Shown here one piece after another: positions 1-64,000 of a stretch of DNA of 64,000 bases. Origin of the DNA: an uncultured Actinomycetes bacterium (lineage in GTDB: Bacteria; Actinomycetota; Thermoleophilia; UBA2241); NCBI GenBank assembly GCA_963709345.1, contig CAVPVX010000001.1:288001-352000 (forward strand), in the 5' to 3' direction. How positions within the stretch are numbered: position 1 is the stretch's first letter; each line of letters starts with the position of its first letter. Below the pieces are notes generated by a model that was given only the letters and a program-made list of their open reading frames with translations, ran no database searches and was not told where the DNA came from. The position numbers and the translations under genes are program-made.

Positions 1-1
1 G

Positions 2-1642
2 ACGGACCTCGCCCTTGACCTTGCTTCCCTGGACGCCGACGCGGACATCGGCGCCTTCATCGCGGACCGGCTGATGGAGGCGACTGCGGCCGTGGCCGCC
101 GCCTTCACTGAGTACGACCCGGACGAGCGCGTCCTCGTGACCCGCAGCGTGGTCCTCCAGCCCGGGATGGCAAGCCGGCTTGCGGCGCCTCTGCTCAAGC
201 GGATCTCGAACGCGAAGTCCCCGGTGAGCGATGAGGCGTACGCGGAGATCCTCAGTTCCGTCGTGGGCGTCCGCCCCACGCTGGCCGAGGCGTCGTTCGG
301 AGCGATCCCGCCGCGAATCGGCGCCACCGTGCAGAGGCTGCTCGGCGTCGACAGGTTCCTCGTGATCGCGTTCGTTGTCGAAGGAGAGCTCTTCGGCACC
401 GCTATCGTTGGGCTGAAGAGGGGCGCACCGGAGCCGCCGCGGGCGCGGCTCGAGTCCATCGCCCACGTTGCCGCCGTCTCGCTGCGGCGGCGGCGCGCAG
501 AGGACGAACTGCGCTCCAGCGAAGCCAAGGCGCGCTTCTGGGCCGAAGTCGTCGAGCACGCGGCGGAGCCGATCGCCATCGGCTTCCCGGACGGGCGTCT
601 GGGAGACTGCAACGAGGCATGGTGCAACCTCACCGGCTACACGCGCGAAGAGCTCGGCTCCACCGACTGGGCCACCGTGCTCACTCCGCGTGAATGGATG
701 GAGCCGGAATCCGCCGCGCTGGCCGATCTGGAGCGCACCGGGCGACCGGTGCGCTATGAGAAGGAGATCATCCGCAAGGACGGCACACGAGTGCCGGTCG
801 ACATGCTCGTGCACGTGGCCCGCGACCAGGAAGGTCATGCCCTTCATTTCACCGGATTCGTCACCGACATCTCGGAGCGCAAGCGGTCGGAGGCGACGAT
901 CCGCGGGCTGACCGCGGACCTCGAGCGCAGGGTCGAGGAGCGCACGCGGGAGCTCACCATCGCCAATCGGAGGCTCCAGGAGTTCGTGTACTCCGTCTCA
1001 CACGACCTGCGCACGCCGCTACGCGCCCTGGACGGATTCAGCCTCAGCGTGCTCGAGCGCTGCGGCGACGTCCTCGACGAGCAAGGACGCGACGACCTGC
1101 GCAGGGTCCGGGCGGCGGCGCAGCGGCTGGGCCGGCTCATCGACGGGCTGCTGTCGCTGGCCAAGGCCGGGCATCGCGCCCCGAGACTCGAAGAGACCGA
1201 CCTCTCGGCCATAGCGAGGGGGGTCGTCGAAGAGCTGCGGCAGGCCGAGCCCGAGCGCATCGCAGAGGTGGTTATTGAGGCTGGGCTGATGGCCGAGACG
1301 GATGCGGTACTCGCCGATGTCGTCCTCGGGAATCTGCTGCAAAACGCCTGGAAGTTCACGTCGCGAGAGCAGGTGGCTCACATCGCCGTCGGCGCGGCTG
1401 TCCGGGACGGGAGACCGGCCTTCTACGTACGCGACAACGGCGTCGGCTTCGATCCCGCGTACGCGAGAAAACTGTTCACGCCGTTCGAGAGCCTGCACTC
1501 TGCCGCCGAGTTCTCCGGAACGGGGGTCGGGCTCGCCACGGTCTCCCGTACGCTCGAGAGCCTTGGCGGCACCTGCTGGGCGGAGGGAGCGATCGGCGAG
1601 GGGGCGACCTTCTACTTCGTCCTCGCGGCCGCGACGACCTAG
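2..1642 (+). CDS. PAS-domain sensor histidine kinase (5' end outside window)
   Basis: Frame open from base 2; PAS (CNEAWCNLTGYTREEL), H-box SVSHDLRTPL, N-box NLLQNAWKF, G-boxes DNGVGF and GTGVGL. Confidence 0.93.
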   Translation, partial: TDLALDLASLDADADIGAFIADRLMEATAAVAAAFTEYDPDERVLVTRSVVLQPGMASRLAAPLLKRISNAKSPVSDEAYAEILSSVVGVRPTLAEASFGAIPPRIGATVQRLLGVDRFLVIAFVVEGELFGTAIVGLKRGAPEPPRARLESIAHVAAVSLRRRRAEDELRSSEAKARFWAEVVEHAAEPIAIGFPDGRLGDCNEAWCNLTGYTREELGSTDWATVLTPREWMEPESAALADLERTGRPVRYEKEIIRKDGTRVPVDMLVHVARDQEGHALHFTGFVTDISERKRSEATIRGLTADLERRVEERTRELTIANRRLQEFVYSVSHDLRTPLRALDGFSLSVLERCGDVLDEQGRDDLRRVRAAAQRLGRLIDGLLSLAKAGHRAPRLEETDLSAIARGVVEELRQAEPERIAEVVIEAGLMAETDAVLADVVLGNLLQNAWKFTSREQVAHIAVGAAVRDGRPAFYVRDNGVGFDPAYARKLFTPFESLHSAAEFSGTGVGLATVSRTLESLGGTCWAEGAIGEGATFYFVLAAATT

Positions 1643-1658
1643 CGGTAGACTGGGCGGC

Positions 1659-1880
1659 ATGACGACCGTGATCTACACCAAGCCGGGTTGCCCGTACTGC
1701 GCCGCCGCCAAGCAGGACCTCGAGGCGCGCAGCGTCGACTACGACGAAATCGACGTGTACACCAGGGCGGGAGCCCGCGAGCAGCTCGCCGAACTCACCG
1801 GAGGCATGAACGTGGTGCCGGTGATCATCGACGACGACGACGAGGTGCACGTCGCCGCCGGAGGCGGCTGAAGCATCTGA
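1659..1880 (+). CDS. Glutaredoxin-like probable selenoprotein (UXX-star type)
   Basis: YTKPGCPYC motif; ends GGG-TGA(1869-1871)-AGC-ATC-TGA; hairpin follows the first TGA; -10 TAGACT 7 nt before ATG. Confidence 0.85.
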
Positions 1881-1881
1881 C

Positions 1882-1900
1882 GGGCGCGCGTGCCGCGCCC
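1882..1900 (+). promoter_or_regulatory. SECIS-like hairpin
   Basis: GGGCGCG-CGTGC-CGCGCCC; stem starts 10 nt after the UGA, loop 17 nt after, G among first two loop bases. Confidence 0.6.
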
Positions 1901-1906
1901 CGGACG

Positions 1907-1950
1907 CGACGAAGGGCGCAGCCGACAGACGCCGGCCGCGCCCTTCGTCG
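1907..1950. terminator. Hairpin between convergent genes
   Basis: CGACGAAGGGCGC (1907-1919) pairs with GCGCCCTTCGTCG (1938-1950). Confidence 0.6.
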
Positions 1951-1953
1951 TCC

Positions 1954-2325
1954 CTACTTCTTGACCGGTAGCCCTGCCTTCTTCCAGGCCATGAGGCCGC
2001 CGTGGACGTTGGTCACCTTCGTGAACCCAATGCCCGCGAGCCGCTTCGCCTGTCGCGGACTGCGATGGCCGCTCAGGCAGATGACGAGGACGTCGTCGTC
2101 GCGCCCCAGCCCGGTCGCGTCCTCCTTGATGAGCTGCGGGGGCACGCTCCGGGCTCCCTTGGGGCGCCCAGCGTGCGCGAACTCCCTCGGGGAGCGCACG
2201 TCGATCAACTTCGCGCCCCTCCTGCTGCGGGCAAACGCCTCACGCACATCGATGGTCTCGACGATCGTGTCGCGCCCGGATCCGGCTGCGCTGCCCGCGC
2301 CGAGCCTCCGTGTGAACGGCCACAT
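1954..2325 (-). CDS. Rhodanese-like domain protein
   Basis: LIDVRSPREF, active loop ICLSGHRS, GGLMAWKKAGLP; RBS AAGGAG before ATG 2325. Confidence 0.9.
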   Translation of the reverse strand: MWPFTRRLGAGSAAGSGRDTIVETIDVREAFARSRRGAKLIDVRSPREFAHAGRPKGARSVPPQLIKEDATGLGRDDDVLVICLSGHRSPRQAKRLAGIGFTKVTNVHGGLMAWKKAGLPVKK

Positions 2326-2348
2326 GGGTGCTGCTCCTTGCCGGGTGG

Positions 2349-2717
2349 TCAGACGGGTGCGCTGTCGCGCTGAGGTTCCTCGACCAGCGTGTCGTACAAC
2401 ACCTCGAACGGGCCGCTTGAGAGGATGGACTGCAGGGTCTCGTAGATCCTCTGCACCGGCGGGCTCTGATAGAACTCGTCGTGGAGTCGCAGGTCGTCCC
2501 ACTCGGTCTCGAAGACGAAGTGGATGTCCCCAAGGGCGGCCTCACGGCCCTCGTCCCGCAGCGCGCTGGCGAGCGGCGACATGCCGAACGAGCGGAGAAC
2601 GCGGTGCGCCGTGTGCCCGGGGGCGCCCTGGAGATACCCGGCAAGTTCCTGAAGCGCTCGCTCGGCGCGGTGTTCCGTGCCTTTGCGAACGCTGAACATC
2701 GTTTGGCCGATCATCAT
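2349..2717 (-). CDS. Antibiotic-biosynthesis-monooxygenase-like (dimeric alpha-beta barrel) protein
   Basis: RBS AAGGAG; pattern F.V..G.E...APG....V...F..ETEWDD...H..FY. Confidence 0.6.
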   Translation of the reverse strand: MMIGQTMFSVRKGTEHRAERALQELAGYLQGAPGHTAHRVLRSFGMSPLASALRDEGREAALGDIHFVFETEWDDLRLHDEFYQSPPVQRIYETLQSILSSGPFEVLYDTLVEEPQRDSAPV

Positions 2718-2841
2718 CGGAGTCACTCCTTCACGGAGACTGCATAGCCTTTGTACCCGTACGCGCCGGGATGGAACGGCGACCTGGGGGAACGGCACCT
2801 CGACGAGCCCGGCACACGCCGGCGTCGGTGGCCGCGAGAGC

Positions 2842-3294
2842 TCAGCGCACCACCTGGCGGAATGCGGCGACGAGCTTCGGCGTCTTGACCGCCGCCTCGC
2901 CCTCGCCGCTCCAGACGATCTTGCCGGCGCGGTCGATGATGAACACCATGGGGCGAACGGTGCCGTCCTTCTTGAGTGCACCGTACAGCTGTGCCACGCT
3001 GCCCTCGTCCGACAGCAGCGGGAACGCGAGGCTCTCCACGCTCGCGGCCAACGCCCTGACGTCGTCCCGGCCGGCGTCGCAGATACCGACGAGCTGACCA
3101 CGGAGACCCCAGAGCGTTGCCGCTGCGGCGCTCAGCTGCTTCAGCATCCGGCCGGCACCCGGGGACTGCGTCGGAACGAAGATTATGACGGGGAACCAGT
3201 CTCCGCGGTACTGCTTGAGATTGATCTCGCTGCCGTCGGCGGCGCTGAGTGTGAACGTCGGCGCTTCGCGGCCGACGCCGAAGTCGTAACCCAC
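2842..3294 (-). CDS. AhpC/TSA (peroxiredoxin-fold) protein lacking the peroxidatic Cys
   Basis: APTFTL..DG..INL.QYRG, FPLLSD..VAQLYG, FIIDRAGKIVW; FVPTQSPGA where PxxxT/SxxC is expected. Confidence 0.8.
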   Translation of the reverse strand: MGYDFGVGREAPTFTLSAADGSEINLKQYRGDWFPVIIFVPTQSPGAGRMLKQLSAAAATLWGLRGQLVGICDAGRDDVRALAASVESLAFPLLSDEGSVAQLYGALKKDGTVRPMVFIIDRAGKIVWSGEGEAAVKTPKLVAAFRQVVR

Positions 3295-3647
3295 GTCGGG
3301 TACCTCCTGACGGTGCAGCGGGCAACGCCCGCGCGTGTCAGGAGGAGTGTATCAAAGCGACGGACGACGCGATCCAGACCGGCGATACTGAAGAGGCCCC
3401 TGACGAGTTCGCCGCAGATCACCGAGATGCCGCGCTCCCGTGCCCTGCACGCGACGGAGAACAACACAGCGGCTCCGGTGGAGTGGACGAGATCCGACCC
3501 CGTCATGTCGATGATCAGGCGCCGCACACAGCACTGGCGGCACGCCGGGTTCTGCTGCTTGAACGCGGGAGCGGAGACGGCGTCGACGGCTCCTCGAACG
3601 CTCATGACGTCGACACCATCGGCGAGCGACTCGAAGCTGATGTGCAT
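3183..3647 (-). CDS. STAS domain / anti-sigma factor antagonist, possibly degenerate
   Basis: V.GAVDAVSAPAFK, LIIDMTG..HSTG, VRGLFSIAGLD; reading frame runs 112 nt into the next gene. Confidence 0.6.
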   Translation of the reverse strand: MHISFESLADGVDVMSVRGAVDAVSAPAFKQQNPACRQCCVRRLIIDMTGSDLVHSTGAAVLFSVACRARERGISVICGELVRGLFSIAGLDRVVRRFDTLLLTRAGVARCTVRRYPTWVTTSASAAKRRRSHSAPPTAARSISSSTAETGSPS

Positions 3648-4024
3648 CCCTGCTCTCTCAAGACTTCAGCCCCGATCCGGTGACGCGGCCCGGGGGCGGC
3701 GAGTTCGTCCGTGCCGACCGGCGGAAGTGGCCCACCGGTCGCCCCCGCTGACCGCGGAGGCGCCCGAGGCGCAGGCCGGCGTCGTTCGCGCGGCAACCAG
3801 AGCGCTCGGATCCTGACCGTGCGGGCCACCGCATCCGCCGGTAGAGGCCTTGGTCATCCCGCTCGCAGCCCGTTCGGACCGGCCCGGCGGGGCGGAGGCC
3901 GGCTCGCCACGGGCGGGGTGCGGCGCGGCCCATGAAGGGCCCCAGACCGTACTCGATGAACTCACGGCGCCTGCCGGGGGGTCGAGTGGAGACCAGGCCC
4001 GGCGGCTACCCGGCCAGGGGATGC

Positions 4025-4062
4025 GACGGGGCCGGGCGGCAAGAGCGCCACCCGGCCCCGTC
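4025..4062. terminator. GC-rich hairpin downstream of rubrerythrins
   Basis: GACGGGGCCGGG...CCCGGCCCCGTC inverted repeat. Confidence 0.55.
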
Positions 4063-4117
4063 CGGCCGTGTCATTCCTGGAGGGCGGCCGCCCAGAGGCG
4101 GGCCGTCCCATTGCGGG

Positions 4118-4663
4118 TCAGAACGCCCTGTAGTACTCCCTGGCTGCGGCGCACACCGGACACCTGTCCGGAACATCGCCGATCACCGTATGCCCGCAGA
4201 CGAGGCACACGCTCACGGGCTGGTCGGCGACGTCCCTGCCGGCGAGCACCTCGTCGTGCGCATGCGCATACATGCGCCTGTGGTCGTGCTCGGCCTTCAC
4301 CGCGTAGCGGATGCTGCGACTCGCTTGGGCATTGCCCTGCAGCTTCGCGACCTCGGCGTAGGCCGGGTACATCTCGTCGATCTCGAAGCTCTCTCCCTCG
4401 AAGGCCGCCCGGAGATTGTCGGCGGTCGCCCCCACGCCGTTCATCACGCGCAGGTGGTTCCTCGCATGCCTGGTCTCGGCGAAGGAGATGGCTCGGAACA
4501 GCCGGGCCACGTTCGGATACGCCTCTTCCTCCGCCTGCTCGGCGTAGACCATGTACTTCGCGGCCGCCTGGCTCTCACCGCCGAACGCCGCTCTCAGGCT
4601 CTCCCCGGTCATAGCGTTGAGGTCTTCGGGCTTGGGGAGTCGCATCTCGAAGACGTCCTTCAT
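4118..4663 (-). CDS. rbr: Rubrerythrin
   Basis: AFGGESQA, ETRHARNH, GESFE..EMYP, EHDH, C-terminal CLVCGH...CPVC rubredoxin-like site. Confidence 0.93.
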   Translation of the reverse strand: MKDVFEMRLPKPEDLNAMTGESLRAAFGGESQAAAKYMVYAEQAEEEAYPNVARLFRAISFAETRHARNHLRVMNGVGATADNLRAAFEGESFEIDEMYPAYAEVAKLQGNAQASRSIRYAVKAEHDHRRMYAHAHDEVLAGRDVADQPVSVCLVCGHTVIGDVPDRCPVCAAAREYYRAF

Positions 4664-5208
4664 CAGAACTCCCTGAAGTGGGGCCCGGCAGTGCCGCACT
4701 GCGGGCACTCGTCGGGTGCGTCACCAATGACGGTGTGACCGCAGATCGGGCAGACGCGCACGGCGTCGACGCCAAGGTCGGCCTTGCCCTCCACGCCCTT
4801 CAGCGTGCTGTCGTAGATGCCCTGGTGGTCCATCTCGGCCTTGAGTGCATAGCGGATGCTCGTCTGGGCGCTGCCGTTCTCCTGAAGCCTGGCGACCGCG
4901 TCGTAGGCCGGGTACATCTCGTCGATCTCGAACGTCTCGCCGCCCCAGGCGGCCTTGAGGTTCTCGCTGGTCGTGCCGATCCTGCCGAGCACGCTGAGGT
5001 GGTTGCGCGCGTGCGTGCTCTCGGCGTAGGCGACGGCACGGAAGAGACGCGCGACGTTCGGGTAGCCTTCGGCGTCGGCAACGTCGGCGAACGCCAGGTA
5101 CTTCTGCGACGCCTGGCTCTCGCCGGCGAGCGCAGCAGCGATGTTCTCCGCCGTCATCGCGCCCTTGTCCTCGGGCGCCGGCGGTACGTTCATGAAGGGG
5201 TCGGCCAT
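4663..5208 (-). CDS. rbr: Rubrerythrin (second tandem copy)
   Basis: GESQASQKY, ESTHARNH, EMDH, CPICGH...CPQC; TGATG coupling to the downstream copy. Confidence 0.93.
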   Translation of the reverse strand: MADPFMNVPPAPEDKGAMTAENIAAALAGESQASQKYLAFADVADAEGYPNVARLFRAVAYAESTHARNHLSVLGRIGTTSENLKAAWGGETFEIDEMYPAYDAVARLQENGSAQTSIRYALKAEMDHQGIYDSTLKGVEGKADLGVDAVRVCPICGHTVIGDAPDECPQCGTAGPHFREF

Positions 5209-5373
5209 GGTCTCGTATGCCTCCTTGGGTGCGGGCCCGGCCTGGCTGCCGGCCTGAGCCCAGGTGTGCGGATCGGTCTGAGGTTCGTCTCTCGGAAGCG
5301 TCTGCGGCGGCGGCGCGTGGCGCTCAAAATTGAATGCTGCGCATGCTCTTGGCGGCCGCGGCGCTGCTGCCAC

Positions 5374-5802
5374 TCAGACGGCCGCCGTATGCGACCTGAG
5401 GGCGGGCACCAGCCGGTGCAGGACGGCGTGGATCTGGCGCGGGCTCACGTGATCGAACAAGGCGTAGTAGGTATCCGGGCGTGATTGACTGCGCGTGAAC
5501 TGCGCCAGGTCCACCGTCGAGCCCGCGGCGGTCGCCTCGCGCGCCTGCTCGCCGTCTATCGCGAGCAACGCAGCCGTGGCCGGGACGCTGGCGTCACTGC
5601 AGATCTCCGCGATGTCCTGGGGGTACGTCCACAAAGAGAAAGCCAAGGGTCTATCGGCGACCTCGCTCAACACCAGGCGGACTCCCGGCTCCACCTCACT
5701 CGTGAAGTCGAAGTGCCGACGGTCGGCGCCGCGCGCCACCTTGATGACCGTGCGGACGCGCTCGAGCTTCTCGCCGAACGTGGCAGGAACAGGACGCGCC
5801 AT
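5374..5802 (-). CDS. Hypothetical protein
   Basis: RBS AAGGAGG, protein-like composition, no recognised motif. Confidence 0.6.
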   Translation of the reverse strand: MARPVPATFGEKLERVRTVIKVARGADRRHFDFTSEVEPGVRLVLSEVADRPLAFSLWTYPQDIAEICSDASVPATAALLAIDGEQAREATAAGSTVDLAQFTRSQSRPDTYYALFDHVSPRQIHAVLHRLVPALRSHTAAV

Positions 5803-5871
5803 GGCAGCCCTCCTTGAAACCACCCCTTGAGCCTTCCGGAGCCGCGGGGCCGGTTACGCCTTCTCAGCACG

Positions 5872-6710
5872 TCAGATGCCCGCGGCCATCTCAGAATAAA
5901 CCCGTTCGCGACAGTGGAAACGGATGCGACGGCTTGGTCCGTCAGCGCCGGATGACGGGCAGGACGTGAGCCCGCAGTTCGATGTCGTGGCGCTCCCCGG
6001 GGCGGTCTCGTACCCACCGGCGGCGGCGACCCGGGCGATCACTCTCAGCGGGCCGCGCGTCGCGAGCTTGCGACCGACCGCGGTGACGGGATACATGAGC
6101 GCAGTCGGGTAGTCGCCGGACCCGGACGCCCTGCGCACCTTGCCCGTCTTGAGAGCCGGCACGTCCCACCCGAGACGCGTTGCTCGCTCCCGTGCGGCGT
6201 CCACGATCTCACCGGCGTCGCCATCGCACGGATCCCCCATCTCACCGGTGGGATCGAGCACGAATCAGTCCGGCACCGTGACGCTGCGCTCGACAACCTC
6301 GCCGAACACGGCACTCACACCGAGCTCCTTGGCGGCGGCCAGCGCGTGGCGCCCTTCGTCGACGATGACGGCTCCGGCCGCGCGCGGCTTGGCGTACGTC
6401 GAGGGACGCACGAACTCGCCGACGCGGCATGAGTAGGCGAACGGCAGCTCCGGGACACCGGACCAAGGAGCCGCAAGCGTAGCCAGCGGCGCACCAGACG
6501 TGTCGTCGGCCCACGCCTCGAGCGCGGCGAGGGTGAGCACGGGGAGCTCGCGATGCGGACGGGTCACACGCGCCGACAAGCGCCCGCAGGCCATCGAACT
6601 CGGCAGCGGCCCACTCCTCGTACATGTCGGCGTCGAGCACGAGGACGGCGCTCGAGCGGGGCGCTGTGCTGCGCTCGGAGGCGAAACGCTCCACGACCGC
6701 GTCCAGCAGT
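5872..6710 (-). pseudogene. Interrupted ORF with ParB/Srx-like motif (frameshift near 6575, in-frame TGA 6265-6267)
   Basis: ORFs 6265-6594 and 5872-6261 share a frame across one TGA; IVDEGRHALAAAKELG resembles the ParB-like DG.HR.AA..LG motif. Confidence 0.35.
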
Positions 6711-6743
6711 CGCGGTGTGGCGCGGGCGGGCGGGGCGCCGGCG

Positions 6744-8645
6744 TCAGCTGGCGCCAAACCCGCCGCCGCCTCCACCGCCTCCTCCTCCGCCGGAGAATCC
6801 ACCCCCGCCGCCGGAGCCGGACGACGAGGACGATGTCGCCACCGAGACGGCCGCGCTGAAGCTCTGGTTCATCTCGCTGAACGCGGACATGCCGCCACCG
6901 TCGCCGGGCAGAGCGAACCAGAGGACGTACGAGGTCCGGAAGCCCGGGTCGTCGATCACCGCGGGCACCTTCACCGCCATCGCCTTGACGACCTGGTCGG
7001 CGATGCCGAAGACGACGGCATACACGAGGAAGTGCTCCCAGAGGACGACGGCATCCGGCGGCTTCTCCTCCAGCCTGCCGAAGTCTTTGAGGTAGCGCTC
7101 GAGCGCCTCATACTGGGCGTGCAGCTCCGCAGCCTCCTGCGAGCGCCGCTTGATCGCGCGCGCCACGAAGATCAGGACGACGCCGACGGGAATGCCGAGG
7201 AAGAAGAGCCACCAGCCCGCGAAGACGGCCGCCGCCCCCGCGGCAGCGATGGCCGCGAAGGACACCGCCGACCCCAGAGCGGCGAGCCGAGTCGCCTTGG
7301 CGTCGAGGAACTTGCGGCGCTCGGCTTCCTTCTTCGCCTTCTTGATCCAGTCGGCATAGCCGCTGGCGAAGGCGGACTTCTTCTTCTTCGCCAGCTCCTT
7401 GAGCTCGCTGAGCACCAGGGTCGAACCGCCGGCGATCTGGTGGAACAGGAACTGGACCAGGTCGCGTTCGTAGACGAGCAGTTCATCCACCCGCTCATCG
7501 TGGAGCGTCAGCCGGTAGCTGGTCGCCTCACCTTTGCCGAAGAGCTTCTTCTTCTCGACGGTCACGCGCTCCAGGTCGATCACCTTGCGGTTCACGAGGT
7601 CGAGCAGGGTCGCCGTGAGGTCGTTACGGCCGATGGTCCCCATGCGCAAGATGGAGGCGACCATGGCCGGCGGCTGCTCCGGCTGTGGCAGGTCCCGCAG
7701 ATACTGCGCCTCGAACTGGGTCTTGGGCTCCCGTCCGTACTTGAGGTAGAGCCATGCGACGAGCACCAGAGCGATGAGCGGGACGCCGAAGCCGATCACC
7801 GCCCAGAAGACGACCTGGACGCGCGCCCAGAGCCGGTCGCGGTTGGCCTCGTCGGCGAGCGCCTGCTCCTCCGCCAGCACCTGCTGCAATCTGGGCTCGG
7901 CGACGGGAGCCGCCTTGCCGAGCGCGTCGGCGGGAAACGCGATACGCGCTTCGACGAAGGTGTTCGCCGGCAGCGGGCTGACGGTCATGCGCACGCTGGC
8001 GTCGGGCTCGATACTCACGTTGCCCCACAGCGGGCCGTGCGCCCAGGCACGCACCTCGTCGCGGGTGACGCCATCCGGCAGCCGCACCGTGACGGTGACG
8101 TCATCTGCGGGGATGGGGGCCTCGTCGCCCACGAATTGCCAGTAGAGCTCGGCGGTGTCCCGCCACCGCTTCGCGGCGCCGCGGGCGACGTACTCGATGG
8201 TGAAGCGCGCCGCCGAATCCGAGACGCGGAAGTTGAGCTGCACGCGCACCGTCGAACTGCCCGTAGCCGTGAAGGTGCCCGGGGTCTTCGCCAAGACGTC
8301 GTCGTCACGCGTGTACGCTACGCTGCCCGACCCGTCGGGGCCGGGCCCACTTGCCGCCGTCACGTCGATTCCTTCCGACCCCCTGGCGGATAGGTCCCAG
8401 TAGACAACGGAGAAGCTGCCGTCGAAGTCCAGGGTGCGTGACTCGCGCACGCGTACGTTCCCGTTCGCGAGCACCTGCGCGTCGATGGTGACGTCGCGGA
8501 TACCGAAGTCCTTGGCCGCCGCGGGGCCGGCCGTCAGGCCGGCAAGGCCGGCGGCCAGCGCCACGAGAGCGAACGCCACCATGAGCGCTCTGACCGGCCG
8601 CCGTTCCCGTCCTGCCGGCCTCACCGTCTCAACTCGCTCGCTCAT
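6744..8645 (-). CDS. DUF2207 family membrane protein
   Basis: Signal peptide, AELYWQFVG, RAWAHGP, WEHFLVYAVVFGIA, Gly/Ser tail SSSGSGGGGGFSGGGGGGGGGG. Confidence 0.9.
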   Translation of the reverse strand: MSERVETVRPAGRERRPVRALMVAFALVALAAGLAGLTAGPAAAKDFGIRDVTIDAQVLANGNVRVRESRTLDFDGSFSVVYWDLSARGSEGIDVTAASGPGPDGSGSVAYTRDDDVLAKTPGTFTATGSSTVRVQLNFRVSDSAARFTIEYVARGAAKRWRDTAELYWQFVGDEAPIPADDVTVTVRLPDGVTRDEVRAWAHGPLWGNVSIEPDASVRMTVSPLPANTFVEARIAFPADALGKAAPVAEPRLQQVLAEEQALADEANRDRLWARVQVVFWAVIGFGVPLIALVLVAWLYLKYGREPKTQFEAQYLRDLPQPEQPPAMVASILRMGTIGRNDLTATLLDLVNRKVIDLERVTVEKKKLFGKGEATSYRLTLHDERVDELLVYERDLVQFLFHQIAGGSTLVLSELKELAKKKKSAFASGYADWIKKAKKEAERRKFLDAKATRLAALGSAVSFAAIAAAGAAAVFAGWWLFFLGIPVGVVLIFVARAIKRRSQEAAELHAQYEALERYLKDFGRLEEKPPDAVVLWEHFLVYAVVFGIADQVVKAMAVKVPAVIDDPGFRTSYVLWFALPGDGGGMSAFSEMNQSFSAAVSVATSSSSSGSGGGGGFSGGGGGGGGGGGFGAS

Positions 8646-9028
8646 GCATCCTCCGGTGGTCCGCGCCGCCCCGGCGCGCTCCGCGCGCTCCCATGGCGCG
8701 CCCACGACGATGCTACCATCGGCCGCGTCACGGGACCCGGCCGAACCCGTTCGCAGGCCGGCCGAGCCTCGGCTCGGAATCCCCCGCCAAAGAGGATTGC
8801 GGTGGTCCAGTTCGTGGAACAAGACGCTGAGTCGATCGGACGGCAGTCGGCGGCGGAACTACTTGAATGTCTATGCAACGGGGCCCCGCAGGGGGCCCCT
8901 TCCGCGTACGCCGGGGGCACGCGGGTAGCCACACCGTTGCCCACCCGGACAGCACCTGAGCCGGGCTCCGCCTCATGGATGGCGCGCAGCTGCCGTAGTA
9001 GACCAGTGGAGCTACTCTGGATGTAGTC

Positions 9029-10324
9029 GTGAACCGTGCGCGCTCAGCCGTCGCACCGAGCCTCGGTAGGGCGATCCGCCCGCCGGCGTCGGCCTTCGGC
9101 GTGATCCTCCTGCTGCTTGCCTGCTGGTTGGCTTCGGCGCCGGCCGCCGGAGCAGCCGTGAACACTGCGGCTCCGAAATCCTCCGTCAAGCTGGTCTTCA
9201 TCCACCACTCGACCGGCAGCGCGTGGCTCGACGACGGACACGGCGGCCTCGGCAGGGCGCTGCGCGACAACAACTACTTCGTCAGCGACACGAACTACGG
9301 CTGGGGGCCCGGCTCGATCGGCGACTCCACGGATATCGGACACTGGTGGACATGGTTCCGAGGCCCTTCGGCTCCGACCTACGTCGCGGCCCTGTACGGC
9401 GAGAGCGATCAGCACTCGAGCTACTCGAGGCTGGCCACCGACCCGGGCGGCGCCAACGACATCGTCATGTTCAAGAGCTGCTTCCCGAATTCGGAGCTCA
9501 GGTCGCCCTACTCGCCGATGCCGGCGATCAGCGACAATCCACTCAAGGGAGGCTCGTGCGGCGGGGAGGACTTCACGGTCGCCAACGCCAAGGGCATCTA
9601 CCTCGACCTGCTCGAGTACTTCGGCGCGCACCCCGAGAAGCTGTTCGTGGCCGTCGTCGCTCCACCGGTGACGAGCCCCGACACCCCCGGCGGAAGAGCG
9701 CTCGCGAACTGGCTCGCCGACGACTGGCTCCATGACTCCGGCTACACCGTCGGCAACGTGGTCGTGTTCGACTACTACGACATCCTCAGCAGCAAGACCG
9801 GCGGCGGCACGAGCGACGTGGGGCTCGCCACGGGCAACCACCACCGCGTCTGGAACAACGCCGTGCAGCACAAGACCGGCGGCGCGAACCGCCTCGCCTA
9901 CCCCAGCGCCGGCGGCGACAGCCACCCCAACGCGGCCGGAGACCGCAAGGCCACGACCGAGTTCCTGCCGCTCCTGAACGCAGCCTACAACGCCTGGAAG
10001 GGCGTTCCCGGCGGCGACTCCGCCCGTCCCAGGACGTCGGCGCCGCGCGCTGCAAGCGTGCGACGCGGGCGTGTGGCGACCCTCTACTACCGCGTTGACG
10101 ACGATCGCAGCAGAATGGCCACGGTCGTCATCCGCGTCAAGACGCGCTCGGGAAGCCTGAAGAAGACACTGGTCCTGGGCATGCGCGGGACCGGGGCGCT
10201 GCGCAAGGCGACGTTCCGGTGCACGCTGAGCAGAGGGACGTACCGGTTCTGGGTGGACGCGCGCGATTACTCCGGCAACCCCACCCGCATGCCACTCGGC
10301 AACAACCTGATCCGAGTCAGGTAG
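9029..10324 (+). CDS. Secreted SGNH-like hydrolase domain protein with basic C-terminal beta domain
   Basis: Signal peptide; FIHHSTG, MFKSCFPNS, DSHPN; Arg/Lys-rich C-terminal ~100 aa. Confidence 0.65.
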   Translation: MNRARSAVAPSLGRAIRPPASAFGVILLLLACWLASAPAAGAAVNTAAPKSSVKLVFIHHSTGSAWLDDGHGGLGRALRDNNYFVSDTNYGWGPGSIGDSTDIGHWWTWFRGPSAPTYVAALYGESDQHSSYSRLATDPGGANDIVMFKSCFPNSELRSPYSPMPAISDNPLKGGSCGGEDFTVANAKGIYLDLLEYFGAHPEKLFVAVVAPPVTSPDTPGGRALANWLADDWLHDSGYTVGNVVVFDYYDILSSKTGGGTSDVGLATGNHHRVWNNAVQHKTGGANRLAYPSAGGDSHPNAAGDRKATTEFLPLLNAAYNAWKGVPGGDSARPRTSAPRAASVRRGRVATLYYRVDDDRSRMATVVIRVKTRSGSLKKTLVLGMRGTGALRKATFRCTLSRGTYRFWVDARDYSGNPTRMPLGNNLIRVR

Positions 10325-10363
10325 CGAGCGCAGCGCGCGCTACGGCTTCGCCCGAGTCGTTCG

Positions 10364-10963
10364 CTACGGCCGCCTCAGCCCGAGCCGATCCAGCTCGGCG
10401 TCGGCCAAAGCGCGAACGTCACCGCTCGCGACGTCGCTCCACGGGTCGGCAGTCACTGCGCGCAGACGGTCCCACGGCAGTGACGCGCAAGCGCGGCGCG
10501 CGAGGTACTGCTCGAAGGCAGGGTCTCCCGCCACCCCCGGCAGCGCCTCCGCGATAGCTCCGACGTACCGTCGCCAGCGGACGCGCGCCGGCACGTACAG
10601 GATGAGCACCAGTGCCGCCGGCAGGATGCCCACGCCCAGGCCTGCCACGACCGCGGCGCGCAGGATTCCGTCGCGACTCTCCTGACCGCTGGCCTCGACC
10701 TCGACGCCCATCCGCTCGATCTCTCCGGCGAACTCGCCGATGCGGTCGCCGACCAGCGGCAGACCTCCCACCACCCCGAGCGCTTCGCCCGTGTCCTTGA
10801 CCGCCGTGCCGATCTTGATCACGTCGGCGCTCAGCTGCGACTGCGCCCTGATGTCGTGCCAGATCAGCACGCCGAGCGCCGCCCAGACGACGATCCACGC
10901 GACGACCCCGAGGTCGAGCCAGCGCACCGCGCGGGCGCTGAGGAACTGCGTGCCTTCGTGCAT
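10364..10963 (-). CDS. Hypothetical membrane protein (actinobacterial type)
   Basis: Two TM helices; C-terminal ALADAELDRLGL. Confidence 0.75.
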   Translation of the reverse strand: MHEGTQFLSARAVRWLDLGVVAWIVVWAALGVLIWHDIRAQSQLSADVIKIGTAVKDTGEALGVVGGLPLVGDRIGEFAGEIERMGVEVEASGQESRDGILRAAVVAGLGVGILPAALVLILYVPARVRWRRYVGAIAEALPGVAGDPAFEQYLARRACASLPWDRLRAVTADPWSDVASGDVRALADAELDRLGLRRP

Positions 10964-11095
10964 GGCCCCCTCCTGATAGACGTCCCTACTCTACCCGCCG
11001 CAGTGAGGATGAGCGCCGGGCGAAGCGGCCGGCGGCGCTGGGAGCGGGTGCGCGACCGCGTGCGATATGCTCCCCGGAGACCGGAGGTGACAGCC

Positions 11096-12139
11096 ATGGC
11101 AGACGTCGACGCACGCCCGCCGACCCCGCGCGAGACGGGGTTTCGCATGCCGCCTGAATGGGCGCCGCACGCTGGCTGCTGGATGTCGTGGCCCTGCCGC
11201 ACCGAGAACTGGGATGACATCGAGTCGGTGCGCGCAAGGTACGCCGAGGTCGCGCGCGCCATAGCCCGCTTCGAGCCGGTCACCATGACGGCGAACGCGG
11301 AGCACGCCGCGGCGGCGCGCAGCGCACTCGCCGGCACGGGCGACAGCGACGTGGTCGTCGTGCCGAGCGACGACTCGTGGGCCCGCGACACCGCGCCGAC
11401 CTTCGTCGTGGACGGCCGCGGCGGCCTCGGCGGTGTCGACTGGCGGTTCAACGCCTACGGCGGCATTTACGACGAGTACGCGCGTACCGCCAACATGGCG
11501 AAGCGGATCCTCCACCTGCTCGGGGCGAGGCGCTTCGCCGCGCCGATCGTCCTGGAAGGCGGCGCGGTGCACACCGACGGCGAGGGCACGTTGCTGACGA
11601 CCACCGAGGTCGTGCTGGACGCGCGCCGCAACCCGGGGCTCCAGCCGGGAGACGCCGAGAGAATCCTCTGCGACTTCCTCGGCGGCGAGCGCGTGATCTG
11701 GCTCACGAGCGCGCTCGACCACGACAACACCGGCGGCCACGTGGACAACCTCGCCTGCTTCGTCCGGCCGGGAGTCGTCGCGGCACTCGGCAGCGCCGAC
11801 CGCGACGACCCACAGCACGCCGCCGTGCAGGAGAACCTCGGCCGGCTGCGCGCGGCGACCGATGCCGCCGGCCGTGTTCTCGAGGTCGTCGAGTTGCCGA
11901 TGCCGACGCGGCCCGACCACCGCGGGCGTCGGCTCTCACCGAGCTACGTCAACTTCTACATCGCGAACGGCGGCGTCGTGATGCCGGAGTTCGGCGACCC
12001 TGCGGACGAAGAGGCGCGCGAGACGATCGCGCGCCTCTTCCCACGCCACGTCGTCGTGCAGGTCCCCACGCTCGAGCTGGCCAGGGCCGACGGAAACGTC
12101 CACTGCATCACCCAACAGCAGCCGGTGGCCCGACGGTAG
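11096..12139 (+). CDS. aguA: Agmatine deiminase family protein
   Basis: RMPPEWAPH, DSWARD, LEGGAVHTDGEG, GHVDN, SYVNFY, GNVHCITQQQP. Confidence 0.92.
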   Translation: MADVDARPPTPRETGFRMPPEWAPHAGCWMSWPCRTENWDDIESVRARYAEVARAIARFEPVTMTANAEHAAAARSALAGTGDSDVVVVPSDDSWARDTAPTFVVDGRGGLGGVDWRFNAYGGIYDEYARTANMAKRILHLLGARRFAAPIVLEGGAVHTDGEGTLLTTTEVVLDARRNPGLQPGDAERILCDFLGGERVIWLTSALDHDNTGGHVDNLACFVRPGVVAALGSADRDDPQHAAVQENLGRLRAATDAAGRVLEVVELPMPTRPDHRGRRLSPSYVNFYIANGGVVMPEFGDPADEEARETIARLFPRHVVVQVPTLELARADGNVHCITQQQPVARR

Positions 12140-12336
12140 GCGGCGGGGAGCGAGACGAGCCCTGACACGCTCGCCAAGCCGGCGGAACGGCGGCGCGCGA
12201 ACGATACGCGCGCCTGACTCGTTACAGAGATGCCTGATCCGGAGTCAGGAGGGATCTCCGGCGAGCCCCTGAGAGGTGGAGGTTGGAGACGGCCGACGGC
12301 TTAGCCGCCGGCCGTTCCACGTACGCAATCGACCGC

Positions 12337-12957
12337 TCAAGCCGGCTTCACCCAGACGCCGCTGTAGTAGCAGCCGGGGACGAGCGCCTTGCCCGAGCTC
12401 CGGCCCTGCTCCGTGAAGCCGGCCTCCGCAAGGAGCCTCTGAGCCTCGGCCGCAGGCATCCCATGCTTCGGGGAAGTGGGCTCGCGCACGAACAGGCGCC
12501 CGCCCGGGCGCAGCAGACGCGCGAGCTCGGCGACGACGGACGGCCGGTCGGCGGGTGGGATGTCGTGCAGCATCCAATGGATCAGCACGACATCCAGGTC
12601 GGCGGGTGGAAGGTCCATCGCGCGCACGTCGCCGAGCCGGTACTCGACGTTGGTGTGGACACGCAGGACCCGTTTCACCACGCTCTGCCAGCGCGCCGAG
12701 ACATCCATGCACGTCAGACGCCCGCCGCCGGCTTCGAGGCGCTTCGCGAGGTGGCGGGCGGCGGCTCCGCCGCCGCTTCCATAGTCGAGCACGCTCTCGT
12801 CGCCGCGCAGGCCCATCTCGTCGACGTACCGGCGATAGAAGCCGCTGAGCAGGCCGTTCGCGACGAGCCGCGACTCCAGAATCTCCATGCGGCCCGGCTC
12901 AGGCCCCGGAGCAGTGGCCCCTCGGCCGGCCGGGGTAGCCTGCCCAACGGCAGCCAT
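12337..12957 (-). CDS. Class I SAM-dependent methyltransferase
   Basis: VLDYGSGGG, LHDI, LRPGGRL; start uncertain (12957 or 12888). Confidence 0.85.
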   Translation of the reverse strand: MAAVGQATPAGRGATAPGPEPGRMEILESRLVANGLLSGFYRRYVDEMGLRGDESVLDYGSGGGAAARHLAKRLEAGGGRLTCMDVSARWQSVVKRVLRVHTNVEYRLGDVRAMDLPPADLDVVLIHWMLHDIPPADRPSVVAELARLLRPGGRLFVREPTSPKHGMPAAEAQRLLAEAGFTEQGRSSGKALVPGCYYSGVWVKPA

Positions 12958-12961
12958 CACT

Positions 12962-13159
12962 TCACGCCGTCCCCGGCGTGCCGGGCTTGCTGCCGGCCCA
13001 GTGGGCGAGGCGCACGACCCAGCCAATGGCCGTGCCTGCACAGAGGATGATCGGGAGCCCCCGGGTGATCCACGCGGGAGAGTTCAGCCAGTCGCAGATG
13101 GCAACCACGATCGCCACTCATATGACCAGGCCGACGACATCCAGCATCGTCCTCTTCAC
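12962..13159 (-). pseudogene. Small two-TM protein with internal TGA
   Basis: Strong RBS AGGAGGAGGAG, GTG start; MKRTMLDVVGLVI*VAIVVAICDWLNSPAWITRGLPIILCAGTAIGWVVRLAHW...; TGA at 13118-13120; not in ORF track. Confidence 0.5.
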
Positions 13160-13215
13160 CGCTCCTCCTCCTATCGCTTTCCTCGCGGCCCCTGAAGGAC
13201 GATGATAACGCCATC

Positions 13216-13812
13216 ATGCGCATCGCGTTCCTCGGCGACAGCCTCACAGAAGGGTGGCCCGGAGCGGCGTACTTCCCGCTGCTCGACCGGCGGCTGCGGC
13301 GGCACGAGTTGCTGAATCGGGGCCGGGCCGGCGACACGGTGGCTGAACTCCGGGCGCGGATGCGGATCGAGGGCCTCGCGCCGGTCGACCTCGCCTTCAT
13401 CTGGGTCGGCGCCAACGACGCCGTCATCGGCGCCTGGGACGCATCGGAGCCGGGCAGCGGCTGGAGTTGGCCGGAGCGTCTGCAGCGGATTCGCAACGAG
13501 TACGAGTCGCTGCTCGAGTGGACGGAGACACGCACGCCGAGAGTGGTGCTCGTCCGCCCGATCATCCTCGAAGCCGAGGGCTCGCTCTGGGAAGAGCGCG
13601 CGGCGGAAGTCGGCGGGGTCGTGGCCGGGCTCGCGGTCGCGCGCAGCGCTCGCCGCCAGCTGGACCTGCGTCCCGCCTTCGCCGCCGCGCGCGCGAGCGC
13701 AGGCCCCTTCACGACGGACGGCGTGCACTTCACCGATGCCGGCGCCGAGGTCGTGGCCGACGTGTTCGCGGCCGTCATCCTGGAACTCGAGGCCGAGGAG
13801 GCCGGCTCATGA
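13216..13812 (+). CDS. SGNH/GDSL hydrolase
   Basis: FLGDSLT, NRGRAGDT, GANDA, DGVHF. Confidence 0.92.
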   Translation: MRIAFLGDSLTEGWPGAAYFPLLDRRLRRHELLNRGRAGDTVAELRARMRIEGLAPVDLAFIWVGANDAVIGAWDASEPGSGWSWPERLQRIRNEYESLLEWTETRTPRVVLVRPIILEAEGSLWEERAAEVGGVVAGLAVARSARRQLDLRPAFAAARASAGPFTTDGVHFTDAGAEVVADVFAAVILELEAEEAGS

Positions 13813-14513
13813 GGCCCCTGCACAAGATCGCCCTCGCCGCCGTTACCGTGGAGGTCCTCGGCGCCGCCTACTCGTTCCTCGTGCTGCCGCGCATGCGCCG
13901 CTGGGGCGCGACCGATGAAGAGGTGTCGCGCACGCTGCCCGGCGACGACCTCGTCGGCGAGCCCGTCTATACGACGACCCACGCCGCCACCATCGCCGCG
14001 CCGGTCACCGCCGTCTGGCCCTGGCTCGTCCAGATCGGCCAGAACCGCGGCGGCTTCTACAGCTACGACATCCTCGAGAACCTGATGCGCCTCAAGATCC
14101 ACAGCGCCGACGTGATCCACCCCGAGTGGCAGGAGCTCCGCACCGGTGAAGACTACGTGACGCTCGACCCGGACGAGTACATGAAGATGACTGTCGCCGT
14201 ACTCGAACCGGAACGCGCCTTCGTGATCCGCAGCGGAGCGCCCGGCGAGCCGCCGCAGACGCCGGGCAGCTTCTTCCGCGGCGAGCTCGCGTGGTCCTGG
14301 GGATTCTATGTCGAGCCGCTCGACCAGCGCACCACGCGCCTGATCGTCCGCTCCCGCGGCGCCTGGCGGCGAACGGCCGCCGCCGTCTGCGCACAGGTCT
14401 TCGGCCTCGAGCCCGCGCACTTCATCATGGAAGAGGGCATGCTGCGCGGCATCCGCGACCGTGCCGAGCAGGCCGCCCACGGGAGCGCCCCCGTCGTCGC
14501 CGAGGGCGGCTGA
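13809..14513 (+). CDS. SRPBCC-like family protein
   Basis: RWGATDEEV...LPGDDLV, VWPWLVQIGQNRGGFYSYD; ATGA overlap with upstream gene. Confidence 0.82.
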   Translation: MRPLHKIALAAVTVEVLGAAYSFLVLPRMRRWGATDEEVSRTLPGDDLVGEPVYTTTHAATIAAPVTAVWPWLVQIGQNRGGFYSYDILENLMRLKIHSADVIHPEWQELRTGEDYVTLDPDEYMKMTVAVLEPERAFVIRSGAPGEPPQTPGSFFRGELAWSWGFYVEPLDQRTTRLIVRSRGAWRRTAAAVCAQVFGLEPAHFIMEEGMLRGIRDRAEQAAHGSAPVVAEGG

Positions 14514-14786
14514 CGCACTCTCCGCCGTCGGCTACCTCGGATGGGGTACGCGTCGAGGAGCGACGGAGAGACCGGGGGCTCGCGCCGCCTCCCGCTCGAT
14601 GCGGCCCCGCGTACCCCCGCCGGTGAGCCGTCTTCCCGACGGGGAGAGAGGCGCTCCCCCTGCGGTGGCTCTCGCGCAAGCCGCATATCCCTCCAGCGCG
14701 TTGACCGATTCACCACCGTTGGGCGATTCGCCGCTCACTCCCTCCCCGTAGCCTCTCTTCAACGACTCAACCAGGAGGAGAGCGAC

Positions 14787-15629
14787 ATGCGGCAGACCAC
14801 CACCCAAGAACGCGAGAGCCTCGTCGAAGCGCGAGACGCCCTTGCCCAGCTCGAACGCCAGTTCACCGGCGAGTCACGGTTCACCGAACGCCCCGAGGGC
14901 CGCGCGGTCGTGACCGCTCGCGGCCTCAGCCGCACCTACGGCAAGGGCGACGCGAAGGTCCACGCCTTGCGCGACGTCGACATCGACATCACCGAGGGCC
15001 GGCTGACGGCCATCATGGGCCCGTCCGGCTCCGGCAAGAGCACGCTCATGCACATCCTCGCCGGCCTCGACCAGCCCACCGGCGGCCGGGTCAGCATCGA
15101 CGGCACGGAGATCACCCGGCTCAAGGAGAAGAAGCTCACGCAGCTGCGCCGCGACAAGATCGGCTTCATCTTCCAGAGCTTCAACCTGCTCGCGACCCTG
15201 ACCGCCGACGAGAACATCGTCCTGCCGCTCTCGCTCGCTCGCCGCAGGGCGGATGAGGCCTGGCGGCGCACCGTCATCGAAGCCGTCGGTCTGCAAGATC
15301 GCCTGACCCACCGCCCCGCGGAGCTCTCCGGCGGCCAGCAGCAGCGCGTCGCCGTCGCCCGGGCGCTCATCACCCGGCCGGCCGTGCTGTTCGCCGACGA
15401 GCCGACCGGCAACCTGGATTCGCGGACCGGCGGTGAAGTGCTGGATCTGCTCCGCCACAGCGTCGACGAGTTCGGCCAGACCGTGATCATGGTCACGCAC
15501 GACGCCAATGCGGCGAGCATCGCCGACCGCGTCGTCTTCCTCAAGGATGGCCAGATCGAGCTCGACGAGGACCGCATGACCCGCGACGCCATCTACGACA
15601 CCATCAAGAACCTCGAGGTGACCCGATGA
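14787..15629 (+). CDS. ABC transporter ATP-binding protein (LolD/MacB type)
   Basis: GPSGSGKS, LSGGQQQRV, ADEPTGNLD; RBS AGGAGG. Confidence 0.95.
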   Translation: MRQTTTQERESLVEARDALAQLERQFTGESRFTERPEGRAVVTARGLSRTYGKGDAKVHALRDVDIDITEGRLTAIMGPSGSGKSTLMHILAGLDQPTGGRVSIDGTEITRLKEKKLTQLRRDKIGFIFQSFNLLATLTADENIVLPLSLARRRADEAWRRTVIEAVGLQDRLTHRPAELSGGQQQRVAVARALITRPAVLFADEPTGNLDSRTGGEVLDLLRHSVDEFGQTVIMVTHDANAASIADRVVFLKDGQIELDEDRMTRDAIYDTIKNLEVTR

Positions 15630-18185
15630 CCCGCCTCGCCTTCCGCAGCTTGGCCAGCCGGCCGCTTCGCACCATCCTCACGCTGCTCGCGATCCTGCTC
15701 GGCGTGGCGATGATCACCGGCACGTACGTGCTGACCGACCAGATCGACAACGGGTTCGCCAGCACCTTCGAGAGCAAGTTCAAGGGCACAGCCGTGCAGG
15801 TCCAGCCAGAGCGTTCGTTCACCAGCCTCGAGGGCGACGCGATCCAGACGCTCGACGACGACCTCGTTGCCCGAGTGCTGGCAGCGCCCGGCGTGGACAG
15901 GGCCGCCGGAACCTACGAGACGATGGGCGCCGCGATCGTCGACGGCAAGGCCGTCGAGAGCGGCTCCGCGACCCTGCTCACGACCGACCCGGGCGAGCCA
16001 TTCAGCCAGGCGACCCTGGTCGCCGGCCGAGAGATCCAGGGTCGCAACGAGGTCTCGATCATCAAGAGCTTCGCCGACGAGGCCGGCCTCAAGCCCGGCG
16101 ACACCTTCACCGTCGCCGCCCCGGCCGGCCTCCAGGAGGTCAAGGTCGCCGGCGTCTTCGAACCGGACGATTCCGGGTCCCTCGGCGTCTCGGGCGTCAA
16201 TACGTTCCCCATCGTCGTCGACGGCCGCCTGCAAGACGTGCAGCGCTGGGGCGGCGAGCCCGGCAGGATCAGCGGCATCTCCGTCTCCGCGGATCCGGGC
16301 GTGACGCCGAAGGAGCTCGCCGCGAACGTCAAGGCCGCCCTGCCGGCCAGCGTCAGCGTCAAGACCGGCGAGCAGGCTGCCGCCGACGCGACCGCCGAGA
16401 CGGCCGACGCGATCGGCTCGTTCCTCACGCCGGTGCTCCTGGCGTTCGCCGGCGTCTCCGTCTTCGTCGGCGCGTTCATCATCTTCAACGCCTTCAGCAT
16501 CACCGTCGCCCAGCGGCGCCGCGAGTTCGCGATGCTGCGCGCCCTCGGCGCCAGCCGCCGCCAGGTGCTCACGTCGGTGGTCGCCGAGGCGCTCACGCTC
16601 GGCGTGCTGGCCTCGGCGGTCGGCATCGTCGCCGGCCTCGGCGTCGCCAAGGCCATCAACGCGCTCTTCACGGCCGTCGGCGCCGATATCCCGACGGCAG
16701 GCATCGCACTCGAACCCAGGACCATCCTCATCGCGGCGCTGGTCGGCGTGGGCGTCACGCTCCTCTCGGCGCTCACCCCGGCCCTGCGCGCCACGCGCGT
16801 GCCGCCGGTGGCGGCCCTCCAGGAGGGCGCGACGCTGCCGCGGACACGCTTCGCCAGGTTCACCACCGTCATCGCGCTGGCCTTCGCGGCGCTCGGCGGC
16901 GGCTCCCTCGCCTACGGCATCCTCGCCGACGGCGGGACCAACGGCCGCCTGCTGTTCATGGGCCTCGGCGCGCTGCTGCTCTTCGTCGCCATCGCCATGC
17001 TGGCCAAGTTCGTCGTGCGACCGGCGAGCCGGATCATCGGCTGGCCGATGGAGAAGCTCGCGCCCACCAGCGGCCGCCTGGCCCGCGACAACGCCGGCCG
17101 CAACCCGAGCCGCACGGCCGCCACGGCCGCCGCGCTCATGATCGGCCTCGCCATGGTCGTCTTCGTCGCCGTCTTCGCCCAGGCGATGAAGGGCTCGTTC
17201 AGCGACGCGATCAGCACAGTCCACGCGCGCCGACCTCGTCGCGCAGGACCAGAGCGCATTCCTCACCGTGCCCCAGAAGACGGTGCGCGGCCTCGAGCAG
17301 GTGCCCGGCGTCGAGTCCGCCGCCGGTGTCGCCTGGGCGGCGCTCAAGGTCAAGGGCGCCGGCGTCATCACCGCCAACGCCGTGGATCCCGCGGTGTGGC
17401 CCGAGGTCTGGGGCCACGACTGGCGGCGCGGCGGCAGCGACGACCTGTTCGCCAAGCTGGATGCCACGCATGTGATCCTCGAGGACGGGTCGCCGATGGC
17501 CGCCAAGGCCGAGGCCGGCGACACGATCACGGTCACCAGCCAGAGCGGCAAGAGGGCCAACCTCACGGTGCTGGGGTTCTACCGCGACCAGATGGCCTAC
17601 ACCGGCATGATGGTCAGTCTCGACACGCTCAAGAAGCTGGACGTCCCGACCGCGGCCGGCATGACGCTGGTCCGCACCGACGGCAGCGACGGGACGCGGG
17701 CGGCGGTCCAGAAGGCTCTCGCCGAGTTCCCGACGCAGACGGTCCAGACCAAGACCGAGTACCTCGACGCCATCAACAAGCAGGTCGACCAGATCCTCAT
17801 GATGTTCTACGGCCTGCTGGCCATGAGCGTGATCATCTCGATCTTCGGGATCGTCAACACCCTGGTGCTGAGCGTGCACGAGCGCACCCGCGAGATCGGC
17901 ATGCTTCGCGCCATCGGCGCCACCCGGCGGCAGCTCGGCCAGATGGTGCGCTACGAGAGCGTGATCACCGCCGTGATCGGCGGCGTGCTGGGCACGCTGG
18001 TCGGGATCGCCATGAGCTACGTCCTCGTCACACAGATCGGTGGCGACGGGCTGGTGTTCAGCCTGCCGTGGCTGCAGTTGGGCGTGTTCCTGATCCTCGC
18101 CGTCGTGGTCGGCGTCGTGGCGGCGGTGCTGCCGGCGCGCCGCGCCGCCGACACGCGGATCCTGGAGGCCATCCAGTACGAGTGA
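15626..18185 (+). CDS. FtsX-like ABC permease, frameshifted near 17216
   Basis: Two FtsX repeats (QRRREFAMLRALGA; ERTREIGMLRAIGA) lie in different frames; removing one base near AGCACAG restores ...STRADLVAQDQ. Confidence 0.85.
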
Positions 18186-18229
18186 TGCCTCGAGTCGCAC
18201 TGCCTCACCGAGGCAGCGGCGTTCGAGAG

Positions 18230-18261
18230 AGGGCCGGGGCGGCGTCAGCCGCCCCGGCCCT
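18230..18261. terminator. Hairpin terminator
   Basis: AGGGCCGGGGCGGC-GTCA-GCCGCCCCGGCCCT perfect stem. Confidence 0.7.
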
Positions 18262-18320
18262 TCTGCGTCATCGCGCTCGTAGCCCCGCTCCGTGCAGCAC
18301 CGCCTCGTTGACCCCGACCG

Positions 18321-19013
18321 TCAACCAGCGACGTGGTCGCGCATGTCGACGTCGCCACCCGGCTCTACCTCGATGTCGCCGGTCGCGACCCGGAAGACGA
18401 CGTGGGCGACGCGCTCCGGCGACATGCCCTGCATGTCGTTCATGCGCGTCGCCGTCACCGTGGGGTGCACTGTCACGAAGCGCTTCCCCGGCCGCTCGAG
18501 CGCCAGAGCCTTGATGAAGCCGCGCAAGCCCCACTTCGTGGCGCAGTAAGTCGGCGGCGTGCGTGAAGGATGCAGGGTCGCGGTGCTGCCGATGGTGATC
18601 ACCGCATCGTCCACCATCGGCAGGAAGCTCCACGTGAGCTTCATGACGCCCTCGAGATTCACGGAGAGCTGCGACTCGAGCTCGCCGAAGTCCTGCTCCA
18701 GGAACGGGCGCCAGACGATCATTCCGGCGTTGTTCACGAGAATGCCGACGGAGCCGAAGCGGTCGACCACGGCCTCGACCAGCGTGCGGATGCTACCGTC
18801 GTCCGCGAGCTGGAGCGAGCACGTCAGCACATCCGGAGAGCCGAGACCGCGGCAGAGATCGGCCACCTCCTCAGCCTCGGCGCGATGTTCGAAGTAGGTG
18901 AGCGCCAAGCGGCTCCCGGCGGCGGCGAACCGCAACGCGATCTCGCGCCCGATGCCGATGCTCGCCCCCGTGACGAGGACGACCTTGTCCGCCAGGTCGG
19001 TGCCCACATACAC
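18321..19013 (-). CDS. Short-chain dehydrogenase/reductase
   Basis: TGASIGIG, VNNAG, YCATK. Confidence 0.92.
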   Translation of the reverse strand: MYVGTDLADKVVLVTGASIGIGREIALRFAAAGSRLALTYFEHRAEAEEVADLCRGLGSPDVLTCSLQLADDGSIRTLVEAVVDRFGSVGILVNNAGMIVWRPFLEQDFGELESQLSVNLEGVMKLTWSFLPMVDDAVITIGSTATLHPSRTPPTYCATKWGLRGFIKALALERPGKRFVTVHPTVTATRMNDMQGMSPERVAHVVFRVATGDIEVEPGGDVDMRDHVAG

Positions 19014-19203
19014 ATGCTACCCGAGACGACGAGCCCGCGACCGCATCCGTCGAGGGAAGCGCCGCCCGAACTGACTACGCGGCATCTGTGGTGCAGCGGT
19101 GCGGTCGTCGGCGCTCCGCGCTGGTCAGTGTGTCCACAAGCTGGTCCACTGTGCGACCGCGCCGCTGGTGGTCTTACCACCGCCCGTCAGGTACCGTGCA
19201 GAC

Positions 19204-19839
19204 ATGAAGGTCCTTGTCGTTGGAGCAACAGGCCGTACCGGTAGACTGCTGGCATCCGGCGCATTGGAGCGCGGTCACGAGGTGACCGCGCTGGTGCGCG
19301 CCCCGGAAAGGCTCGGCGACCTGACCGGCAGGGTCCACGTCGTCGCCGGTGACGTGCTGGACGGCGGCCTGGTGAGCGACGCCGTCGACGGGCAGGAGGC
19401 GGCGCTCGTCTCGCTTGGAGTGGCAATGAAGAAGGGTGATCCGGCCGTCAATGCCCAGGGCACCCTGAATGTGATCCGCTCGATGCAGCGCTACGGCGTG
19501 CGCCGGCTGGTGGTGCTGTCCTCCGGAGGCATCCAGCAGGGCCGCGACTCCAACCTGTCTTGGGCGTTCGACCGCATCATCAAGCCGCTGTTCCTCAAGC
19601 ATGCCTTCGCAGACCTGCGGCGCATGGAGACGAGTGTCCGCCAGAGCGAACTCGACTGGACGATCGTGCGCGCCTCCGGCGGGCTGGTCGACGGCCCACC
19701 ACGCGGCGGCTACCGGGCGGAGCCCGGCTACTCGATCCCCGGCGGACGGCGCATCGCCCGCGCCGACGTCGCCGAGTTCATGCTCGACCAGCTCGTCCTG
19801 CGCAGCGACATCGGGCACGCGCTGGCTATCGCCTACTGA
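19204..19839 (+). CDS. NAD(P)H-binding protein (BVR-B/NmrA-like atypical SDR)
   Basis: GATGRTG, SELDWTIVR, IARADVAEFML. Confidence 0.9.
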   Translation: MKVLVVGATGRTGRLLASGALERGHEVTALVRAPERLGDLTGRVHVVAGDVLDGGLVSDAVDGQEAALVSLGVAMKKGDPAVNAQGTLNVIRSMQRYGVRRLVVLSSGGIQQGRDSNLSWAFDRIIKPLFLKHAFADLRRMETSVRQSELDWTIVRASGGLVDGPPRGGYRAEPGYSIPGGRRIARADVAEFMLDQLVLRSDIGHALAIAY

Positions 19840-19905
19840 GGGCCGGGCCGGCGGCGCCCGCCGGCCATCGCCGGCGCTTTCTCGGCCGCCGTCACCGAGC
19901 GTGTC

Positions 19906-21273
19906 TCATCCGCGCCCGAGCTCGAAGCGCAACGCCGCCTTCACGCTGGGGTACGTGAAGCGGAAGCCGCGCTCGCTGAGGCGCGCCGGCTCGACGCGCT
20001 GGCTGGCGAGGAGCATCTCCTCGCCCATCCCGCCAAGCCCGTGACGCAGGACGAAGCCGGGCGCCTTCAGCACGGCCGGACGGCGCAGCACGTGCGCGAG
20101 GGTCCGCGTGAACGCAGCGTTCGTCACCGGCTCGGGCGCGGTCATGTTGACCGGCCCTGAGAGCCCATCGTCACTGATCGCCCACTCGAGCGCCGCGAGC
20201 AGATCGTCGAGGCCGATCCACGCCCAGTACTGCGAGCCGTCGCCGAGCCGCGCGCCCAGACCGGTCTTGAAGGCGGGGAGCATCGTCGCGAGCGCCCCGC
20301 CGGCGGCGCTGAGCACGATGCCGAACCGGGCATTGACGACGCGCACCCCGGCTTCGGACACGGGAGCGGCAGACGCCTCCCAGGCGCGGCACACATCGGC
20401 AAGGAACCCCGCGCCGAGTCCGGCCTGCTCGGTGATGACATCCGCCCCGCGGGAGCCGTAGGCGCCGACGGCGGATGCGCTGACGAACACCCGCGGCGGC
20501 TGGTCCATCCGGGTGATCGCCGCGGCCAGCGTCTGCGTCGCCTGCACGCGACTCTCGAGGATCGCCTTCTTGCGGGTGGAAGTCCAGACGCCGGAGATGG
20601 TGACGCCGCCGAGGTTGACGACGGCGTCGACCCCGGCCAGGTCATCGGGGTCGAGCTTCCCTGCCGCCGGGTCCCAGGCGATCTCGTCGTCGCCGGCCGC
20701 GGCGCGGCGCACGAGTTTGACGACGCGGTGCCCCGCCGTCGTCAGGTAGTCGGCGAGGTGCGCGCCGACCAGGCCGCCGGCGCCGGCGATCGCCACCGTC
20801 ATCCGCGGCCGGCCGGCCCAGACTGCGTGGCGCTCGAAGTCGCGCCGGGTGCGCTCGTGGCGGAAGCGGAAGAAGCGCTCGAGCGTCCTTCCGGCCGGCC
20901 CCTCACCGACTGCGTCGGTGATGCCTCCGGCCGGCAGCCGGTACTCGATGTGGTCGATCAGCTCACTGCGCTCGTCGTCGACCGGGACGAACCGGTGCGT
21001 GTGCTCCCACGCCGAGAAGGGGCCGTCGAGCTGCCGGTCCACGAACTGGCGTCCGGGCACGCTCCCGCCCATCTCGGCCGTCCACCGCCGCTTCACCGGA
21101 CCGAACCGGACCTCGAAGGCGACCCGCCCGCCGGTGACGTCACCGCTCTGCTCGAGCACGCGCAGCTTCTGCCACGGCGGCGCGAGTCGCTTGAACGCGC
21201 CGGGACGGGCATGATACTCGTAAAGCTCATCCGCCGGCGCCGGCATGATGCTCCGCCACTCGAAGATCGGCAT
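19906..21273 (-). CDS. TIGR01777-type oxidoreductase with N-terminal SRPBCC domain
   Basis: GPFSAWEHTH (SRPBCC), GAGGLVG, ASAVGAYG, FLADVCRAWE, LASQRVEP. Confidence 0.9.
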   Translation of the reverse strand: MPIFEWRSIMPAPADELYEYHARPGAFKRLAPPWQKLRVLEQSGDVTGGRVAFEVRFGPVKRRWTAEMGGSVPGRQFVDRQLDGPFSAWEHTHRFVPVDDERSELIDHIEYRLPAGGITDAVGEGPAGRTLERFFRFRHERTRRDFERHAVWAGRPRMTVAIAGAGGLVGAHLADYLTTAGHRVVKLVRRAAAGDDEIAWDPAAGKLDPDDLAGVDAVVNLGGVTISGVWTSTRKKAILESRVQATQTLAAAITRMDQPPRVFVSASAVGAYGSRGADVITEQAGLGAGFLADVCRAWEASAAPVSEAGVRVVNARFGIVLSAAGGALATMLPAFKTGLGARLGDGSQYWAWIGLDDLLAALEWAISDDGLSGPVNMTAPEPVTNAAFTRTLAHVLRRPAVLKAPGFVLRHGLGGMGEEMLLASQRVEPARLSERGFRFTYPSVKAALRFELGRG

Positions 21274-21387
21274 CGGACCCCTCCTCGCTCGACGAGCAGG
21301 TCTTACCCGCGCGCGGCGGCGGTTAGCCCGTGCCACGGCAGGGAATCCCGACCGGGACAGATATGTATTCGATGGAAGGACGGCGCC

Positions 21388-22398
21388 GTGTCTCGGGATG
21401 ACGGTCTCGATCGCAGTATCAGCGCCGACGACCTGCGCCGGGATTTCGGGGAGTTGCGTGCGGTGGACGGCGTCAACCTGCAGATTCCCGGCGGCCGCAT
21501 CTTCGGGTTTCTCGGCCCCAACGGCGCCGGCAAGTCCACGCTCGTCAGGATCCTCACGACGATCCTCGACCCCACATCTGGACGCGCGACCGTGGCCGGC
21601 CACGACGTCCAGCGTCAGGGCGGGAAGGTGCGCGAGGCGATCGGAGTAGCGCTGCAGGACGTGGGGCTCGATCCGCTGATGACGGCGCGCGAACTGCTGA
21701 TGTTGCAGACCGAACTCTTCGGCACTCCGCGCGACGAGGCGCGGGCGACGGCGGGGAGGCTCCTCGTGACCGTAGGGCTCGACGACGTCGACCCGAAGAA
21801 GCGAGTCGGCGCCTACTCCGGGGGGATGAAGCGCAGGCTGGACCTCGCCCTGGCGCTCGTCCACGACCCGCGTATCCTCTTCCTGGACGAGCCGACTACC
21901 GGTCTCGACCCGGCAAGCCGGGCGGCGATCTGGGAGGAGGTCCGCCGCCTCAACGACGAGTCCGGCATGACGATCTTCCTCACCACCCAGTACCTGGAGG
22001 AGGCCGACCGACTCGCCGACGAGGTGGCCATCATCAACAAGGGCAGGATCGTCGCCCAAGGCACGCCGAGCGAGCTCAAGCGACAGGTCGGCGACGAGGT
22101 CGTCGAGTTGCAGTTCGCCTCGCGCAACGACGCCGCGAGCGCCGACGCTGCGCTCGCGGCCGTGGCCCCCAACCGCCAGCCGTCCAACCGCGAGCTGCGA
22201 CTCTACTTCGGCCGCGCCGCCGAGAACGTGCCCGAGCTGGTGCGCGTGCTCGACGGCGCCGGCATCCGGCTGCAGGGCCTGACGATCGAGCAGCCCAGCC
22301 TCGACGACGTCTTTCTGCGCGTCACGGGCACGGCGCTCGAGCATGAGGTGGATGAGGCGTCTGCCGCGGCAGACGCGAGCGCCGAGGTGCCGGCATGA
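21388..22398 (+). CDS. ABC transporter ATP-binding protein (DrrA-like)
   Basis: GPNGAGKS, YSGGMKRRLDLA, LDEPTTGLDP. Confidence 0.93.
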   Translation: MSRDDGLDRSISADDLRRDFGELRAVDGVNLQIPGGRIFGFLGPNGAGKSTLVRILTTILDPTSGRATVAGHDVQRQGGKVREAIGVALQDVGLDPLMTARELLMLQTELFGTPRDEARATAGRLLVTVGLDDVDPKKRVGAYSGGMKRRLDLALALVHDPRILFLDEPTTGLDPASRAAIWEEVRRLNDESGMTIFLTTQYLEEADRLADEVAIINKGRIVAQGTPSELKRQVGDEVVELQFASRNDAASADAALAAVAPNRQPSNRELRLYFGRAAENVPELVRVLDGAGIRLQGLTIEQPSLDDVFLRVTGTALEHEVDEASAAADASAEVPA

Positions 22399-23159
22399 AC
22401 GACATCGTCCTCCTCATCGGGCGCTCCCTGCGCAATGCCATCCGCCAGCCGGCGACGATCATCCCCAACATCGGGATCAGCGTGTTCTTCCTCTTCGTCT
22501 ACAACAGCGGGCTGTCGTCGGTAGCGGAACTGCCGGGGTTCCAGGGAACGTACTTGGGATTCATCCTGCCGGTCAGCATCGTGTCGGCCGCCGTGGGTGG
22601 GGCCGGCCTGGCCGGGCAGACGCTGATCAAGGACATCGACAACGGCTACTTCACGAAGCTCCTGCTCACTCCGACCCGCCGGCTGGCGGTGATCTGGGGA
22701 CCCATGGTCGCCAGCGCCATCATCCTGACCGCCCAAGTCGTGCTCGTGATGCTGCTCGCCCTGGCGATGGGGCTGGAGGTGGCGGCGGGTCCGGGCGGCT
22801 TCGCCCTCGTCGTCGTCCTGGCCTTTCTCTGGGGTATGGCTTTTGCCGGTTACGCCGCCTTCATTGCGCTGAAGACGAAGAACGCCGCGGCGGCTCAGGC
22901 GGCAACCTTCGCCTTCTTCCCTCTCATCTTCCTCAGCTATACGTTCGTGCCCGAGGAGTACGTGACCGCCGAGTGGCTGCGCGTGGCGGCGACGATCAAT
23001 CCCACGACCTATGTCTTCGACGCCATGCGCTCCCTGCTCAACACGGGGTGGGACATGACGTCGCTCGCCGTCGGCTTCACCGTCACACTGGGGTTCGCGA
23101 CGCTGACCGGAGCGATGGCGCTCTGGGCGGCGCGCGGGGCGACGAAGATGACGTCGTAG
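22395..23159 (+). CDS. ABC-2 type permease (DrrB-like)
   Basis: Six TM helices, INPTTYVFDAMR; ATGA coupling. Confidence 0.92.
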   Translation: MNDIVLLIGRSLRNAIRQPATIIPNIGISVFFLFVYNSGLSSVAELPGFQGTYLGFILPVSIVSAAVGGAGLAGQTLIKDIDNGYFTKLLLTPTRRLAVIWGPMVASAIILTAQVVLVMLLALAMGLEVAAGPGGFALVVVLAFLWGMAFAGYAAFIALKTKNAAAAQAATFAFFPLIFLSYTFVPEEYVTAEWLRVAATINPTTYVFDAMRSLLNTGWDMTSLAVGFTVTLGFATLTGAMALWAARGATKMTS

Positions 23160-23258
23160 CCGTCGCCGGACGGCGCCGCACGAGCCGGCAGCGGGAGGAA
23201 TGCGGCTCCGGCCCGGCGGCGGAGGCGAGACCGGAGAAGCCCTAGTAGACTCCGGGGC

Positions 23259-24569
23259 ATGCGTGTCTCCCGCCTCCTGCCCTCACGCCTTCGATCAGGC
23301 GCCGAGATCCTGCGTCTGCGCGACTACCGAAACGTCCTCATCGCGCAGAGCGTCTCCGTGTTCGGCGACGGCATCACGCCGGTCGCCCTCACCTTCGCCG
23401 TGCTCGATCTCACCGGCTCGGGAACGGACCTCGGCATCGTCCTCGCCGCGCAGAGCCTGCCGCTCGTGCTGCTGGCGCTGGTGGGAGGCGTGTGGGCGGA
23501 CCGGCTGCCGCGCGCCGCCCTGATGCTGACCAGCGACCTCGTGCGAGCAGCCGTTCAGACGATCGCCGCCGCGCTGCTGCTCACCGGCACGGCGCAGATC
23601 TGGCAGCTCGCCGTGCTGGCCGCGATGCACGGCGCAGCCGAGGCCTTCTTCCGGCCGGCGGCGGGCGCCATCCTCCCGCAGGTCGTGCCCGCGTCGCGGC
23701 TGCAACAGGCCAACGCCCTGATGGGCATGAGCGACAACTTCGGCTGGATGGTCGGTCCGGCGGTGGCGGGCATTCTCGTGGCCGTGGTCGGCCCGGGCGG
23801 AGCGATAGCCGTGGATGCGGCGACATTCGTCGTCAGCGCCGCCTTCCTTGCCACGCTCCGCGTTCCCGCGGTCGTGAGCTGCGCGGCAGCGAGGGGCTTC
23901 ATCGCCGAGCTGAGCGCAGGCTGGCGCGAGGTGAAGTCGCGGACCTGGCTGTGGGTGATGCTGCTGCGCGCCTCTCTCGTCCTGTGCATCGTGATCGCGC
24001 CGTTCCAGGTGCTGGGGCCGCTCGGACTCCGCGAGCAGGGCTACGGAGCGGCCGCCTGGGGCTGGCTGCAGGCTGTGTTCAGCGCCGGCATGATCGTCGG
24101 CGCCTTCATCGCTCTGCGCTACCGGCCGCGACGCCCGATGATCACCGTGTGCCTCACGGGGAGCACGGCCGTCGCGGCGCCGCTCGCGCTCGCGGCGTTC
24201 GGCGACCCGTGGGTGCTCGGTGGCGTCTACGGACTGCGCGGCGTGGCCGTCGGCATCCTCGTCACCGTCTGGAACACGACGATCCAGACGCAGATCCCCA
24301 AGGCATCGCTGGGCCGAGTCACGGCGTGGGACTGGATGGCGTCGCTGGCGCTGTGGCCGGCCGGCCTGGCGGTGGCCGGCCCACTTGCCCAGGCATTCGG
24401 CGTCACGACCATGGCCTGGGCCACGGGCATAGCCGGGCTGGCCGCGGCCTTCTGGGTACTGCTCGTGAAGGATGTGTGGCGGTTGCGGCCGGCTGCGGCG
24501 CTGGCCGGTGAAACCGATCCGCCGCAGCCGGCTGCATCCCCTTCGCGCGACCAAGGCGTTCCGGGCTGA
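23259..24569 (+). CDS. MFS transporter
   Basis: About 12 TM helices, GGVWADRLPR motif. Confidence 0.93.
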   Translation: MRVSRLLPSRLRSGAEILRLRDYRNVLIAQSVSVFGDGITPVALTFAVLDLTGSGTDLGIVLAAQSLPLVLLALVGGVWADRLPRAALMLTSDLVRAAVQTIAAALLLTGTAQIWQLAVLAAMHGAAEAFFRPAAGAILPQVVPASRLQQANALMGMSDNFGWMVGPAVAGILVAVVGPGGAIAVDAATFVVSAAFLATLRVPAVVSCAAARGFIAELSAGWREVKSRTWLWVMLLRASLVLCIVIAPFQVLGPLGLREQGYGAAAWGWLQAVFSAGMIVGAFIALRYRPRRPMITVCLTGSTAVAAPLALAAFGDPWVLGGVYGLRGVAVGILVTVWNTTIQTQIPKASLGRVTAWDWMASLALWPAGLAVAGPLAQAFGVTTMAWATGIAGLAAAFWVLLVKDVWRLRPAAALAGETDPPQPAASPSRDQGVPG

Positions 24570-24586
24570 GACCGCGCTCCGGCCCC

Positions 24587-24871
24587 TCAGCTCGAAGCGC
24601 GCTCCTGCTGCCCCCTGCGACCGCTGGCGTACAGCACGATATCGAGGATGATCCCCGCAGCGAAGACCACTGTTCCCCACCCCTGCAGACCGCCGAACGA
24701 GTTCTCGGCGATCGCATAGGCGATGGTCGTGCACGGCACGAAGAGGAAGCCGATGAAACCCCAGATGAAGTGCAGGCCGATGCGGCTGAGGTAGTCGGTG
24801 AACAGCCAGAGGCCGAGCAGGATGATGCGTGGCGAAGCCGCGAGCACACCGACGATCAGACAGCACCCCAT
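24587..24871 (-). CDS. Small membrane protein
   Basis: MGCCL...SPRII, GFLFVPCTTIAY, three TM helices; RBS AAGGAG. Confidence 0.75.
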   Translation of the reverse strand: MGCCLIVGVLAASPRIILLGLWLFTDYLSRIGLHFIWGFIGFLFVPCTTIAYAIAENSFGGLQGWGTVVFAAGIILDIVLYASGRRGQQERASS

Positions 24872-24952
24872 TCTCGCTCCTTCCATGAACCCGCGCAGTT
24901 CATCGCTCTCTCAAGCACCGCTCATGCAACGCTAACACGACTGCGGCAGTCT

Positions 24953-25147
24953 ATGGGCGTCATGATCACTCGCAAGATGAAGATCAGACGGCGCCTGCGC
25001 AGCGCCCGCGCCTCAGCCCTGACCTCCGAGGAGCGCCAGATGGAGCTCCGAGAGGCCGAGCGGAACCGCGCGCAGGACGACGAGCGCCGCGAGGCGGTCG
25101 CCGACATCGACCTGGGCCCCCCCGGGACTCGAGCCGACACACCATGA
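24953..25147 (+). CDS. Small hypothetical protein
   Basis: Basic N-terminus then charged coiled-coil-like segment; GC3-rich codons. Confidence 0.4.
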   Translation: MGVMITRKMKIRRRLRSARASALTSEERQMELREAERNRAQDDERREAVADIDLGPPGTRADTP

Positions 25148-25334
25148 GCGCGGCGGCGGACCTCCCCACCCGCCCCCAGGCCTGACGCCCGCCGCCGCGC
25201 GTCGTTCTCCTCCCACTGGGCACATCCACCCGAGCCGGTCAGCGCGTGCATCATGCCCAACGGCCACCCTGGTATCTCTGCCGTTCCGCGGGTACCTCTC
25301 AAAGTGACACGGTCACGCTTCGGAAGGAGGAGCC

Positions 25335-25538
25335 ATGTTCGAAGTCTCGTGCAGTGATCTGGGCATCACCGGCTGCGAGTACGTCGAGTCTGCGCCCTCG
25401 CTGAGGAAGCTCGAGTCCCGCGTGCTCGAGCACGCCCGCGACGAGCATCCCGAGCTCATCGCCGGCATCAGCGAGAAGGAGCATGAGGCGCTGATTCGGC
25501 GCATCGCCGAATGCGCCCACGAGGTCGCAACGGCCTGA
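25335..25538 (+). CDS. DUF1059 family small metal-binding protein
   Basis: CSDLGITGCEY...EHARDEH; strong RBS. Confidence 0.85.
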   Translation: MFEVSCSDLGITGCEYVESAPSLRKLESRVLEHARDEHPELIAGISEKEHEALIRRIAECAHEVATA

Positions 25539-25623
25539 GGAGTACGCACCGTCACTGTCGTGGCGGGGCGCCGGGAGGGCGCCCCGCCTGGCACCTTGCG
25601 CTCACTCATCGCTCATCAGCGCC

Positions 25624-25812
25624 TTGCCGGACCGGCGTACAAGGGTCGGTCTGGTCCGCGCCGTCTGCGGCGATGAGTTCGTCGTGCCGGTCGAGGTGTA
25701 CAGCGCTCATTCGAGCGTCGTGCAGTTCCCGTGCTGCGGGTGCACGGAGCTCTTCCTGCTGGTCTTCGACGAGAGCCTCACCTGCCGCGTACAGCGCGGC
25801 GCCGCGGCATGA
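25624..25812 (+). CDS. Small Cys-rich hypothetical protein
   Basis: VCGDEF...PCCGC...C; start uncertain (possible CTG at 25588 after GGGAGGG). Confidence 0.4.
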   Translation: MPDRRTRVGLVRAVCGDEFVVPVEVYSAHSSVVQFPCCGCTELFLLVFDESLTCRVQRGAAA

Positions 25813-25833
25813 GACAGGACCGGCGCGGCGCCG

Positions 25834-26454
25834 TCAGGGGCGAAACCCGGGCACGTTGACCCGGAGCCGCCAGCGCCGGACGAACGGCCCGTCCGCCGGC
25901 CCACCGCGCTCGAGAAGCGAGTAGCCGGAGCCGATCAGGCCGCGCCACGTCCCGAGGAGCGGGGCGTCCGGCGGCAGCAGGCCCAGCCGCTCCGCCAGGT
26001 AACCCAGACGCCTCGGCGCCGTGCCGCCGGCGAACCGCTCCAAGTACCGGGTGAGCCGCTCCAGGTCGAGGTCGGGCCACGCGCCGCTCAGAGCCGTGGC
26101 GGCGGCGGGCACGCCGCCGCACAGATCGCTGCGGTCGAACATGTCGACGACCGTCCGCTCGGGATCCGTCACGCGAATGCGAAGACCCGGCACGCCCGCC
26201 AGCACGTCCCCGAACATCCGCTCCGGTTTGATGAAGACGAGTTCGAAACGCACGCCCAGAAGCTCCGTTCGCATCGCCTGCTTACGCTTCGGGGTGATGA
26301 AGAAGACCGGCGCGAAGCCGGGTCCTACGGACGGATGCTCCGGCTCCCACCCCCACCAGCGCATGGCGGTCGCGTAGGCAGCCGCACCCTCGGGGGCCAG
26401 CAGCGAGCCCACGACCAGCGCCTCGGAGAACCGGCTGTCCACTGCTGGGCACAC
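25834..26454 (-). CDS. AbiEi-type (type IV TA) antitoxin C-terminal domain, N-terminally truncated
   Basis: VTDPERTVVDMFDR..CGG, RRLGYLAE, WRLRVN; no N-terminal winged HTH; -10 TACGAT 6 nt before GTG. Confidence 0.7.
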   Translation of the reverse strand: MCPAVDSRFSEALVVGSLLAPEGAAAYATAMRWWGWEPEHPSVGPGFAPVFFITPKRKQAMRTELLGVRFELVFIKPERMFGDVLAGVPGLRIRVTDPERTVVDMFDRSDLCGGVPAAATALSGAWPDLDLERLTRYLERFAGGTAPRRLGYLAERLGLLPPDAPLLGTWRGLIGSGYSLLERGGPADGPFVRRWRLRVNVPGFRP

Positions 26455-26793
26455 GCCGACATCGTAGCGCACTCGCGGAGAGGAGGCCCGAGGTCGTGCT
26501 GCGGCGACGTGCGCGCACCAGGCCCGCTGGGCGTGCATGCTCTGCGCCGGCGTCGCACATGAGGATGGGCCGCGGCGAGCGCCTTGCGCTCGCCGCGGCC
26601 CAGAGGGGCCTACGGCACCCCGGGCGCCAGGAGGAAGGCGCGCCGGGCGATCGGGTCACCGGCTCGGTGGGGGCGCACCGTACATCTGCCGGGCCCTCTG
26701 ACGGCCGGGGGGGCAGCCGTCACAGCCGTACTTGGCTTGGTCACACCTTCTCAAGTGAATATGAAGCCTGTGTTCAGGCCGCATTGAGCGACG

Positions 26794-27366
26794 TTAGGAC
26801 GGCGTTTGGCTTACGCCGTCCTCGCCGGTCGTTCGAGCCCGCCGCACTTGCGCCAGCGCGGCATCCACCCAAGAGAGGCAGTCGGGATCCGCACGGGCGG
26901 CGACGAGGTAAGGCTCTGCGGCGCCTCCCAGCTCCAGAAGCACCTCCAGGGCGACGCCCTTGACCCGGTCGTCGTGGGCACCGCAGAGCGCCGCGACGAG
27001 ACCACCCGCCGCGATCGCGGTATCCAGGGTGCGCAGTACCTCGCCGGCGCGCTGCGACACGGGTCCACCTACGTCGTAGACCTCGCCCGCCATCGCCGCC
27101 AGCAAGGGACCGACGCTCTCCGCCCCCCTGGCGACGAGCGCCATCTGGGCCTCGTCCACGAGGGGGAACGTCTCGGCCGTCAGCGGCAGATCGAGGAGCG
27201 CGAGCAGGGCCTCTGCGGGAGCGTGCTCCCGGTGCTCGCTCAGGAATCCCGCGATCGCGTCGCAGGCGTAGTCCTGGTCGGGGGCCGTCCTCGCCTCACG
27301 GTATGCGTCGGTCACCTGGCGCGCCAGCGCGACAAGGGCCTCATCGTCAGTCCGGTAGTGCCGCAT
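26794..27366 (-). CDS. Hypothetical alpha-helical (HEAT-like) protein
   Basis: Repeating amphipathic motifs ALVARGAESVGPLL, VLLELGGAAEPYL. Confidence 0.6.
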   Translation of the reverse strand: MRHYRTDDEALVALARQVTDAYREARTAPDQDYACDAIAGFLSEHREHAPAEALLALLDLPLTAETFPLVDEAQMALVARGAESVGPLLAAMAGEVYDVGGPVSQRAGEVLRTLDTAIAAGGLVAALCGAHDDRVKGVALEVLLELGGAAEPYLVAARADPDCLSWVDAALAQVRRARTTGEDGVSQTPS

Positions 27367-27375
27367 GCTCGCCTT

Positions 27376-27831
27376 CTACGCCCCGGCGACGTCGTCGAAC
27401 AGGGCGGCGAAGTCACCATAGCCCTCGGCTTCGAGCCGATCTCGGGGGATGAACCGCAGAGAGGCGGAGTTCATGCAGTAGCGCAGCCCGGCGGGAGGCG
27501 GACCGTCGGTGAACACATGACCGAGATGCGACCCGCTGCCGGCGGAACTCACCTCGGTGCGCACGGAGAAGAGCTTGCGGTCCTCTCGAGTGCTCACGGA
27601 CTCCTCGCGGAGAGGTCTCGTGAAGCTCGGCCAGCCGGTCCCCGAATCGTACTTGTCACGACTGCTGAACAGGGCCTCGCCGCTCACGACATCGACGTAG
27701 ATGCCGTCGCCGTGCTCCTCCCAGTACTCATTGTCGAACGGCGGCTCGGTGCCCTCTCGCTGTGTCACGTCGTATTGCAGAGGGGTGAGACGCTGCCGCA
27801 GTTCCGCATCGTCGGGTCGTTCGGCGGTCAT
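27376..27831 (-). CDS. msrB: Peptide-methionine (R)-S-oxide reductase
   Basis: [32 protein letters not shown]; zinc-free type. Confidence 0.95.
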
Positions 27832-28292
27832 GATGCCTCCAGTGGTCGCCTGCCGTGGGCCTTCATCCACTCATCGTGGGTGGGCACCGGCTCCCCCACC
27901 ACGTAGAGGAAGAAGTAAGCCCCCGTGTCGCCGACGAAGCGGAACTCCCCGCGCAAGGCGGCGACGGTGGCCTCGAAATCCCGATGTGAGCGTAGCCAGC
28001 CCTTGAAGCCGCCGGACTCCTTGTCCAGCGTGAGCATGGCCTCCGCGTTGGTGATCGTCGCCTCGATCTTCCGCCGGTTGCGGATGATCCCCGTGTCCGC
28101 GGCGAGACGCTCGAGGTCGTCGCCGGAGAACGCCGCGACCGTCGCCGGGTCGAACGCGGCGAACGCCTCGCAGAAGCCGTCCCACTTGGCTTCGACGACC
28201 CTCCAACTCATACCACTCTGGAAGACGGCCTTGGTGAGGACCTCGAGGTAGTCGGCGAGTCCGTCGGGTTCGATCTGTGAAGGCGCCTGCAT
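27828..28292 (-). CDS. tag: DNA-3-methyladenine glycosylase I family protein
   Basis: FQSGMSW..V..K...[27 protein letters not shown]. Confidence 0.85.
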
Positions 28293-28428
28293 GGCATGAC
28301 CTCCGCGTTTCGTTGTCGGCAGAGGCGGGAGTCTGACTCCGGTCGCCCGCCTCGTGCCCACTATTCCCGCGAAGGGCCCCTCTCCACGCACGCGCCGGGA
28401 GACCGACGCCCGGATCGGGCGCCAGGCC

Positions 28429-28815
28429 TCAGTGCAGAATGGTCGCGTCGGAACCGACGGGCGAAAGATCGGCGTCGACGAAGGCGTCGATGACGGAGCG
28501 CACGTCCGGGCGATCCTCGCCGGCCAGGACGCGGAGGCCTGCCTGGAGACAGCTGAGCAGCACGCGCTTGCCGATGCCGGCGACGATGACGACGTCGACC
28601 TGGCGCTCACCCAGTGTGAGCACCGGTGAGAGGTGGCCGCCGTGACCATGAGGCTCGTTGGCTACCACGGTCACGTCGATGACCGAGCCGTCAACGAGGT
28701 CGACGATGGTGAAATTCGGGCTGCGGGAGAAGCGGCCGGAGCGCGCCGCGTCGAGGCCGCCGGGAGGCTCCGACGGCACGGCGACGCGGATGATGGGTCG
28801 GTCGTCGCTGCTCAT
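28429..28815 (-). CDS. NifB/NifX family cofactor-binding protein
   Basis: VAVPS...GLDA..S.RF.RSP.F, VDVVIVAGIG. Confidence 0.82.
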   Translation of the reverse strand: MSSDDRPIIRVAVPSEPPGGLDAARSGRFSRSPNFTIVDLVDGSVIDVTVVANEPHGHGGHLSPVLTLGERQVDVVIVAGIGKRVLLSCLQAGLRVLAGEDRPDVRSVIDAFVDADLSPVGSDATILH

Positions 28816-29030
28816 GGCTTCCTTCTCGATGGAAGAGCGGAGCCGCTAGCGTACACCGGTGAGGCGGCGCGCGCCGTCCCCCACCGACGCGAGAGTCGTC
28901 GCGCACCTGGATTCCGGGGTCGTCGCGCGCCTGGACTCCGACCTCGGTGCGCCGCGATGTGCCTTTCTTCGTTCGGCGGGCTATCCTGAACCCGAGACCA
29001 CAGTATCGACCATCCACCGAGGGAGCCCGC

Positions 29031-30005
29031 ATGCCGCTCGGAGGCTATTGCACCGTCTGCCAGCGCTGGGTCTGGCTCACGCCATACGGCGAGTGCCAGA
29101 ACGGCCATTCCGCGCTCGCCGTCCGCGATATCCAGCAACTCAAGCCGCAGAGTGAGCCGGAGGTCCTCGTCGGGGAGATCGTCGACGAGGGTCCGCGGCG
29201 AGCGCGGTTCCGCTGGTGGTGGCGCCACTCGTTCTGGGTCGGCTGGACGTTCACGCTGGGCTTCATGAACTGGCTCGCGTTCATCTATGTGGGCGTCAAG
29301 GCGCGGCATACACCGTGGACCCTGCTCGGTTTCGCCTACATGGTGCCTCTCATCCTCACGATCCTCGCGATCGGCACCCCGCTGCTGCAGGCCGCGATCG
29401 TCGTCCAGCTTCTGGCTTCGGCGGCGTCGGTCGTGAACGCCCTGTACATACGTCCCTATTACAGGGCGATCATGTTCGGCGACGCCTCGCCGCGGTCGCT
29501 GCCGGCCCCGCCGCAGCCACCGGCGCTGTCGGCGGGAGCACGGCCGCAGCTGCCGAGGAACATCGACGAACGCGCCGCCGACGTGCTGCAGCCGGCGCGC
29601 CGTCAGGTGGACGCGATCCTGCGCACAGCGGGTTCCGTCGGCAAGCCCGCTGTACGCGACGATGTGGTCGGCCTCTGTGCCACCGCCGACCACATCATCG
29701 CGGAGCTCGCGGCGCAGCCACGCAAGCTGGACGCCGCGCGCGGCTTCCTCACCTACTACCTCGACGCCGCGCAGCGCATCGTCGAGGGCTACGTGAATCT
29801 CGCGCAGCGCGGCAGCACCACACCCGACATCAACCAGACACTGGAGCGCGCGGAGGCCTCGCTCAAGGTCGTGCAGCAGGCCTTCGACCGCCAGCTGGCG
29901 AACGTGCTCGAGGACCGCGCCATGGACCTCGACAGCGAGATCGAGCTGCTCGAGCGCACCGTGCGCAGCGAGACCATGTACACCCAGACCGGGGAGCTGC
30001 AATGA
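29031..30005 (+). CDS. XpaC-like protein with N-terminal Cys/His knuckle and TM segment
   Basis: ARGFLTYYLD, MDLDSEIELL; adjacent to telA; N-terminal CTVC...C.NGH. Confidence 0.8.
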   Translation: MPLGGYCTVCQRWVWLTPYGECQNGHSALAVRDIQQLKPQSEPEVLVGEIVDEGPRRARFRWWWRHSFWVGWTFTLGFMNWLAFIYVGVKARHTPWTLLGFAYMVPLILTILAIGTPLLQAAIVVQLLASAASVVNALYIRPYYRAIMFGDASPRSLPAPPQPPALSAGARPQLPRNIDERAADVLQPARRQVDAILRTAGSVGKPAVRDDVVGLCATADHIIAELAAQPRKLDAARGFLTYYLDAAQRIVEGYVNLAQRGSTTPDINQTLERAEASLKVVQQAFDRQLANVLEDRAMDLDSEIELLERTVRSETMYTQTGELQ

Positions 30006-31192
30006 GCGACGAGATCCAGAAGCAGGATGCACCGCCGGCTGCGCCGGACGTGCCCGCCACGGCCGGCGTGCCGTCGACCCCGGCAGCTCCGGTCGGCGAC
30101 CAGCCGGCCGTCGGCCCACTGAGCCCCACCGACCTGGCGCGCGTCGCCGAGATAAGCGCCGCCGTCGACGTGAGCGACTCGCAGTCCGTGCTCGCCTACG
30201 GTCTCCCCGCCCAGAGCCGCATCGCCAACTTCGCCGACTCGCTCCTCGGCGACGTGCGCAACAAGGACGCCGGCAGCGGCGGCGAGGCGCTCAACGATCT
30301 GCTCAAGAAGGTGCGTGAGCTCGACATCGACGCGCTCAGCGCCGGCACCGGCAAGGCGAAGATCCCGCTGCTCGGCCGTTTTGCCAACACCTTCGAACGG
30401 TTCGCGTCTCGCTACCAGAAGGTAGCGACCAGCATCGAGCGCATCGTCGACGCGCTCGAGCGCTCGCGCATGGCCCTGCTCAAGGACATGACCGTCCTCG
30501 ACAAGATGTACGAGCTCAACCTCGACTACCTCAAGCAACTCGACGTCTACATCGCCGCCGGCGAGCAGGCGCTCAGGGAGCTGCATGCCGTCAGGATCCC
30601 CGCGCTGGAGGCCGAGGTCGCGGCCAGCAAGGACGTCATGGCTGCGCAGCGCCTGGCCGACCTGCAGCAGGCGGCGACCCGCTTCGAGCGCCGCCTCCAC
30701 GACCTCAAGCTCACGCGCATGATCGCCATCCAGTCGGCGCCGCAGATCCGCCTCATCCAGAGCAACGACCAGAACCTCGTCGAGAAGATCCAGAGCTCGA
30801 TCCTCACGACGGTGCCGCTGTGGAAGAACCAGATCGTCATCGCGATCAGTCTGTACCGCCAGCAGAAGGCGGTGGAGCTGCAGAAGCAGGTCACCGACAC
30901 CACCAACGAGCTCCTGGCCAAGAATGCCGAGCTCCTCAAGGACGGCTCGGCCAAGGTCGGGCGCGAGGTGGAGCGCGGTGTCGTGGACGTCGAGACGCTG
31001 CGCAAGGTCAACGACGACCTGGTGGCGACCCTCGAGGAGACGATCCAGATCCAGGCGGAGGGTCGCGCCAAGCGTCTCGAGGCCGAGGGCGAGATCGGGC
31101 GCCTGCAGGTGGAGCTGCGGCAGAAGCTCATCGAACTCCGCTCCCAGGCGCCACAGATCGGCGCCGCCGATGAGACTCCGCGTCTGACGTAG
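30002..31192 (+). CDS. telA: Toxic anion resistance protein TelA
   Basis: YG..AQ.RIA.FAD, RLHDLKLTR, SAPQIRLIQ, KIQSSILTTVPLWKNQ, ERGVVDVETL. Confidence 0.93.
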   Translation: MSDEIQKQDAPPAAPDVPATAGVPSTPAAPVGDQPAVGPLSPTDLARVAEISAAVDVSDSQSVLAYGLPAQSRIANFADSLLGDVRNKDAGSGGEALNDLLKKVRELDIDALSAGTGKAKIPLLGRFANTFERFASRYQKVATSIERIVDALERSRMALLKDMTVLDKMYELNLDYLKQLDVYIAAGEQALRELHAVRIPALEAEVAASKDVMAAQRLADLQQAATRFERRLHDLKLTRMIAIQSAPQIRLIQSNDQNLVEKIQSSILTTVPLWKNQIVIAISLYRQQKAVELQKQVTDTTNELLAKNAELLKDGSAKVGREVERGVVDVETLRKVNDDLVATLEETIQIQAEGRAKRLEAEGEIGRLQVELRQKLIELRSQAPQIGAADETPRLT

Positions 31193-31249
31193 CGCCCGCG
31201 GGCCGGCCACGGCAAGGCGTGTGGCCGACGCCGGCCCTCTGGGCCGGCC

Positions 31250-31714
31250 CTACCAGCCGGTCGTCCCCGGCCCGCCCTTGAACGGCCCCTCGATGCTCGC
31301 CGTTATCCAGCCGCCGTAGAAGTCACCGGCCTGCACCCGGACCTGCTCGTCGTCGACGTAGGCGGCGTCGACGCGGCCTGGGTAGAAGGCGATGTGGTCG
31401 CGGAGCTCCCCGTAGCCCGACGCAGGCTGAGGGTAGTACCAACCCGCGTCGCGGACCTCGCGCTCCCCCACGACGAGGTCGTAGTAGCTCGCCTCACCCT
31501 TGAACTCACAGTGCGAGGTGCGCCGGCTCGGGCGCAGATGCTCGCCGCGCACGTCGTCCGGCGGGATGTAGTAGACGGGCGGGTGACTGGTCTCGAGGAC
31601 GCGGAGCGACCGCGTCGTGTCGGCGACGACGACGTCGCCCACCACGACGCGGATGTGCCGCGCACTAGCCTCCACCCGCGGTGGCCTGGGATAATCCCAT
31701 ACGGATTCCATCAC
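31250..31714 (-). CDS. DUF427 domain protein
   Basis: ESVWDYPRPP, LETSHPPVYYIP, CEFKG.ASY, FYGGWIT. Confidence 0.92.
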   Translation of the reverse strand: MMESVWDYPRPPRVEASARHIRVVVGDVVVADTTRSLRVLETSHPPVYYIPPDDVRGEHLRPSRRTSHCEFKGEASYYDLVVGEREVRDAGWYYPQPASGYGELRDHIAFYPGRVDAAYVDDEQVRVQAGDFYGGWITASIEGPFKGGPGTTGW

Positions 31715-31733
31715 GCCGCCTCCGGTGGCCAGG

Positions 31734-32218
31734 CTACCCGGCCGCCGGCGACACGATCACCTGTGACAGCCGCTCGAGATACCGGGCGATCACGCGCCGC
31801 TCCTCGGCAGGGAACTCGTCGGTCACCGCGATGACCTCGCCGGCCATGCCGTGCACCTGCGCGAAGATGCGGTCACGACCTTCCGTGGTGAGTCGCACGC
31901 CGACCCTGCGCCGGTCGGTGGGGTGGGGCTCACGGGCGATGAACCCGCGCGCCGCGAGCCTGTCGAGCATGGCGGTCATGGCGCCGGTCGTCATATGCAG
32001 GCGGTGAGTGAGCTCCGTGGGCCCCAGCGGGCCATGCAGCGACAGGTGCGCGAGCGCCAGGAGCTCGCCTCCCGAGACACCCAGACGATCGCACGTCTCC
32101 AGTTCCATCTGCGACATCAGCACGTCGAGTCGGCGCACGGCCATGGCGATGTCCTTCGCCGAGTACCGGCAGCTCGTTCCTCGTCAGGAGCTGCTTCTTC
32201 ACCAATGAGTCCCTTCAT
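31734..32218 (-). CDS. MarR family regulator (probable frameshift near 32165)
   Basis: ELTHRLHMTTGAMTAMLDRL, HPTDRRRVGVRLT; upstream ATG 32218 is out of frame by one base. Confidence 0.8.
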
Positions 32219-32317
32219 GATTGAGATACTTCACATGGGGTAATTATACCGCGTCACAGCGTCTCTGTCATCGGCTCTGACGCACAGCAACGACAGCACT
32301 CGAAAGGGAGTACCAGA

Positions 32318-32949
32318 ATGAAAGCCTCAGTTCTACCGATACGACGGCCGGCAAGCATCGGCCTTCTCGCACTGGCGCTGGTCCTGGCTATCAGCCTCTT
32401 CGTTCTCGTGGCCGCTCCGCAGGCCGACGCGGCGAAGCTCCGCCTCGACGGAATGCGCACGACACTCATAACGGATCCCGGAACCACAGGCGTTCTGTTC
32501 GGCGCAGGAATCATCCCGCTCCCCGTCGCGCCCACCGCTGTGGCTCCCAAGGACGACTCCGCCCGCTACCGCTTCCCCATTACCACCGGCAGGGTCGACG
32601 CCAAGACGACGGCCGGGTACATCAAGCACTCCGGCGGACTCCTGCTCGCCAGGTACAATGCCGGCTGGACCGCGCTGAAGCTGACCGACTTCCGCATCAA
32701 CGTCACCGGTACGCCGAACCTCTCGGCGGTCGTGAATGGTGGCGCCGCGTGGTCATCGCCGATCTCGACCTCGGCAAGGCTGAGATCAAGACCTACACCA
32801 AGAAGCATCGCACCTATCGCACCGTGAAGAACGTCGGCGTCACTCTCAACGCCACGGCGATGGGCGCCATCAACGGCACCTTCGGCACCGCCCTGCCCGA
32901 CAACGTCTTGCTCGGCACGGCGAATGTCTGGGCCCGGGTCGCTCGCTGA
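32318..32949 (+). CDS. Secreted beta-rich (HtaA-like) protein, frameshifted near 32746
   Basis: Signal peptide, FPITTG..HSGGL..LTDF..VNGG; continues as VVIADLDL in the next frame; one extra C in GGCGCCGC restores the frame. Confidence 0.65.
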
Positions 32950-32983
32950 CCTCGGTGAAAGCCGCAAGACAGGATTGGTGACT

Positions 32984-33022
32984 GGAGAGGGGCGGGGGCC
33001 GGAAGGGCCTCCCGCCCCCTCC
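32984..33022 (+). terminator. Hairpin terminator
   Basis: GGAGAGGGGCGGGGGCC...GGCCTCCCGCCCCCTCC. Confidence 0.6.
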
Positions 33023-33186
33023 GTTGGCACGGTCGTTCGAGCAGCGCCGAGAGACTGGAGGCGATGCGGGGCCGCGAGACGACGCAGAATCCGGTCTCCT
33101 CTGCCGCCTCCGGCGTTCGCACGAAGCCGGACTCGACCCCGTGCCGATTCCCAGCCGACAGCCCCGGCCCAAGCGCCCTGGGCGCC

Positions 33187-33375
33187 TCATAGCTCCGTGA
33201 GGCAGAGCCTCCAGAAGGCCCTCCACCGATCCGCACCGGCACTGCCGAGCAGCCTGCCGTGCTCGACTCCGACCACTGATGCCTCGCCACCCCGCTTGGC
33301 CGTGACGGATTCGGTCACCTTGGAGCCGTCGACCAGTCGAGCACGCCAGTACCTCCACTTCTCGGCACGGCTCAT
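33187..33375 (-). pseudogene. Possible degenerate IS66 TnpA-like fragment
   Basis: MSRAEKWRYWRARL start resembles IS66 accessory proteins; rest poorly conserved; no inverted repeats seen. Confidence 0.2.
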
Positions 33376-33454
33376 GCCCGGCTCTTCCTCAAGCGGCACG
33401 CCGGCGGGCGCGGGCAGCCCGGATCGCCGGCGGCCGTACGAGTCAGCTCCCGGG

Positions 33455-34015
33455 CTACCCCCCGGAACCGTTCGCGGGCCACCGCCGCGACTCGTCCGCC
33501 AGCACTCGCCGGAGTTCGGCGAAGAAGCGCTCCCTGGCGCGCTCCGTGCGCACCGCTTCACCGGCGGACAGAGACATCTGATCCTTGAAGCGGTGCGCTT
33601 CCGGCTCGACCTGCAGAACGTACGAGTTCACCCACTGATCCCAGAACCAGTCGGCCGACCCGAGCTGCAGGTACGCCGGGTCCGCCGAAGATATCCGCGA
33701 CAGCCTGTCGAGGAACGCCCGTCCGCGATCGCTGTTCTCGATGCAGAAGGCGATGTAGGCGATTCGATACCGCACCGAGCCCGCGTGTCCATCGGGAATC
33801 GCAGCCACACTGTGCTCGTCCTGCCCCGGCGAAGTCAAGAAGTGACCGTAGCAGGCCTGCAGGGTGAAGCAGTGAGGCAAAGCCGCGAACGCCTGGACGA
33901 CGTCGACGATCGGGCCGTCGAGGTCGCTCTGATCCGAGTCGCCCAGGACCGCCCGCCGTTCTTCGACGTATCCGTTGGTCGCCACCAGCTGCCTGGGCTC
34001 GGTGAAGGTCTCCAA
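33455..34015 (-). CDS. Hypothetical protein with TYW3-like N-terminal motif
   Basis: DGPIVDVV..F..LPHCFTLQACYGHF. Confidence 0.65.
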   Translation of the reverse strand: METFTEPRQLVATNGYVEERRAVLGDSDQSDLDGPIVDVVQAFAALPHCFTLQACYGHFLTSPGQDEHSVAAIPDGHAGSVRYRIAYIAFCIENSDRGRAFLDRLSRISSADPAYLQLGSADWFWDQWVNSYVLQVEPEAHRFKDQMSLSAGEAVRTERARERFFAELRRVLADESRRWPANGSGG

Positions 34016-34333
34016 GGATCCTGTGCCCTCTCAGCGTTGCGTCGGCGGCTGCGCGTCGCGGTGCCGGACAAGACCGGCGGGGGGAGGGGCGCTCGACACA
34101 TGCGTCTGCAGAACGCCGGCCCTGGTGTCAGCGTCCGGAGGCCAGCCCGATCCGGCATCCGTCGCCGGCCTTGGTCGTCTTGTCCTCCGGGTCATGACAG
34201 ACATGCCGCACACACTACCGCATCAAGAGCTCGGGTTGCGCCCGGTGGCAGGCCGACGAGCGTGCTTGCCCGGCGCAACGGCACTTGCGCATGGAGAGGC
34301 GCACTCCACGGAGACGCTCGCGGGCAGCGGGAT

Positions 34334-34915
34334 CTACGATTTCGCCGCGACCACCGTCAGATGGTAGGGCAGCTCCGATCCGGACTCACGGGCCTCGATC
34401 TCATGGAGGCCCATCGCCGCGACCAGATGGCGAACAGCCGTCAGACCGAGCACATGGTCTACGGGCGGCCCGACGGGTCGTTCACGGTCGTCCCAGTCGA
34501 GCACGATGAAGAGGCCGCCGGGACGCAGCAACCGCACGACCTCGGCAAGAGCCTCCGGCTGATCGTGCAGGTGATGCAGGACGTCGACCATGAGGACCCT
34601 GTCGGCCGCGCCGTCGGCCGCGTCCACGGAATTCGAATCCGTCTCCACGATCCTCACCCTTGCGGCAAGATCCGGCGTCAGCCTCTTGCGCAGCACGTCT
34701 GAGAGCTCGGGGAGCGCCTCGACGGCGATCACGCGGCCCTGCGGCAGAGCCGCCGCGACGGCTGAGGTGTACACACCCGTGCCAGCGCCGTAGTCGACAA
34801 CGGTCTCGTCGCCCATGAGCCGAAGCAACGAGACCACGGCCGACGGGGGCAGAGCCTCGAGCCTCGCCGGGTCCGAGAGCCTGCCACCGTGCTTCGGGTC
34901 GAACGCGTCCGCCAT
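34334..34915 (-). CDS. Class I SAM-dependent methyltransferase
   Basis: VVDYGAGTG, VLHHL, LRPGG, DW.....GPP. Confidence 0.9.
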   Translation of the reverse strand: MADAFDPKHGGRLSDPARLEALPPSAVVSLLRLMGDETVVDYGAGTGVYTSAVAAALPQGRVIAVEALPELSDVLRKRLTPDLAARVRIVETDSNSVDAADGAADRVLMVDVLHHLHDQPEALAEVVRLLRPGGLFIVLDWDDRERPVGPPVDHVLGLTAVRHLVAAMGLHEIEARESGSELPYHLTVVAAKS

Positions 34916-35325
34916 CAGGCGTCCGCCACGGCCGTGGCGACGGTCGTGATGTCGAACTCCGGTGGCTGATGCAGGTGCTTCTTGACGGCACAGAGGTTCA
35001 TCGCGTTGATCACGGCGGAGCGATACTTCTCCGGGAATCCGGCGGGCAATTCCAACTCGAGGTCGATCCTGTCGATGAGGCCGGCTGCCGGATCGAAATG
35101 CTGGCGCATCGTGATCTTCGAGCCCTCCGGGTCGATGCCGCGCTGCTGCATGAAGCCCAGCGCGTAGATTCCCGCACACGTCCCGATGGAGGCCAGGAAC
35201 AGGTCGAACGGGGCGGGTGCGGATTCGTCGCCTCCTCCGCGCTCCGGCTGGTCGGTCGCGATGGTGAATCCGTTGTAGTCGGCATAGACGCGCTTGCCGC
35301 CCGGGAAGTAGATCTGCATGTCCAT
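34915..35325 (-). CDS. OsmC family protein
   Basis: TDQP..GGG..SAPAPFDLFLASIGTCAG, LCAVKKHL. Confidence 0.92.
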   Translation of the reverse strand: MDMQIYFPGGKRVYADYNGFTIATDQPERGGGDESAPAPFDLFLASIGTCAGIYALGFMQQRGIDPEGSKITMRQHFDPAAGLIDRIDLELELPAGFPEKYRSAVINAMNLCAVKKHLHQPPEFDITTVATAVADA

Positions 35326-35382
35326 GGTCGGTCCCTTTCCTGCGCACACGCTCGGTCTCTCACTACGGTCGTCACTTGAAGT

Positions 35383-35414
35383 TTGCCATGTTGCGAAATT
35401 TCGAAACTTGGCAA
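35383..35414. promoter_or_regulatory. Imperfect 32-bp palindrome, probable ArsR operator
   Basis: TTGCCATGTTGCGAAA|TTTCGAAACTTGGCAA, AT-rich, between divergent osmC and arsR. Confidence 0.65.
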
Positions 35415-35424
35415 TACTGCACTC

Positions 35425-35772
35425 ATGACTGCTCGCCACACGCCTGTCGACCGCCAACGCTGCGCCATCCACGCCGCAGTGTTCTCTGCGCTCGCGAATC
35501 CCACGCGTCACGAACTCATGCACCACCTCTGCGAGGCGCCCCGGACGCCGAGCGATCTGGCCAGACTCCTGGAGGTGAGCCGACCCAATGTCTCGCAGCA
35601 TCTCGCCGTACTGCAGCATGTCGGCCTTGTGACGCGCACGCGCGAGGGCGGGCACGTGCTCTGGCACGTCATCGACCCGCGCCTCTCGGAGGCGTGCACC
35701 CTCATCGACGAGATCCTCGGCCACGAACTCGCGCTTCGCGCCCACGCCCTCGAGCCCTCTTCGACCAGATAA
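35425..35772 (+). CDS. ArsR/SmtB family regulator
   Basis: FSALANPTR, VSRPNVSQHLAVL, GLVTRTREG. Confidence 0.93.
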   Translation: MTARHTPVDRQRCAIHAAVFSALANPTRHELMHHLCEAPRTPSDLARLLEVSRPNVSQHLAVLQHVGLVTRTREGGHVLWHVIDPRLSEACTLIDEILGHELALRAHALEPSSTR

Positions 35773-35790
35773 CCGTCCCGGAGACCCAGC

Positions 35791-35988
35791 ATGATCACCG
35801 TCAACGAGTACGCCTGCCCCAAGAACCATCCGTGCCCTGCAGTGCGCTACTGCCCTGAGGGCGCCATCACCCAAGACGACATCCACTCGGCGCCACACGT
35901 CGATCACGACCTCTGCACGGACTGCGGCGCCTGCACCAGCGTCTGCCGCGTGTTCGGGCAGGTGCCGGACGCGGTCGGGGTGCGCTGA
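35791..35988 (+). CDS. Small 4Fe-4S ferredoxin-like protein
   Basis: CPKNHPCPAVRYCP and CTDCGACTSVC. Confidence 0.88.
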   Translation: MITVNEYACPKNHPCPAVRYCPEGAITQDDIHSAPHVDHDLCTDCGACTSVCRVFGQVPDAVGVR

Positions 35989-36197
35989 TGGCCCATATCG
36001 ATCTCGTCTGCCGCGACTGCGGCCACCGCTTTGAGGTAGTGACGCGCATCGCGATCCGCGAGAAGCAGAAGCACTGCCCCGAATGCCGCTCGCAGAATGT
36101 GCGGCAGACGATGGCCGGCTTCTTCAGGAACGGCCCGCTGTCAGACCCGTCGTGCGGCGCCCCTCAGCGCAGCAGCGGGTACGGCTGAGGCTGCTGA
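35988..36197 (+). CDS. FmdB family zinc-ribbon probable selenoprotein
   Basis: CRDCGHRFE...CPEC; ends SSGYG-TGA(36186-36188)-GGC-TGC-TGA. Confidence 0.8.
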
Positions 36198-36200
36198 CCC

Positions 36201-36218
36201 GCGGCGCGGTCGCGCCGC
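36201..36218 (+). promoter_or_regulatory. SECIS-like hairpin
   Basis: GCGGCGC-GGTC-GCGCCGC; stem 12 nt after the UGA; GGUC loop. Confidence 0.65.
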
Positions 36219-36269
36219 AACGCAGAAGCCCGGATGGTCCAGAGACCCTCCGCTCCCGGGCCGTGAGGT

Positions 36270-36395
36270 GCGCGGTCGACGCCGGGACAGAGTGCCCAGA
36301 AGCACCTCCCGCATAGCGTCGAGACCCTCGATCACGCGTTCGTCGGCGAGGGAAAGTCGAATCGTGACGGCCCCAGCGCACGCGACAGACCAGCG
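36270..36395 (-). pseudogene. C-terminal remnant of an ArsR-like regulator
   Basis: LVCRVRWG/VTIRLSLADERVIEGLDAMREVLL resembles the ArsR wing and last helix. Confidence 0.3.
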
Positions 36396-36413
36396 ACCAG
36401 CGACCAGCGACCA
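36388..36413 (+). repeat. Heptamer tandem repeat (GACCAGC)x3.7
   Basis: GACCAGC GACCAGC GACCAGC GACCA. Confidence 0.8.
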
Positions 36414-37568
36414 CTACAGGCTATTCGTCACGTACTCGGATTCACATGGTTGCCCGCAGGCGATGTGGGCGAGGCCCTCAGCCGGCTCCCACACCATGCT
36501 GACCGTGGTCACGCTTTGACCCTGGTCCGGGTCATCGTCGTCCCAGTGAGAACAGATGCTGAACGGCGCGTCGGCGTGGTCGCTGAGCACAGCCTTCCCG
36601 AGCTCGACGAGATCGGCGCCGGCTGCGACACCGGCCGCGAGCAGTTCGGTGGCGCGAGCACGGCGAAGCGGCGAACCCTCTGACCCGGTGGCGTCACCCA
36701 GCGCCAGCTCCGGCGACACGTAGTGATTCGTGTGCGCGAAGAGCTCGCCGCCGTCGATGAACACCCAGCGCTCCCCGGTCGTCTCCAGGTCCCACACACG
36801 TCCGCCCGCGTCGCACAGAAGGTGGTTCGAGCCTCGCGCTCTCGGCGACCCCGCGATCAGGTCGCGGGCGCGCTCCAGGTCGGGCTGCTCGAGCACGGCG
36901 GCGAGCAGGCAGTTGTTCGGTACGCCGACACGCTCGTCTCTGTAGTACACGGTGTTGGCGGCTGAAGCCAGGCCGTGCAGGCTGACGCCGGTGATCGGCA
37001 GGCTGTAGGCGGCGCCCACGCTGAGGTACGAAGCCGCGCCGCCCGGCACGCCGGACCCCACGACGCGGACCTTGCGGACCACGAGGCCCTCGACGTCTTC
37101 GGGGTACCAATCCTCGTTGTGACCGGAGACGACGCGCCCGCCGACGACGACGGCGAACGAAGTGCAGTGATCGGGTGACGGACGGATGCGACCGTCGCGC
37201 CTGGCTTCTGGGACGCCCGCGCCCGACCCACCGCCGGCTGCGCCGCCTTTCTCCGGCCAGACCCGGTCGGCCGCGCAGGTGAACTCCTCGCTGCAGTTGA
37301 GGGCGAACAGGTGCTGAAAGGGAGCGTTCGCGCCCTCCGCAAGGCCGCGGATCTGGTCGACGGCCTGCGGGACGTAGTTCCTCGCAGGCCGCAGATACGC
37401 CCGCGAGCGATCGGCCGCTTCCGCGAAGCCGAAACCAGCGTACAGGGGCAGGCGCTCCTCATAGGCGGCGAGGCCCTGCGCGACGAGGTCGCGCGCCGCC
37501 TCGCCGATCTGCCGCCCCACCTCACGGTGCGTGCCCGAAGCTTCGATGACTGGAGGACGATGGCTCAT
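36414..37568 (-). CDS. Peptidase C45 family (Ntn hydrolase)
   Basis: HCTSF cleavage site, GHNEDW, AHTNHY. Confidence 0.9.
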   Translation of the reverse strand: MSHRPPVIEASGTHREVGRQIGEAARDLVAQGLAAYEERLPLYAGFGFAEAADRSRAYLRPARNYVPQAVDQIRGLAEGANAPFQHLFALNCSEEFTCAADRVWPEKGGAAGGGSGAGVPEARRDGRIRPSPDHCTSFAVVVGGRVVSGHNEDWYPEDVEGLVVRKVRVVGSGVPGGAASYLSVGAAYSLPITGVSLHGLASAANTVYYRDERVGVPNNCLLAAVLEQPDLERARDLIAGSPRARGSNHLLCDAGGRVWDLETTGERWVFIDGGELFAHTNHYVSPELALGDATGSEGSPLRRARATELLAAGVAAGADLVELGKAVLSDHADAPFSICSHWDDDDPDQGQSVTTVSMVWEPAEGLAHIACGQPCESEYVTNSL

Positions 37569-37741
37569 GGTCCGGCCATCCTTACATGCCCGCAGTGTCC
37601 TTGCACAGGTCGGTCCGGCTCGAGTCTCGGCACCGGGGACACGATGTTCGACGATCGGCGACCAGTCTCCCCGGGTAGTGCCGCTTGTCAGGTGTTCGGC
37701 GACGGCGATTCGGACTCGGAGCAGCGGGGAATCTCGGTGCC

Positions 37742-39646
37742 ATGGACGGAGACCGTGGATTTCGCTTCTCGCCGCGCCCCAACAGAGCCGCCGAGATCAA
37801 ATGGAGACCGTGGGGCGAGCCCGCCTTCGCGGAGGCTCGCCGTCTCGGGCGCCCCGTGCTTCTCTCGCTCTCGGCCGTCTGGTGTCACTGGTGCCACGTC
37901 ATGGACGAGACGAGCTACTCCGACCCGCGAGTGATCGCCGCGATCAACGAGCGCTTCGTTCCTATCCGCGTTGACAACGACCGCCATCCCGACGTGAACC
38001 GCCGGTACAACATGGGCGGCTGGCCGACCACCGTGTTCCTTGCCGCCAGCGGCGACGTCCTCACCGGCGGCACGTACCTGCCCCCCGACCAGATGCTCGA
38101 GAGCCTGGCCCGCGTCAAGGAGTTCTTCGATGCCAATCAGACGGCCGTCCTGGCGCTCGAGGCCACGAGACGGGCCCACGTCGCCGACACCGCCGCAGCG
38201 TCGAGGCAGATGGGCGGCCTCCCGCTCAGTCACGAGAAGGCCCTCGGCGCGTTCGGCGGCGACCCCGACGTACCGGGCGACATCTGCGCCGAGGTCGCCC
38301 TGCAGATCGTACGCGGCTTCGACCCCGTGCACGGAGGCCTGGGCGCCGACCCCAAGTTCCCGCAGCCGGACGTCTTCGGCTTCGCGCTCGCGTACGGCAT
38401 CCTCCGCGGCGACGACCCCGAGCATGTGGCGCGGGGCAGTAGCGCGCTACTGCGCCCCTCACGCGTGCACGAGGTCGTGCGGGTGACCCTGACCTCCATG
38501 GCCGCGGGCGGCGTATACGACCACGTTGCCGGCGGGTTCTACCGGTACTCCACCCAGCGTGACTGGGGCGTGCCACACTACGAGAAGATGCTGGAGGACA
38601 ACGCCCGGCTCGCGCACCTCTACGCCGACGCCGCACTCGCGGCCCGCGGCAACGACCTCGGTGATGAGGCCCTCTACCGGCGCACCGTCGAAGAGGTCGT
38701 GGACTACCTGCTTGCGGCCCTGTGGCGCGGAGACGTGCCGGCGTTCGCCGGCAGCCAGGACGCCGACGAAGAATACTACCTGCTCAGCACCGACGGCCGC
38801 GCGGCGCTGCCGGATCCCTTCGTCGACCCGACCGTGTACGTGGACTGGAACGCGCTCGCCGCCCGGGCGCTGCTCCGGGCGGCCCCCATTCTCGAGCGTC
38901 CGGAACTGGTCGATCGCGCCCTGGAGTTGCTCGAGTATCTGCTGGCGACGGCGCGGCGCGGTGATGCCATGGCCCACTTCCTGCTGCCCGACGGCACGGC
39001 GGGTGACGGCGCCCCGCTCCTGACCGACCAGGTCGGCGTAGCGGCCGCGCTCCTCGACGCGTACGAGGTGACTGCCGAGCGACGCTGGCTGCAGCGCGCG
39101 CAGGCCCTCGCCGGCTGGGCCGGCGAGCATCTGCGCGCGCCCGACGGCCGTCTGCACGACCGTCTGGCAACGCCGGGCGAGAGCGCCGGCCTCTTGGCCA
39201 CCCCCGTCCCGGCGATCGACGAGAACGGCTTGGCGGCGGAGGTGTTCCTGCGTCTCGAGGCCTACACAGCCGAGGCGCGCCATCGCGAGAGCGCCCTCGA
39301 GATCCTCGCCGCCTGGGCGACGCACTACGAGCACCACGGCGTGGCCGCGGCGCCGTACGCACAGGCGCTCCTCCGTTACCTGGAGCGTCCCGACCACATC
39401 GTCGTGGTCGGGGGACGCGACGACCCTCGAGCCCAGCGTCTACACACAGCCGCGCTCACCTCACCGCGTCCGTTGCGCACGGTACAGTGGCTCGACCCCG
39501 CCGACGCGGCGGACGCAAGGCGTGCCCGCAGCGCCGGCCTGCTCCCCGCGGCGGATGGGGAGCCCGGCGCCGATGAAGCCGCGGGCCCGCCCGAGATCGC
39601 TGCGTACGTCTGTCGCGGCACGGCCTGCTCTCGGTTCGAAGCGTGA
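37742..39646 (+). CDS. Thioredoxin-domain protein (YyaL/SPATA20 family)
   Basis: WCHWCHVMD, GGWPTT, GGFYRYS, PHYEKMLEDNA, AYVCRG. Confidence 0.92.
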   Translation: MDGDRGFRFSPRPNRAAEIKWRPWGEPAFAEARRLGRPVLLSLSAVWCHWCHVMDETSYSDPRVIAAINERFVPIRVDNDRHPDVNRRYNMGGWPTTVFLAASGDVLTGGTYLPPDQMLESLARVKEFFDANQTAVLALEATRRAHVADTAAASRQMGGLPLSHEKALGAFGGDPDVPGDICAEVALQIVRGFDPVHGGLGADPKFPQPDVFGFALAYGILRGDDPEHVARGSSALLRPSRVHEVVRVTLTSMAAGGVYDHVAGGFYRYSTQRDWGVPHYEKMLEDNARLAHLYADAALAARGNDLGDEALYRRTVEEVVDYLLAALWRGDVPAFAGSQDADEEYYLLSTDGRAALPDPFVDPTVYVDWNALAARALLRAAPILERPELVDRALELLEYLLATARRGDAMAHFLLPDGTAGDGAPLLTDQVGVAAALLDAYEVTAERRWLQRAQALAGWAGEHLRAPDGRLHDRLATPGESAGLLATPVPAIDENGLAAEVFLRLEAYTAEARHRESALEILAAWATHYEHHGVAAAPYAQALLRYLERPDHIVVVGGRDDPRAQRLHTAALTSPRPLRTVQWLDPADAADARRARSAGLLPAADGEPGADEAAGPPEIAAYVCRGTACSRFEA

Positions 39647-39736
39647 AGCGGTCCCGGCGGACGCTCGGCCCTTGAGCGCTCGCCGTTTTGCGATGAACCG
39701 GCTCATGATGATGCAGACGACCGTCACGGAGGCCCG

Positions 39737-40372
39737 ATGATCACGCTCTACCAGGTTGAGTGGTGCCCCTCCTGCCACCGCGTGCGGCAGGTCCTGACCG
39801 AACTCGGTCTGACGTACCTCGCAGTCAACGTCGCGGCCGACCGTAACGCGCGTGCGGAGCTCGTGGCCCTCGCCGACCAGTCCGGCGTTCCCGTGCTGAC
39901 GGATGGCGACAGGATCTACGGCGATTCCGACGAGATCATCGCGTACCTCGGAGCCACGTACCCGCCCCCCGCGGACGCCGGCGAGCACACCGCACACGGC
40001 GCCTGGCGCGCCGTCAGCGCCGTGTCGCTGGCGCCGCGCGCCGCCCTCGCCCGCCTCAAGGACCTGCTGCAGCAGAACGGCTTCAAGGTGATCGCCCAGG
40101 TCAAGGGCCCAAAGATCAGCGAGCGGCTGCCCAGGGACTACGCGCTGCTTCAGGTCGCGGTGCCGGTCGCGGCCGTGAAGGCCGTGGAAGTCGACCCCAT
40201 GGCGCCGACAGCGGTGCTGCTGCCGCTCGCAGTGGTCCCGACCCAAGACGGCAACAGCGTGATCGCCGCTGCCGACCCCGTAGGTCAGGTGTGGCTGTTC
40301 GGCGAGCCCGAGCTCAACAAGGTGCAGGCGGCCGTCAAGAAGCGGCTGTCCGAGGTGCTGAAGGGACTGTGA
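39737..40372 (+). CDS. Glutaredoxin domain plus DUF302-like domain protein
   Basis: WCPSC, QSGVPVL.DG, DSDEII.YL; C-terminal L...GFKV...LLP..V...A.DP. Confidence 0.75.
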   Translation: MITLYQVEWCPSCHRVRQVLTELGLTYLAVNVAADRNARAELVALADQSGVPVLTDGDRIYGDSDEIIAYLGATYPPPADAGEHTAHGAWRAVSAVSLAPRAALARLKDLLQQNGFKVIAQVKGPKISERLPRDYALLQVAVPVAAVKAVEVDPMAPTAVLLPLAVVPTQDGNSVIAAADPVGQVWLFGEPELNKVQAAVKKRLSEVLKGL

Positions 40373-40381
40373 GCCCGTCGC

Positions 40382-41197
40382 TCATCCCCAGCGATACACC
40401 CGCAGGCTGAGCACGCCGGCGACGACGGCGACCACAGCAAGCACAATGGCGGCGGTCCAGTCCCACGTGCCGCCACTCCAGGCGCCCTGCAACAGATCGA
40501 CGCCGTACGTGAGCGGCAGGAAGTCACCGATCCTCTTCATCGTGTCGCTCATCACCTCCATGGGCACGGAGGCTCCGCTCAGGAACAGCATCACGAAGAA
40601 GAGCATCAGGCCCGCGCCTTGGGCGGCGCGCGGGCTGGGCATCACCGCCCCGAGCAGCGTACCGATGGCCGCGAAGGCTGCCGTGCAGAGCACGAACCCG
40701 GCCGCCAGCAGGCCGAGGGAGTCCGGGAAGTGCACCGGGTAGAAGGCGGCCGCGAACGCGGCGACCAACACCGCGCCGATCACGCCGAGCACCAAGGCCG
40801 CCAGCACCTGCGAGCCGAGGACGGACCAGATGGGCACGAGCGAAGCCCGGAAACGGCGGAGCACCCCCCCGCTGCGATAGTCGGTGAGCCGGGCGGGAAG
40901 CATGATCACGCCCACGGACATCGTCACTACGGCGATGTAGGCCGGCGCGTAGTAGTTCATCGCACCCGCCCCCGCGAACACCCGGTCGTCGGTAGCGCCG
41001 GGCTGGTTCCCGAACACTTCGCCCAGCACGAACATCAGCACTACCGGAAAGGCAAACGTGAACACGATCGTCATGGGCTCGCGCAAGAAGAGCTTGAGCT
41101 CGATCCACGTGAGCTTGAGCAGGACCTTCAGACCGCCGGGATGACGGATGCGGCGCCCGGCGCCGCCGGCATGAGGCATGCCGCTGCGGAGCGGCAT
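40382..41197 (-). CDS. ABC-2 type permease
   Basis: ELKLFLREP..FTFAFP, LRRFRAS, LPLTYGVDLL. Confidence 0.9.
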   Translation of the reverse strand: MPLRSGMPHAGGAGRRIRHPGGLKVLLKLTWIELKLFLREPMTIVFTFAFPVVLMFVLGEVFGNQPGATDDRVFAGAGAMNYYAPAYIAVVTMSVGVIMLPARLTDYRSGGVLRRFRASLVPIWSVLGSQVLAALVLGVIGAVLVAAFAAAFYPVHFPDSLGLLAAGFVLCTAAFAAIGTLLGAVMPSPRAAQGAGLMLFFVMLFLSGASVPMEVMSDTMKRIGDFLPLTYGVDLLQGAWSGGTWDWTAAIVLAVVAVVAGVLSLRVYRWG

Positions 41198-42108
41198 CAG
41201 TCTTCCACCAGGTGTCCGGTGAGCTTGAGGAACACGTCTTCGAGGCTCGGCTCGACGACTCGGAGGTCGTCCGGAGCGAGGCCGCGGTCCACGAGAGCCG
41301 CGGCCACATGGGCGAGCAGCGGGCCGGTGCCCTCTACCATGACCCGAGGACCTCGTCGAGTGACGCTGCGCGCGCCCGCCACCTCGCTCAGCCACTCGAG
41401 CTCGGGCACGCCGCAGGTGAACACCACCTGCTCGAACGGGTCATACCGGACCACCAACCCGCGTGGGGTATCGAGAGCGATCAGGCGGCCCTTGTCGACC
41501 ACCGCGACACGGTCGCAGAGCCGCTCCGCCTCGTCCATGAAGTGAGTGACCAGCACCACGGTGGTGCCGCGGTCGCGGATTCTCTCGATGAGGTCCCAGG
41601 CGACGCGGCGGGCGGCGGGGTCCAGCCCCGTCGTCATCTCGTCGAGAAAGACGACCTCGGGTGAGCTGACCAGCGCCAGAGCTATGAACAGGCGCTGGCG
41701 CTGCCCTCCCGAGAGACTCGAGAAGGAAGCGTTCCGCTTCTCCGCGAGCCCCCACTGCTCCAGCAGGGTGGGCCAGTCGACGGCTCCCGGGGCGAGACTG
41801 GAGAAGAGGTCGAGCGCCTCCCACACCTTGAGATGGTCGGGGAGGTGCGACTCCTGCAGCTGGCAGCCCATGCGGCCACGGAGGTCGCCGGCCTGCGTGC
41901 GCGGGTCCTTGCCGAGCACGCGCACCGTGCCGGCGGTGGCGGTCCGCAGCCCCTGCACACACTCGACGGTCGTCGTCTTGCCGGCGCCGTTCGAGCCGAG
42001 CAGACCGAAGATCTCGCCGCGCTCGACCTCGAAGGAGATATCGTCGACCGCCACGACGTGATGACCGTAGACCTTACGCAAGTGCTCGACACTGATGACG
42101 GAGGCCAT
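41197..42108 (-). CDS. ABC transporter ATP-binding protein
   Basis: GSNGAGKT, LSGGQRQRL, LDEMTTGLDP. Confidence 0.94.
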   Translation of the reverse strand: MASVISVEHLRKVYGHHVVAVDDISFEVERGEIFGLLGSNGAGKTTTVECVQGLRTATAGTVRVLGKDPRTQAGDLRGRMGCQLQESHLPDHLKVWEALDLFSSLAPGAVDWPTLLEQWGLAEKRNASFSSLSGGQRQRLFIALALVSSPEVVFLDEMTTGLDPAARRVAWDLIERIRDRGTTVVLVTHFMDEAERLCDRVAVVDKGRLIALDTPRGLVVRYDPFEQVVFTCGVPELEWLSEVAGARSVTRRGPRVMVEGTGPLLAHVAAALVDRGLAPDDLRVVEPSLEDVFLKLTGHLVED

Positions 42109-42123
42109 GCCGTTGAGCGTACC

Positions 42124-42528
42124 CTACGGCGCCGGAGTCACGCCGTCGGCGCGCTCGTGCACCCAGACCGGCTCCAGTGTCCCGTCGGGGAGCTCGAGGT
42201 CGACGACCAGCTGGCCGTTCCCGCCCTGACTGACCCGCAGATCGGACTTGCGCGGGACGCCGGGAGGTGGCGAGGCGTTGGACTCGCCGTCGACGTTCGC
42301 CAGCACGCATGCGATGTACCCGTCTTCGACCGTGCCGAGGACCGTCCGATCCATCCCGCTCGTCAGGTTCACGAACGTGAGCGACGCGCCATCAACCTGC
42401 AGCGCAATGCTGAGCGTGAAGTCCGGATTCGGCGTTCCCGCCTCGACACGGTGCCACGTCCCGACGTAGGCGCCGAGCCCGCTGACGGCCGAGCCGCCGA
42501 CGCGGAGCGTGCCGCGCCCCCTGGTCAC
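42124..42528 (-). CDS. Hypothetical protein
   Basis: GTGA overlap with the accA stop; beta-rich; no recognised motif. Confidence 0.55.
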   Translation of the reverse strand: MTRGRGTLRVGGSAVSGLGAYVGTWHRVEAGTPNPDFTLSIALQVDGASLTFVNLTSGMDRTVLGTVEDGYIACVLANVDGESNASPPPGVPRKSDLRVSQGGNGQLVVDLELPDGTLEPVWVHERADGVTPAP

Positions 42529-43553
42529 TCGAGCGTCGTGGAATAGCCGCCGAACAGGGACATGCTACCGGGCGGCTGCTCGGGGTCGCTCCAGCGACCG
42601 AGACGGCGAAAGCGCTCGCGTCGCTGCCGGCGGCGTGCCTGCGGAGGTATCTGGTCGAGCTCGGCGAGGGTCTCCGCGATCGCCTCGCCGAGCCGCTGCG
42701 CCGTGGCCTCCGGGTGGTGATGAGCGCCACCGCGAGACTCCGCCACGACGCGCTCGACGGCCCCGAGCTGGAGCAGGTGCGAGGCGGTCGGGCGCAGCGC
42801 CTCGGCCGCCTGCGGCGCGAAGTCGGCGTCACGCCACAGGATCGCGGCACAGCCCTCGGGGGTGATCACCGAGTACGTGGAGTTCTCCAGCATGAGCACA
42901 CGGTCGGCGACCGCGAGGGCGAGAGCTCCGCCGGAGCCGCCCTCGCCGATGATGGTCGCGATCACGGGCACGGTGAGACGGGCCATGGTGAGCAGGCTTT
43001 CCGCGATGGCTCGCGCCTGCCCGCCCTCCTCCGCGGCGACACCCGGGTACGCACCCGGGGTGTCGACGAAGGTGAGCACCGGCAATCCGTGGCGCTCCGC
43101 CAGCCGAAACAGCCGCTGCGCCTTGCGATAGCCCTCGGGTCGAGCCATGCCGAAGTTGTGCACCGTCTGCTCGTCGAGGGTGCGCCCCTTCTGGTGGCCG
43201 ACGACGAGCACGGCCCGGCCGTGGAACCAGCCGAGCCCGCCGACGATCGCCGGGTCGTCGGCGCCCAGGCGGTCGCCCTTGAGCTCCTCGAACCCGTCGA
43301 CGAGCAGGCCGATGTAGTCGCGCGTGCGTGGGCGCTCCTTGTGGCGCGCCAGCTCGACGGTGACCCAGATGTCATGGCGACTACTCTCGCGCCGGAGGCC
43401 CCTCAGCCTCCCCTGGATCTTCTCGATCTCCTCTGACAAGTGAACGCCGGGCATAAGTGGCAAGCGTCCGAGCTCGCCCAAGCGTTGCCTGAGCCAGCCG
43501 GCCTGTGCGTCGTGCTCCCGCTTCGTCTCCTTCTCCTCGGTCAGGTTCCTCAC
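42525..43553 (-). CDS. accA: Acetyl-CoA carboxylase carboxyltransferase alpha subunit
   Basis: ARH..RP, GDR..DD.AIVGG, GHQKG, PEGYRKA, DTPGAYPG, GEGGSGGAL; start uncertain, may be fused to accD. Confidence 0.92.
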   Translation of the reverse strand: MRNLTEEKETKREHDAQAGWLRQRLGELGRLPLMPGVHLSEEIEKIQGRLRGLRRESSRHDIWVTVELARHKERPRTRDYIGLLVDGFEELKGDRLGADDPAIVGGLGWFHGRAVLVVGHQKGRTLDEQTVHNFGMARPEGYRKAQRLFRLAERHGLPVLTFVDTPGAYPGVAAEEGGQARAIAESLLTMARLTVPVIATIIGEGGSGGALALAVADRVLMLENSTYSVITPEGCAAILWRDADFAPQAAEALRPTASHLLQLGAVERVVAESRGGAHHHPEATAQRLGEAIAETLAELDQIPPQARRRQRRERFRRLGRWSDPEQPPGSMSLFGGYSTTLE

Positions 43554-44373
43554 CCCCTCCCAGAAGTCGCAGGTAGTTGCCGACCTTGACCCGGAGGTCC
43601 TTGCGCGCGACGACCGCGTCGAGGTGGCCCAGTTCCAGATTGCGCTCGGCGCTGCCAAAGCCCTCGGGCAGCGTCTCCCGCGTGGTCTCCGCGATCACGC
43701 GCGGACCCGAGAAGCTGAGCAGCGCTCCGGGCTCGGCGATACAGATGTCGGCGAGCGTCGCGAAGCTCGCGACTACGCCGCCGGTGCATGGGTCGACGAG
43801 GACGGCCACGAACGGCGATGTGGCCTCGTTGATCACGTCCACCGCGCAGCTTGTCTTGGCCATCTGCATGAGGCTGAGAATGCCCTCCTGCATGCGCGCG
43901 CCGCCGGAGCTGCAGACCGCCACCAGCGGCAGGTCTTCCCCGGCGGCCAGCTCGGCGCTGCGCCAGAGCTTCTCGCCGACGACGCTGCCCATGCTCCCGC
44001 CCATGAAGCCGAAGTCCATGACGGCGAGCACGCACGGCGTACCGTCGATGCTCGCCGTGCCGGTGACGATAGCCTCGCTCAGGCCGGTCTTGGCCTGTGC
44101 CTCGCGGACCCGCTCCGGGTACTTCTCGACATCGGTGAAGTCGAGCGGGTCAAGCGTCGTGACCATCGTCCACAGCTCACGGAACGTGCTCTCGTCCGCA
44201 AGCTGCCGGATGCGCTCACGAGCGCCGATGCGGACGTGGTGGCCGCAGTGCGGGCACACCATCAGATTGTCGCGGACCTCGTGGCTCCTGGCGCCCTCGC
44301 CACACGAGGGACAGACCCATTCGGGCTTCGCCGGCTCGTTGTTGCGGCGCTCGATCTCGACGGTGACGTTCAT
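43381..44373 (-). CDS. accD: Acetyl-CoA carboxylase carboxyltransferase beta subunit
   Basis: CPSC...CPHC zinc finger, FMGGSMGSVVGEK, SGGARMQEG, GPRVI; aberrant tail overlaps accA. Confidence 0.92.
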   Translation of the reverse strand: MNVTVEIERRNNEPAKPEWVCPSCGEGARSHEVRDNLMVCPHCGHHVRIGARERIRQLADESTFRELWTMVTTLDPLDFTDVEKYPERVREAQAKTGLSEAIVTGTASIDGTPCVLAVMDFGFMGGSMGSVVGEKLWRSAELAAGEDLPLVAVCSSGGARMQEGILSLMQMAKTSCAVDVINEATSPFVAVLVDPCTGGVVASFATLADICIAEPGALLSFSGPRVIAETTRETLPEGFGSAERNLELGHLDAVVARKDLRVKVGNYLRLLGGGEEPDRGEGDEAGARRTGRLAQATLGRARTLATYARRSLVRGDREDPGEAEGPPARE

Positions 44374-44418
44374 GGGTGAGCGACTGCCCTCTTCGGGGGC
44401 CGGGTCACGACGACGGCC

Positions 44419-45675
44419 TCAGCCGTCGTAGCGACGGAAGACGAGGGCGACGTTGTGACCGCCGAAGCCAAAGCTGTTGCTGGCGGCAACGTCGACCTTC
44501 TGGAACCTCGACTCGAGCGGCACGTAGTCGAGGTCGCACTCCGGGTCGGGATCGGTCAGATTGATCGTCGGCGGAATCAGGCTGTTGACCATGGTCAGGA
44601 CCGTGGCGACCGCCTCGATGGCGCCTGCGGCGCCGAGGCAGTGGCCGATCATCGACTTGTTCGACGAGATGGCGACTTCGTACGCGTGGTCTCCGAGCGC
44701 CTGCTTGATGGCGCGGGTCTCGGCGATGTCGCCGGCGCCGGTCGCGGTGCCGTGCGCGTTCACGTAGTCGACCGCGTCCGGCTCGAGCCCGGCCTCCGCC
44801 AGGGCCATACGGACCGCGCGGGCCTGCGACTCGCCGCTCTCGTCCGGCAGGGTCATGTGGAAGGCGTCGCTGCTCATCCCGCTGCCGGCCAGTTCGGCGT
44901 AGATCCGGGCGCCGCGAGCCTGGGCGTGCCCGAGCTCCTCGAGCACGAGACAGCCGGAGCCCTCGCCGACCACGAATCCGTCACGGCCGGAATCGAACGG
45001 CCGTGAGGCGTGCCGGGGATCATCGTTGCGCGTGCTCAGAGCGCGCGCCGCCGCGAAGCCGGAGATGCCGACGGGGCTGATCGGCGCCTCGCTGCCGCCG
45101 GCGAACATGACGTCCGCGTCGCCGTGGCGGATGATCCGCGCCGCGTAGCCGATCGCGTCGGACCCGGCGGCGCACGCGGTGCAGGTGGCGCTCAGCGGGC
45201 CCTTGGTACCCAACTCCAGTGAGACATGCGCGGCGCCCATGTTGGGAATCATCATCGGGACCAGCAGCGGATTCGTCCGGTCGGGACCCTGATGCAGCAA
45301 CTTGTCGGTCTCGGTGTGCAGTGTCTGCAGGCCCCCGACGCCGCTGCCGACGACCGCGCCGACCCTGTCCGACTCGGGCCGCGCGTCGAACCCGGCGTCG
45401 GCGGCCGCGTCCTTGGCCGCCGCGACGGCGTAGCGGCTGAAGAGGTCGAGTCTGCGCACCTTGCGCTTGTCGATGTAGGCCTCGGCATCGAAATCCTGGA
45501 CCTCGGCGGCGATGTGGACCTTGTAGCCCGTCGTATCGAAGCGGGTGATCTCGCCGACACCGGAGTCACCGGCGATGAGACGGCGCCAGAAGGTGTCGAC
45601 GTCGTTGCCGAGCGGCGAGATCACGCCGAGCCCGGTGACGACGACCCTCCGATTCTGTGCGAGTGCGCGTTCCAC
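44419..45675 (-). CDS. fabF: Beta-ketoacyl-ACP synthase II
   Basis: VVVTGLG, TACAAG, NAHGT, KSMIGHCLGAAG, NSFGFGGHN. Confidence 0.96.
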   Translation of the reverse strand: MERALAQNRRVVVTGLGVISPLGNDVDTFWRRLIAGDSGVGEITRFDTTGYKVHIAAEVQDFDAEAYIDKRKVRRLDLFSRYAVAAAKDAAADAGFDARPESDRVGAVVGSGVGGLQTLHTETDKLLHQGPDRTNPLLVPMMIPNMGAAHVSLELGTKGPLSATCTACAAGSDAIGYAARIIRHGDADVMFAGGSEAPISPVGISGFAAARALSTRNDDPRHASRPFDSGRDGFVVGEGSGCLVLEELGHAQARGARIYAELAGSGMSSDAFHMTLPDESGESQARAVRMALAEAGLEPDAVDYVNAHGTATGAGDIAETRAIKQALGDHAYEVAISSNKSMIGHCLGAAGAIEAVATVLTMVNSLIPPTINLTDPDPECDLDYVPLESRFQKVDVAASNSFGFGGHNVALVFRRYDG

Positions 45676-45685
45676 GAGACTCCCG

Positions 45686-46441
45686 TCAGATCCCGAGGCC
45701 GCCGTCGACGGGCAGGACGACGCCCGTGAGGAACCGCGCCTGCGGCGAGGCCAGGTAGACGACCGCAGCGGCAACATCCTCGGTCGTCCCGATGCTCTTG
45801 AGTGGTGTCGCGTCCACGATCATCTGCCTCGTCTCTTCCGGCAACGCCTGGGTCATCGGTGTGTCGATGTAGCCGGGAGCGATGGCGTTGACACGCACGC
45901 CGCGCGCGCCGAGCTCCTTGGCCAGCGACTTGGTGAGGCCGATGATCCCCGCCTTCGCCGCAGCGTAGTTCGCCTGGCCCGCGTTCCCGCGACGGCCGAC
46001 CACACTGGAGAGGTTGATGATACAGCCGGCGCGGCGGCGGAACATCCTGCGCGCCGCCGCCTTGCTGACCAGGAAGGTCCCGCGCAGGTGAGTCGCGATC
46101 ACCGCGTCGAAGTCCGCCGGGTCCATCATCATGGCCACGTTGTCGCGAGTGATGCCGGCGTTGTTGACGACGATACCGAGTGGGCCGAGGTCCTTCTCGG
46201 CACGCTCGACCATGCCGCTCACCTGCTCCTCGTCCGATACGTCGCCCATGACGACGAGTCCCCTGCGCCCGAGCCCCTCGATCTCGGCAACCACCGCGGC
46301 GCAGGCGTCGGCGCCGGCAAAGTCGTTGACGGCCACGTCGGCGCCGGCGGACGCGAGGGCGAGGGCGATGCCGCGGCCAATACCGCGGCCGGCACCGGTC
46401 ACGAGGGCCGTCGCGCCGGTCAAGTCCAGTTCTACTGTCAC
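45686..46441 (-). CDS. fabG: 3-oxoacyl-ACP reductase
   Basis: TGAGRGIG, NNAGITRD, GQANYAAAKAG. Confidence 0.95.
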   Translation of the reverse strand: MTVELDLTGATALVTGAGRGIGRGIALALASAGADVAVNDFAGADACAAVVAEIEGLGRRGLVVMGDVSDEEQVSGMVERAEKDLGPLGIVVNNAGITRDNVAMMMDPADFDAVIATHLRGTFLVSKAAARRMFRRRAGCIINLSSVVGRRGNAGQANYAAAKAGIIGLTKSLAKELGARGVRVNAIAPGYIDTPMTQALPEETRQMIVDATPLKSIGTTEDVAAAVVYLASPQARFLTGVVLPVDGGLGI

Positions 46442-47370
46442 ACGTCCTCCAGATAGCGGCCGTCGTCGCGCAGCGCCTGCAGCGTCTCCAGGTCGGAGAC
46501 GCGAGCGGTCTGCGCCCGAGGCTCGATGCGCTTGACGAGGCCGGTGAGCACCGCGCCCGGGCCGACCTCCAAGTACGAATCATAACCCGCCGCAAACAAG
46601 GTGCTCACCGACTGGCCGAAGCGGACGGGTGAGATGAGCTGCCGCTGCAGGAGCTCAGTGAACGAATCGGTCTCGAAGTCGACGCTGCAGCCCGAGAAAA
46701 ACGCGGGGTCCGGAGTCCTCCACTCGGTGCGCTCGAACTCCTCCCGCAGCGGTTCGAGCGCCGACTCCACGAGCGGCGAGTGGAAGGCGCCGCTCACGGC
46801 GAGCGGGATGACTCTCTTGGCCCCGGCCGCCTTGGCCTTCTCACCGAACTCCTCCAAAGAGGCCTTGCAGCCGCTCACGACGACCTGGCCGGGACAGTTG
46901 AAGTTAGCCGGCCAGACGCCGTCCTGCTCGGCGCAGAGCGCGTCGATGACGGCGTCGTCCAGCCCGATGATCGCGGTCATGCCGCCCGGATTGGCATCGG
47001 CGGCGCGCAGCATCTCCTGACCGCGCCGCCGCACGATGCGCAGCGCGTCGACGAAGTCCACTGCGCCGGTCGCGACCAGCGCTGAGAACTCACCCAGGCT
47101 GTGTCCGATAGCCACGTCGAAGCGTAAGCCCTCTTCGCGCAGAACGCGGAGCATGCCGACGGCTGCGGCCAGAAGCGCCGGCTGCGTGAAGTCGGTGCGC
47201 GAGAGCTGGTCCGCAGGACCTTCGGCGCAGAGACACTCGAGATCGTAGCCGAGCACGACGGAGGCGTCCGCGTAGGTCTCGCGCATCGCGGAGTGCGCGG
47301 CGACGAGGTCGCAGCCCATGCCGAGGGCCTGCGATCCCTGGCCAGGGAACATGACGACGAGTCTCTGCAC
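46438..47370 (-). CDS. fabD: Malonyl-CoA:ACP transacylase
   Basis: FPGQGSQ, GHSLGE, VSGAFHS. Confidence 0.96.
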   Translation of the reverse strand: MQRLVVMFPGQGSQALGMGCDLVAAHSAMRETYADASVVLGYDLECLCAEGPADQLSRTDFTQPALLAAAVGMLRVLREEGLRFDVAIGHSLGEFSALVATGAVDFVDALRIVRRRGQEMLRAADANPGGMTAIIGLDDAVIDALCAEQDGVWPANFNCPGQVVVSGCKASLEEFGEKAKAAGAKRVIPLAVSGAFHSPLVESALEPLREEFERTEWRTPDPAFFSGCSVDFETDSFTELLQRQLISPVRFGQSVSTLFAAGYDSYLEVGPGAVLTGLVKRIEPRAQTARVSDLETLQALRDDGRYLEDV

Positions 47371-47377
47371 GGGGGCT

Positions 47378-48385
47378 CTACAGCTCCCACTTCGTGAGGC
47401 AGGAGCCCCAGGTCAGTCCCGCGCCGAAGCCCGCCAGGAGCAACGTGTCCCCCTTCTTGAGGCGGCCGCTCTCGCTGGCCTCGTGCAAGCAGATAGGGAT
47501 CGATGCGCAGGACGTGTTGCCGTAGCGGTCGAGGTTGGCGAACACCTGGCCCTCGCGCATGCCCAGCCGGCGAGACGCCGACTCGATGATGCGGATGTTG
47601 GCCTGATGTGGCACGAAAAGGTCCACATCTTCGACGCCGATCCCCGCATCGTCAAGCACCTTGCGGCACGACTCGGCGACCGTGCGCGTCGCGAACTTGA
47701 ACACCTCGCTGCCGCTCATGTGCATGGCGTGCTCGTGGTCGCGGACCGTCTCGAACGTGGCCGGCATGCGGCTGCCGCCGGCCGGCACGAGCAGGTCTGC
47801 GGCGCCGCTGCCGTCGTTGCCCAGGTCGAAGCTGAAGATGCTGCCGTTGTCGGTGGGCTGCACGAGCACCGCGCCGGCGCCGTCGCCGAAGAGCACGCAG
47901 GTGCTGCGGTCCTCCCAGTCCACCATCTTGCTGAGCACCTCGGCGCCGATCACGAGGACGTTCTTGTAGATGTTGGCCGAGACGAAGGCGGTGGCGATCG
48001 CGAGGCCGTACACGAAGCCGGTACAGCCGGCCTGCACGTCGAAGGCACCGGCCTTGGTCGCATGTATCTTCTCGGCCACGATCGACGCCGTGGCGGGCAT
48101 GATGTGGTCCGGCGAGATCGTCGTGACGATGACGAGGTCGAGCTCGTCGGCGGCGAACCCGGCCGACTCGAGGCAGCGGCGCGCGGCGATCTCCCCGAGG
48201 TCACTCGCCGCCTGGTCGACCCGTGCGATGCGGCGCTCGCGGATGCCGGTCCGAGTGAGGATCCACTCGTCCGAGGTATCGAGGAACTGGCTGATCTCGT
48301 CATTGGTGAGCACGCGCTCGGGCACATGCACACCGAGAGCGCTGATGCGCGCCCCGCGCACGAGGCCGCGACGGAGACCGATCAC
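47378..48385 (-). CDS. fabH: Beta-ketoacyl-ACP synthase III
   Basis: WILTRTGI, AGCTGF, FGDGAGA, PHQANIRII, GNTS, GFGAGLTWG. Confidence 0.96.
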   Translation of the reverse strand: MIGLRRGLVRGARISALGVHVPERVLTNDEISQFLDTSDEWILTRTGIRERRIARVDQAASDLGEIAARRCLESAGFAADELDLVIVTTISPDHIMPATASIVAEKIHATKAGAFDVQAGCTGFVYGLAIATAFVSANIYKNVLVIGAEVLSKMVDWEDRSTCVLFGDGAGAVLVQPTDNGSIFSFDLGNDGSGAADLLVPAGGSRMPATFETVRDHEHAMHMSGSEVFKFATRTVAESCRKVLDDAGIGVEDVDLFVPHQANIRIIESASRRLGMREGQVFANLDRYGNTSCASIPICLHEASESGRLKKGDTLLLAGFGAGLTWGSCLTKWEL

Positions 48386-48891
48386 AGCTTCGCCTGTCCC
48401 GCGGCAACGGCCTCCGCGTCGACGATCGCGAACAGCAGCTCGCCGCGGCACGCCAGCTGGCCGCCGACGGTCGCCTTGACCTTGGCGCGGCCGACGGGTC
48501 CGTGGACAGCGACGATCTCGGCCTCGAGACGGAGCGTGTCGCCGGGCTTGCACACGCGCTTGAAGCGGACCTTGTCGATGCCGGCGAAGAGGCCGACCTT
48601 GCCGCCGCCCGGGCCCGCATCGGCCGCTGAGTGGGCGGCGGCCGCCGCGCCTTCTGCGGGCGGAGCGGTGGCCGCCGCGATCGTCGCCGTCTGGGCGAGC
48701 GCCTCGACGATGAGCACGCCGGGCATCACCGGGTTGCCGGGGAAGTGCCCGGCGAACCAGTAGTCGTCGTCGCGAAGCGTGCGCGTCGCTACGCAGCGCA
48801 CGCCTTCGACGCCGTCGACGACTTCGTCCACGAGCAGGAAGGGCGGCCGATGCGGAAGCAGGTCGAGGACCTGCTCGTGGGAGAGATTCAC
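48382..48891 (-). CDS. fabZ: 3-hydroxyacyl-ACP dehydratase
   Basis: LPHRPPFLLVD, GHFPGNPVMPGVLIVEALAQ; Ala-rich loop insertion. Confidence 0.95.
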   Translation of the reverse strand: MNLSHEQVLDLLPHRPPFLLVDEVVDGVEGVRCVATRTLRDDDYWFAGHFPGNPVMPGVLIVEALAQTATIAAATAPPAEGAAAAAHSAADAGPGGGKVGLFAGIDKVRFKRVCKPGDTLRLEAEIVAVHGPVGRAKVKATVGGQLACRGELLFAIVDAEAVAAGQAKL

Positions 48892-49319
48892 AGTGTCTCC
48901 AGTTCCCTGGAGCGGCGCAAATGCCGGCGCTCGAGCTGGATGATGACGGCGGCGGCGGCGATGCCGGCGCCGATGACGTTCTTGACGGGGATGGTGCGGC
49001 CCCCCGGCAGCGGGATGCGGCCGAGCGTTTCGTCGAGCCTGTCCAGCGCGTCGTTGACGGCTCGGCCGAACGGCCTCAGCGAACCGGGAGCCGGCTCGGC
49101 CTCAACCGCGGCCATGACCCTATCGGCGAACCCCGGCGGCGTGGCCAGCTCGAGCCGGCCCCACTCGGCGAGCGCTACGCGCACCGCGGCCGTCTGGGCG
49201 AGCTCCGCGGCGCAGTCCGGGCAGAAGCTCAGGTGAGCTTGGAGCTCCGCGACCTCGAGGTAGCCCGTCTCCCCGTCGATGTACTCGTTGATGCGCTCGC
49301 GAAAGTAGCTGCAGTCCAT
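48888..49319 (-). CDS. Zinc-binding anti-sigma factor (zf-HC2)
   Basis: C...Y.DGE......HLSFCPDC; C-terminal hydrophobic helix. Confidence 0.9.
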   Translation of the reverse strand: MDCSYFRERINEYIDGETGYLEVAELQAHLSFCPDCAAELAQTAAVRVALAEWGRLELATPPGFADRVMAAVEAEPAPGSLRPFGRAVNDALDRLDETLGRIPLPGGRTIPVKNVIGAGIAAAAVIIQLERRHLRRSRELETL

Positions 49320-49927
49320 CAGCGAGCGCTCCGCGTGCCGGCGCCGGCGGGGCCCGTACCGGGCCCGGCGCCCTCCGCCCGCAACCGCAGCCGCAGCGAA
49401 GCGCGCCCGCGATGCACCATCACCTTGACCGTGCCCAGAGGCCGGCCGGTGAGGTCGGCGATCTCCTGGTACGGCAGCCCGTAGACGTCGCGGAGCACCG
49501 TCGGGACGCGGTAGTCCTCAGGGAGGTCTCGCAGGGCCGAAGTGAGCGTCGCCGACGTCACACCCTCGCCCAGCTCCGGCGTGGAGTCGTCGACGAGTTC
49601 CGGCACCTCGACCGGCTCGGGACGGCGCTTCTCGCGGCGCTGGTAGTCGATGGTCGACGAGAGCGCGAGCCGGAACAGCCACGTCGAGAAGGCCGCCTCG
49701 GCGCGGTACTGCGGCAGCTTGCGATAGCAGCGCAGAAAGGCCTCCTGCGCCGCGTCTTCGGCGTCGGTGTGGTTGCCGAGCACGTTGTAAGCCACCGAAT
49801 AGACCATGCCCTGATAGCGCTCCACGATCAGTTTGAAGGCGTCGGCGTCGCCCCCGGCCGCGCGCAGGACCTCTGCGGGCGTAGGGTCGGGCAACGCTGC
49901 CCACTTGTGGAGTTTAGACGCAGACAT
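49319..49927 (-). CDS. ECF RNA polymerase sigma factor
   Basis: DAEDAAQEAF, FSTWLFR, YQEIA....PLGTVK...HRGR. Confidence 0.94.
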   Translation of the reverse strand: MSASKLHKWAALPDPTPAEVLRAAGGDADAFKLIVERYQGMVYSVAYNVLGNHTDAEDAAQEAFLRCYRKLPQYRAEAAFSTWLFRLALSSTIDYQRREKRRPEPVEVPELVDDSTPELGEGVTSATLTSALRDLPEDYRVPTVLRDVYGLPYQEIADLTGRPLGTVKVMVHRGRASLRLRLRAEGAGPGTGPAGAGTRSAR

Positions 49928-50045
49928 GCGGCAGGGAGTTACACCTGATCCGGGAGCGGATTCGAAAAGCAATCAAGTGTACACCCGCGCCGACCGGCGC
50001 TCGGCCGCCACCCCACCCGGAGCGGATCGCGCGATTCCGGTATCC

Positions 50046-51032
50046 TCAGGCTGGGCGCCGCAGCGATGCGCCGGCCGCGATCATGAGGAGACGTGCGGCT
50101 ACAAGCGCGGTCAGCCCCTGAGAGTCACGCTCGGGGACGAGCTCGCAGACGTCCACGCCGGCGAGCTCGCAGCGGCTCGCCGTCGCGCGCACCAGCCGGG
50201 CGAGCTGCCAGAACCACAGGCCGCCTGGGGCCGGCCAGAGCGTCCCGGGAGCGCAACTCGGGTCGAGCCCGTCGACGTCGACGGTGATGTACAGGCGGTG
50301 CGACGGGTCGAAGCGCTCGACCAGTTCGTCCAGCGCCACGGCGCCGCGCTCGTGGACCTCTTCGGCGCGCACCAGGACGTTGCCGGCAGCGCGCGCGGCG
50401 AGGACCTCTTCTTCGCGCGCGCTGCCGACGTCGCGGAGACCGACCTGCACGATCGTGCTCACCCAGGGCAGCTCGCGCAGCCGCCGAATGGGGCTCGAGT
50501 ACCCGTCTCGCAGACCGGCGACCTCCTCGCGGAAGTCGAGGTGGGCGTCCACGTGCAGGACGTCCAGCGGCCGGTCGTCCGGCAGACCGCGGACGATCAC
50601 CGGAGGAGCCGAGTGGTCTCCTGCGACCACCAGCGGCACCGCCCCCGCCGCGACGAGGTCGCGGACACCGGCAGTGCCGGCGGCGAGGTCGTCCGGGATG
50701 GCACCAAGCTCGGCGTCACCACAGTCCACGAACCCGGCGGCGGCGCCCGGCGGGACGAGCGGGCCGCCGAGGTCGAAGTCGTAGTGGTCGAGCGCCGCTG
50801 CGTACGAGGCCGCCGCCCGGCGGACGGCGTCCGCGGCGCTCGAGCCCACCTCGGGAACGGCCACGCCCGCTGCGGCAGGCGGCTCGGCAGGCGGCTCGTC
50901 GCCGTAGGGCACGTGCAACGGCAGGCCAAAGAATGCGAAGCGTCGTGCGTCGCAGGCGCCGGACGCTCGCAGGTCGGCCGGCGCCAGGTACGGCGCCCCC
51001 AGAAACGTGTCACCTGCCGGCCTGCGGGTCAT
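50046..51032 (-). CDS. Arginase/agmatinase family ureohydrolase
   Basis: GDHS, HVDAHLD, QVGLR, DVDGLDP..APGT..P.PGG. Confidence 0.92.
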   Translation of the reverse strand: MTRRPAGDTFLGAPYLAPADLRASGACDARRFAFFGLPLHVPYGDEPPAEPPAAAGVAVPEVGSSAADAVRRAAASYAAALDHYDFDLGGPLVPPGAAAGFVDCGDAELGAIPDDLAAGTAGVRDLVAAGAVPLVVAGDHSAPPVIVRGLPDDRPLDVLHVDAHLDFREEVAGLRDGYSSPIRRLRELPWVSTIVQVGLRDVGSAREEEVLAARAAGNVLVRAEEVHERGAVALDELVERFDPSHRLYITVDVDGLDPSCAPGTLWPAPGGLWFWQLARLVRATASRCELAGVDVCELVPERDSQGLTALVAARLLMIAAGASLRRPA

Positions 51033-51306
51033 ACGGCCATGCTACCCGACGCGGGAAGGGGACGGGAACGACCGGGAACCGCCGCCGTGCCCCAGGTCGC
51101 GCACAGACTGGGCTTGACCCACGTTTCGCTCCGACCCTCGATCCGCCGCCGCGAGGCGTGGTCCGGCGCCTGGGTGTCGCGTTCGTGGTTACCATGAATG
51201 TCGAGCAGCACGACGACTGAATGCCACCCTGACGCCGTCGCGCAGGCCTGGTGAACCGTGATTGCGTCATACCCTGGTCTGTAGTCGTCTTTCGGTGGCG
51301 CCCTGA

Positions 51307-52740
51307 TCAGATCGCGGAGGACGCCTCCACGCGCGTCGCCTGGTCGGCGAGAGCCTCGCCCAAGAGCGTCTCGAGCCCGGCGTTCTGCTCGGCTGTGAGC
51401 ATGAAACCGCGCACATCAGCGAGGAGGCCGGCGAGACGCGAGCGGACGCGGTCGCCGAGCGTCGTGGCACCGTCGGCCGCCCAACGATCGTGCCCCGCGT
51501 GGTCGAGCAGCGACGGCGTCCAGAACTCCCGGTGGTGCCTGCGCGTGTACCTGGTCGCAAGGTGATTGCCGCCGGGTCCGGCGGCCTTGATCTCGTCCAT
51601 GGCGAGCGCGTATTCATCCACCGAGACCTCCCGCATGAACTGGCGCGCGTAGCCCACGAGCTCGTCGCCGAGGACGATCGACTCGTAGGAGCTCTGCAGC
51701 CCCGACTCAAGGTAGCCGACGTCGTGCAGCAGCGTCGCGCGGGAGAGCGAGCCGTAGGCCATGCTCAGTGCGGCCTCGGCGCTCCACTGCTCGTCCAGGA
51801 TCTTCGAGTCTGACATGCCTGCGTACGAGAAGCTCGGCAATCCGTAGTGGCGAGCCATATCCGTGCCGACCTGCTGGGCCAGCAGCGCATCGGGCGCGAC
51901 GTACGGATCGGTCATGGTGCGCATGTCCATAGCGCCGGCGCCGACACCGTAGACGAACGGCGCCCCCGCCTTCACGGACTGCTGCAGCACCAGACCACTG
52001 AGGGTCTCGGCGTTGCCGACGAGCATCGCCGCCGTGATGCTCCGCGGGCAGGTGGCGCCCATGTTGGGGGCCGGCGCGTAGATCAGGGGGATGAGGAGAT
52101 CGGCGCAGCCGATCACCTTGGTCAGCGCGTCCGCGTCGTGCATCAGCGGCGGCGACGGCATCGCGTAGATGCCGAAGCTCTCCTTCTCGCCGCAGAGCGC
52201 CGCCATCTCCTGCATACGAGCGAGGACGCTGCCGTCGCGCGGCGCCACGAGCAGCGGCTTGCGGGTGCCGCGCAGCATCGCGACCACCTGGACGAGGTCG
52301 TCGATCTCCCGAGGGGCGTCCTCGGGCAGACCCATGCTCATGACGAAGTCGATGTTGGGGAGCTTCTCGCAGAGCGTCGCCATGCCCTCGACATCCGCAC
52401 GACGGACGCGGCGACGCTCGCGGGTGTCGGGGTCGCAGACGTAGAGCACATCGGAACCTGTGCCGAAGTAGACCTCGCCGTCACGAAGGATGAGCGGCTC
52501 AGTGTCGCCGCCTCGTGGCTTCAGCAGCCACTCGCGCGGCGCCGTGCGAAGCGCCTCGTCGACGAGCCGCGCGGGGATGCGGACCCGACGACCGTCGACC
52601 TCGGCGCCGGCGGCGCGAAAGCGCTCGAGCGCGGGCTCGTGACGAACGTCGACACCGACACCCGCGAGCAGCTCAAGAGTGGCCTCGTGCAGGCGACGGC
52701 ACTCGGCCTCGCTCCAGAGCGTGAGTACTGCCTTCGACAT
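51307..52740 (-). CDS. Trimethylamine methyltransferase (MttB) superfamily protein, non-pyrrolysine
   Basis: LHEATLELL..VGV, GAT.P.S..A....NAE.LSG, GAPFVYG, DSK..DEQ, HDVGYLESGL, GPGGNHL; no in-frame TAG. Confidence 0.92.
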   Translation of the reverse strand: MSKAVLTLWSEAECRRLHEATLELLAGVGVDVRHEPALERFRAAGAEVDGRRVRIPARLVDEALRTAPREWLLKPRGGDTEPLILRDGEVYFGTGSDVLYVCDPDTRERRRVRRADVEGMATLCEKLPNIDFVMSMGLPEDAPREIDDLVQVVAMLRGTRKPLLVAPRDGSVLARMQEMAALCGEKESFGIYAMPSPPLMHDADALTKVIGCADLLIPLIYAPAPNMGATCPRSITAAMLVGNAETLSGLVLQQSVKAGAPFVYGVGAGAMDMRTMTDPYVAPDALLAQQVGTDMARHYGLPSFSYAGMSDSKILDEQWSAEAALSMAYGSLSRATLLHDVGYLESGLQSSYESIVLGDELVGYARQFMREVSVDEYALAMDEIKAAGPGGNHLATRYTRRHHREFWTPSLLDHAGHDRWAADGATTLGDRVRSRLAGLLADVRGFMLTAEQNAGLETLLGEALADQATRVEASSAI

Positions 52741-52894
52741 GCCGCGGCTCCTCTCGCCTTCCTGACTGAGGAGTCAACCTATCACGAGCACGAAATGGTA
52801 TGTCAAGCAGGTATGTGGCAATGCTACTCTTCACAAGTGAACGCAGAACAATGTAAGATGCGCCAAGTAACCTCTCTCGCCGACAGGGGGTCGC

Positions 52895-53980
52895 ATGGAT
52901 GGAAGTGCCTCGAAGACGCCGGCTCGCGGAGAGCCGGTCTTCGCGCCGTTCGGTGACGACAACGCCTGTATCGAATGGCTCTGGGCCACCCTGTATGCGC
53001 CCGACGGCGCCAGCACCGTCTGCCGCCGCTGCCGTACCGTGCGCCGCTTTCACCGCGTCTCGCGCCGGCGTGCATACGCCTGCGACCACTGCGGCACGCA
53101 GGTGTATCCCACAGCCGGCACGTTCATGCAGGGCTCCGGCCTGAGCGTCGCCACGTGGTTCACCGCGGCGACGCTCGTCGCCGGCAGCGAAGGCGGTATT
53201 GCCCCGCGCGTCCTCACCGACGAACTCGGCGTGAGCTACAAGACGGCGCTGCGCATGAAGCGGAAACTGGAGGATGCCGCGGCGGGCAGCCCCGACGCCT
53301 CACTGCTCGAACGCTTGTGGCGGGACGCCGGCGGCTCCGGCGGGACCTTCGCGGCCGGCGCGCCCGCTCGCGACCGGTCGTCGCGCGCCCGAGAGAACAT
53401 CCGCGCCGCGGCCTGCCGCGCCTTCGCGGCGCGTGGCCCGTCGGCGACCCGGATCGCGGACATCGCCCGGGAGGCCGGCGTGTCGAGCGCGATCATCCAC
53501 TACTACTACAAGTCCAAGGATGAGGTGCTCCTCGCCGCCCTGCAGTGGGCCAACGAGCACACGAGCCGCCGCCTGGAGAAGCTGCGCGAAGAGACAGACG
53601 ATCCTGTGGAGCTGTTGCGTCTGACGATCGACCTCGCCGTGCCCACCGAGGGCGTGCTGCGCGACGAGTACCTGCTGTGGATCGAGACGTGGGCGCGCGT
53701 GCGGCTGCACCCCAAGCTCCTGGCCGAGTGTGTGGCCATGTCGGCGCGCTGGACAGGCTTCTTCCGGGAGCTCGTCGAGGAGGGCGAGGCGGCCGGGGTG
53801 TTCGACCCCATTGCCCCGGCCGCCGAAATCGCCGAGCGCGTGGTCGCACTCTCGGACGGCCTCAGCTTCCGCTCTGCGATCGGCTACACCGCCATGCACG
53901 AGCAGCGAGTCCGGGAACTGCTCGTGAGCTTCGCAGCCGAACAGCTTCGCGTGCCGGCCGCCGAGCTGGTGCGCCGCTGA
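52895..53980 (+). CDS. TetR (BetI-like) regulator fused to an IS1595-transposase-like zinc-ribbon/HTH N-terminus
   Basis: F.DD.AC..WL...CRRC...YACDHC..Q...TAGT....S.L....WF.A..L...GI...L..ELGVSYKTA.RM..K, then TRIADIAREAGVSSAIIHYYYKSKDEVL. Confidence 0.85.
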   Translation: MDGSASKTPARGEPVFAPFGDDNACIEWLWATLYAPDGASTVCRRCRTVRRFHRVSRRRAYACDHCGTQVYPTAGTFMQGSGLSVATWFTAATLVAGSEGGIAPRVLTDELGVSYKTALRMKRKLEDAAAGSPDASLLERLWRDAGGSGGTFAAGAPARDRSSRARENIRAAACRAFAARGPSATRIADIAREAGVSSAIIHYYYKSKDEVLLAALQWANEHTSRRLEKLREETDDPVELLRLTIDLAVPTEGVLRDEYLLWIETWARVRLHPKLLAECVAMSARWTGFFRELVEEGEAAGVFDPIAPAAEIAERVVALSDGLSFRSAIGYTAMHEQRVRELLVSFAAEQLRVPAAELVRR

Positions 53981-54023
53981 CGGTCCGCCCCCGCAGTCGA
54001 TTATCCCTGTGGCCGGCTCGCCC

Positions 54024-54187
54024 TCAGCCGACCCCGAGGATCGTCTGACGGTGGCCACGGCCTCGATCGCGTCCTCGGCGTAGCCGTCGGCGCCGATCTC
54101 GTAGCCCTCCTGGGCGAGCCGCTCGACGTCCTCGGCCTCGCCGTCGATCACGGTCTGCTTCATCTGTGCGTAGAGCTCTTCGGACAC
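54024..54187 (-). pseudogene. Internally deleted corrinoid (MttC-like) protein gene
   Basis: RBS AAGGAGG; N-terminal MSEELYAQMKQTVIDGEAEDVERLAQEG joined directly to C-terminal IGADGYAEDAIEAV; no DxHxxG; terminal frameshift. Confidence 0.75.
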
Positions 54188-54472
54188 TGGGGATCCTCCT
54201 TACGACGCTTGGTCGCCGCGGGCGTCCGCAGGAGCGCGATGGCTTCTGTCTGGAGTCCCGGCGATAGGGGCTGGTCATCTGGCCCGTCAAGCAAGTACGC
54301 GAGTGAACCACCAACGCCAGGTACCTGAAGCAGCGGTGAGCGCAGCAGGGAGATCGGCGGACTACTTGTCTCTCAGGATGCGGCCGAAGACCTCAGACGC
54401 CACCGGGAATGGTGGCTCGCGGAACGTCGAACTGCGATGATGCCGAGAACGATCACAAGAAAGGACACCCGG

Positions 54473-55591
54473 ATGCCTGCCCTCTTCGATCAGACCCAGA
54501 TCGGCACGATGAGGCTTGCCAACCGCTTCGTCCGCTCCGCGACCTGGGAGGGCATGGCGACCGACGACGGATGCTCCACGCCCGAGCTTGACGCGTACGT
54601 CGCGAGGCTCGCCGAGGGAGGCGTCGGTCTGACCATCAGCAGCTACGCCTACGTGAGCCCCGAGGGCAGAGATGCACCGGGCCAGCTAGGCGTCTGCTCC
54701 GACGAGCACGTTCCCGGGCTGACGGCGATGGCGAGGGCGACACACGCGGTAGGTGGCAGGATCGCCCTCCAGCTCGCCCATGCCGGCTGCTTCGGCGAGC
54801 CGTCGCTCTCGGGGTTCGAGCCCGTGGGGCCGTCGTCACTCGAGACCCACGACGGACCGGTGGGACGTTCGCTGTCCGGAGCCGAGCTGGCCGAGCTGCC
54901 GGCAGCGTTCGCCGCCGCGGCCGAGCGAGCCCGGGCAGCCGGCTTCAACGCCGTACAAGTCCACGCGGCTCATGGCTACCTGCTCAGCCAGTTTCTCTCG
55001 CCGTACTTCAACCGGCGCACGGACGGCTACGGAGGTGGCTTCCAGCAGCGCACCCGGCTGCTGCTCGAGGTCGTCGCAGCGGTGCGCGACGCAGTCGGGA
55101 ACGATCACCCAGTACTCGTCAAGGTGAACGCCGAGGACTTCCTTCCCGGCGGCCTCTCGGCGGACGACATGCTGGAAGTCGCCGCCAGACTCGAAGCGGC
55201 CGGCGTCGACGCGATCGAACTGAGTGGCGGGACCGGCCTGGAGGAGGGGCTCAGCTTCTCCCGCATCGGCCGCCCCGCGGCCGGTGAACCCGAGGCCTAC
55301 TACGAGGACGCCGCGCGGCGATTCAAGGCCGAGATCGGCGTCCCGTTGATGCTCGTCGGCGGAATCCGCACCTTCGAGACCGCGGAGCGCCTCGTGGCGG
55401 AGGGCGCAACCGACTACATCGCCCTGTCGCGCCCCCTCATCCGCGAGCCGGGGCTCATCGCCCGCTGGCGCGCCGGGGACACGGCACCAGCCCGCTGCAT
55501 CTCGGACAACGGGTGCTTCGACGCACCCGACGAAGGCCGCGGCCTGTTCTGCCCGGTCGAGGAGCGCGAGGCGAGGCGCGCGAACGGGTGA
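54473..55591 (+). CDS. NADH:flavin oxidoreductase (Old Yellow Enzyme family)
   Basis: NRFVRSATWE, QLAHAG, HAAHGYLLSQFLSP..NRRTD.YGG, SRPLIREP, CISDNGC. Confidence 0.94.
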   Translation: MPALFDQTQIGTMRLANRFVRSATWEGMATDDGCSTPELDAYVARLAEGGVGLTISSYAYVSPEGRDAPGQLGVCSDEHVPGLTAMARATHAVGGRIALQLAHAGCFGEPSLSGFEPVGPSSLETHDGPVGRSLSGAELAELPAAFAAAAERARAAGFNAVQVHAAHGYLLSQFLSPYFNRRTDGYGGGFQQRTRLLLEVVAAVRDAVGNDHPVLVKVNAEDFLPGGLSADDMLEVAARLEAAGVDAIELSGGTGLEEGLSFSRIGRPAAGEPEAYYEDAARRFKAEIGVPLMLVGGIRTFETAERLVAEGATDYIALSRPLIREPGLIARWRAGDTAPARCISDNGCFDAPDEGRGLFCPVEEREARRANG

Positions 55592-55645
55592 GCACACTCA
55601 CTCCGGGCCGACGCCGATGAGCCTCGGCTCACCCGCCGGCTGCGG

Positions 55646-56776
55646 TCAGCGCTCGCGCAGGAACCTGTCGAACGCCTCCAGGCCCGGCTCGAGGCCGAGC
55701 CGCCCAAGCCCGACGCGGAAGTGGTCCGTAGGGGTCTCGGCGATCTCCGAGTAGTAGATGCTCGCCGGCAGCACCAGGACGCCTTCCTTCATGAGGAGGT
55801 CGTGGCAGAACGCCTCGACGTCCCCGCCCTTGTACCGCGGGAAGCAGACGCACCCGCCGACCGGCGGCTGCCAGTCGAAGAGCTCCTCCCAGCGGGCAAA
55901 GAAGTCGTCGAAGAGCGGCCGGTTGGCGGCGATGACCCCCCGGTTGCGCTCCCAGATCCGTTCGCGGTTGCGGAGCGCGAGCGCCGTCAGATACTCCGTC
56001 GGTCCCGCGTTGCAGATCGTCGTGTAGTGCTTGCGCTTCTCCAGCCGCTCCAGCAATCCCCGGTCGCGACAGGCCAGCCAGCCGATGCGCAATCCCGGCA
56101 GTCCGTAGGACTTGGAGGCCACGTTGAGTGAGACGGCGGTCTCAGACAGGTCCGCGGCCTGCGAGATGGTCCGCGCGGGGTCGAACTCGATGCCGCGGTA
56201 GACCTCGTCGCAGAACAGGCGGATGCCGCGCGCCTCGCACATCGCGGCGAGCTCGCAGAAGACGGCCTCGTCGGGAACGTGGCCGGTCGGGTTGTTCGGG
56301 AAGTTGACGGCGACCAGCTTCGTGCTCGGACGCAGCAGGCCGCGCAGATCATCGAGGTCGAGGGCCCAGCCGTTCTCACGGCGCATGACCAGAGGGCTGA
56401 CATCCGCACCTGTCGCAAGGGGCACGGTCTCCATCGACTGGTAGCAGGGCACCGTGACGACGGCGTGGTCACCGGGCCCGACGAGCTCCTGCATCGCCCA
56501 GAAGAGAGCCTCCTGAGCGCCGGTGAAGGCGAGCACGTGCTCCGCCTCCACGCGCTCGTAGGTGCCGGCGACTGCCTCGCGCAGGTTCTCGCTGCCCCAC
56601 GAGTCGATGTACGTGAGCGGCATCCGCATGAAGCCTTCGCGGTCGGCGTCGCTACCCATGGCAAGGAGCTCCTCGAGGGTGATGCTCTCGGCGTCGGATG
56701 CGGTGAGGTGATGCCGAACCGTGAGCTCCCACTTGCCGAGGAACTCTTCGAGACGGAACGTGCGCAGCGGCTTCAT
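55646..56776 (-). CDS. PLP-dependent aminotransferase class I/II
   Basis: NFPNNPTG, DEVYRG, SKSYGLPGLRIGW. Confidence 0.94.
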   Translation of the reverse strand: MKPLRTFRLEEFLGKWELTVRHHLTASDAESITLEELLAMGSDADREGFMRMPLTYIDSWGSENLREAVAGTYERVEAEHVLAFTGAQEALFWAMQELVGPGDHAVVTVPCYQSMETVPLATGADVSPLVMRRENGWALDLDDLRGLLRPSTKLVAVNFPNNPTGHVPDEAVFCELAAMCEARGIRLFCDEVYRGIEFDPARTISQAADLSETAVSLNVASKSYGLPGLRIGWLACRDRGLLERLEKRKHYTTICNAGPTEYLTALALRNRERIWERNRGVIAANRPLFDDFFARWEELFDWQPPVGGCVCFPRYKGGDVEAFCHDLLMKEGVLVLPASIYYSEIAETPTDHFRVGLGRLGLEPGLEAFDRFLRER

Positions 56777-57390
56777 GAGCGTGCCTCCTTGAGCAAGGCG
56801 TAGACGGTGGTGCGGGACACGCCGAGGGCGCGACCGGCGTGAGCGGCGGCGTGGCGGGTGGCAAACAGGCCGCGCTCGTCCATGAGGCGGACGAGCGTCA
56901 AGCGCTGGTCACGGGTGAGGCGGTCACGACGGAGGCGGCGCGAGCGGCACTCCTCGTCGACCAGGAGGAGGATCTGCTCGCGCCAGTCGCGGTCAAAGAG
57001 CTCGGGCGGGCGCCCCTGGACTGCGGCAGCGAATCGCGTCAGCAGCTCTATGGTGCCGTCGAACGGCGAGCGGTCGAAGTCGATGCAGAGCAGACCGCGC
57101 TTGGCGCCCTTGGCGTTGTGCAGAACAACGCTTACGGAAGTGAGCGCGCGCCCGTCGGCCAGGACCTTCGGGTAGGGGCCGCTGACGCGTGCGCCATCCG
57201 AGTACTCGGGCAGCTCGTCGATCAAAGATCTGTCACCGACCCTGCGCTCGGAGATGGGGTTCCAGATGGCGGCGATGCGGCCACGGCGGATGTCGTGGAT
57301 GGCGACTTCGGCGTACGGATGGAGCAGCGCGACGACAGCCTCACAGACCGGCACATGCGGCTCAAGCCATGCGGGGTGACTTGGTCTCAT
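56773..57390 (-). CDS. YheO/DauR-like PAS-HTH transcriptional regulator
   Basis: LLHPYAEVAIHD, S.R.VGD.S, GLLCI.FD, LGVSRTTVYALL. Confidence 0.88.
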   Translation of the reverse strand: MRPSHPAWLEPHVPVCEAVVALLHPYAEVAIHDIRRGRIAAIWNPISERRVGDRSLIDELPEYSDGARVSGPYPKVLADGRALTSVSVVLHNAKGAKRGLLCIDFDRSPFDGTIELLTRFAAAVQGRPPELFDRDWREQILLLVDEECRSRRLRRDRLTRDQRLTLVRLMDERGLFATRHAAAHAGRALGVSRTTVYALLKEARS

Positions 57391-57426
57391 GGCCGAACAG
57401 TATGTCCGTTCCGAACAGTCTGTCAA
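57391..57426 (-). promoter_or_regulatory. Leaderless sigma70-type promoter with direct repeat
   Basis: TTGACA-N18-TACTGT-N6-ATG; CCGAACAGT repeated at 57393 and 57411. Confidence 0.6.
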
Positions 57427-57528
57427 CAAAGCGGATGGTCATGCCGTGTGCATCGGGCTTGACGCACGCGGCCGGGCGGTCCCGGAGGCGGGAATCGCCG
57501 CCGGCGTCGCCTACCCGGATGGTCCGTG

Positions 57529-59001
<1,473 letters not shown>

Positions 59002-59056
59002 TCAGAAGTCAAGCAATACAGGACTTGCCTGCAAAGAACCCTCTTCCCGCGCTGCT

Positions 59057-59085
59057 TTGACGGTTTGGCCCGCCTCAGCTACAGT
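59057..59085 (+). promoter_or_regulatory. Sigma70-type promoter of XRE regulator
   Basis: TTGACG-N17-TACAGT, 8 nt before ATG 59094. Confidence 0.6.
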
Positions 59086-59093
59086 GCGGGACG

Positions 59094-59705
59094 ATGCCTG
59101 CAGCCACGCCCCGCAACCCCACCGATACCGGCGTGCCGGCCGAGCGCTGGCCGGCCAAACTCGTGGGGAGACGGCTGCGCGAGGCGCGGCGGACCCGCGG
59201 ACTGACGCTCGACGACGTCGCCGGCCAAGCCGGCTTCACCAAGTCCTTCGTCAGCGCCGTGGAGCGGGGTGAGACATCGCCGTCGATCGGCTCGCTGTAC
59301 CGCATCTGCGAGGTGCTCGGCATCAGCATGTCGGCGCTCTTCGAGACGGTCGGCGCGCCTGAGAGCAACGTGGTGCGACGCACCGATCTCAAGAGCACCT
59401 ACTTCGGCGGCGAGGGTGTCGTCAACTACATGCTCTCGCCGCGTGCGGAGCGCCGCGCGCAGGTGATCGAGACCCACATAGCGCCCGGCGGCTCGCCGGG
59501 TCCGGAGCCCTGGTCACACGCCGGCGAGCTGGTCATGGCGACGGTGCTCGAGGGAACGGTCGAGTTCCGCTTCGGCGAGCGCAGTACGACCCTGCAGGCC
59601 GGCGACACCATCAGCTACTCGCCGGCCGACCCGCACTCGTGGGGCAACCCGGACGATGAGCATCCGGCTGTCGCGCTCTTCTTCGAGGTTCCGGCGGAGT
59701 ACTGA
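59094..59705 (+). CDS. XRE family HTH-cupin regulator
   Basis: LREARRTRGLTL..VA, S.VERG..SPSI, cupin H.G.E...GD......PH.W.N. Confidence 0.93.
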   Translation: MPAATPRNPTDTGVPAERWPAKLVGRRLREARRTRGLTLDDVAGQAGFTKSFVSAVERGETSPSIGSLYRICEVLGISMSALFETVGAPESNVVRRTDLKSTYFGGEGVVNYMLSPRAERRAQVIETHIAPGGSPGPEPWSHAGELVMATVLEGTVEFRFGERSTTLQAGDTISYSPADPHSWGNPDDEHPAVALFFEVPAEY

Positions 59706-59730
59706 GCCGCCGAGCCGGGGCCAGGCCGCG

Positions 59731-60495
59731 CTAGCCGCCCTCGGACGCGGCGAGAGCCCTGTACACCATCTGCCGCGTATCGGCGATGTGCTCCCGCATC
59801 GTCTCGGCGGCTCGGACGGCGTCCCGGTCGTGCACCGCCGCGATGATCCACTTGTGAAACGCGTGCACGTCCTCGGCGCGGTGCTCGTGGAGCGCCTGCT
59901 CCACCGGCAGGAAGAGCTCTCCCCGGACGGCGATCATCGCGGCCTCGAGGCGCGGGCTGTGCGCCGCCAGGGCGAGCGCGTCGTGGAACTCCACGTCCCA
60001 GCGGAACAGCGAATCGCGGGTCTCGCGGTACATGGCATCCGCCGTCTCGATGCGGCGCAGCTCTTCGGCCGAGCGCTGCTCGGCCGCCAGGGCCGCGATG
60101 CGCGTCTCCACCGTCGTCCTGAACTCGAAGATGTCGTCGAGGTCAGCTGAGTTCCAGCGCATCCAGTCCGTCCAGCAGCGTAGCAGCGTGTCCATGTCGC
60201 TCACGCGGGAGCCGCCGTACGCACCCTTGCTCGTCTTGAGGTACCCGGTGGCCTCGAGCGCCTTCAGTCCCAAGCGAAGGGTGACGCGCGAGACACCAAG
60301 TCTCACGGCGAGATCGCGCCCCGGCGGCAGCCGGTCGCCGGGCCGGAGTTGACCGGAGAAGATCAGCGAGCGGATGTAGCGCGCGGCACGATCGGCCGCC
60401 GACTCCGCCAGCAGCGTGGCGGAGGACCACTCCGGGGAATCGGACACGTCCCCGGGCGGAGTCGTCTGGGTGGTCTCTGCCGAGTCGTCAGCCAT
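59731..60495 (-). CDS. GntR/FadR family regulator
   Basis: LRPGDRLP...LA..LGVSR.TLR, FCD domain D.EFH...H...M..HI. Confidence 0.92.
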   Translation of the reverse strand: MADDSAETTQTTPPGDVSDSPEWSSATLLAESAADRAARYIRSLIFSGQLRPGDRLPPGRDLAVRLGVSRVTLRLGLKALEATGYLKTSKGAYGGSRVSDMDTLLRCWTDWMRWNSADLDDIFEFRTTVETRIAALAAEQRSAEELRRIETADAMYRETRDSLFRWDVEFHDALALAAHSPRLEAAMIAVRGELFLPVEQALHEHRAEDVHAFHKWIIAAVHDRDAVRAAETMREHIADTRQMVYRALAASEGG

Positions 60496-60667
60496 CGCCG
60501 CCAAGTCTACCCGTTTGAAGCCGGCAGCCGGAAGAGAGCGCCGTCAAGAGCGGGGGCCGCGCGTCGCGCGGCCGGACGCCAGAGAGCCGATTCGATTCCT
60601 CCGACGTGGGTACACGCAGTCGGGAAGCGTCCAGCTATTCCCTTGGGAGGCTTTCTGCACATGACCG

Positions 60668-61171
60668 ATGGGAGCAACGAGCCGCGGCTCAGCGACGCTG
60701 TGGGCGAGCACGGAGGGCTTGACCGACGCCGTCGCGGCGCTGCGGCCGAGGCGATCGAGGCAGTCCGGCCGGACGGGGCCGTCGCGGGAGATCGAGTGGC
60801 TCGCTTCGGCCCTGCCTCCCGCGCTCGCGAACGAGACCGTCATGAGCCTCGTGTAGATCAACCTGTGGGACAATGCCGTCACGTGCACGTCCCCGCACCC
60901 GCGAGCCCGCATCGAGATCGGGGCCCGCAACGGCGCGGACGCAGCAGTCTACCGGGTCCGCGACGACGGGGTGGGGTTCGACCCGGCCTACACGGACAAG
61001 CTCTTCGGCGTGCTCCAGCGGCTGCATCGCAACGAGGTGTTTGAAGGCACCGGCATCGGCCTGGTCACGGTCAGAAGAGCGATCAAGCAGCTCGGCGGGC
61101 GCACCCGGGCGGAGGGGGCCGCGGAGGCCGGAGCGACCTTCTACTTCGCGCTTCCACGAAGCAAGGGTTGA
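60668..61171 (+). pseudogene. Histidine kinase HATPase remnant
   Basis: V*INLWDNA (TAG 60854-60856), RDDGVGFD, FEGTGIGL, GATFYF; no H-box or sensor domain. Confidence 0.75.
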
Positions 61172-61232
61172 CCCGGAGGCATGGCGCGGCGAGCGCCGTG
61201 ACCGGTTAGCCTCGGGGTAAGCTCATGCGCAG

Positions 61233-63080
61233 ATGAAGACCTTCTGGCGCATCCTCAAGCTGCTCGGCGACTACAAGTGGCTCACCTTCGTGGGCTTCAC
61301 GCTCGCTTTCGCCCAGATGGGCCTCGGGCTGCTCGTGCCGCGCATCATCCAGCTCACCATCAACAACGCGCTGATCGGCGGCGATACCGGGCTGCTGGTC
61401 ACCTACGGTCTCGCTCTTCTCGGCATCGCCTCGGCCCGCTTCGTCGTCGCCGTCGGGCGACGGCTGGCCAGCGGCAAGGCGAGCCTCGGCATCGAGTACG
61501 ACCTGCGTAACCGCATGTGGAGCCACCTGCTCCGACAGTCCTTCGGCTACTTCGATCGCTGGCCCACCGGGCAGCTCATGAGCCGGATCATGAGTGACGT
61601 CCAGAACGTGCGCATGTTCCTCGGCTACGGCATCGTCTTTTTCGCCACCAACATCGTGATGATGATCGCCGTGGCCGCGATACTGCTTCTGCTCGACTGG
61701 CGGCTCGGGCTGATGTCCCTCGCCTTCCTGCCCTTCTTGCTGCTCGTGACGGTGCGCTTCAGCCAGCGCCTGCAGCCGATACTCAAGGACGTGCAGCAGA
61801 GGATCGCCGATGTGACGGCGACCGCTGAGGAGAACGTGGTCGGCAGTCGCATCGTGCGCATCTTTGCGCGCGAGGATGACGAGCTCGAGAAGTTCAGCAG
61901 TCGCAGCTACAAGGTCTTCGAGGCCAGCGTCGCGGCGGCGCGTACCCGGGCCGTCTACATACCGCTGATCGCGTTCATTCCCAATCTGGCTGTCGCCGTC
62001 CTCCTGTACTACGGCGGCCGACAGGTGATCCAGGGTCAGCTGAGCCTGGGTGCGCTGGTCGCCTTCTACAGCTACCTGATGATGCTCGTGTATCCGGCGC
62101 AGGTGATCGGCTGGCTCACCGGTCTGGCACAGCGGGCGATCGCGAGCGGCGAGCGGGTCTACGACGTCTTGGACTCGCCCCTTGAGATGACGGAGCGGCC
62201 GGGCGCGAAGCCTCTGGTCGGGCCGCTCGGCCTGCCGGCGGAAGAGGGCGCCGGGCCGGCAGGCCCCGCCGGCACCGTCACCTTCGACGACGTGTGGTTC
62301 AGCTATGTCGACAGGCCGGTGCTGCGAGGCGTGAGCCTCGAGGTGCCGGCCGGCCGCACCCTCGCGCTTGTCGGCCACACTGGGTGCGGCAAGACCACGC
62401 TGACCAACCTCGTGCCGCGCTTCTACGACGTGAGCGCCGGCCGCGTCCTCATCGACGGCCAGGACGTGCGCGACCTGCGGACCGCCGATCTGCGCGGCCA
62501 CATCGGCATCGTCACGCAGGATCCCTTCCTCTTCAGCGCCTCGATCGCCGAGAACATCCGCTTCGGACGGCCCGAGGCGAGCGAAGAGGATGTGCGGGCG
62601 GCGGCGCGTACCGCGCAGGCCGACGACTTCATCGAGGCACTCCCCGAGGGTTACGAGACGGTCGTCGGCGAACGCGGATTCACGCTCAGCGGCGGCCAGC
62701 GCCAGCGCATCGCGATCGCGCGGGCGCTCGTCATGGACCCGCGCATCCTCATACTCGACGACGCCACCAGCAGCGTCGACGTCGAGACCGAGTTCAGGAT
62801 CCGGGCCGCGCTGACGGAGGTGATGCGCGGCCGCACGACCTTCATCATCGCCCATCGGCCCTCGACCATCTCGCTGGCCGACGAGGTCGTGGTGCTCGAT
62901 CACGGCCGGATAGAGGAGCGCGGCACCCACGAGGAGCTGATGGCGGCGGGAGGCCTCTACGCGCACATGTTCGGCGACGCGGAGCGCGCCGGTTGCGACC
63001 TGGATGTCGTGGCGGCGGGCGAGTCCGCGGCGGAGGCCGGCGGCGCGACAGGCCCGGCCGGCTCGGGGAGCGCCGCCTGA
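61233..63080 (+). CDS. ABC exporter, fused TMD-NBD (subunit A)
   Basis: TM domain, GHTGCGKT, LSGGQRQR, LDDATSSVD. Confidence 0.95.
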   Translation: MKTFWRILKLLGDYKWLTFVGFTLAFAQMGLGLLVPRIIQLTINNALIGGDTGLLVTYGLALLGIASARFVVAVGRRLASGKASLGIEYDLRNRMWSHLLRQSFGYFDRWPTGQLMSRIMSDVQNVRMFLGYGIVFFATNIVMMIAVAAILLLLDWRLGLMSLAFLPFLLLVTVRFSQRLQPILKDVQQRIADVTATAEENVVGSRIVRIFAREDDELEKFSSRSYKVFEASVAAARTRAVYIPLIAFIPNLAVAVLLYYGGRQVIQGQLSLGALVAFYSYLMMLVYPAQVIGWLTGLAQRAIASGERVYDVLDSPLEMTERPGAKPLVGPLGLPAEEGAGPAGPAGTVTFDDVWFSYVDRPVLRGVSLEVPAGRTLALVGHTGCGKTTLTNLVPRFYDVSAGRVLIDGQDVRDLRTADLRGHIGIVTQDPFLFSASIAENIRFGRPEASEEDVRAAARTAQADDFIEALPEGYETVVGERGFTLSGGQRQRIAIARALVMDPRILILDDATSSVDVETEFRIRAALTEVMRGRTTFIIAHRPSTISLADEVVVLDHGRIEERGTHEELMAAGGLYAHMFGDAERAGCDLDVVAAGESAAEAGGATGPAGSGSAA

Positions 63081-64000
63081 TGGCCGCCGCCCGCCACAGC
63101 CAGCGCGACGCCGGGGCCAGCCTCGAGGAGCTGCGCGGCTGGCGCGCCTTCGTGCATCTGGCGCGGGAGCTGAAGCTCGCCCGGCTCGCGCGCCTCGCCT
63201 ACCCGTATCGCCGCCGCGCCGCGCTCAGCATCGTCGCCATGCTCCTCGTGACGCTCAGCGGACTCACCGTGCCGTACCTGCTCAAAGTCGCCATCGACGG
63301 CGGCATAAGCGCCGGCGACGTCGACGTCCTCACCTGGGTGATCGTCGCCTTCATCGGCGTCAGCCTCGTCAACCTCGGCGCCAGCTACCTCCAGACCTAT
63401 CTGACGAGTTGGGTGGGCTCGCACATCATCTACGACCTGCGGCGCCAAGTGTTCGCGCACTTGCAGAAGCTGAGCCTCGACTTCTTCAGCCGCCAGAAGA
63501 CGGGCTGGATCGTGAGCCGACTCACCAACGACATCGACGCCCTGGACCAACTCGTCACCGAAGGCGTCACTTCGCTCATCACCAACTCGCTGACCTTCCT
63601 CGGCGCCATCGCCTTCCTCTTCATCCTTGACTGGCGACTCGCCCTGGCGACCCTCACGATCATGCCGCTGTTGATCGCGGCAACGCTCGTCTTCCGCTCC
63701 CACTCGGCGCGCGCCTACGCCGAGGTGCGCAACAAGATCGGGGACGTAAGCGCCCACCTGCAGGAGTCAATCTCCGGCATCCGCGTACTCAAAGCCTTCC
63801 GCCGCGAGGCGAGCGACTACGAGCGCCTGGCCGTCGCCAACGCGGCCTATCGTGACGTCAACATGCACACCGTCGTGCAGAGCGGGCTCTACTTCCCGTT
63901 CGTCGAGTTCATGTCGGCCACCGCCGTGCTCATCGTGATCTGGTACGGCGGCAGGCTGATCGGCGGCGACACGCTCGAGATCGGGGTCCTGGTCGCGTTC
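63080..64000 (+). CDS. ABC exporter, fused TMD-NBD (subunit B; 3' end outside window)
   Basis: TGATG coupling; YDLRRQVFAHLQKLSLDFF...GWIVSRLTNDID; open to the window end. Confidence 0.9.
   Translation, partial: MAAARHSQRDAGASLEELRGWRAFVHLARELKLARLARLAYPYRRRAALSIVAMLLVTLSGLTVPYLLKVAIDGGISAGDVDVLTWVIVAFIGVSLVNLGASYLQTYLTSWVGSHIIYDLRRQVFAHLQKLSLDFFSRQKTGWIVSRLTNDIDALDQLVTEGVTSLITNSLTFLGAIAFLFILDWRLALATLTIMPLLIAATLVFRSHSARAYAEVRNKIGDVSAHLQESISGIRVLKAFRREASDYERLAVANAAYRDVNMHTVVQSGLYFPFVEFMSATAVLIVIWYGGRLIGGDTLEIGVLVAF

What the first reader, a model, noticed from the sequence alone, without database searches (positions are those of the whole stretch)
52895..53980. TetR regulator fused to an apparently domesticated IS1595 transposase DNA-binding module, next to a methyltransferase system
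Seen: residues ~18-128 carry CRRC and CDHC, 'QVYPTAGT', 'WF.A..L' and 'ELGVSYKTALRMKRKL'. A Gly/Ala linker follows, then a complete TetR HTH and BetI-like ligand domain in one uninterrupted frame. Established: this N-terminal pattern is the zinc-ribbon plus HTH of IS1595-family transposases, normally followed by a DDE catalytic domain. That domain is absent and I see no terminal inverted repeats. Inference: a transposase DNA-binding module was exapted into a regulator with two DNA-binding domains. It is divergent from mttB and convergent with a corrinoid gene, so it may be an amine-responsive regulator that bridges or loops two kinds of site. I do not know this architecture as a described family.
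Basis: partly seen in the sequence, partly recalled or inferred. Interest (0 to 1): 0.85.

Follow-up and report, generated by a model that had tools for sequence, protein, structure and literature searches.

The report
TetR repressor with transposase-derived DNA-binding head
This gene encodes a conserved actinobacterial regulator in which the zinc-ribbon and helix-turn-helix head of an IS1595 transposase, without its cutting domain, is fused to a choline/betaine-type TetR repressor beside a methylamine-type methyltransferase gene.

Summary
ORF 52895-53980(+) encodes 361 aa: an IS1595-type zinc ribbon plus HTH (residues ~18-131), a flexible linker, then TetR_N and TetR_C_6. The N-module matches a genuine IS1595 transposase (34% identity, E 6e-26). 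It has no DDE domain, no flanking inverted repeats and one copy in the genome. The fusion is not an assembly artefact. More than 100 full-length homologue clusters exist, in Thermoleophilia MAGs, eight Nonomuraea genomes and one Mycobacterium. The N-module is under purifying selection (dN/dS 0.13-0.27) with four invariant cysteines. The divergent mttB-family gene is conserved only in the Thermoleophilia-type clade. Nonomuraea and Mycobacterium have an MmgE/PrpD plus ABC-transporter operon there instead. The "convergent corrinoid gene" is a deletion remnant in this genome. The likely mechanism is a ligand-released TetR repressor acting on a TGAC-N6-GTCA palindrome at the mttB promoter, a palindrome shared with TetR-only relatives. 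The N-module probably reads a second site: the motif pair TGTCAAG...CAAGT is found upstream of fusions and not of TetR-only relatives. That assignment is inferred, not shown. I found no paper describing the architecture. It is a new variant of a known kind and of moderate interest.

The parts
52895..53980 (+). Fusion regulator gene, 361 aa: IS1595-type ZnR-HTH, linker, TetR_N, TetR_C_6
   Evidence: ORF. Pfam and NCBIfam. 185 homologues, the best 120 listed, most of them full length. AF2 model with pLDDT 84.5.
52955..53101 (+). Zinc ribbon (residues 21-69) with C43, C46, C63, C66
   Evidence: PF12760 E 8.2e-5. The four Cys are invariant in 20 of 20 and 13 of 13 aligned family members. The model has three strands at 40-63 with pLDDT above 90.
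53138..53287 (+). Three-helix HTH of the IS1595 head (residues 82-131; helices 85-97, 104-111, 115-129)
   Evidence: NF033547 positions 3-53. BLASTP to the L090 transposase. Weak structural likeness to homeodomain-like HTHs, best Z 4.5.
53288..53389 (+). Linker (residues 132-165): a conserved short helix at 134-145, then a disordered Gly/Ala stretch at 147-160
   Evidence: pLDDT below 50 for residues 147-160 and pTM 0.55. This region has the highest dN/dS of the four regions, 0.23 and 0.34.
53399..53539 (+). TetR_N HTH (residues 169-215)
   Evidence: PF00440 E 9.8e-14. dN/dS 0.026.
53603..53947 (+). BetI-type ligand-binding domain, TetR_C_6 (residues 237-351)
   Evidence: PF13977 E 1.8e-14. 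Foldseek to 4nel, 4ich, 4kwa and 4jnn: TM 0.89-0.90 on the target, 33-34% identity.
51307..52740 (-). Divergent non-pyrrolysine MttB-superfamily methyltransferase, 477 aa
   Evidence: PF06253 E 1.7e-74. TIGR02369 scores 285.6 bits, below its 525 cut-off. The best solved relative is the MtgB glycine betaine methyltransferase, E 5.6e-59.
52763..52776 (.). Palindrome TGACTGAGGAGTCA, the candidate TetR operator, over the inferred -10/start of the mttB promoter
   Evidence: Conserved block in the 25-locus intergenic alignment. The same kind of palindrome lies upstream of 11 of 16 TetR-only relatives.
52801..52813 (.). Conserved block TGTCAAGCAGGTA. Its reverse complement holds TTGACA, the inferred -35 of mttB.
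   Evidence: The 13-mer pattern TGTCAAGCnnGTA occurs twice in the genome.
52830..52859 (+). Sigma-70-like promoter of the regulator gene: TTCACA, 18 nt, TAAGAT
   Evidence: It is the only promoter-like site found in 52600-54500, against 0.1 expected from shuffles. Both hexamers are conserved in the alignment.
52863..52870 (+). Conserved CCAAGTAA at about +1 of the regulator promoter, the second half of the TGTCAAG...CAAGT pair
   Evidence: The pair with this spacing occurs once in the whole genome.
54024..54187 (-). Remnant of a corrinoid-protein gene: about 28 N-terminal and 20 C-terminal codons remain, the B12-binding core is deleted, and a 1-nt frameshift lies near the end
   Evidence: Compared with the intact 216-aa gene in L018, which has B12-binding_2 plus B12-binding. 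The remnant has no Pfam hit.
54437..55591 (+). Old-yellow-enzyme-type flavin oxidoreductase downstream
   Evidence: PF00724 E 3.1e-56. An OYE-type gene also follows several TetR-only relatives.

Best explanation
The gene encodes a dimeric, small-molecule-responsive TetR/BetI-type repressor that has gained a second DNA-binding head. Shown: the head is the zinc-ribbon plus three-helix HTH of an IS1595-family transposase, without the DDE domain, joined by a flexible linker to a complete TetR. The fusion is a conserved, selected actinobacterial family, consistent with a single origin. Inferred: in this genome the TetR HTH binds the palindrome TGACTGAGGAGTCA (52763-52776), which overlaps the -10/start of the divergent mttB promoter. 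It represses mttB until a methylated amine (a quaternary amine such as a betaine or choline-like compound) occupies the BetI-type pocket. More tentatively inferred: the transposase-derived head reads asymmetric CAAG-type sites. These are TGTCAAG at the mttB -35 and CAAGTA at +1 of the regulator's own promoter, 58-60 bp apart. Reading them would add specificity or affinity and autoregulation, so the dimer clamps both divergent promoters.
For: Architecture and homology.

Conservation: 185 homologues, the best 120 listed, most with over 90% coverage down to 35% identity. Full-length fusions occur in 41 fetched loci: Thermoleophilia and other actinobacterial MAGs, 8 Nonomuraea and 1 Mycobacterium. 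13 of 24 same-genus genomes have a match. PF12760 hits 15 of 20 members, and TetR_N and TetR_C_6 hit 20 of 20.

Selection: C43, C46, C63, C66, W30, H53, R54, R58 and W88 are invariant. N-module dN/dS is 0.133 (136 pairs) and 0.269 (36 pairs), against 0.162 and 0.204 for the ligand domain.

Single origin not excluded: all 41 fusions lie on one side of a branch of the TetR-half tree, though support is only SH-aLRT 79.

Fold: both domains are confidently folded and the linker is disordered.

Ligand class: the top structural and sequence matches are a S. viridis TetR whose entry titles name choline, benzamidine and an N,N-dimethyl compound. MttB is nearest to the glycine betaine methyltransferase MtgB.

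Operators: the 25-locus alignment shows conserved blocks. TGAC-N5-7-GTCA is present upstream of 11 of 16 TetR-only relatives and 14 of 27 clade-A fusions. The pair TGTCAAG-N47-59-CAAGT is present in 25 of 27 clade A, 9 of 9 clade B (which has a different divergent operon) and 1 of 6 deep-branch fusions, but in 0 of 16 TetR-only and 0 of 4 HTH_28-TetR relatives. Background per 260-nt window is 0.4% for TGTCAAG and 7.5% for CAAGT. The pair occurs once in the genome. The regulator promoter was found by scan.
Against: No binding, ligand or expression data exist. No RNA run was available.

The conserved TGTCAAG and TTCACA blocks coincide with -35 hexamers, and CAAGTA with the start site, so part of the conservation may be plain promoter sequence. 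The ~30/60-bp spacing follows from the geometry of back-to-back promoters.

Loci within a clade are kin, so the motif tallies amount to about two or three independent observations. 5 of 6 deep-branch fusions lack the pair.

The palindrome is degenerate in 13 of 27 clade-A loci and absent in 0 of 9 clade-B loci having it, meaning none of the nine carries it.

The N-module's only structural matches are weak (best Z 4.5; no Foldseek hit at E<=1e-3).

I could not derive IS1595 terminal-repeat sequences to compare with the motifs.

The protein scores far below the BetI equivalog cut-offs (66.8 vs 201.3 bits), so the ligand is not established.

The corrinoid partner beside mttB is deleted here, so the locus may be partly decayed in this strain.
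Confidence: 0.55

Rival explanations
1. The protein is an ordinary TetR repressor, and the transposase-derived head no longer binds specific DNA. It would serve instead as a zinc-dependent structural, redox- or metal-sensing, or protein-protein module, for example contacting RNA polymerase or another regulator. The conserved CAAG blocks would be only promoter elements.
For: TGTCAAG, TTCACA and CAAGTA coincide with the -35, -35 and +1 positions of the two divergent promoters. Four invariant Cys could equally serve a sensor role. The module is also found fused to non-DNA-binding partners such as NHL repeats and STAND NTPases. Structural matches for the HTH are weak.
Against: The HTH helices keep the residues that are nearly invariant across the 150 closest relatives, transposases included (LGV.YKTA.R). 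The TGTCAAG...CAAGT pair tracks the presence of the module across two clades with different target operons, and is absent from 20 of 20 relatives that lack the module. Purifying selection covers the HTH part, not only the Cys.
Confidence: 0.25
2. The head binds DNA but acts as a general affinity or anchoring device, or as an oligomerisation and bridging device that links distant sites such as other mttB paralogue promoters. It would not read the local CAAG motifs.
For: The genome holds about 47 MttB-family places and 17 corrinoid-protein places, so a wider regulon is conceivable. The flexible linker allows a long reach.
Against: The TGTCAAG-N47-59-CAAGT pair occurs only at this locus in the 3.11-Mb genome. 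CCAAGTAA occurs twice and TGTCAAGCnnGTA twice. Family members sit next to different operons in different lineages, each time with the local motif pair.
Confidence: 0.15
3. It is an artefact or a decaying mobile element: a frameshift or assembly join of a transposase fragment to a neighbouring TetR gene, or an IS1595 copy losing its DDE domain.
For: The Pfam zinc-ribbon score is just under the gathering threshold in this protein. The adjacent corrinoid gene shows that deletions have occurred at this locus.
Against: The same reading frame occurs in more than 100 independent clusters and in isolate genomes. Contigs from other runs bridge the junction: X2 covers 52600-53421 and X4 covers 53231-53822. 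dN/dS is well below 1. The gene is single copy with no terminal repeats. Its position beside mttB is syntenic in about 25 loci.
Confidence: 0.02

Closest known systems
BetI-type TetR-family repressors (Pfam TetR_N plus TetR_C_6), e.g. the Saccharomonospora viridis regulator of PDB 4KWA, 4NEL, 4JNN and 4ICH
   Same: Residues 163-346 align at 33-34% identity, E about 1e-23, TM 0.89-0.90. The HTH and nine-helix layout are the same. The gene sits divergently next to a catabolic gene. A palindromic site lies in the shared promoter region, as in TetR-only relatives.
   Different: It carries about 160 extra N-terminal residues forming a separate folded ZnR-HTH domain. It scores far below the BetI equivalog thresholds, so it is not BetI. 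The 4ICH chain is 311 aa with its TetR part starting near residue 110, but that N-terminus matched neither this module nor the HTH_28 module.
IS1595-family (ISXO2-like) transposases
   Same: The N-terminal zinc ribbon plus HTH is homologous: 34% identity to the L090 transposase, E 6e-26, with matches to PF12760 and NF033547. The residues nearly invariant in the head are kept.
   Different: It has no DDE_Tnp_IS1595 domain, no terminal inverted repeats, a single copy, a fixed syntenic position and purifying selection as part of a regulator.
HTH_28/HTH_23/HTH_29-TetR fusions in the same TetR clade (L056, L064, L071, L073; seen here)
   Same: The BetI-like TetR half is the same (31-47% identity), an extra N-terminal transposase-type HTH is present (E 1e-11 to 1e-15), and a related palindrome lies upstream.
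   Different: The head is of a different kind: homeodomain-like, of the sort I recall from IS630/IS3-type transposases, with no zinc ribbon. These fusions form a separate clade of the TetR tree and have no TGTCAAG...CAAGT pair.
Eukaryotic transcription factors built from domesticated transposase DNA-binding domains (e.g. THAP, BED, WRKY/GCM1-type; recalled from memory, not from a call)
   Same: The concept is the same: a transposase DNA-binding head kept without the catalytic domain and reused in host gene regulation.
   Different: This case is bacterial, fused to a classical one-component ligand-sensing repressor, and derived from a prokaryotic IS family. All 13 papers returned by the domestication search were, by listing and abstract, about eukaryotes or general theory.

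Membership tests
TetR family of transcriptional regulators | N-terminal TetR-type HTH (PF00440) scoring above the curated threshold | tested here: met
   51.3 bits against a 24-bit cut-off, residues 169-215.
TetR family of transcriptional regulators | All-helical C-terminal ligand-binding and dimerisation domain with the TetR fold | tested here: met
   TetR_C_6 scores 54.4 bits against a 27-bit cut-off. Foldseek gives TM 0.89-0.90 to 4nel, 4ich and 4kwa, E 5e-9.
TetR family of transcriptional regulators | Ligand-relieved binding to a palindromic operator | not testable with these tools
   Only a candidate palindrome at 52763-52776, shared with TetR-only relatives.
BetI (choline-responsive repressor; NCBIfam TIGR03384 / NF001978 equivalogs) | Score above the equivalog cut-off | tested here: not met
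   66.8 bits against 201.3, and 60.3 against 118. It is BetI-like in fold only.
IS1595-family transposase | N-terminal zinc ribbon (PF12760) plus HTH | tested here: met
   22.9 bits, below the 25.4 gathering score but E 8.2e-5. 15 of 20 family members hit at E<=1e-3. BLASTP to a bona fide transposase gives E 6e-26. NF033547 matches positions 3-53.
IS1595-family transposase | DDE catalytic domain (PF12762) | tested here: not met
   No hit in the window protein or in any of the 20 aligned members. The TetR half occupies that position.
IS1595-family transposase | Terminal inverted repeats flanking the gene, and multiple copies or mobility | tested here: not met
   None of the 23 inverted-repeat pairs has arms flanking the gene in the intergenic DNA. 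The genome holds one copy. The gene keeps a syntenic position across about 25 loci.
MttB superfamily (neighbouring gene) | MTTB domain; pyrrolysine (in-frame TAG) for true trimethylamine methyltransferases | tested here: met
   PF06253 E 1.7e-74. There is no in-frame stop, the score is below the TIGR02369 cut-off, and the nearest solved relative is MtgB. It is a non-Pyl member of unknown substrate.

The most novel reading that the evidence does not exclude
Actinobacteria have repeatedly domesticated transposase DNA-binding heads into one-component regulators. One BetI-like TetR clade exists in three forms: plain, with an IS1595 ZnR-HTH head, and with an IS630/IS3-like HTH head. The IS1595 head is also joined to STAND NTPase/LuxR-type and NHL-repeat proteins. 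In the TetR fusion, the two kinds of DNA-binding domain would read a composite operator, a TetR palindrome plus asymmetric CAAG sites about 30 and 60 bp apart, and so clamp both divergent promoters. This would be a bacterial counterpart of eukaryotic transposase-derived transcription factors.
Probability: 0.35. Interest if true: 0.7.

Novelty: new variant of a known kind. Interest (0 to 1): 0.55.

Why it matters
Reuse of transposase DNA-binding domains as host transcription factors is well documented in eukaryotes. The papers I could search hardly describe it for bacteria. This is a clean, widespread and selected bacterial example, and culturable hosts (Nonomuraea, Mycobacterium sp.) carry it, so it can be tested directly. 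It offers a natural TetR with two different DNA-binding domains on one chain. That is of interest for how operator specificity evolves and for building synthetic repressors with composite operators. It may also help identify the substrates of the large, mostly uncharacterised non-pyrrolysine MttB superfamily, because the regulator's ligand should be related to the substrate of the neighbouring enzyme.

Tried and rejected
Terminal repeats of IS1595 elements. I fetched 18 actinobacterial IS1595-type transposase loci and searched 16 of them plus L090 for terminal inverted repeats, to compare with the CAAG motifs. No convincing repeats were found, so the comparison could not be made.

Structural searches for the N-module. 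Foldseek against PDB gave no match at E<=1e-3. VIA-align wide gave a best Z of 4.5, to homeodomain-like HTHs over residues 79-133, and nothing at Z>=5. The PDB sequence profile search gave only chance-level zinc-ribbon hits, E>=0.13.

N-module tree (160 rows, 120 columns, FastTree). It is too poorly resolved to show whether the fusion heads nest inside transposases. The TetR-fusion label needs 5 changes, partly because truncated or frameshifted fusion fragments were classed as 'other'.

Direction of transfer. Transposase to regulator is therefore argued only from distribution.

Sequencing runs. No RNA holder was listed. The laid runs are contigs only. No contig bridges the corrinoid deletion joint near 54100-54104, so the deletion is not independently confirmed for this strain. 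Relatives' contigs show loose ends at 54099-54104.

Rfam. No hit in 52500-54500 at E<=1, so there is no known riboswitch in the leaders.

Genome-wide motif scan. Other TGACT-N4-5-RGTCA sites (C4:250369, C7:351878) lie next to unrelated genes and were not pursued.

Literature. Searches 'IS1595'+'TetR' (149 papers; the 15 listed were all co-mentions in resistance or IS surveys), 'Zn_Tnp_IS1595' (1 paper, on eukaryotic Merlin transposons), 'domesticated transposase'+'transcription factor'+'bacteria'+'DNA-binding domain' (13 papers), 'TetR family'+'zinc ribbon'+'fusion' (1 unrelated paper) and 'MttB'+'TetR' (496 papers). In the two papers I opened by passages (PMC8604678 and PMC12155760), the 'TetR' hits were the word tetrahydrofolate. 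Supplements are closed and were not seen.

My own slip. In one search the panel entry 'FUS_TetR' was cut one base out of frame. I ignore that column; the TetR half was re-cut correctly.

Not used. Complex prediction and the protein-atlas search, because TetR dimerisation would pass by likeness to solved structures and would not bear on the open question.
Full report
**What is there.** The window has an uninterrupted 361-codon ORF at 52895..53980 on the plus strand.
- Pfam finds TetR_N (residues 169-215, E 9.8e-14), TetR_C_6 (237-351, E 1.8e-14) and Zn_ribbon_IS1595 (21-69, E 8.2e-5; 22.9 bits, just under the 25.4-bit gathering score).
- NCBIfam's IS1595 transposase model matches residues 82-131 to its first 53 of 215 positions (E 1.6e-5). 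The BetI equivalogs match far below their cut-offs.
- A direct BLASTP of residues 1-135 against a genuine 303-aa IS1595 transposase gives 34% identity over 118 residues, E 6e-26. The match covers both the zinc ribbon and the HTH. That transposase came from a deltaproteobacterial MAG (L090) and carries PF12762 DDE at E 9e-37.
- There is no DDE domain and no inverted-repeat pair flanking the gene. The genome holds no second copy (3.11 Mb, 11 contigs, 98% complete).

**It is a conserved family, not an accident of this assembly.**
- The word-indexed protein search returned 185 homologues. Of the 120 listed, most cover over 90% of the query at 35-84% identity. Many carry PF12760 in the precomputed annotation, and JGI names several 'AcrR family transcriptional regulator/transposase-like protein'.
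- In genome collections the full-length fusion is found in 41 fetched loci: Thermoleophilia and other actinobacterial MAGs, eight Nonomuraea genomes and Mycobacterium sp. 21AC1. It is also in 13 of 24 genomes of the window's own genus.
- Of 20 aligned members, 20 hit TetR_N, 20 hit TetR_C_6 and 15 hit PF12760 at E<=1e-3.
- Contigs from other public runs bridge the module junction: X2 covers 52600-53421 and X4 covers 53231-53822. They are 90-95% alike, so they come from relatives.
- The four cysteines and W30, H53, R54, R58 and W88 are invariant.
- Pairwise Nei-Gojobori dN/dS values, from my own script, are below. Pairs are not independent, and GC-rich codon bias may distort dS.

| Region | Thermoleophilia-type (17 sequences, 136 pairs) | Nonomuraea/Mycobacterium (9 sequences, 36 pairs) |
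|---|---|---|
| N-module | 0.133 | 0.269 |
| Linker | 0.233 | 0.337 |
| TetR HTH | 0.026 | 0.081 |
| Ligand-binding domain | 0.162 | 0.204 |

- On a tree of the TetR half (76 rows), all 41 fusions lie on one side of a branch. This is consistent with one fusion event, but support is weak (SH-aLRT 79). The Mycobacterium copy nests inside Nonomuraea.

**Structure.** AlphaFold2 with the family alignment gives mean pLDDT 84.5 but pTM 0.55.
- The model has two confident domains joined by a disordered stretch (residues 147-160, pLDDT below 50).
- The N-module alone folds with pLDDT 85.3 and pTM 0.73. It has a helix (22-33), a three-stranded zinc ribbon (40-63) and three helices (85-97, 104-111, 115-129).
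- The TetR half matches a Saccharomonospora viridis TetR (4NEL, 4ICH, 4KWA, 4JNN) at TM 0.89-0.90 and 33-34% identity. The entry titles name choline, benzamidine and an N,N-dimethyl compound as ligands.
- The N-module has no solved counterpart. Foldseek finds nothing at E<=1e-3. The wide structural search gives only weak likeness (best Z 4.5) of residues 79-133 to homeodomain-like HTHs.

- The divergent gene (51307..52740, minus strand) is a non-pyrrolysine MttB-superfamily methyltransferase. It has PF06253 at E 1.7e-74, no in-frame stop, and scores below the trimethylamine equivalog cut-off. Its nearest solved relative is the glycine betaine enzyme MtgB.
- By tblastn, an MttB homologue starts 150-280 bp upstream and divergent in the Thermoleophilia-type loci. 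25 such intergenic regions were aligned.
- None lies within 10 kb in the eight Nonomuraea loci or the Mycobacterium locus. In the two of those nine loci that I scanned, the divergent operon encodes an SBP_bac_3 binding protein and a fused ABC permease-ATPase (L040, L054) plus an MmgE/PrpD protein (scanned in L054).
- One deep-branch locus (L053) has a clostripain-type peptidase upstream. The mttB link is therefore clade-specific.
- Downstream, related loci carry an intact convergent 216-aa corrinoid protein (B12-binding_2 plus B12-binding). In this window only 164 nt remain (54024-54187). About 28 N-terminal and 20 C-terminal codons are joined in frame, with one further base missing near the end. 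The remnant has no Pfam hit.
- A copy 90% identical to the L018 corrinoid protein lies elsewhere in the genome, next to another MttB paralogue (C10:58382-59029).
- No other methyltransferase-system gene is adjacent. The neighbours are an OYE flavoprotein, an aminotransferase, a YheO-type regulator, a beta-eliminating lyase and an arginase-family enzyme, followed further out by fatty-acid synthesis genes.

**Candidate DNA sites.** An alignment of 25 mttB-regulator intergenic regions shows four conserved blocks:
- TGACT-N5-GTCA: window 52763-52776, a perfect palindrome TGACTGAGGAGTCA.
- TGTCAAGCAnGTA: 52801-52813.
- TTCACAAGT: 52830-52838.
- GTA..ATG.GCCAAGTA: ending at 52870.

The promoter scan finds one sigma-70-like site in 52600-54500 (0.1 expected from shuffles): TTCACA, 18 nt, TAAGAT. 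This puts CCAAGTAA at about +1 of the regulator gene. Read on the other strand, TGTCAA is TTGACA, a likely -35 for mttB. The palindrome would then overlap its -10 and start, which is my inference.

Two comparisons help to assign the sites.
- The closest TetR-only relatives (about 215-240 aa, 41-49% identical in the TetR half, with a near-identical HTH) carry TGACTGAC-N3-GTCAGTCA upstream. TGAC-N5-7-GTCA is present in 11 of 16 of them and in 14 of 27 clade-A fusions, but in 0 of 9 Nonomuraea/Mycobacterium fusions.
- The pair TGTCAAG-N47-59-CAAGT tracks the fusion. The counts:

| Group | Loci with the pair |
|---|---|
| Clade-A fusions | 25 of 27 |
| Nonomuraea/Mycobacterium fusions (different operon, ~45% protein identity) | 9 of 9 |
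| Deep-branch fusions | 1 of 6 |
| TetR-only relatives | 0 of 16 |
| HTH_28-TetR relatives | 0 of 4 |

Random 260-nt windows of this genome contain TGTCAAG in 0.4% and CAAGT in 7.5% of cases. The pair occurs once in the genome, at this locus. This correlation is the basis for proposing that the transposase-derived head reads CAAG-type sites.

The caveats are real. The blocks coincide with promoter elements. The spacing follows from back-to-back promoter geometry. The loci are kin, so they amount to perhaps two or three independent observations. Most deep-branch fusions lack the pair.

**Wider pattern.** A profile of the N-module finds 11,636 cluster representatives at E<=1e-3, 2,070 at E<=1e-10 and 65 at E<=1e-30.
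- Among the best 150, Pfam finds PF12760 in 109, TetR_N in 27 and the DDE domain in 23.
- Many of the short 'other' proteins are truncated transposases that still show the start of the DDE domain. An iterative search raised the DDE count to 51 of 160 rows, a set that includes added transposases.
- Real alternative fusions exist, to NHL repeats (P0166, P0170) and to STAND NTPase/LuxR-type regulators (P0211, P0216, P0173, P0169, P0259).
- Four relatives of the same TetR clade (L056, L064, L071, L073) carry a different N-terminal head: HTH_28/HTH_23/HTH_29/HTH_32, E 1e-11 to 1e-15. From memory, I know this type from IS630/IS3-type transposases.

This BetI-like TetR clade therefore exists plain and with two different transposase-type heads.

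**Mechanism and confidence.**
- Shown: the architecture, its homology to both parents, its conservation, selection and distribution, and the presence of two classes of conserved sites.
- Inferred from established TetR biology: a dimeric repressor bound to the palindrome over the mttB promoter, released by a small ligand. The structural neighbours and the MtgB-like enzyme point to a methylated or quaternary amine, but the ligand is not identified.
- Inferred more weakly: the N-module binds the CAAG sites at the mttB -35 and at the regulator's +1, adding specificity and autoregulation.

I put 0.55 on this whole picture, about 0.95 on 'real conserved fusion regulator', and about 0.5 on sequence-specific DNA binding by the head.

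**Novelty.** The five literature searches listed under Tried and rejected found nothing on this fusion. Papers behind paywalls and supplements were not searchable. Databases already auto-annotate the two halves. I rate it a new variant of a known kind, a TetR regulator with a domesticated transposase head, and of moderate interest.

Noticed in passing
window 54024-54187 (- strand): Remnant of a corrinoid-protein gene. An in-frame internal deletion of about 162 codons removes the B12-binding core, and one base is missing near the end. Related loci (e.g. L018 11192-11842) have the intact 216-aa gene. A 90%-identical copy lies at G000 C10:58382-59029, next to another MttB paralogue.
   Followed up: partly
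whole genome G000: The genome holds very many methyltransferase paralogues for its 3.1 Mb. tblastn with the window's MttB gives matches at about 47 places, several split into two pieces. The L018 corrinoid protein matches at 17 places. Clusters lie on C10, C1 (434-454 kb), C8, C9, C11 and C2.
   Followed up: no
L056 9818-10801, L064 9689-10615, L071 8738-9742, L073 9524-10663: A second kind of fusion occurs in the same BetI-like TetR clade. An N-terminal HTH_28/HTH_23/HTH_29/HTH_32 head (transposase-type, homeodomain-like) is joined to TetR_N and TetR_C_6. A TAACTGA-N7-CAGTCA-type palindrome lies upstream.
   Followed up: partly
proteins P0166, P0170, P0211, P0216, P0173, P0169, P0259: The IS1595-type ZnR-HTH head is also fused to NHL-repeat proteins and to large STAND NTPase/LuxR-type regulators. 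In P0259 it sits at the C-terminus.
   Followed up: no
L054 (Mycobacterium sp. 21AC1) versus the Nonomuraea loci L040-L052: The Mycobacterium fusion gene nests inside the Nonomuraea clade. It shares the divergent MmgE/PrpD, SBP_bac_3 and ABC operon and nearly the same intergenic sequence. This suggests horizontal transfer of the whole cassette.
   Followed up: no
PDB 4ICH: The deposited chain is 311 aa and its TetR part begins near residue 110. The shorter constructs (4KWA, 4JNN, 4NEL) lack this N-terminus. It matched neither the IS1595 head profile nor the L064 HTH_28 head, so its nature is unknown to me.
   Followed up: partly
L094-L110: IS1595-type transposase genes with a DDE domain were found in 17 of 301 sampled genomes of the phylum (two of the 17 genomes are flagged unpublished). 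There is one match per genome in 16 of the 17. I detected no clear terminal inverted repeats in the 16 loci examined, and three contain in-frame stops. Some may be immobile or decaying.
   Followed up: no
window 56773-57429 and 57529-58995 (- strand): A YheO-type PAS_6 plus HTH_22 regulator lies next to a beta-eliminating lyase (tryptophanase or tyrosine phenol-lyase type) and a class I/II aminotransferase. This trio is syntenic with the regulator locus in many Thermoleophilia-type loci.
   Followed up: no
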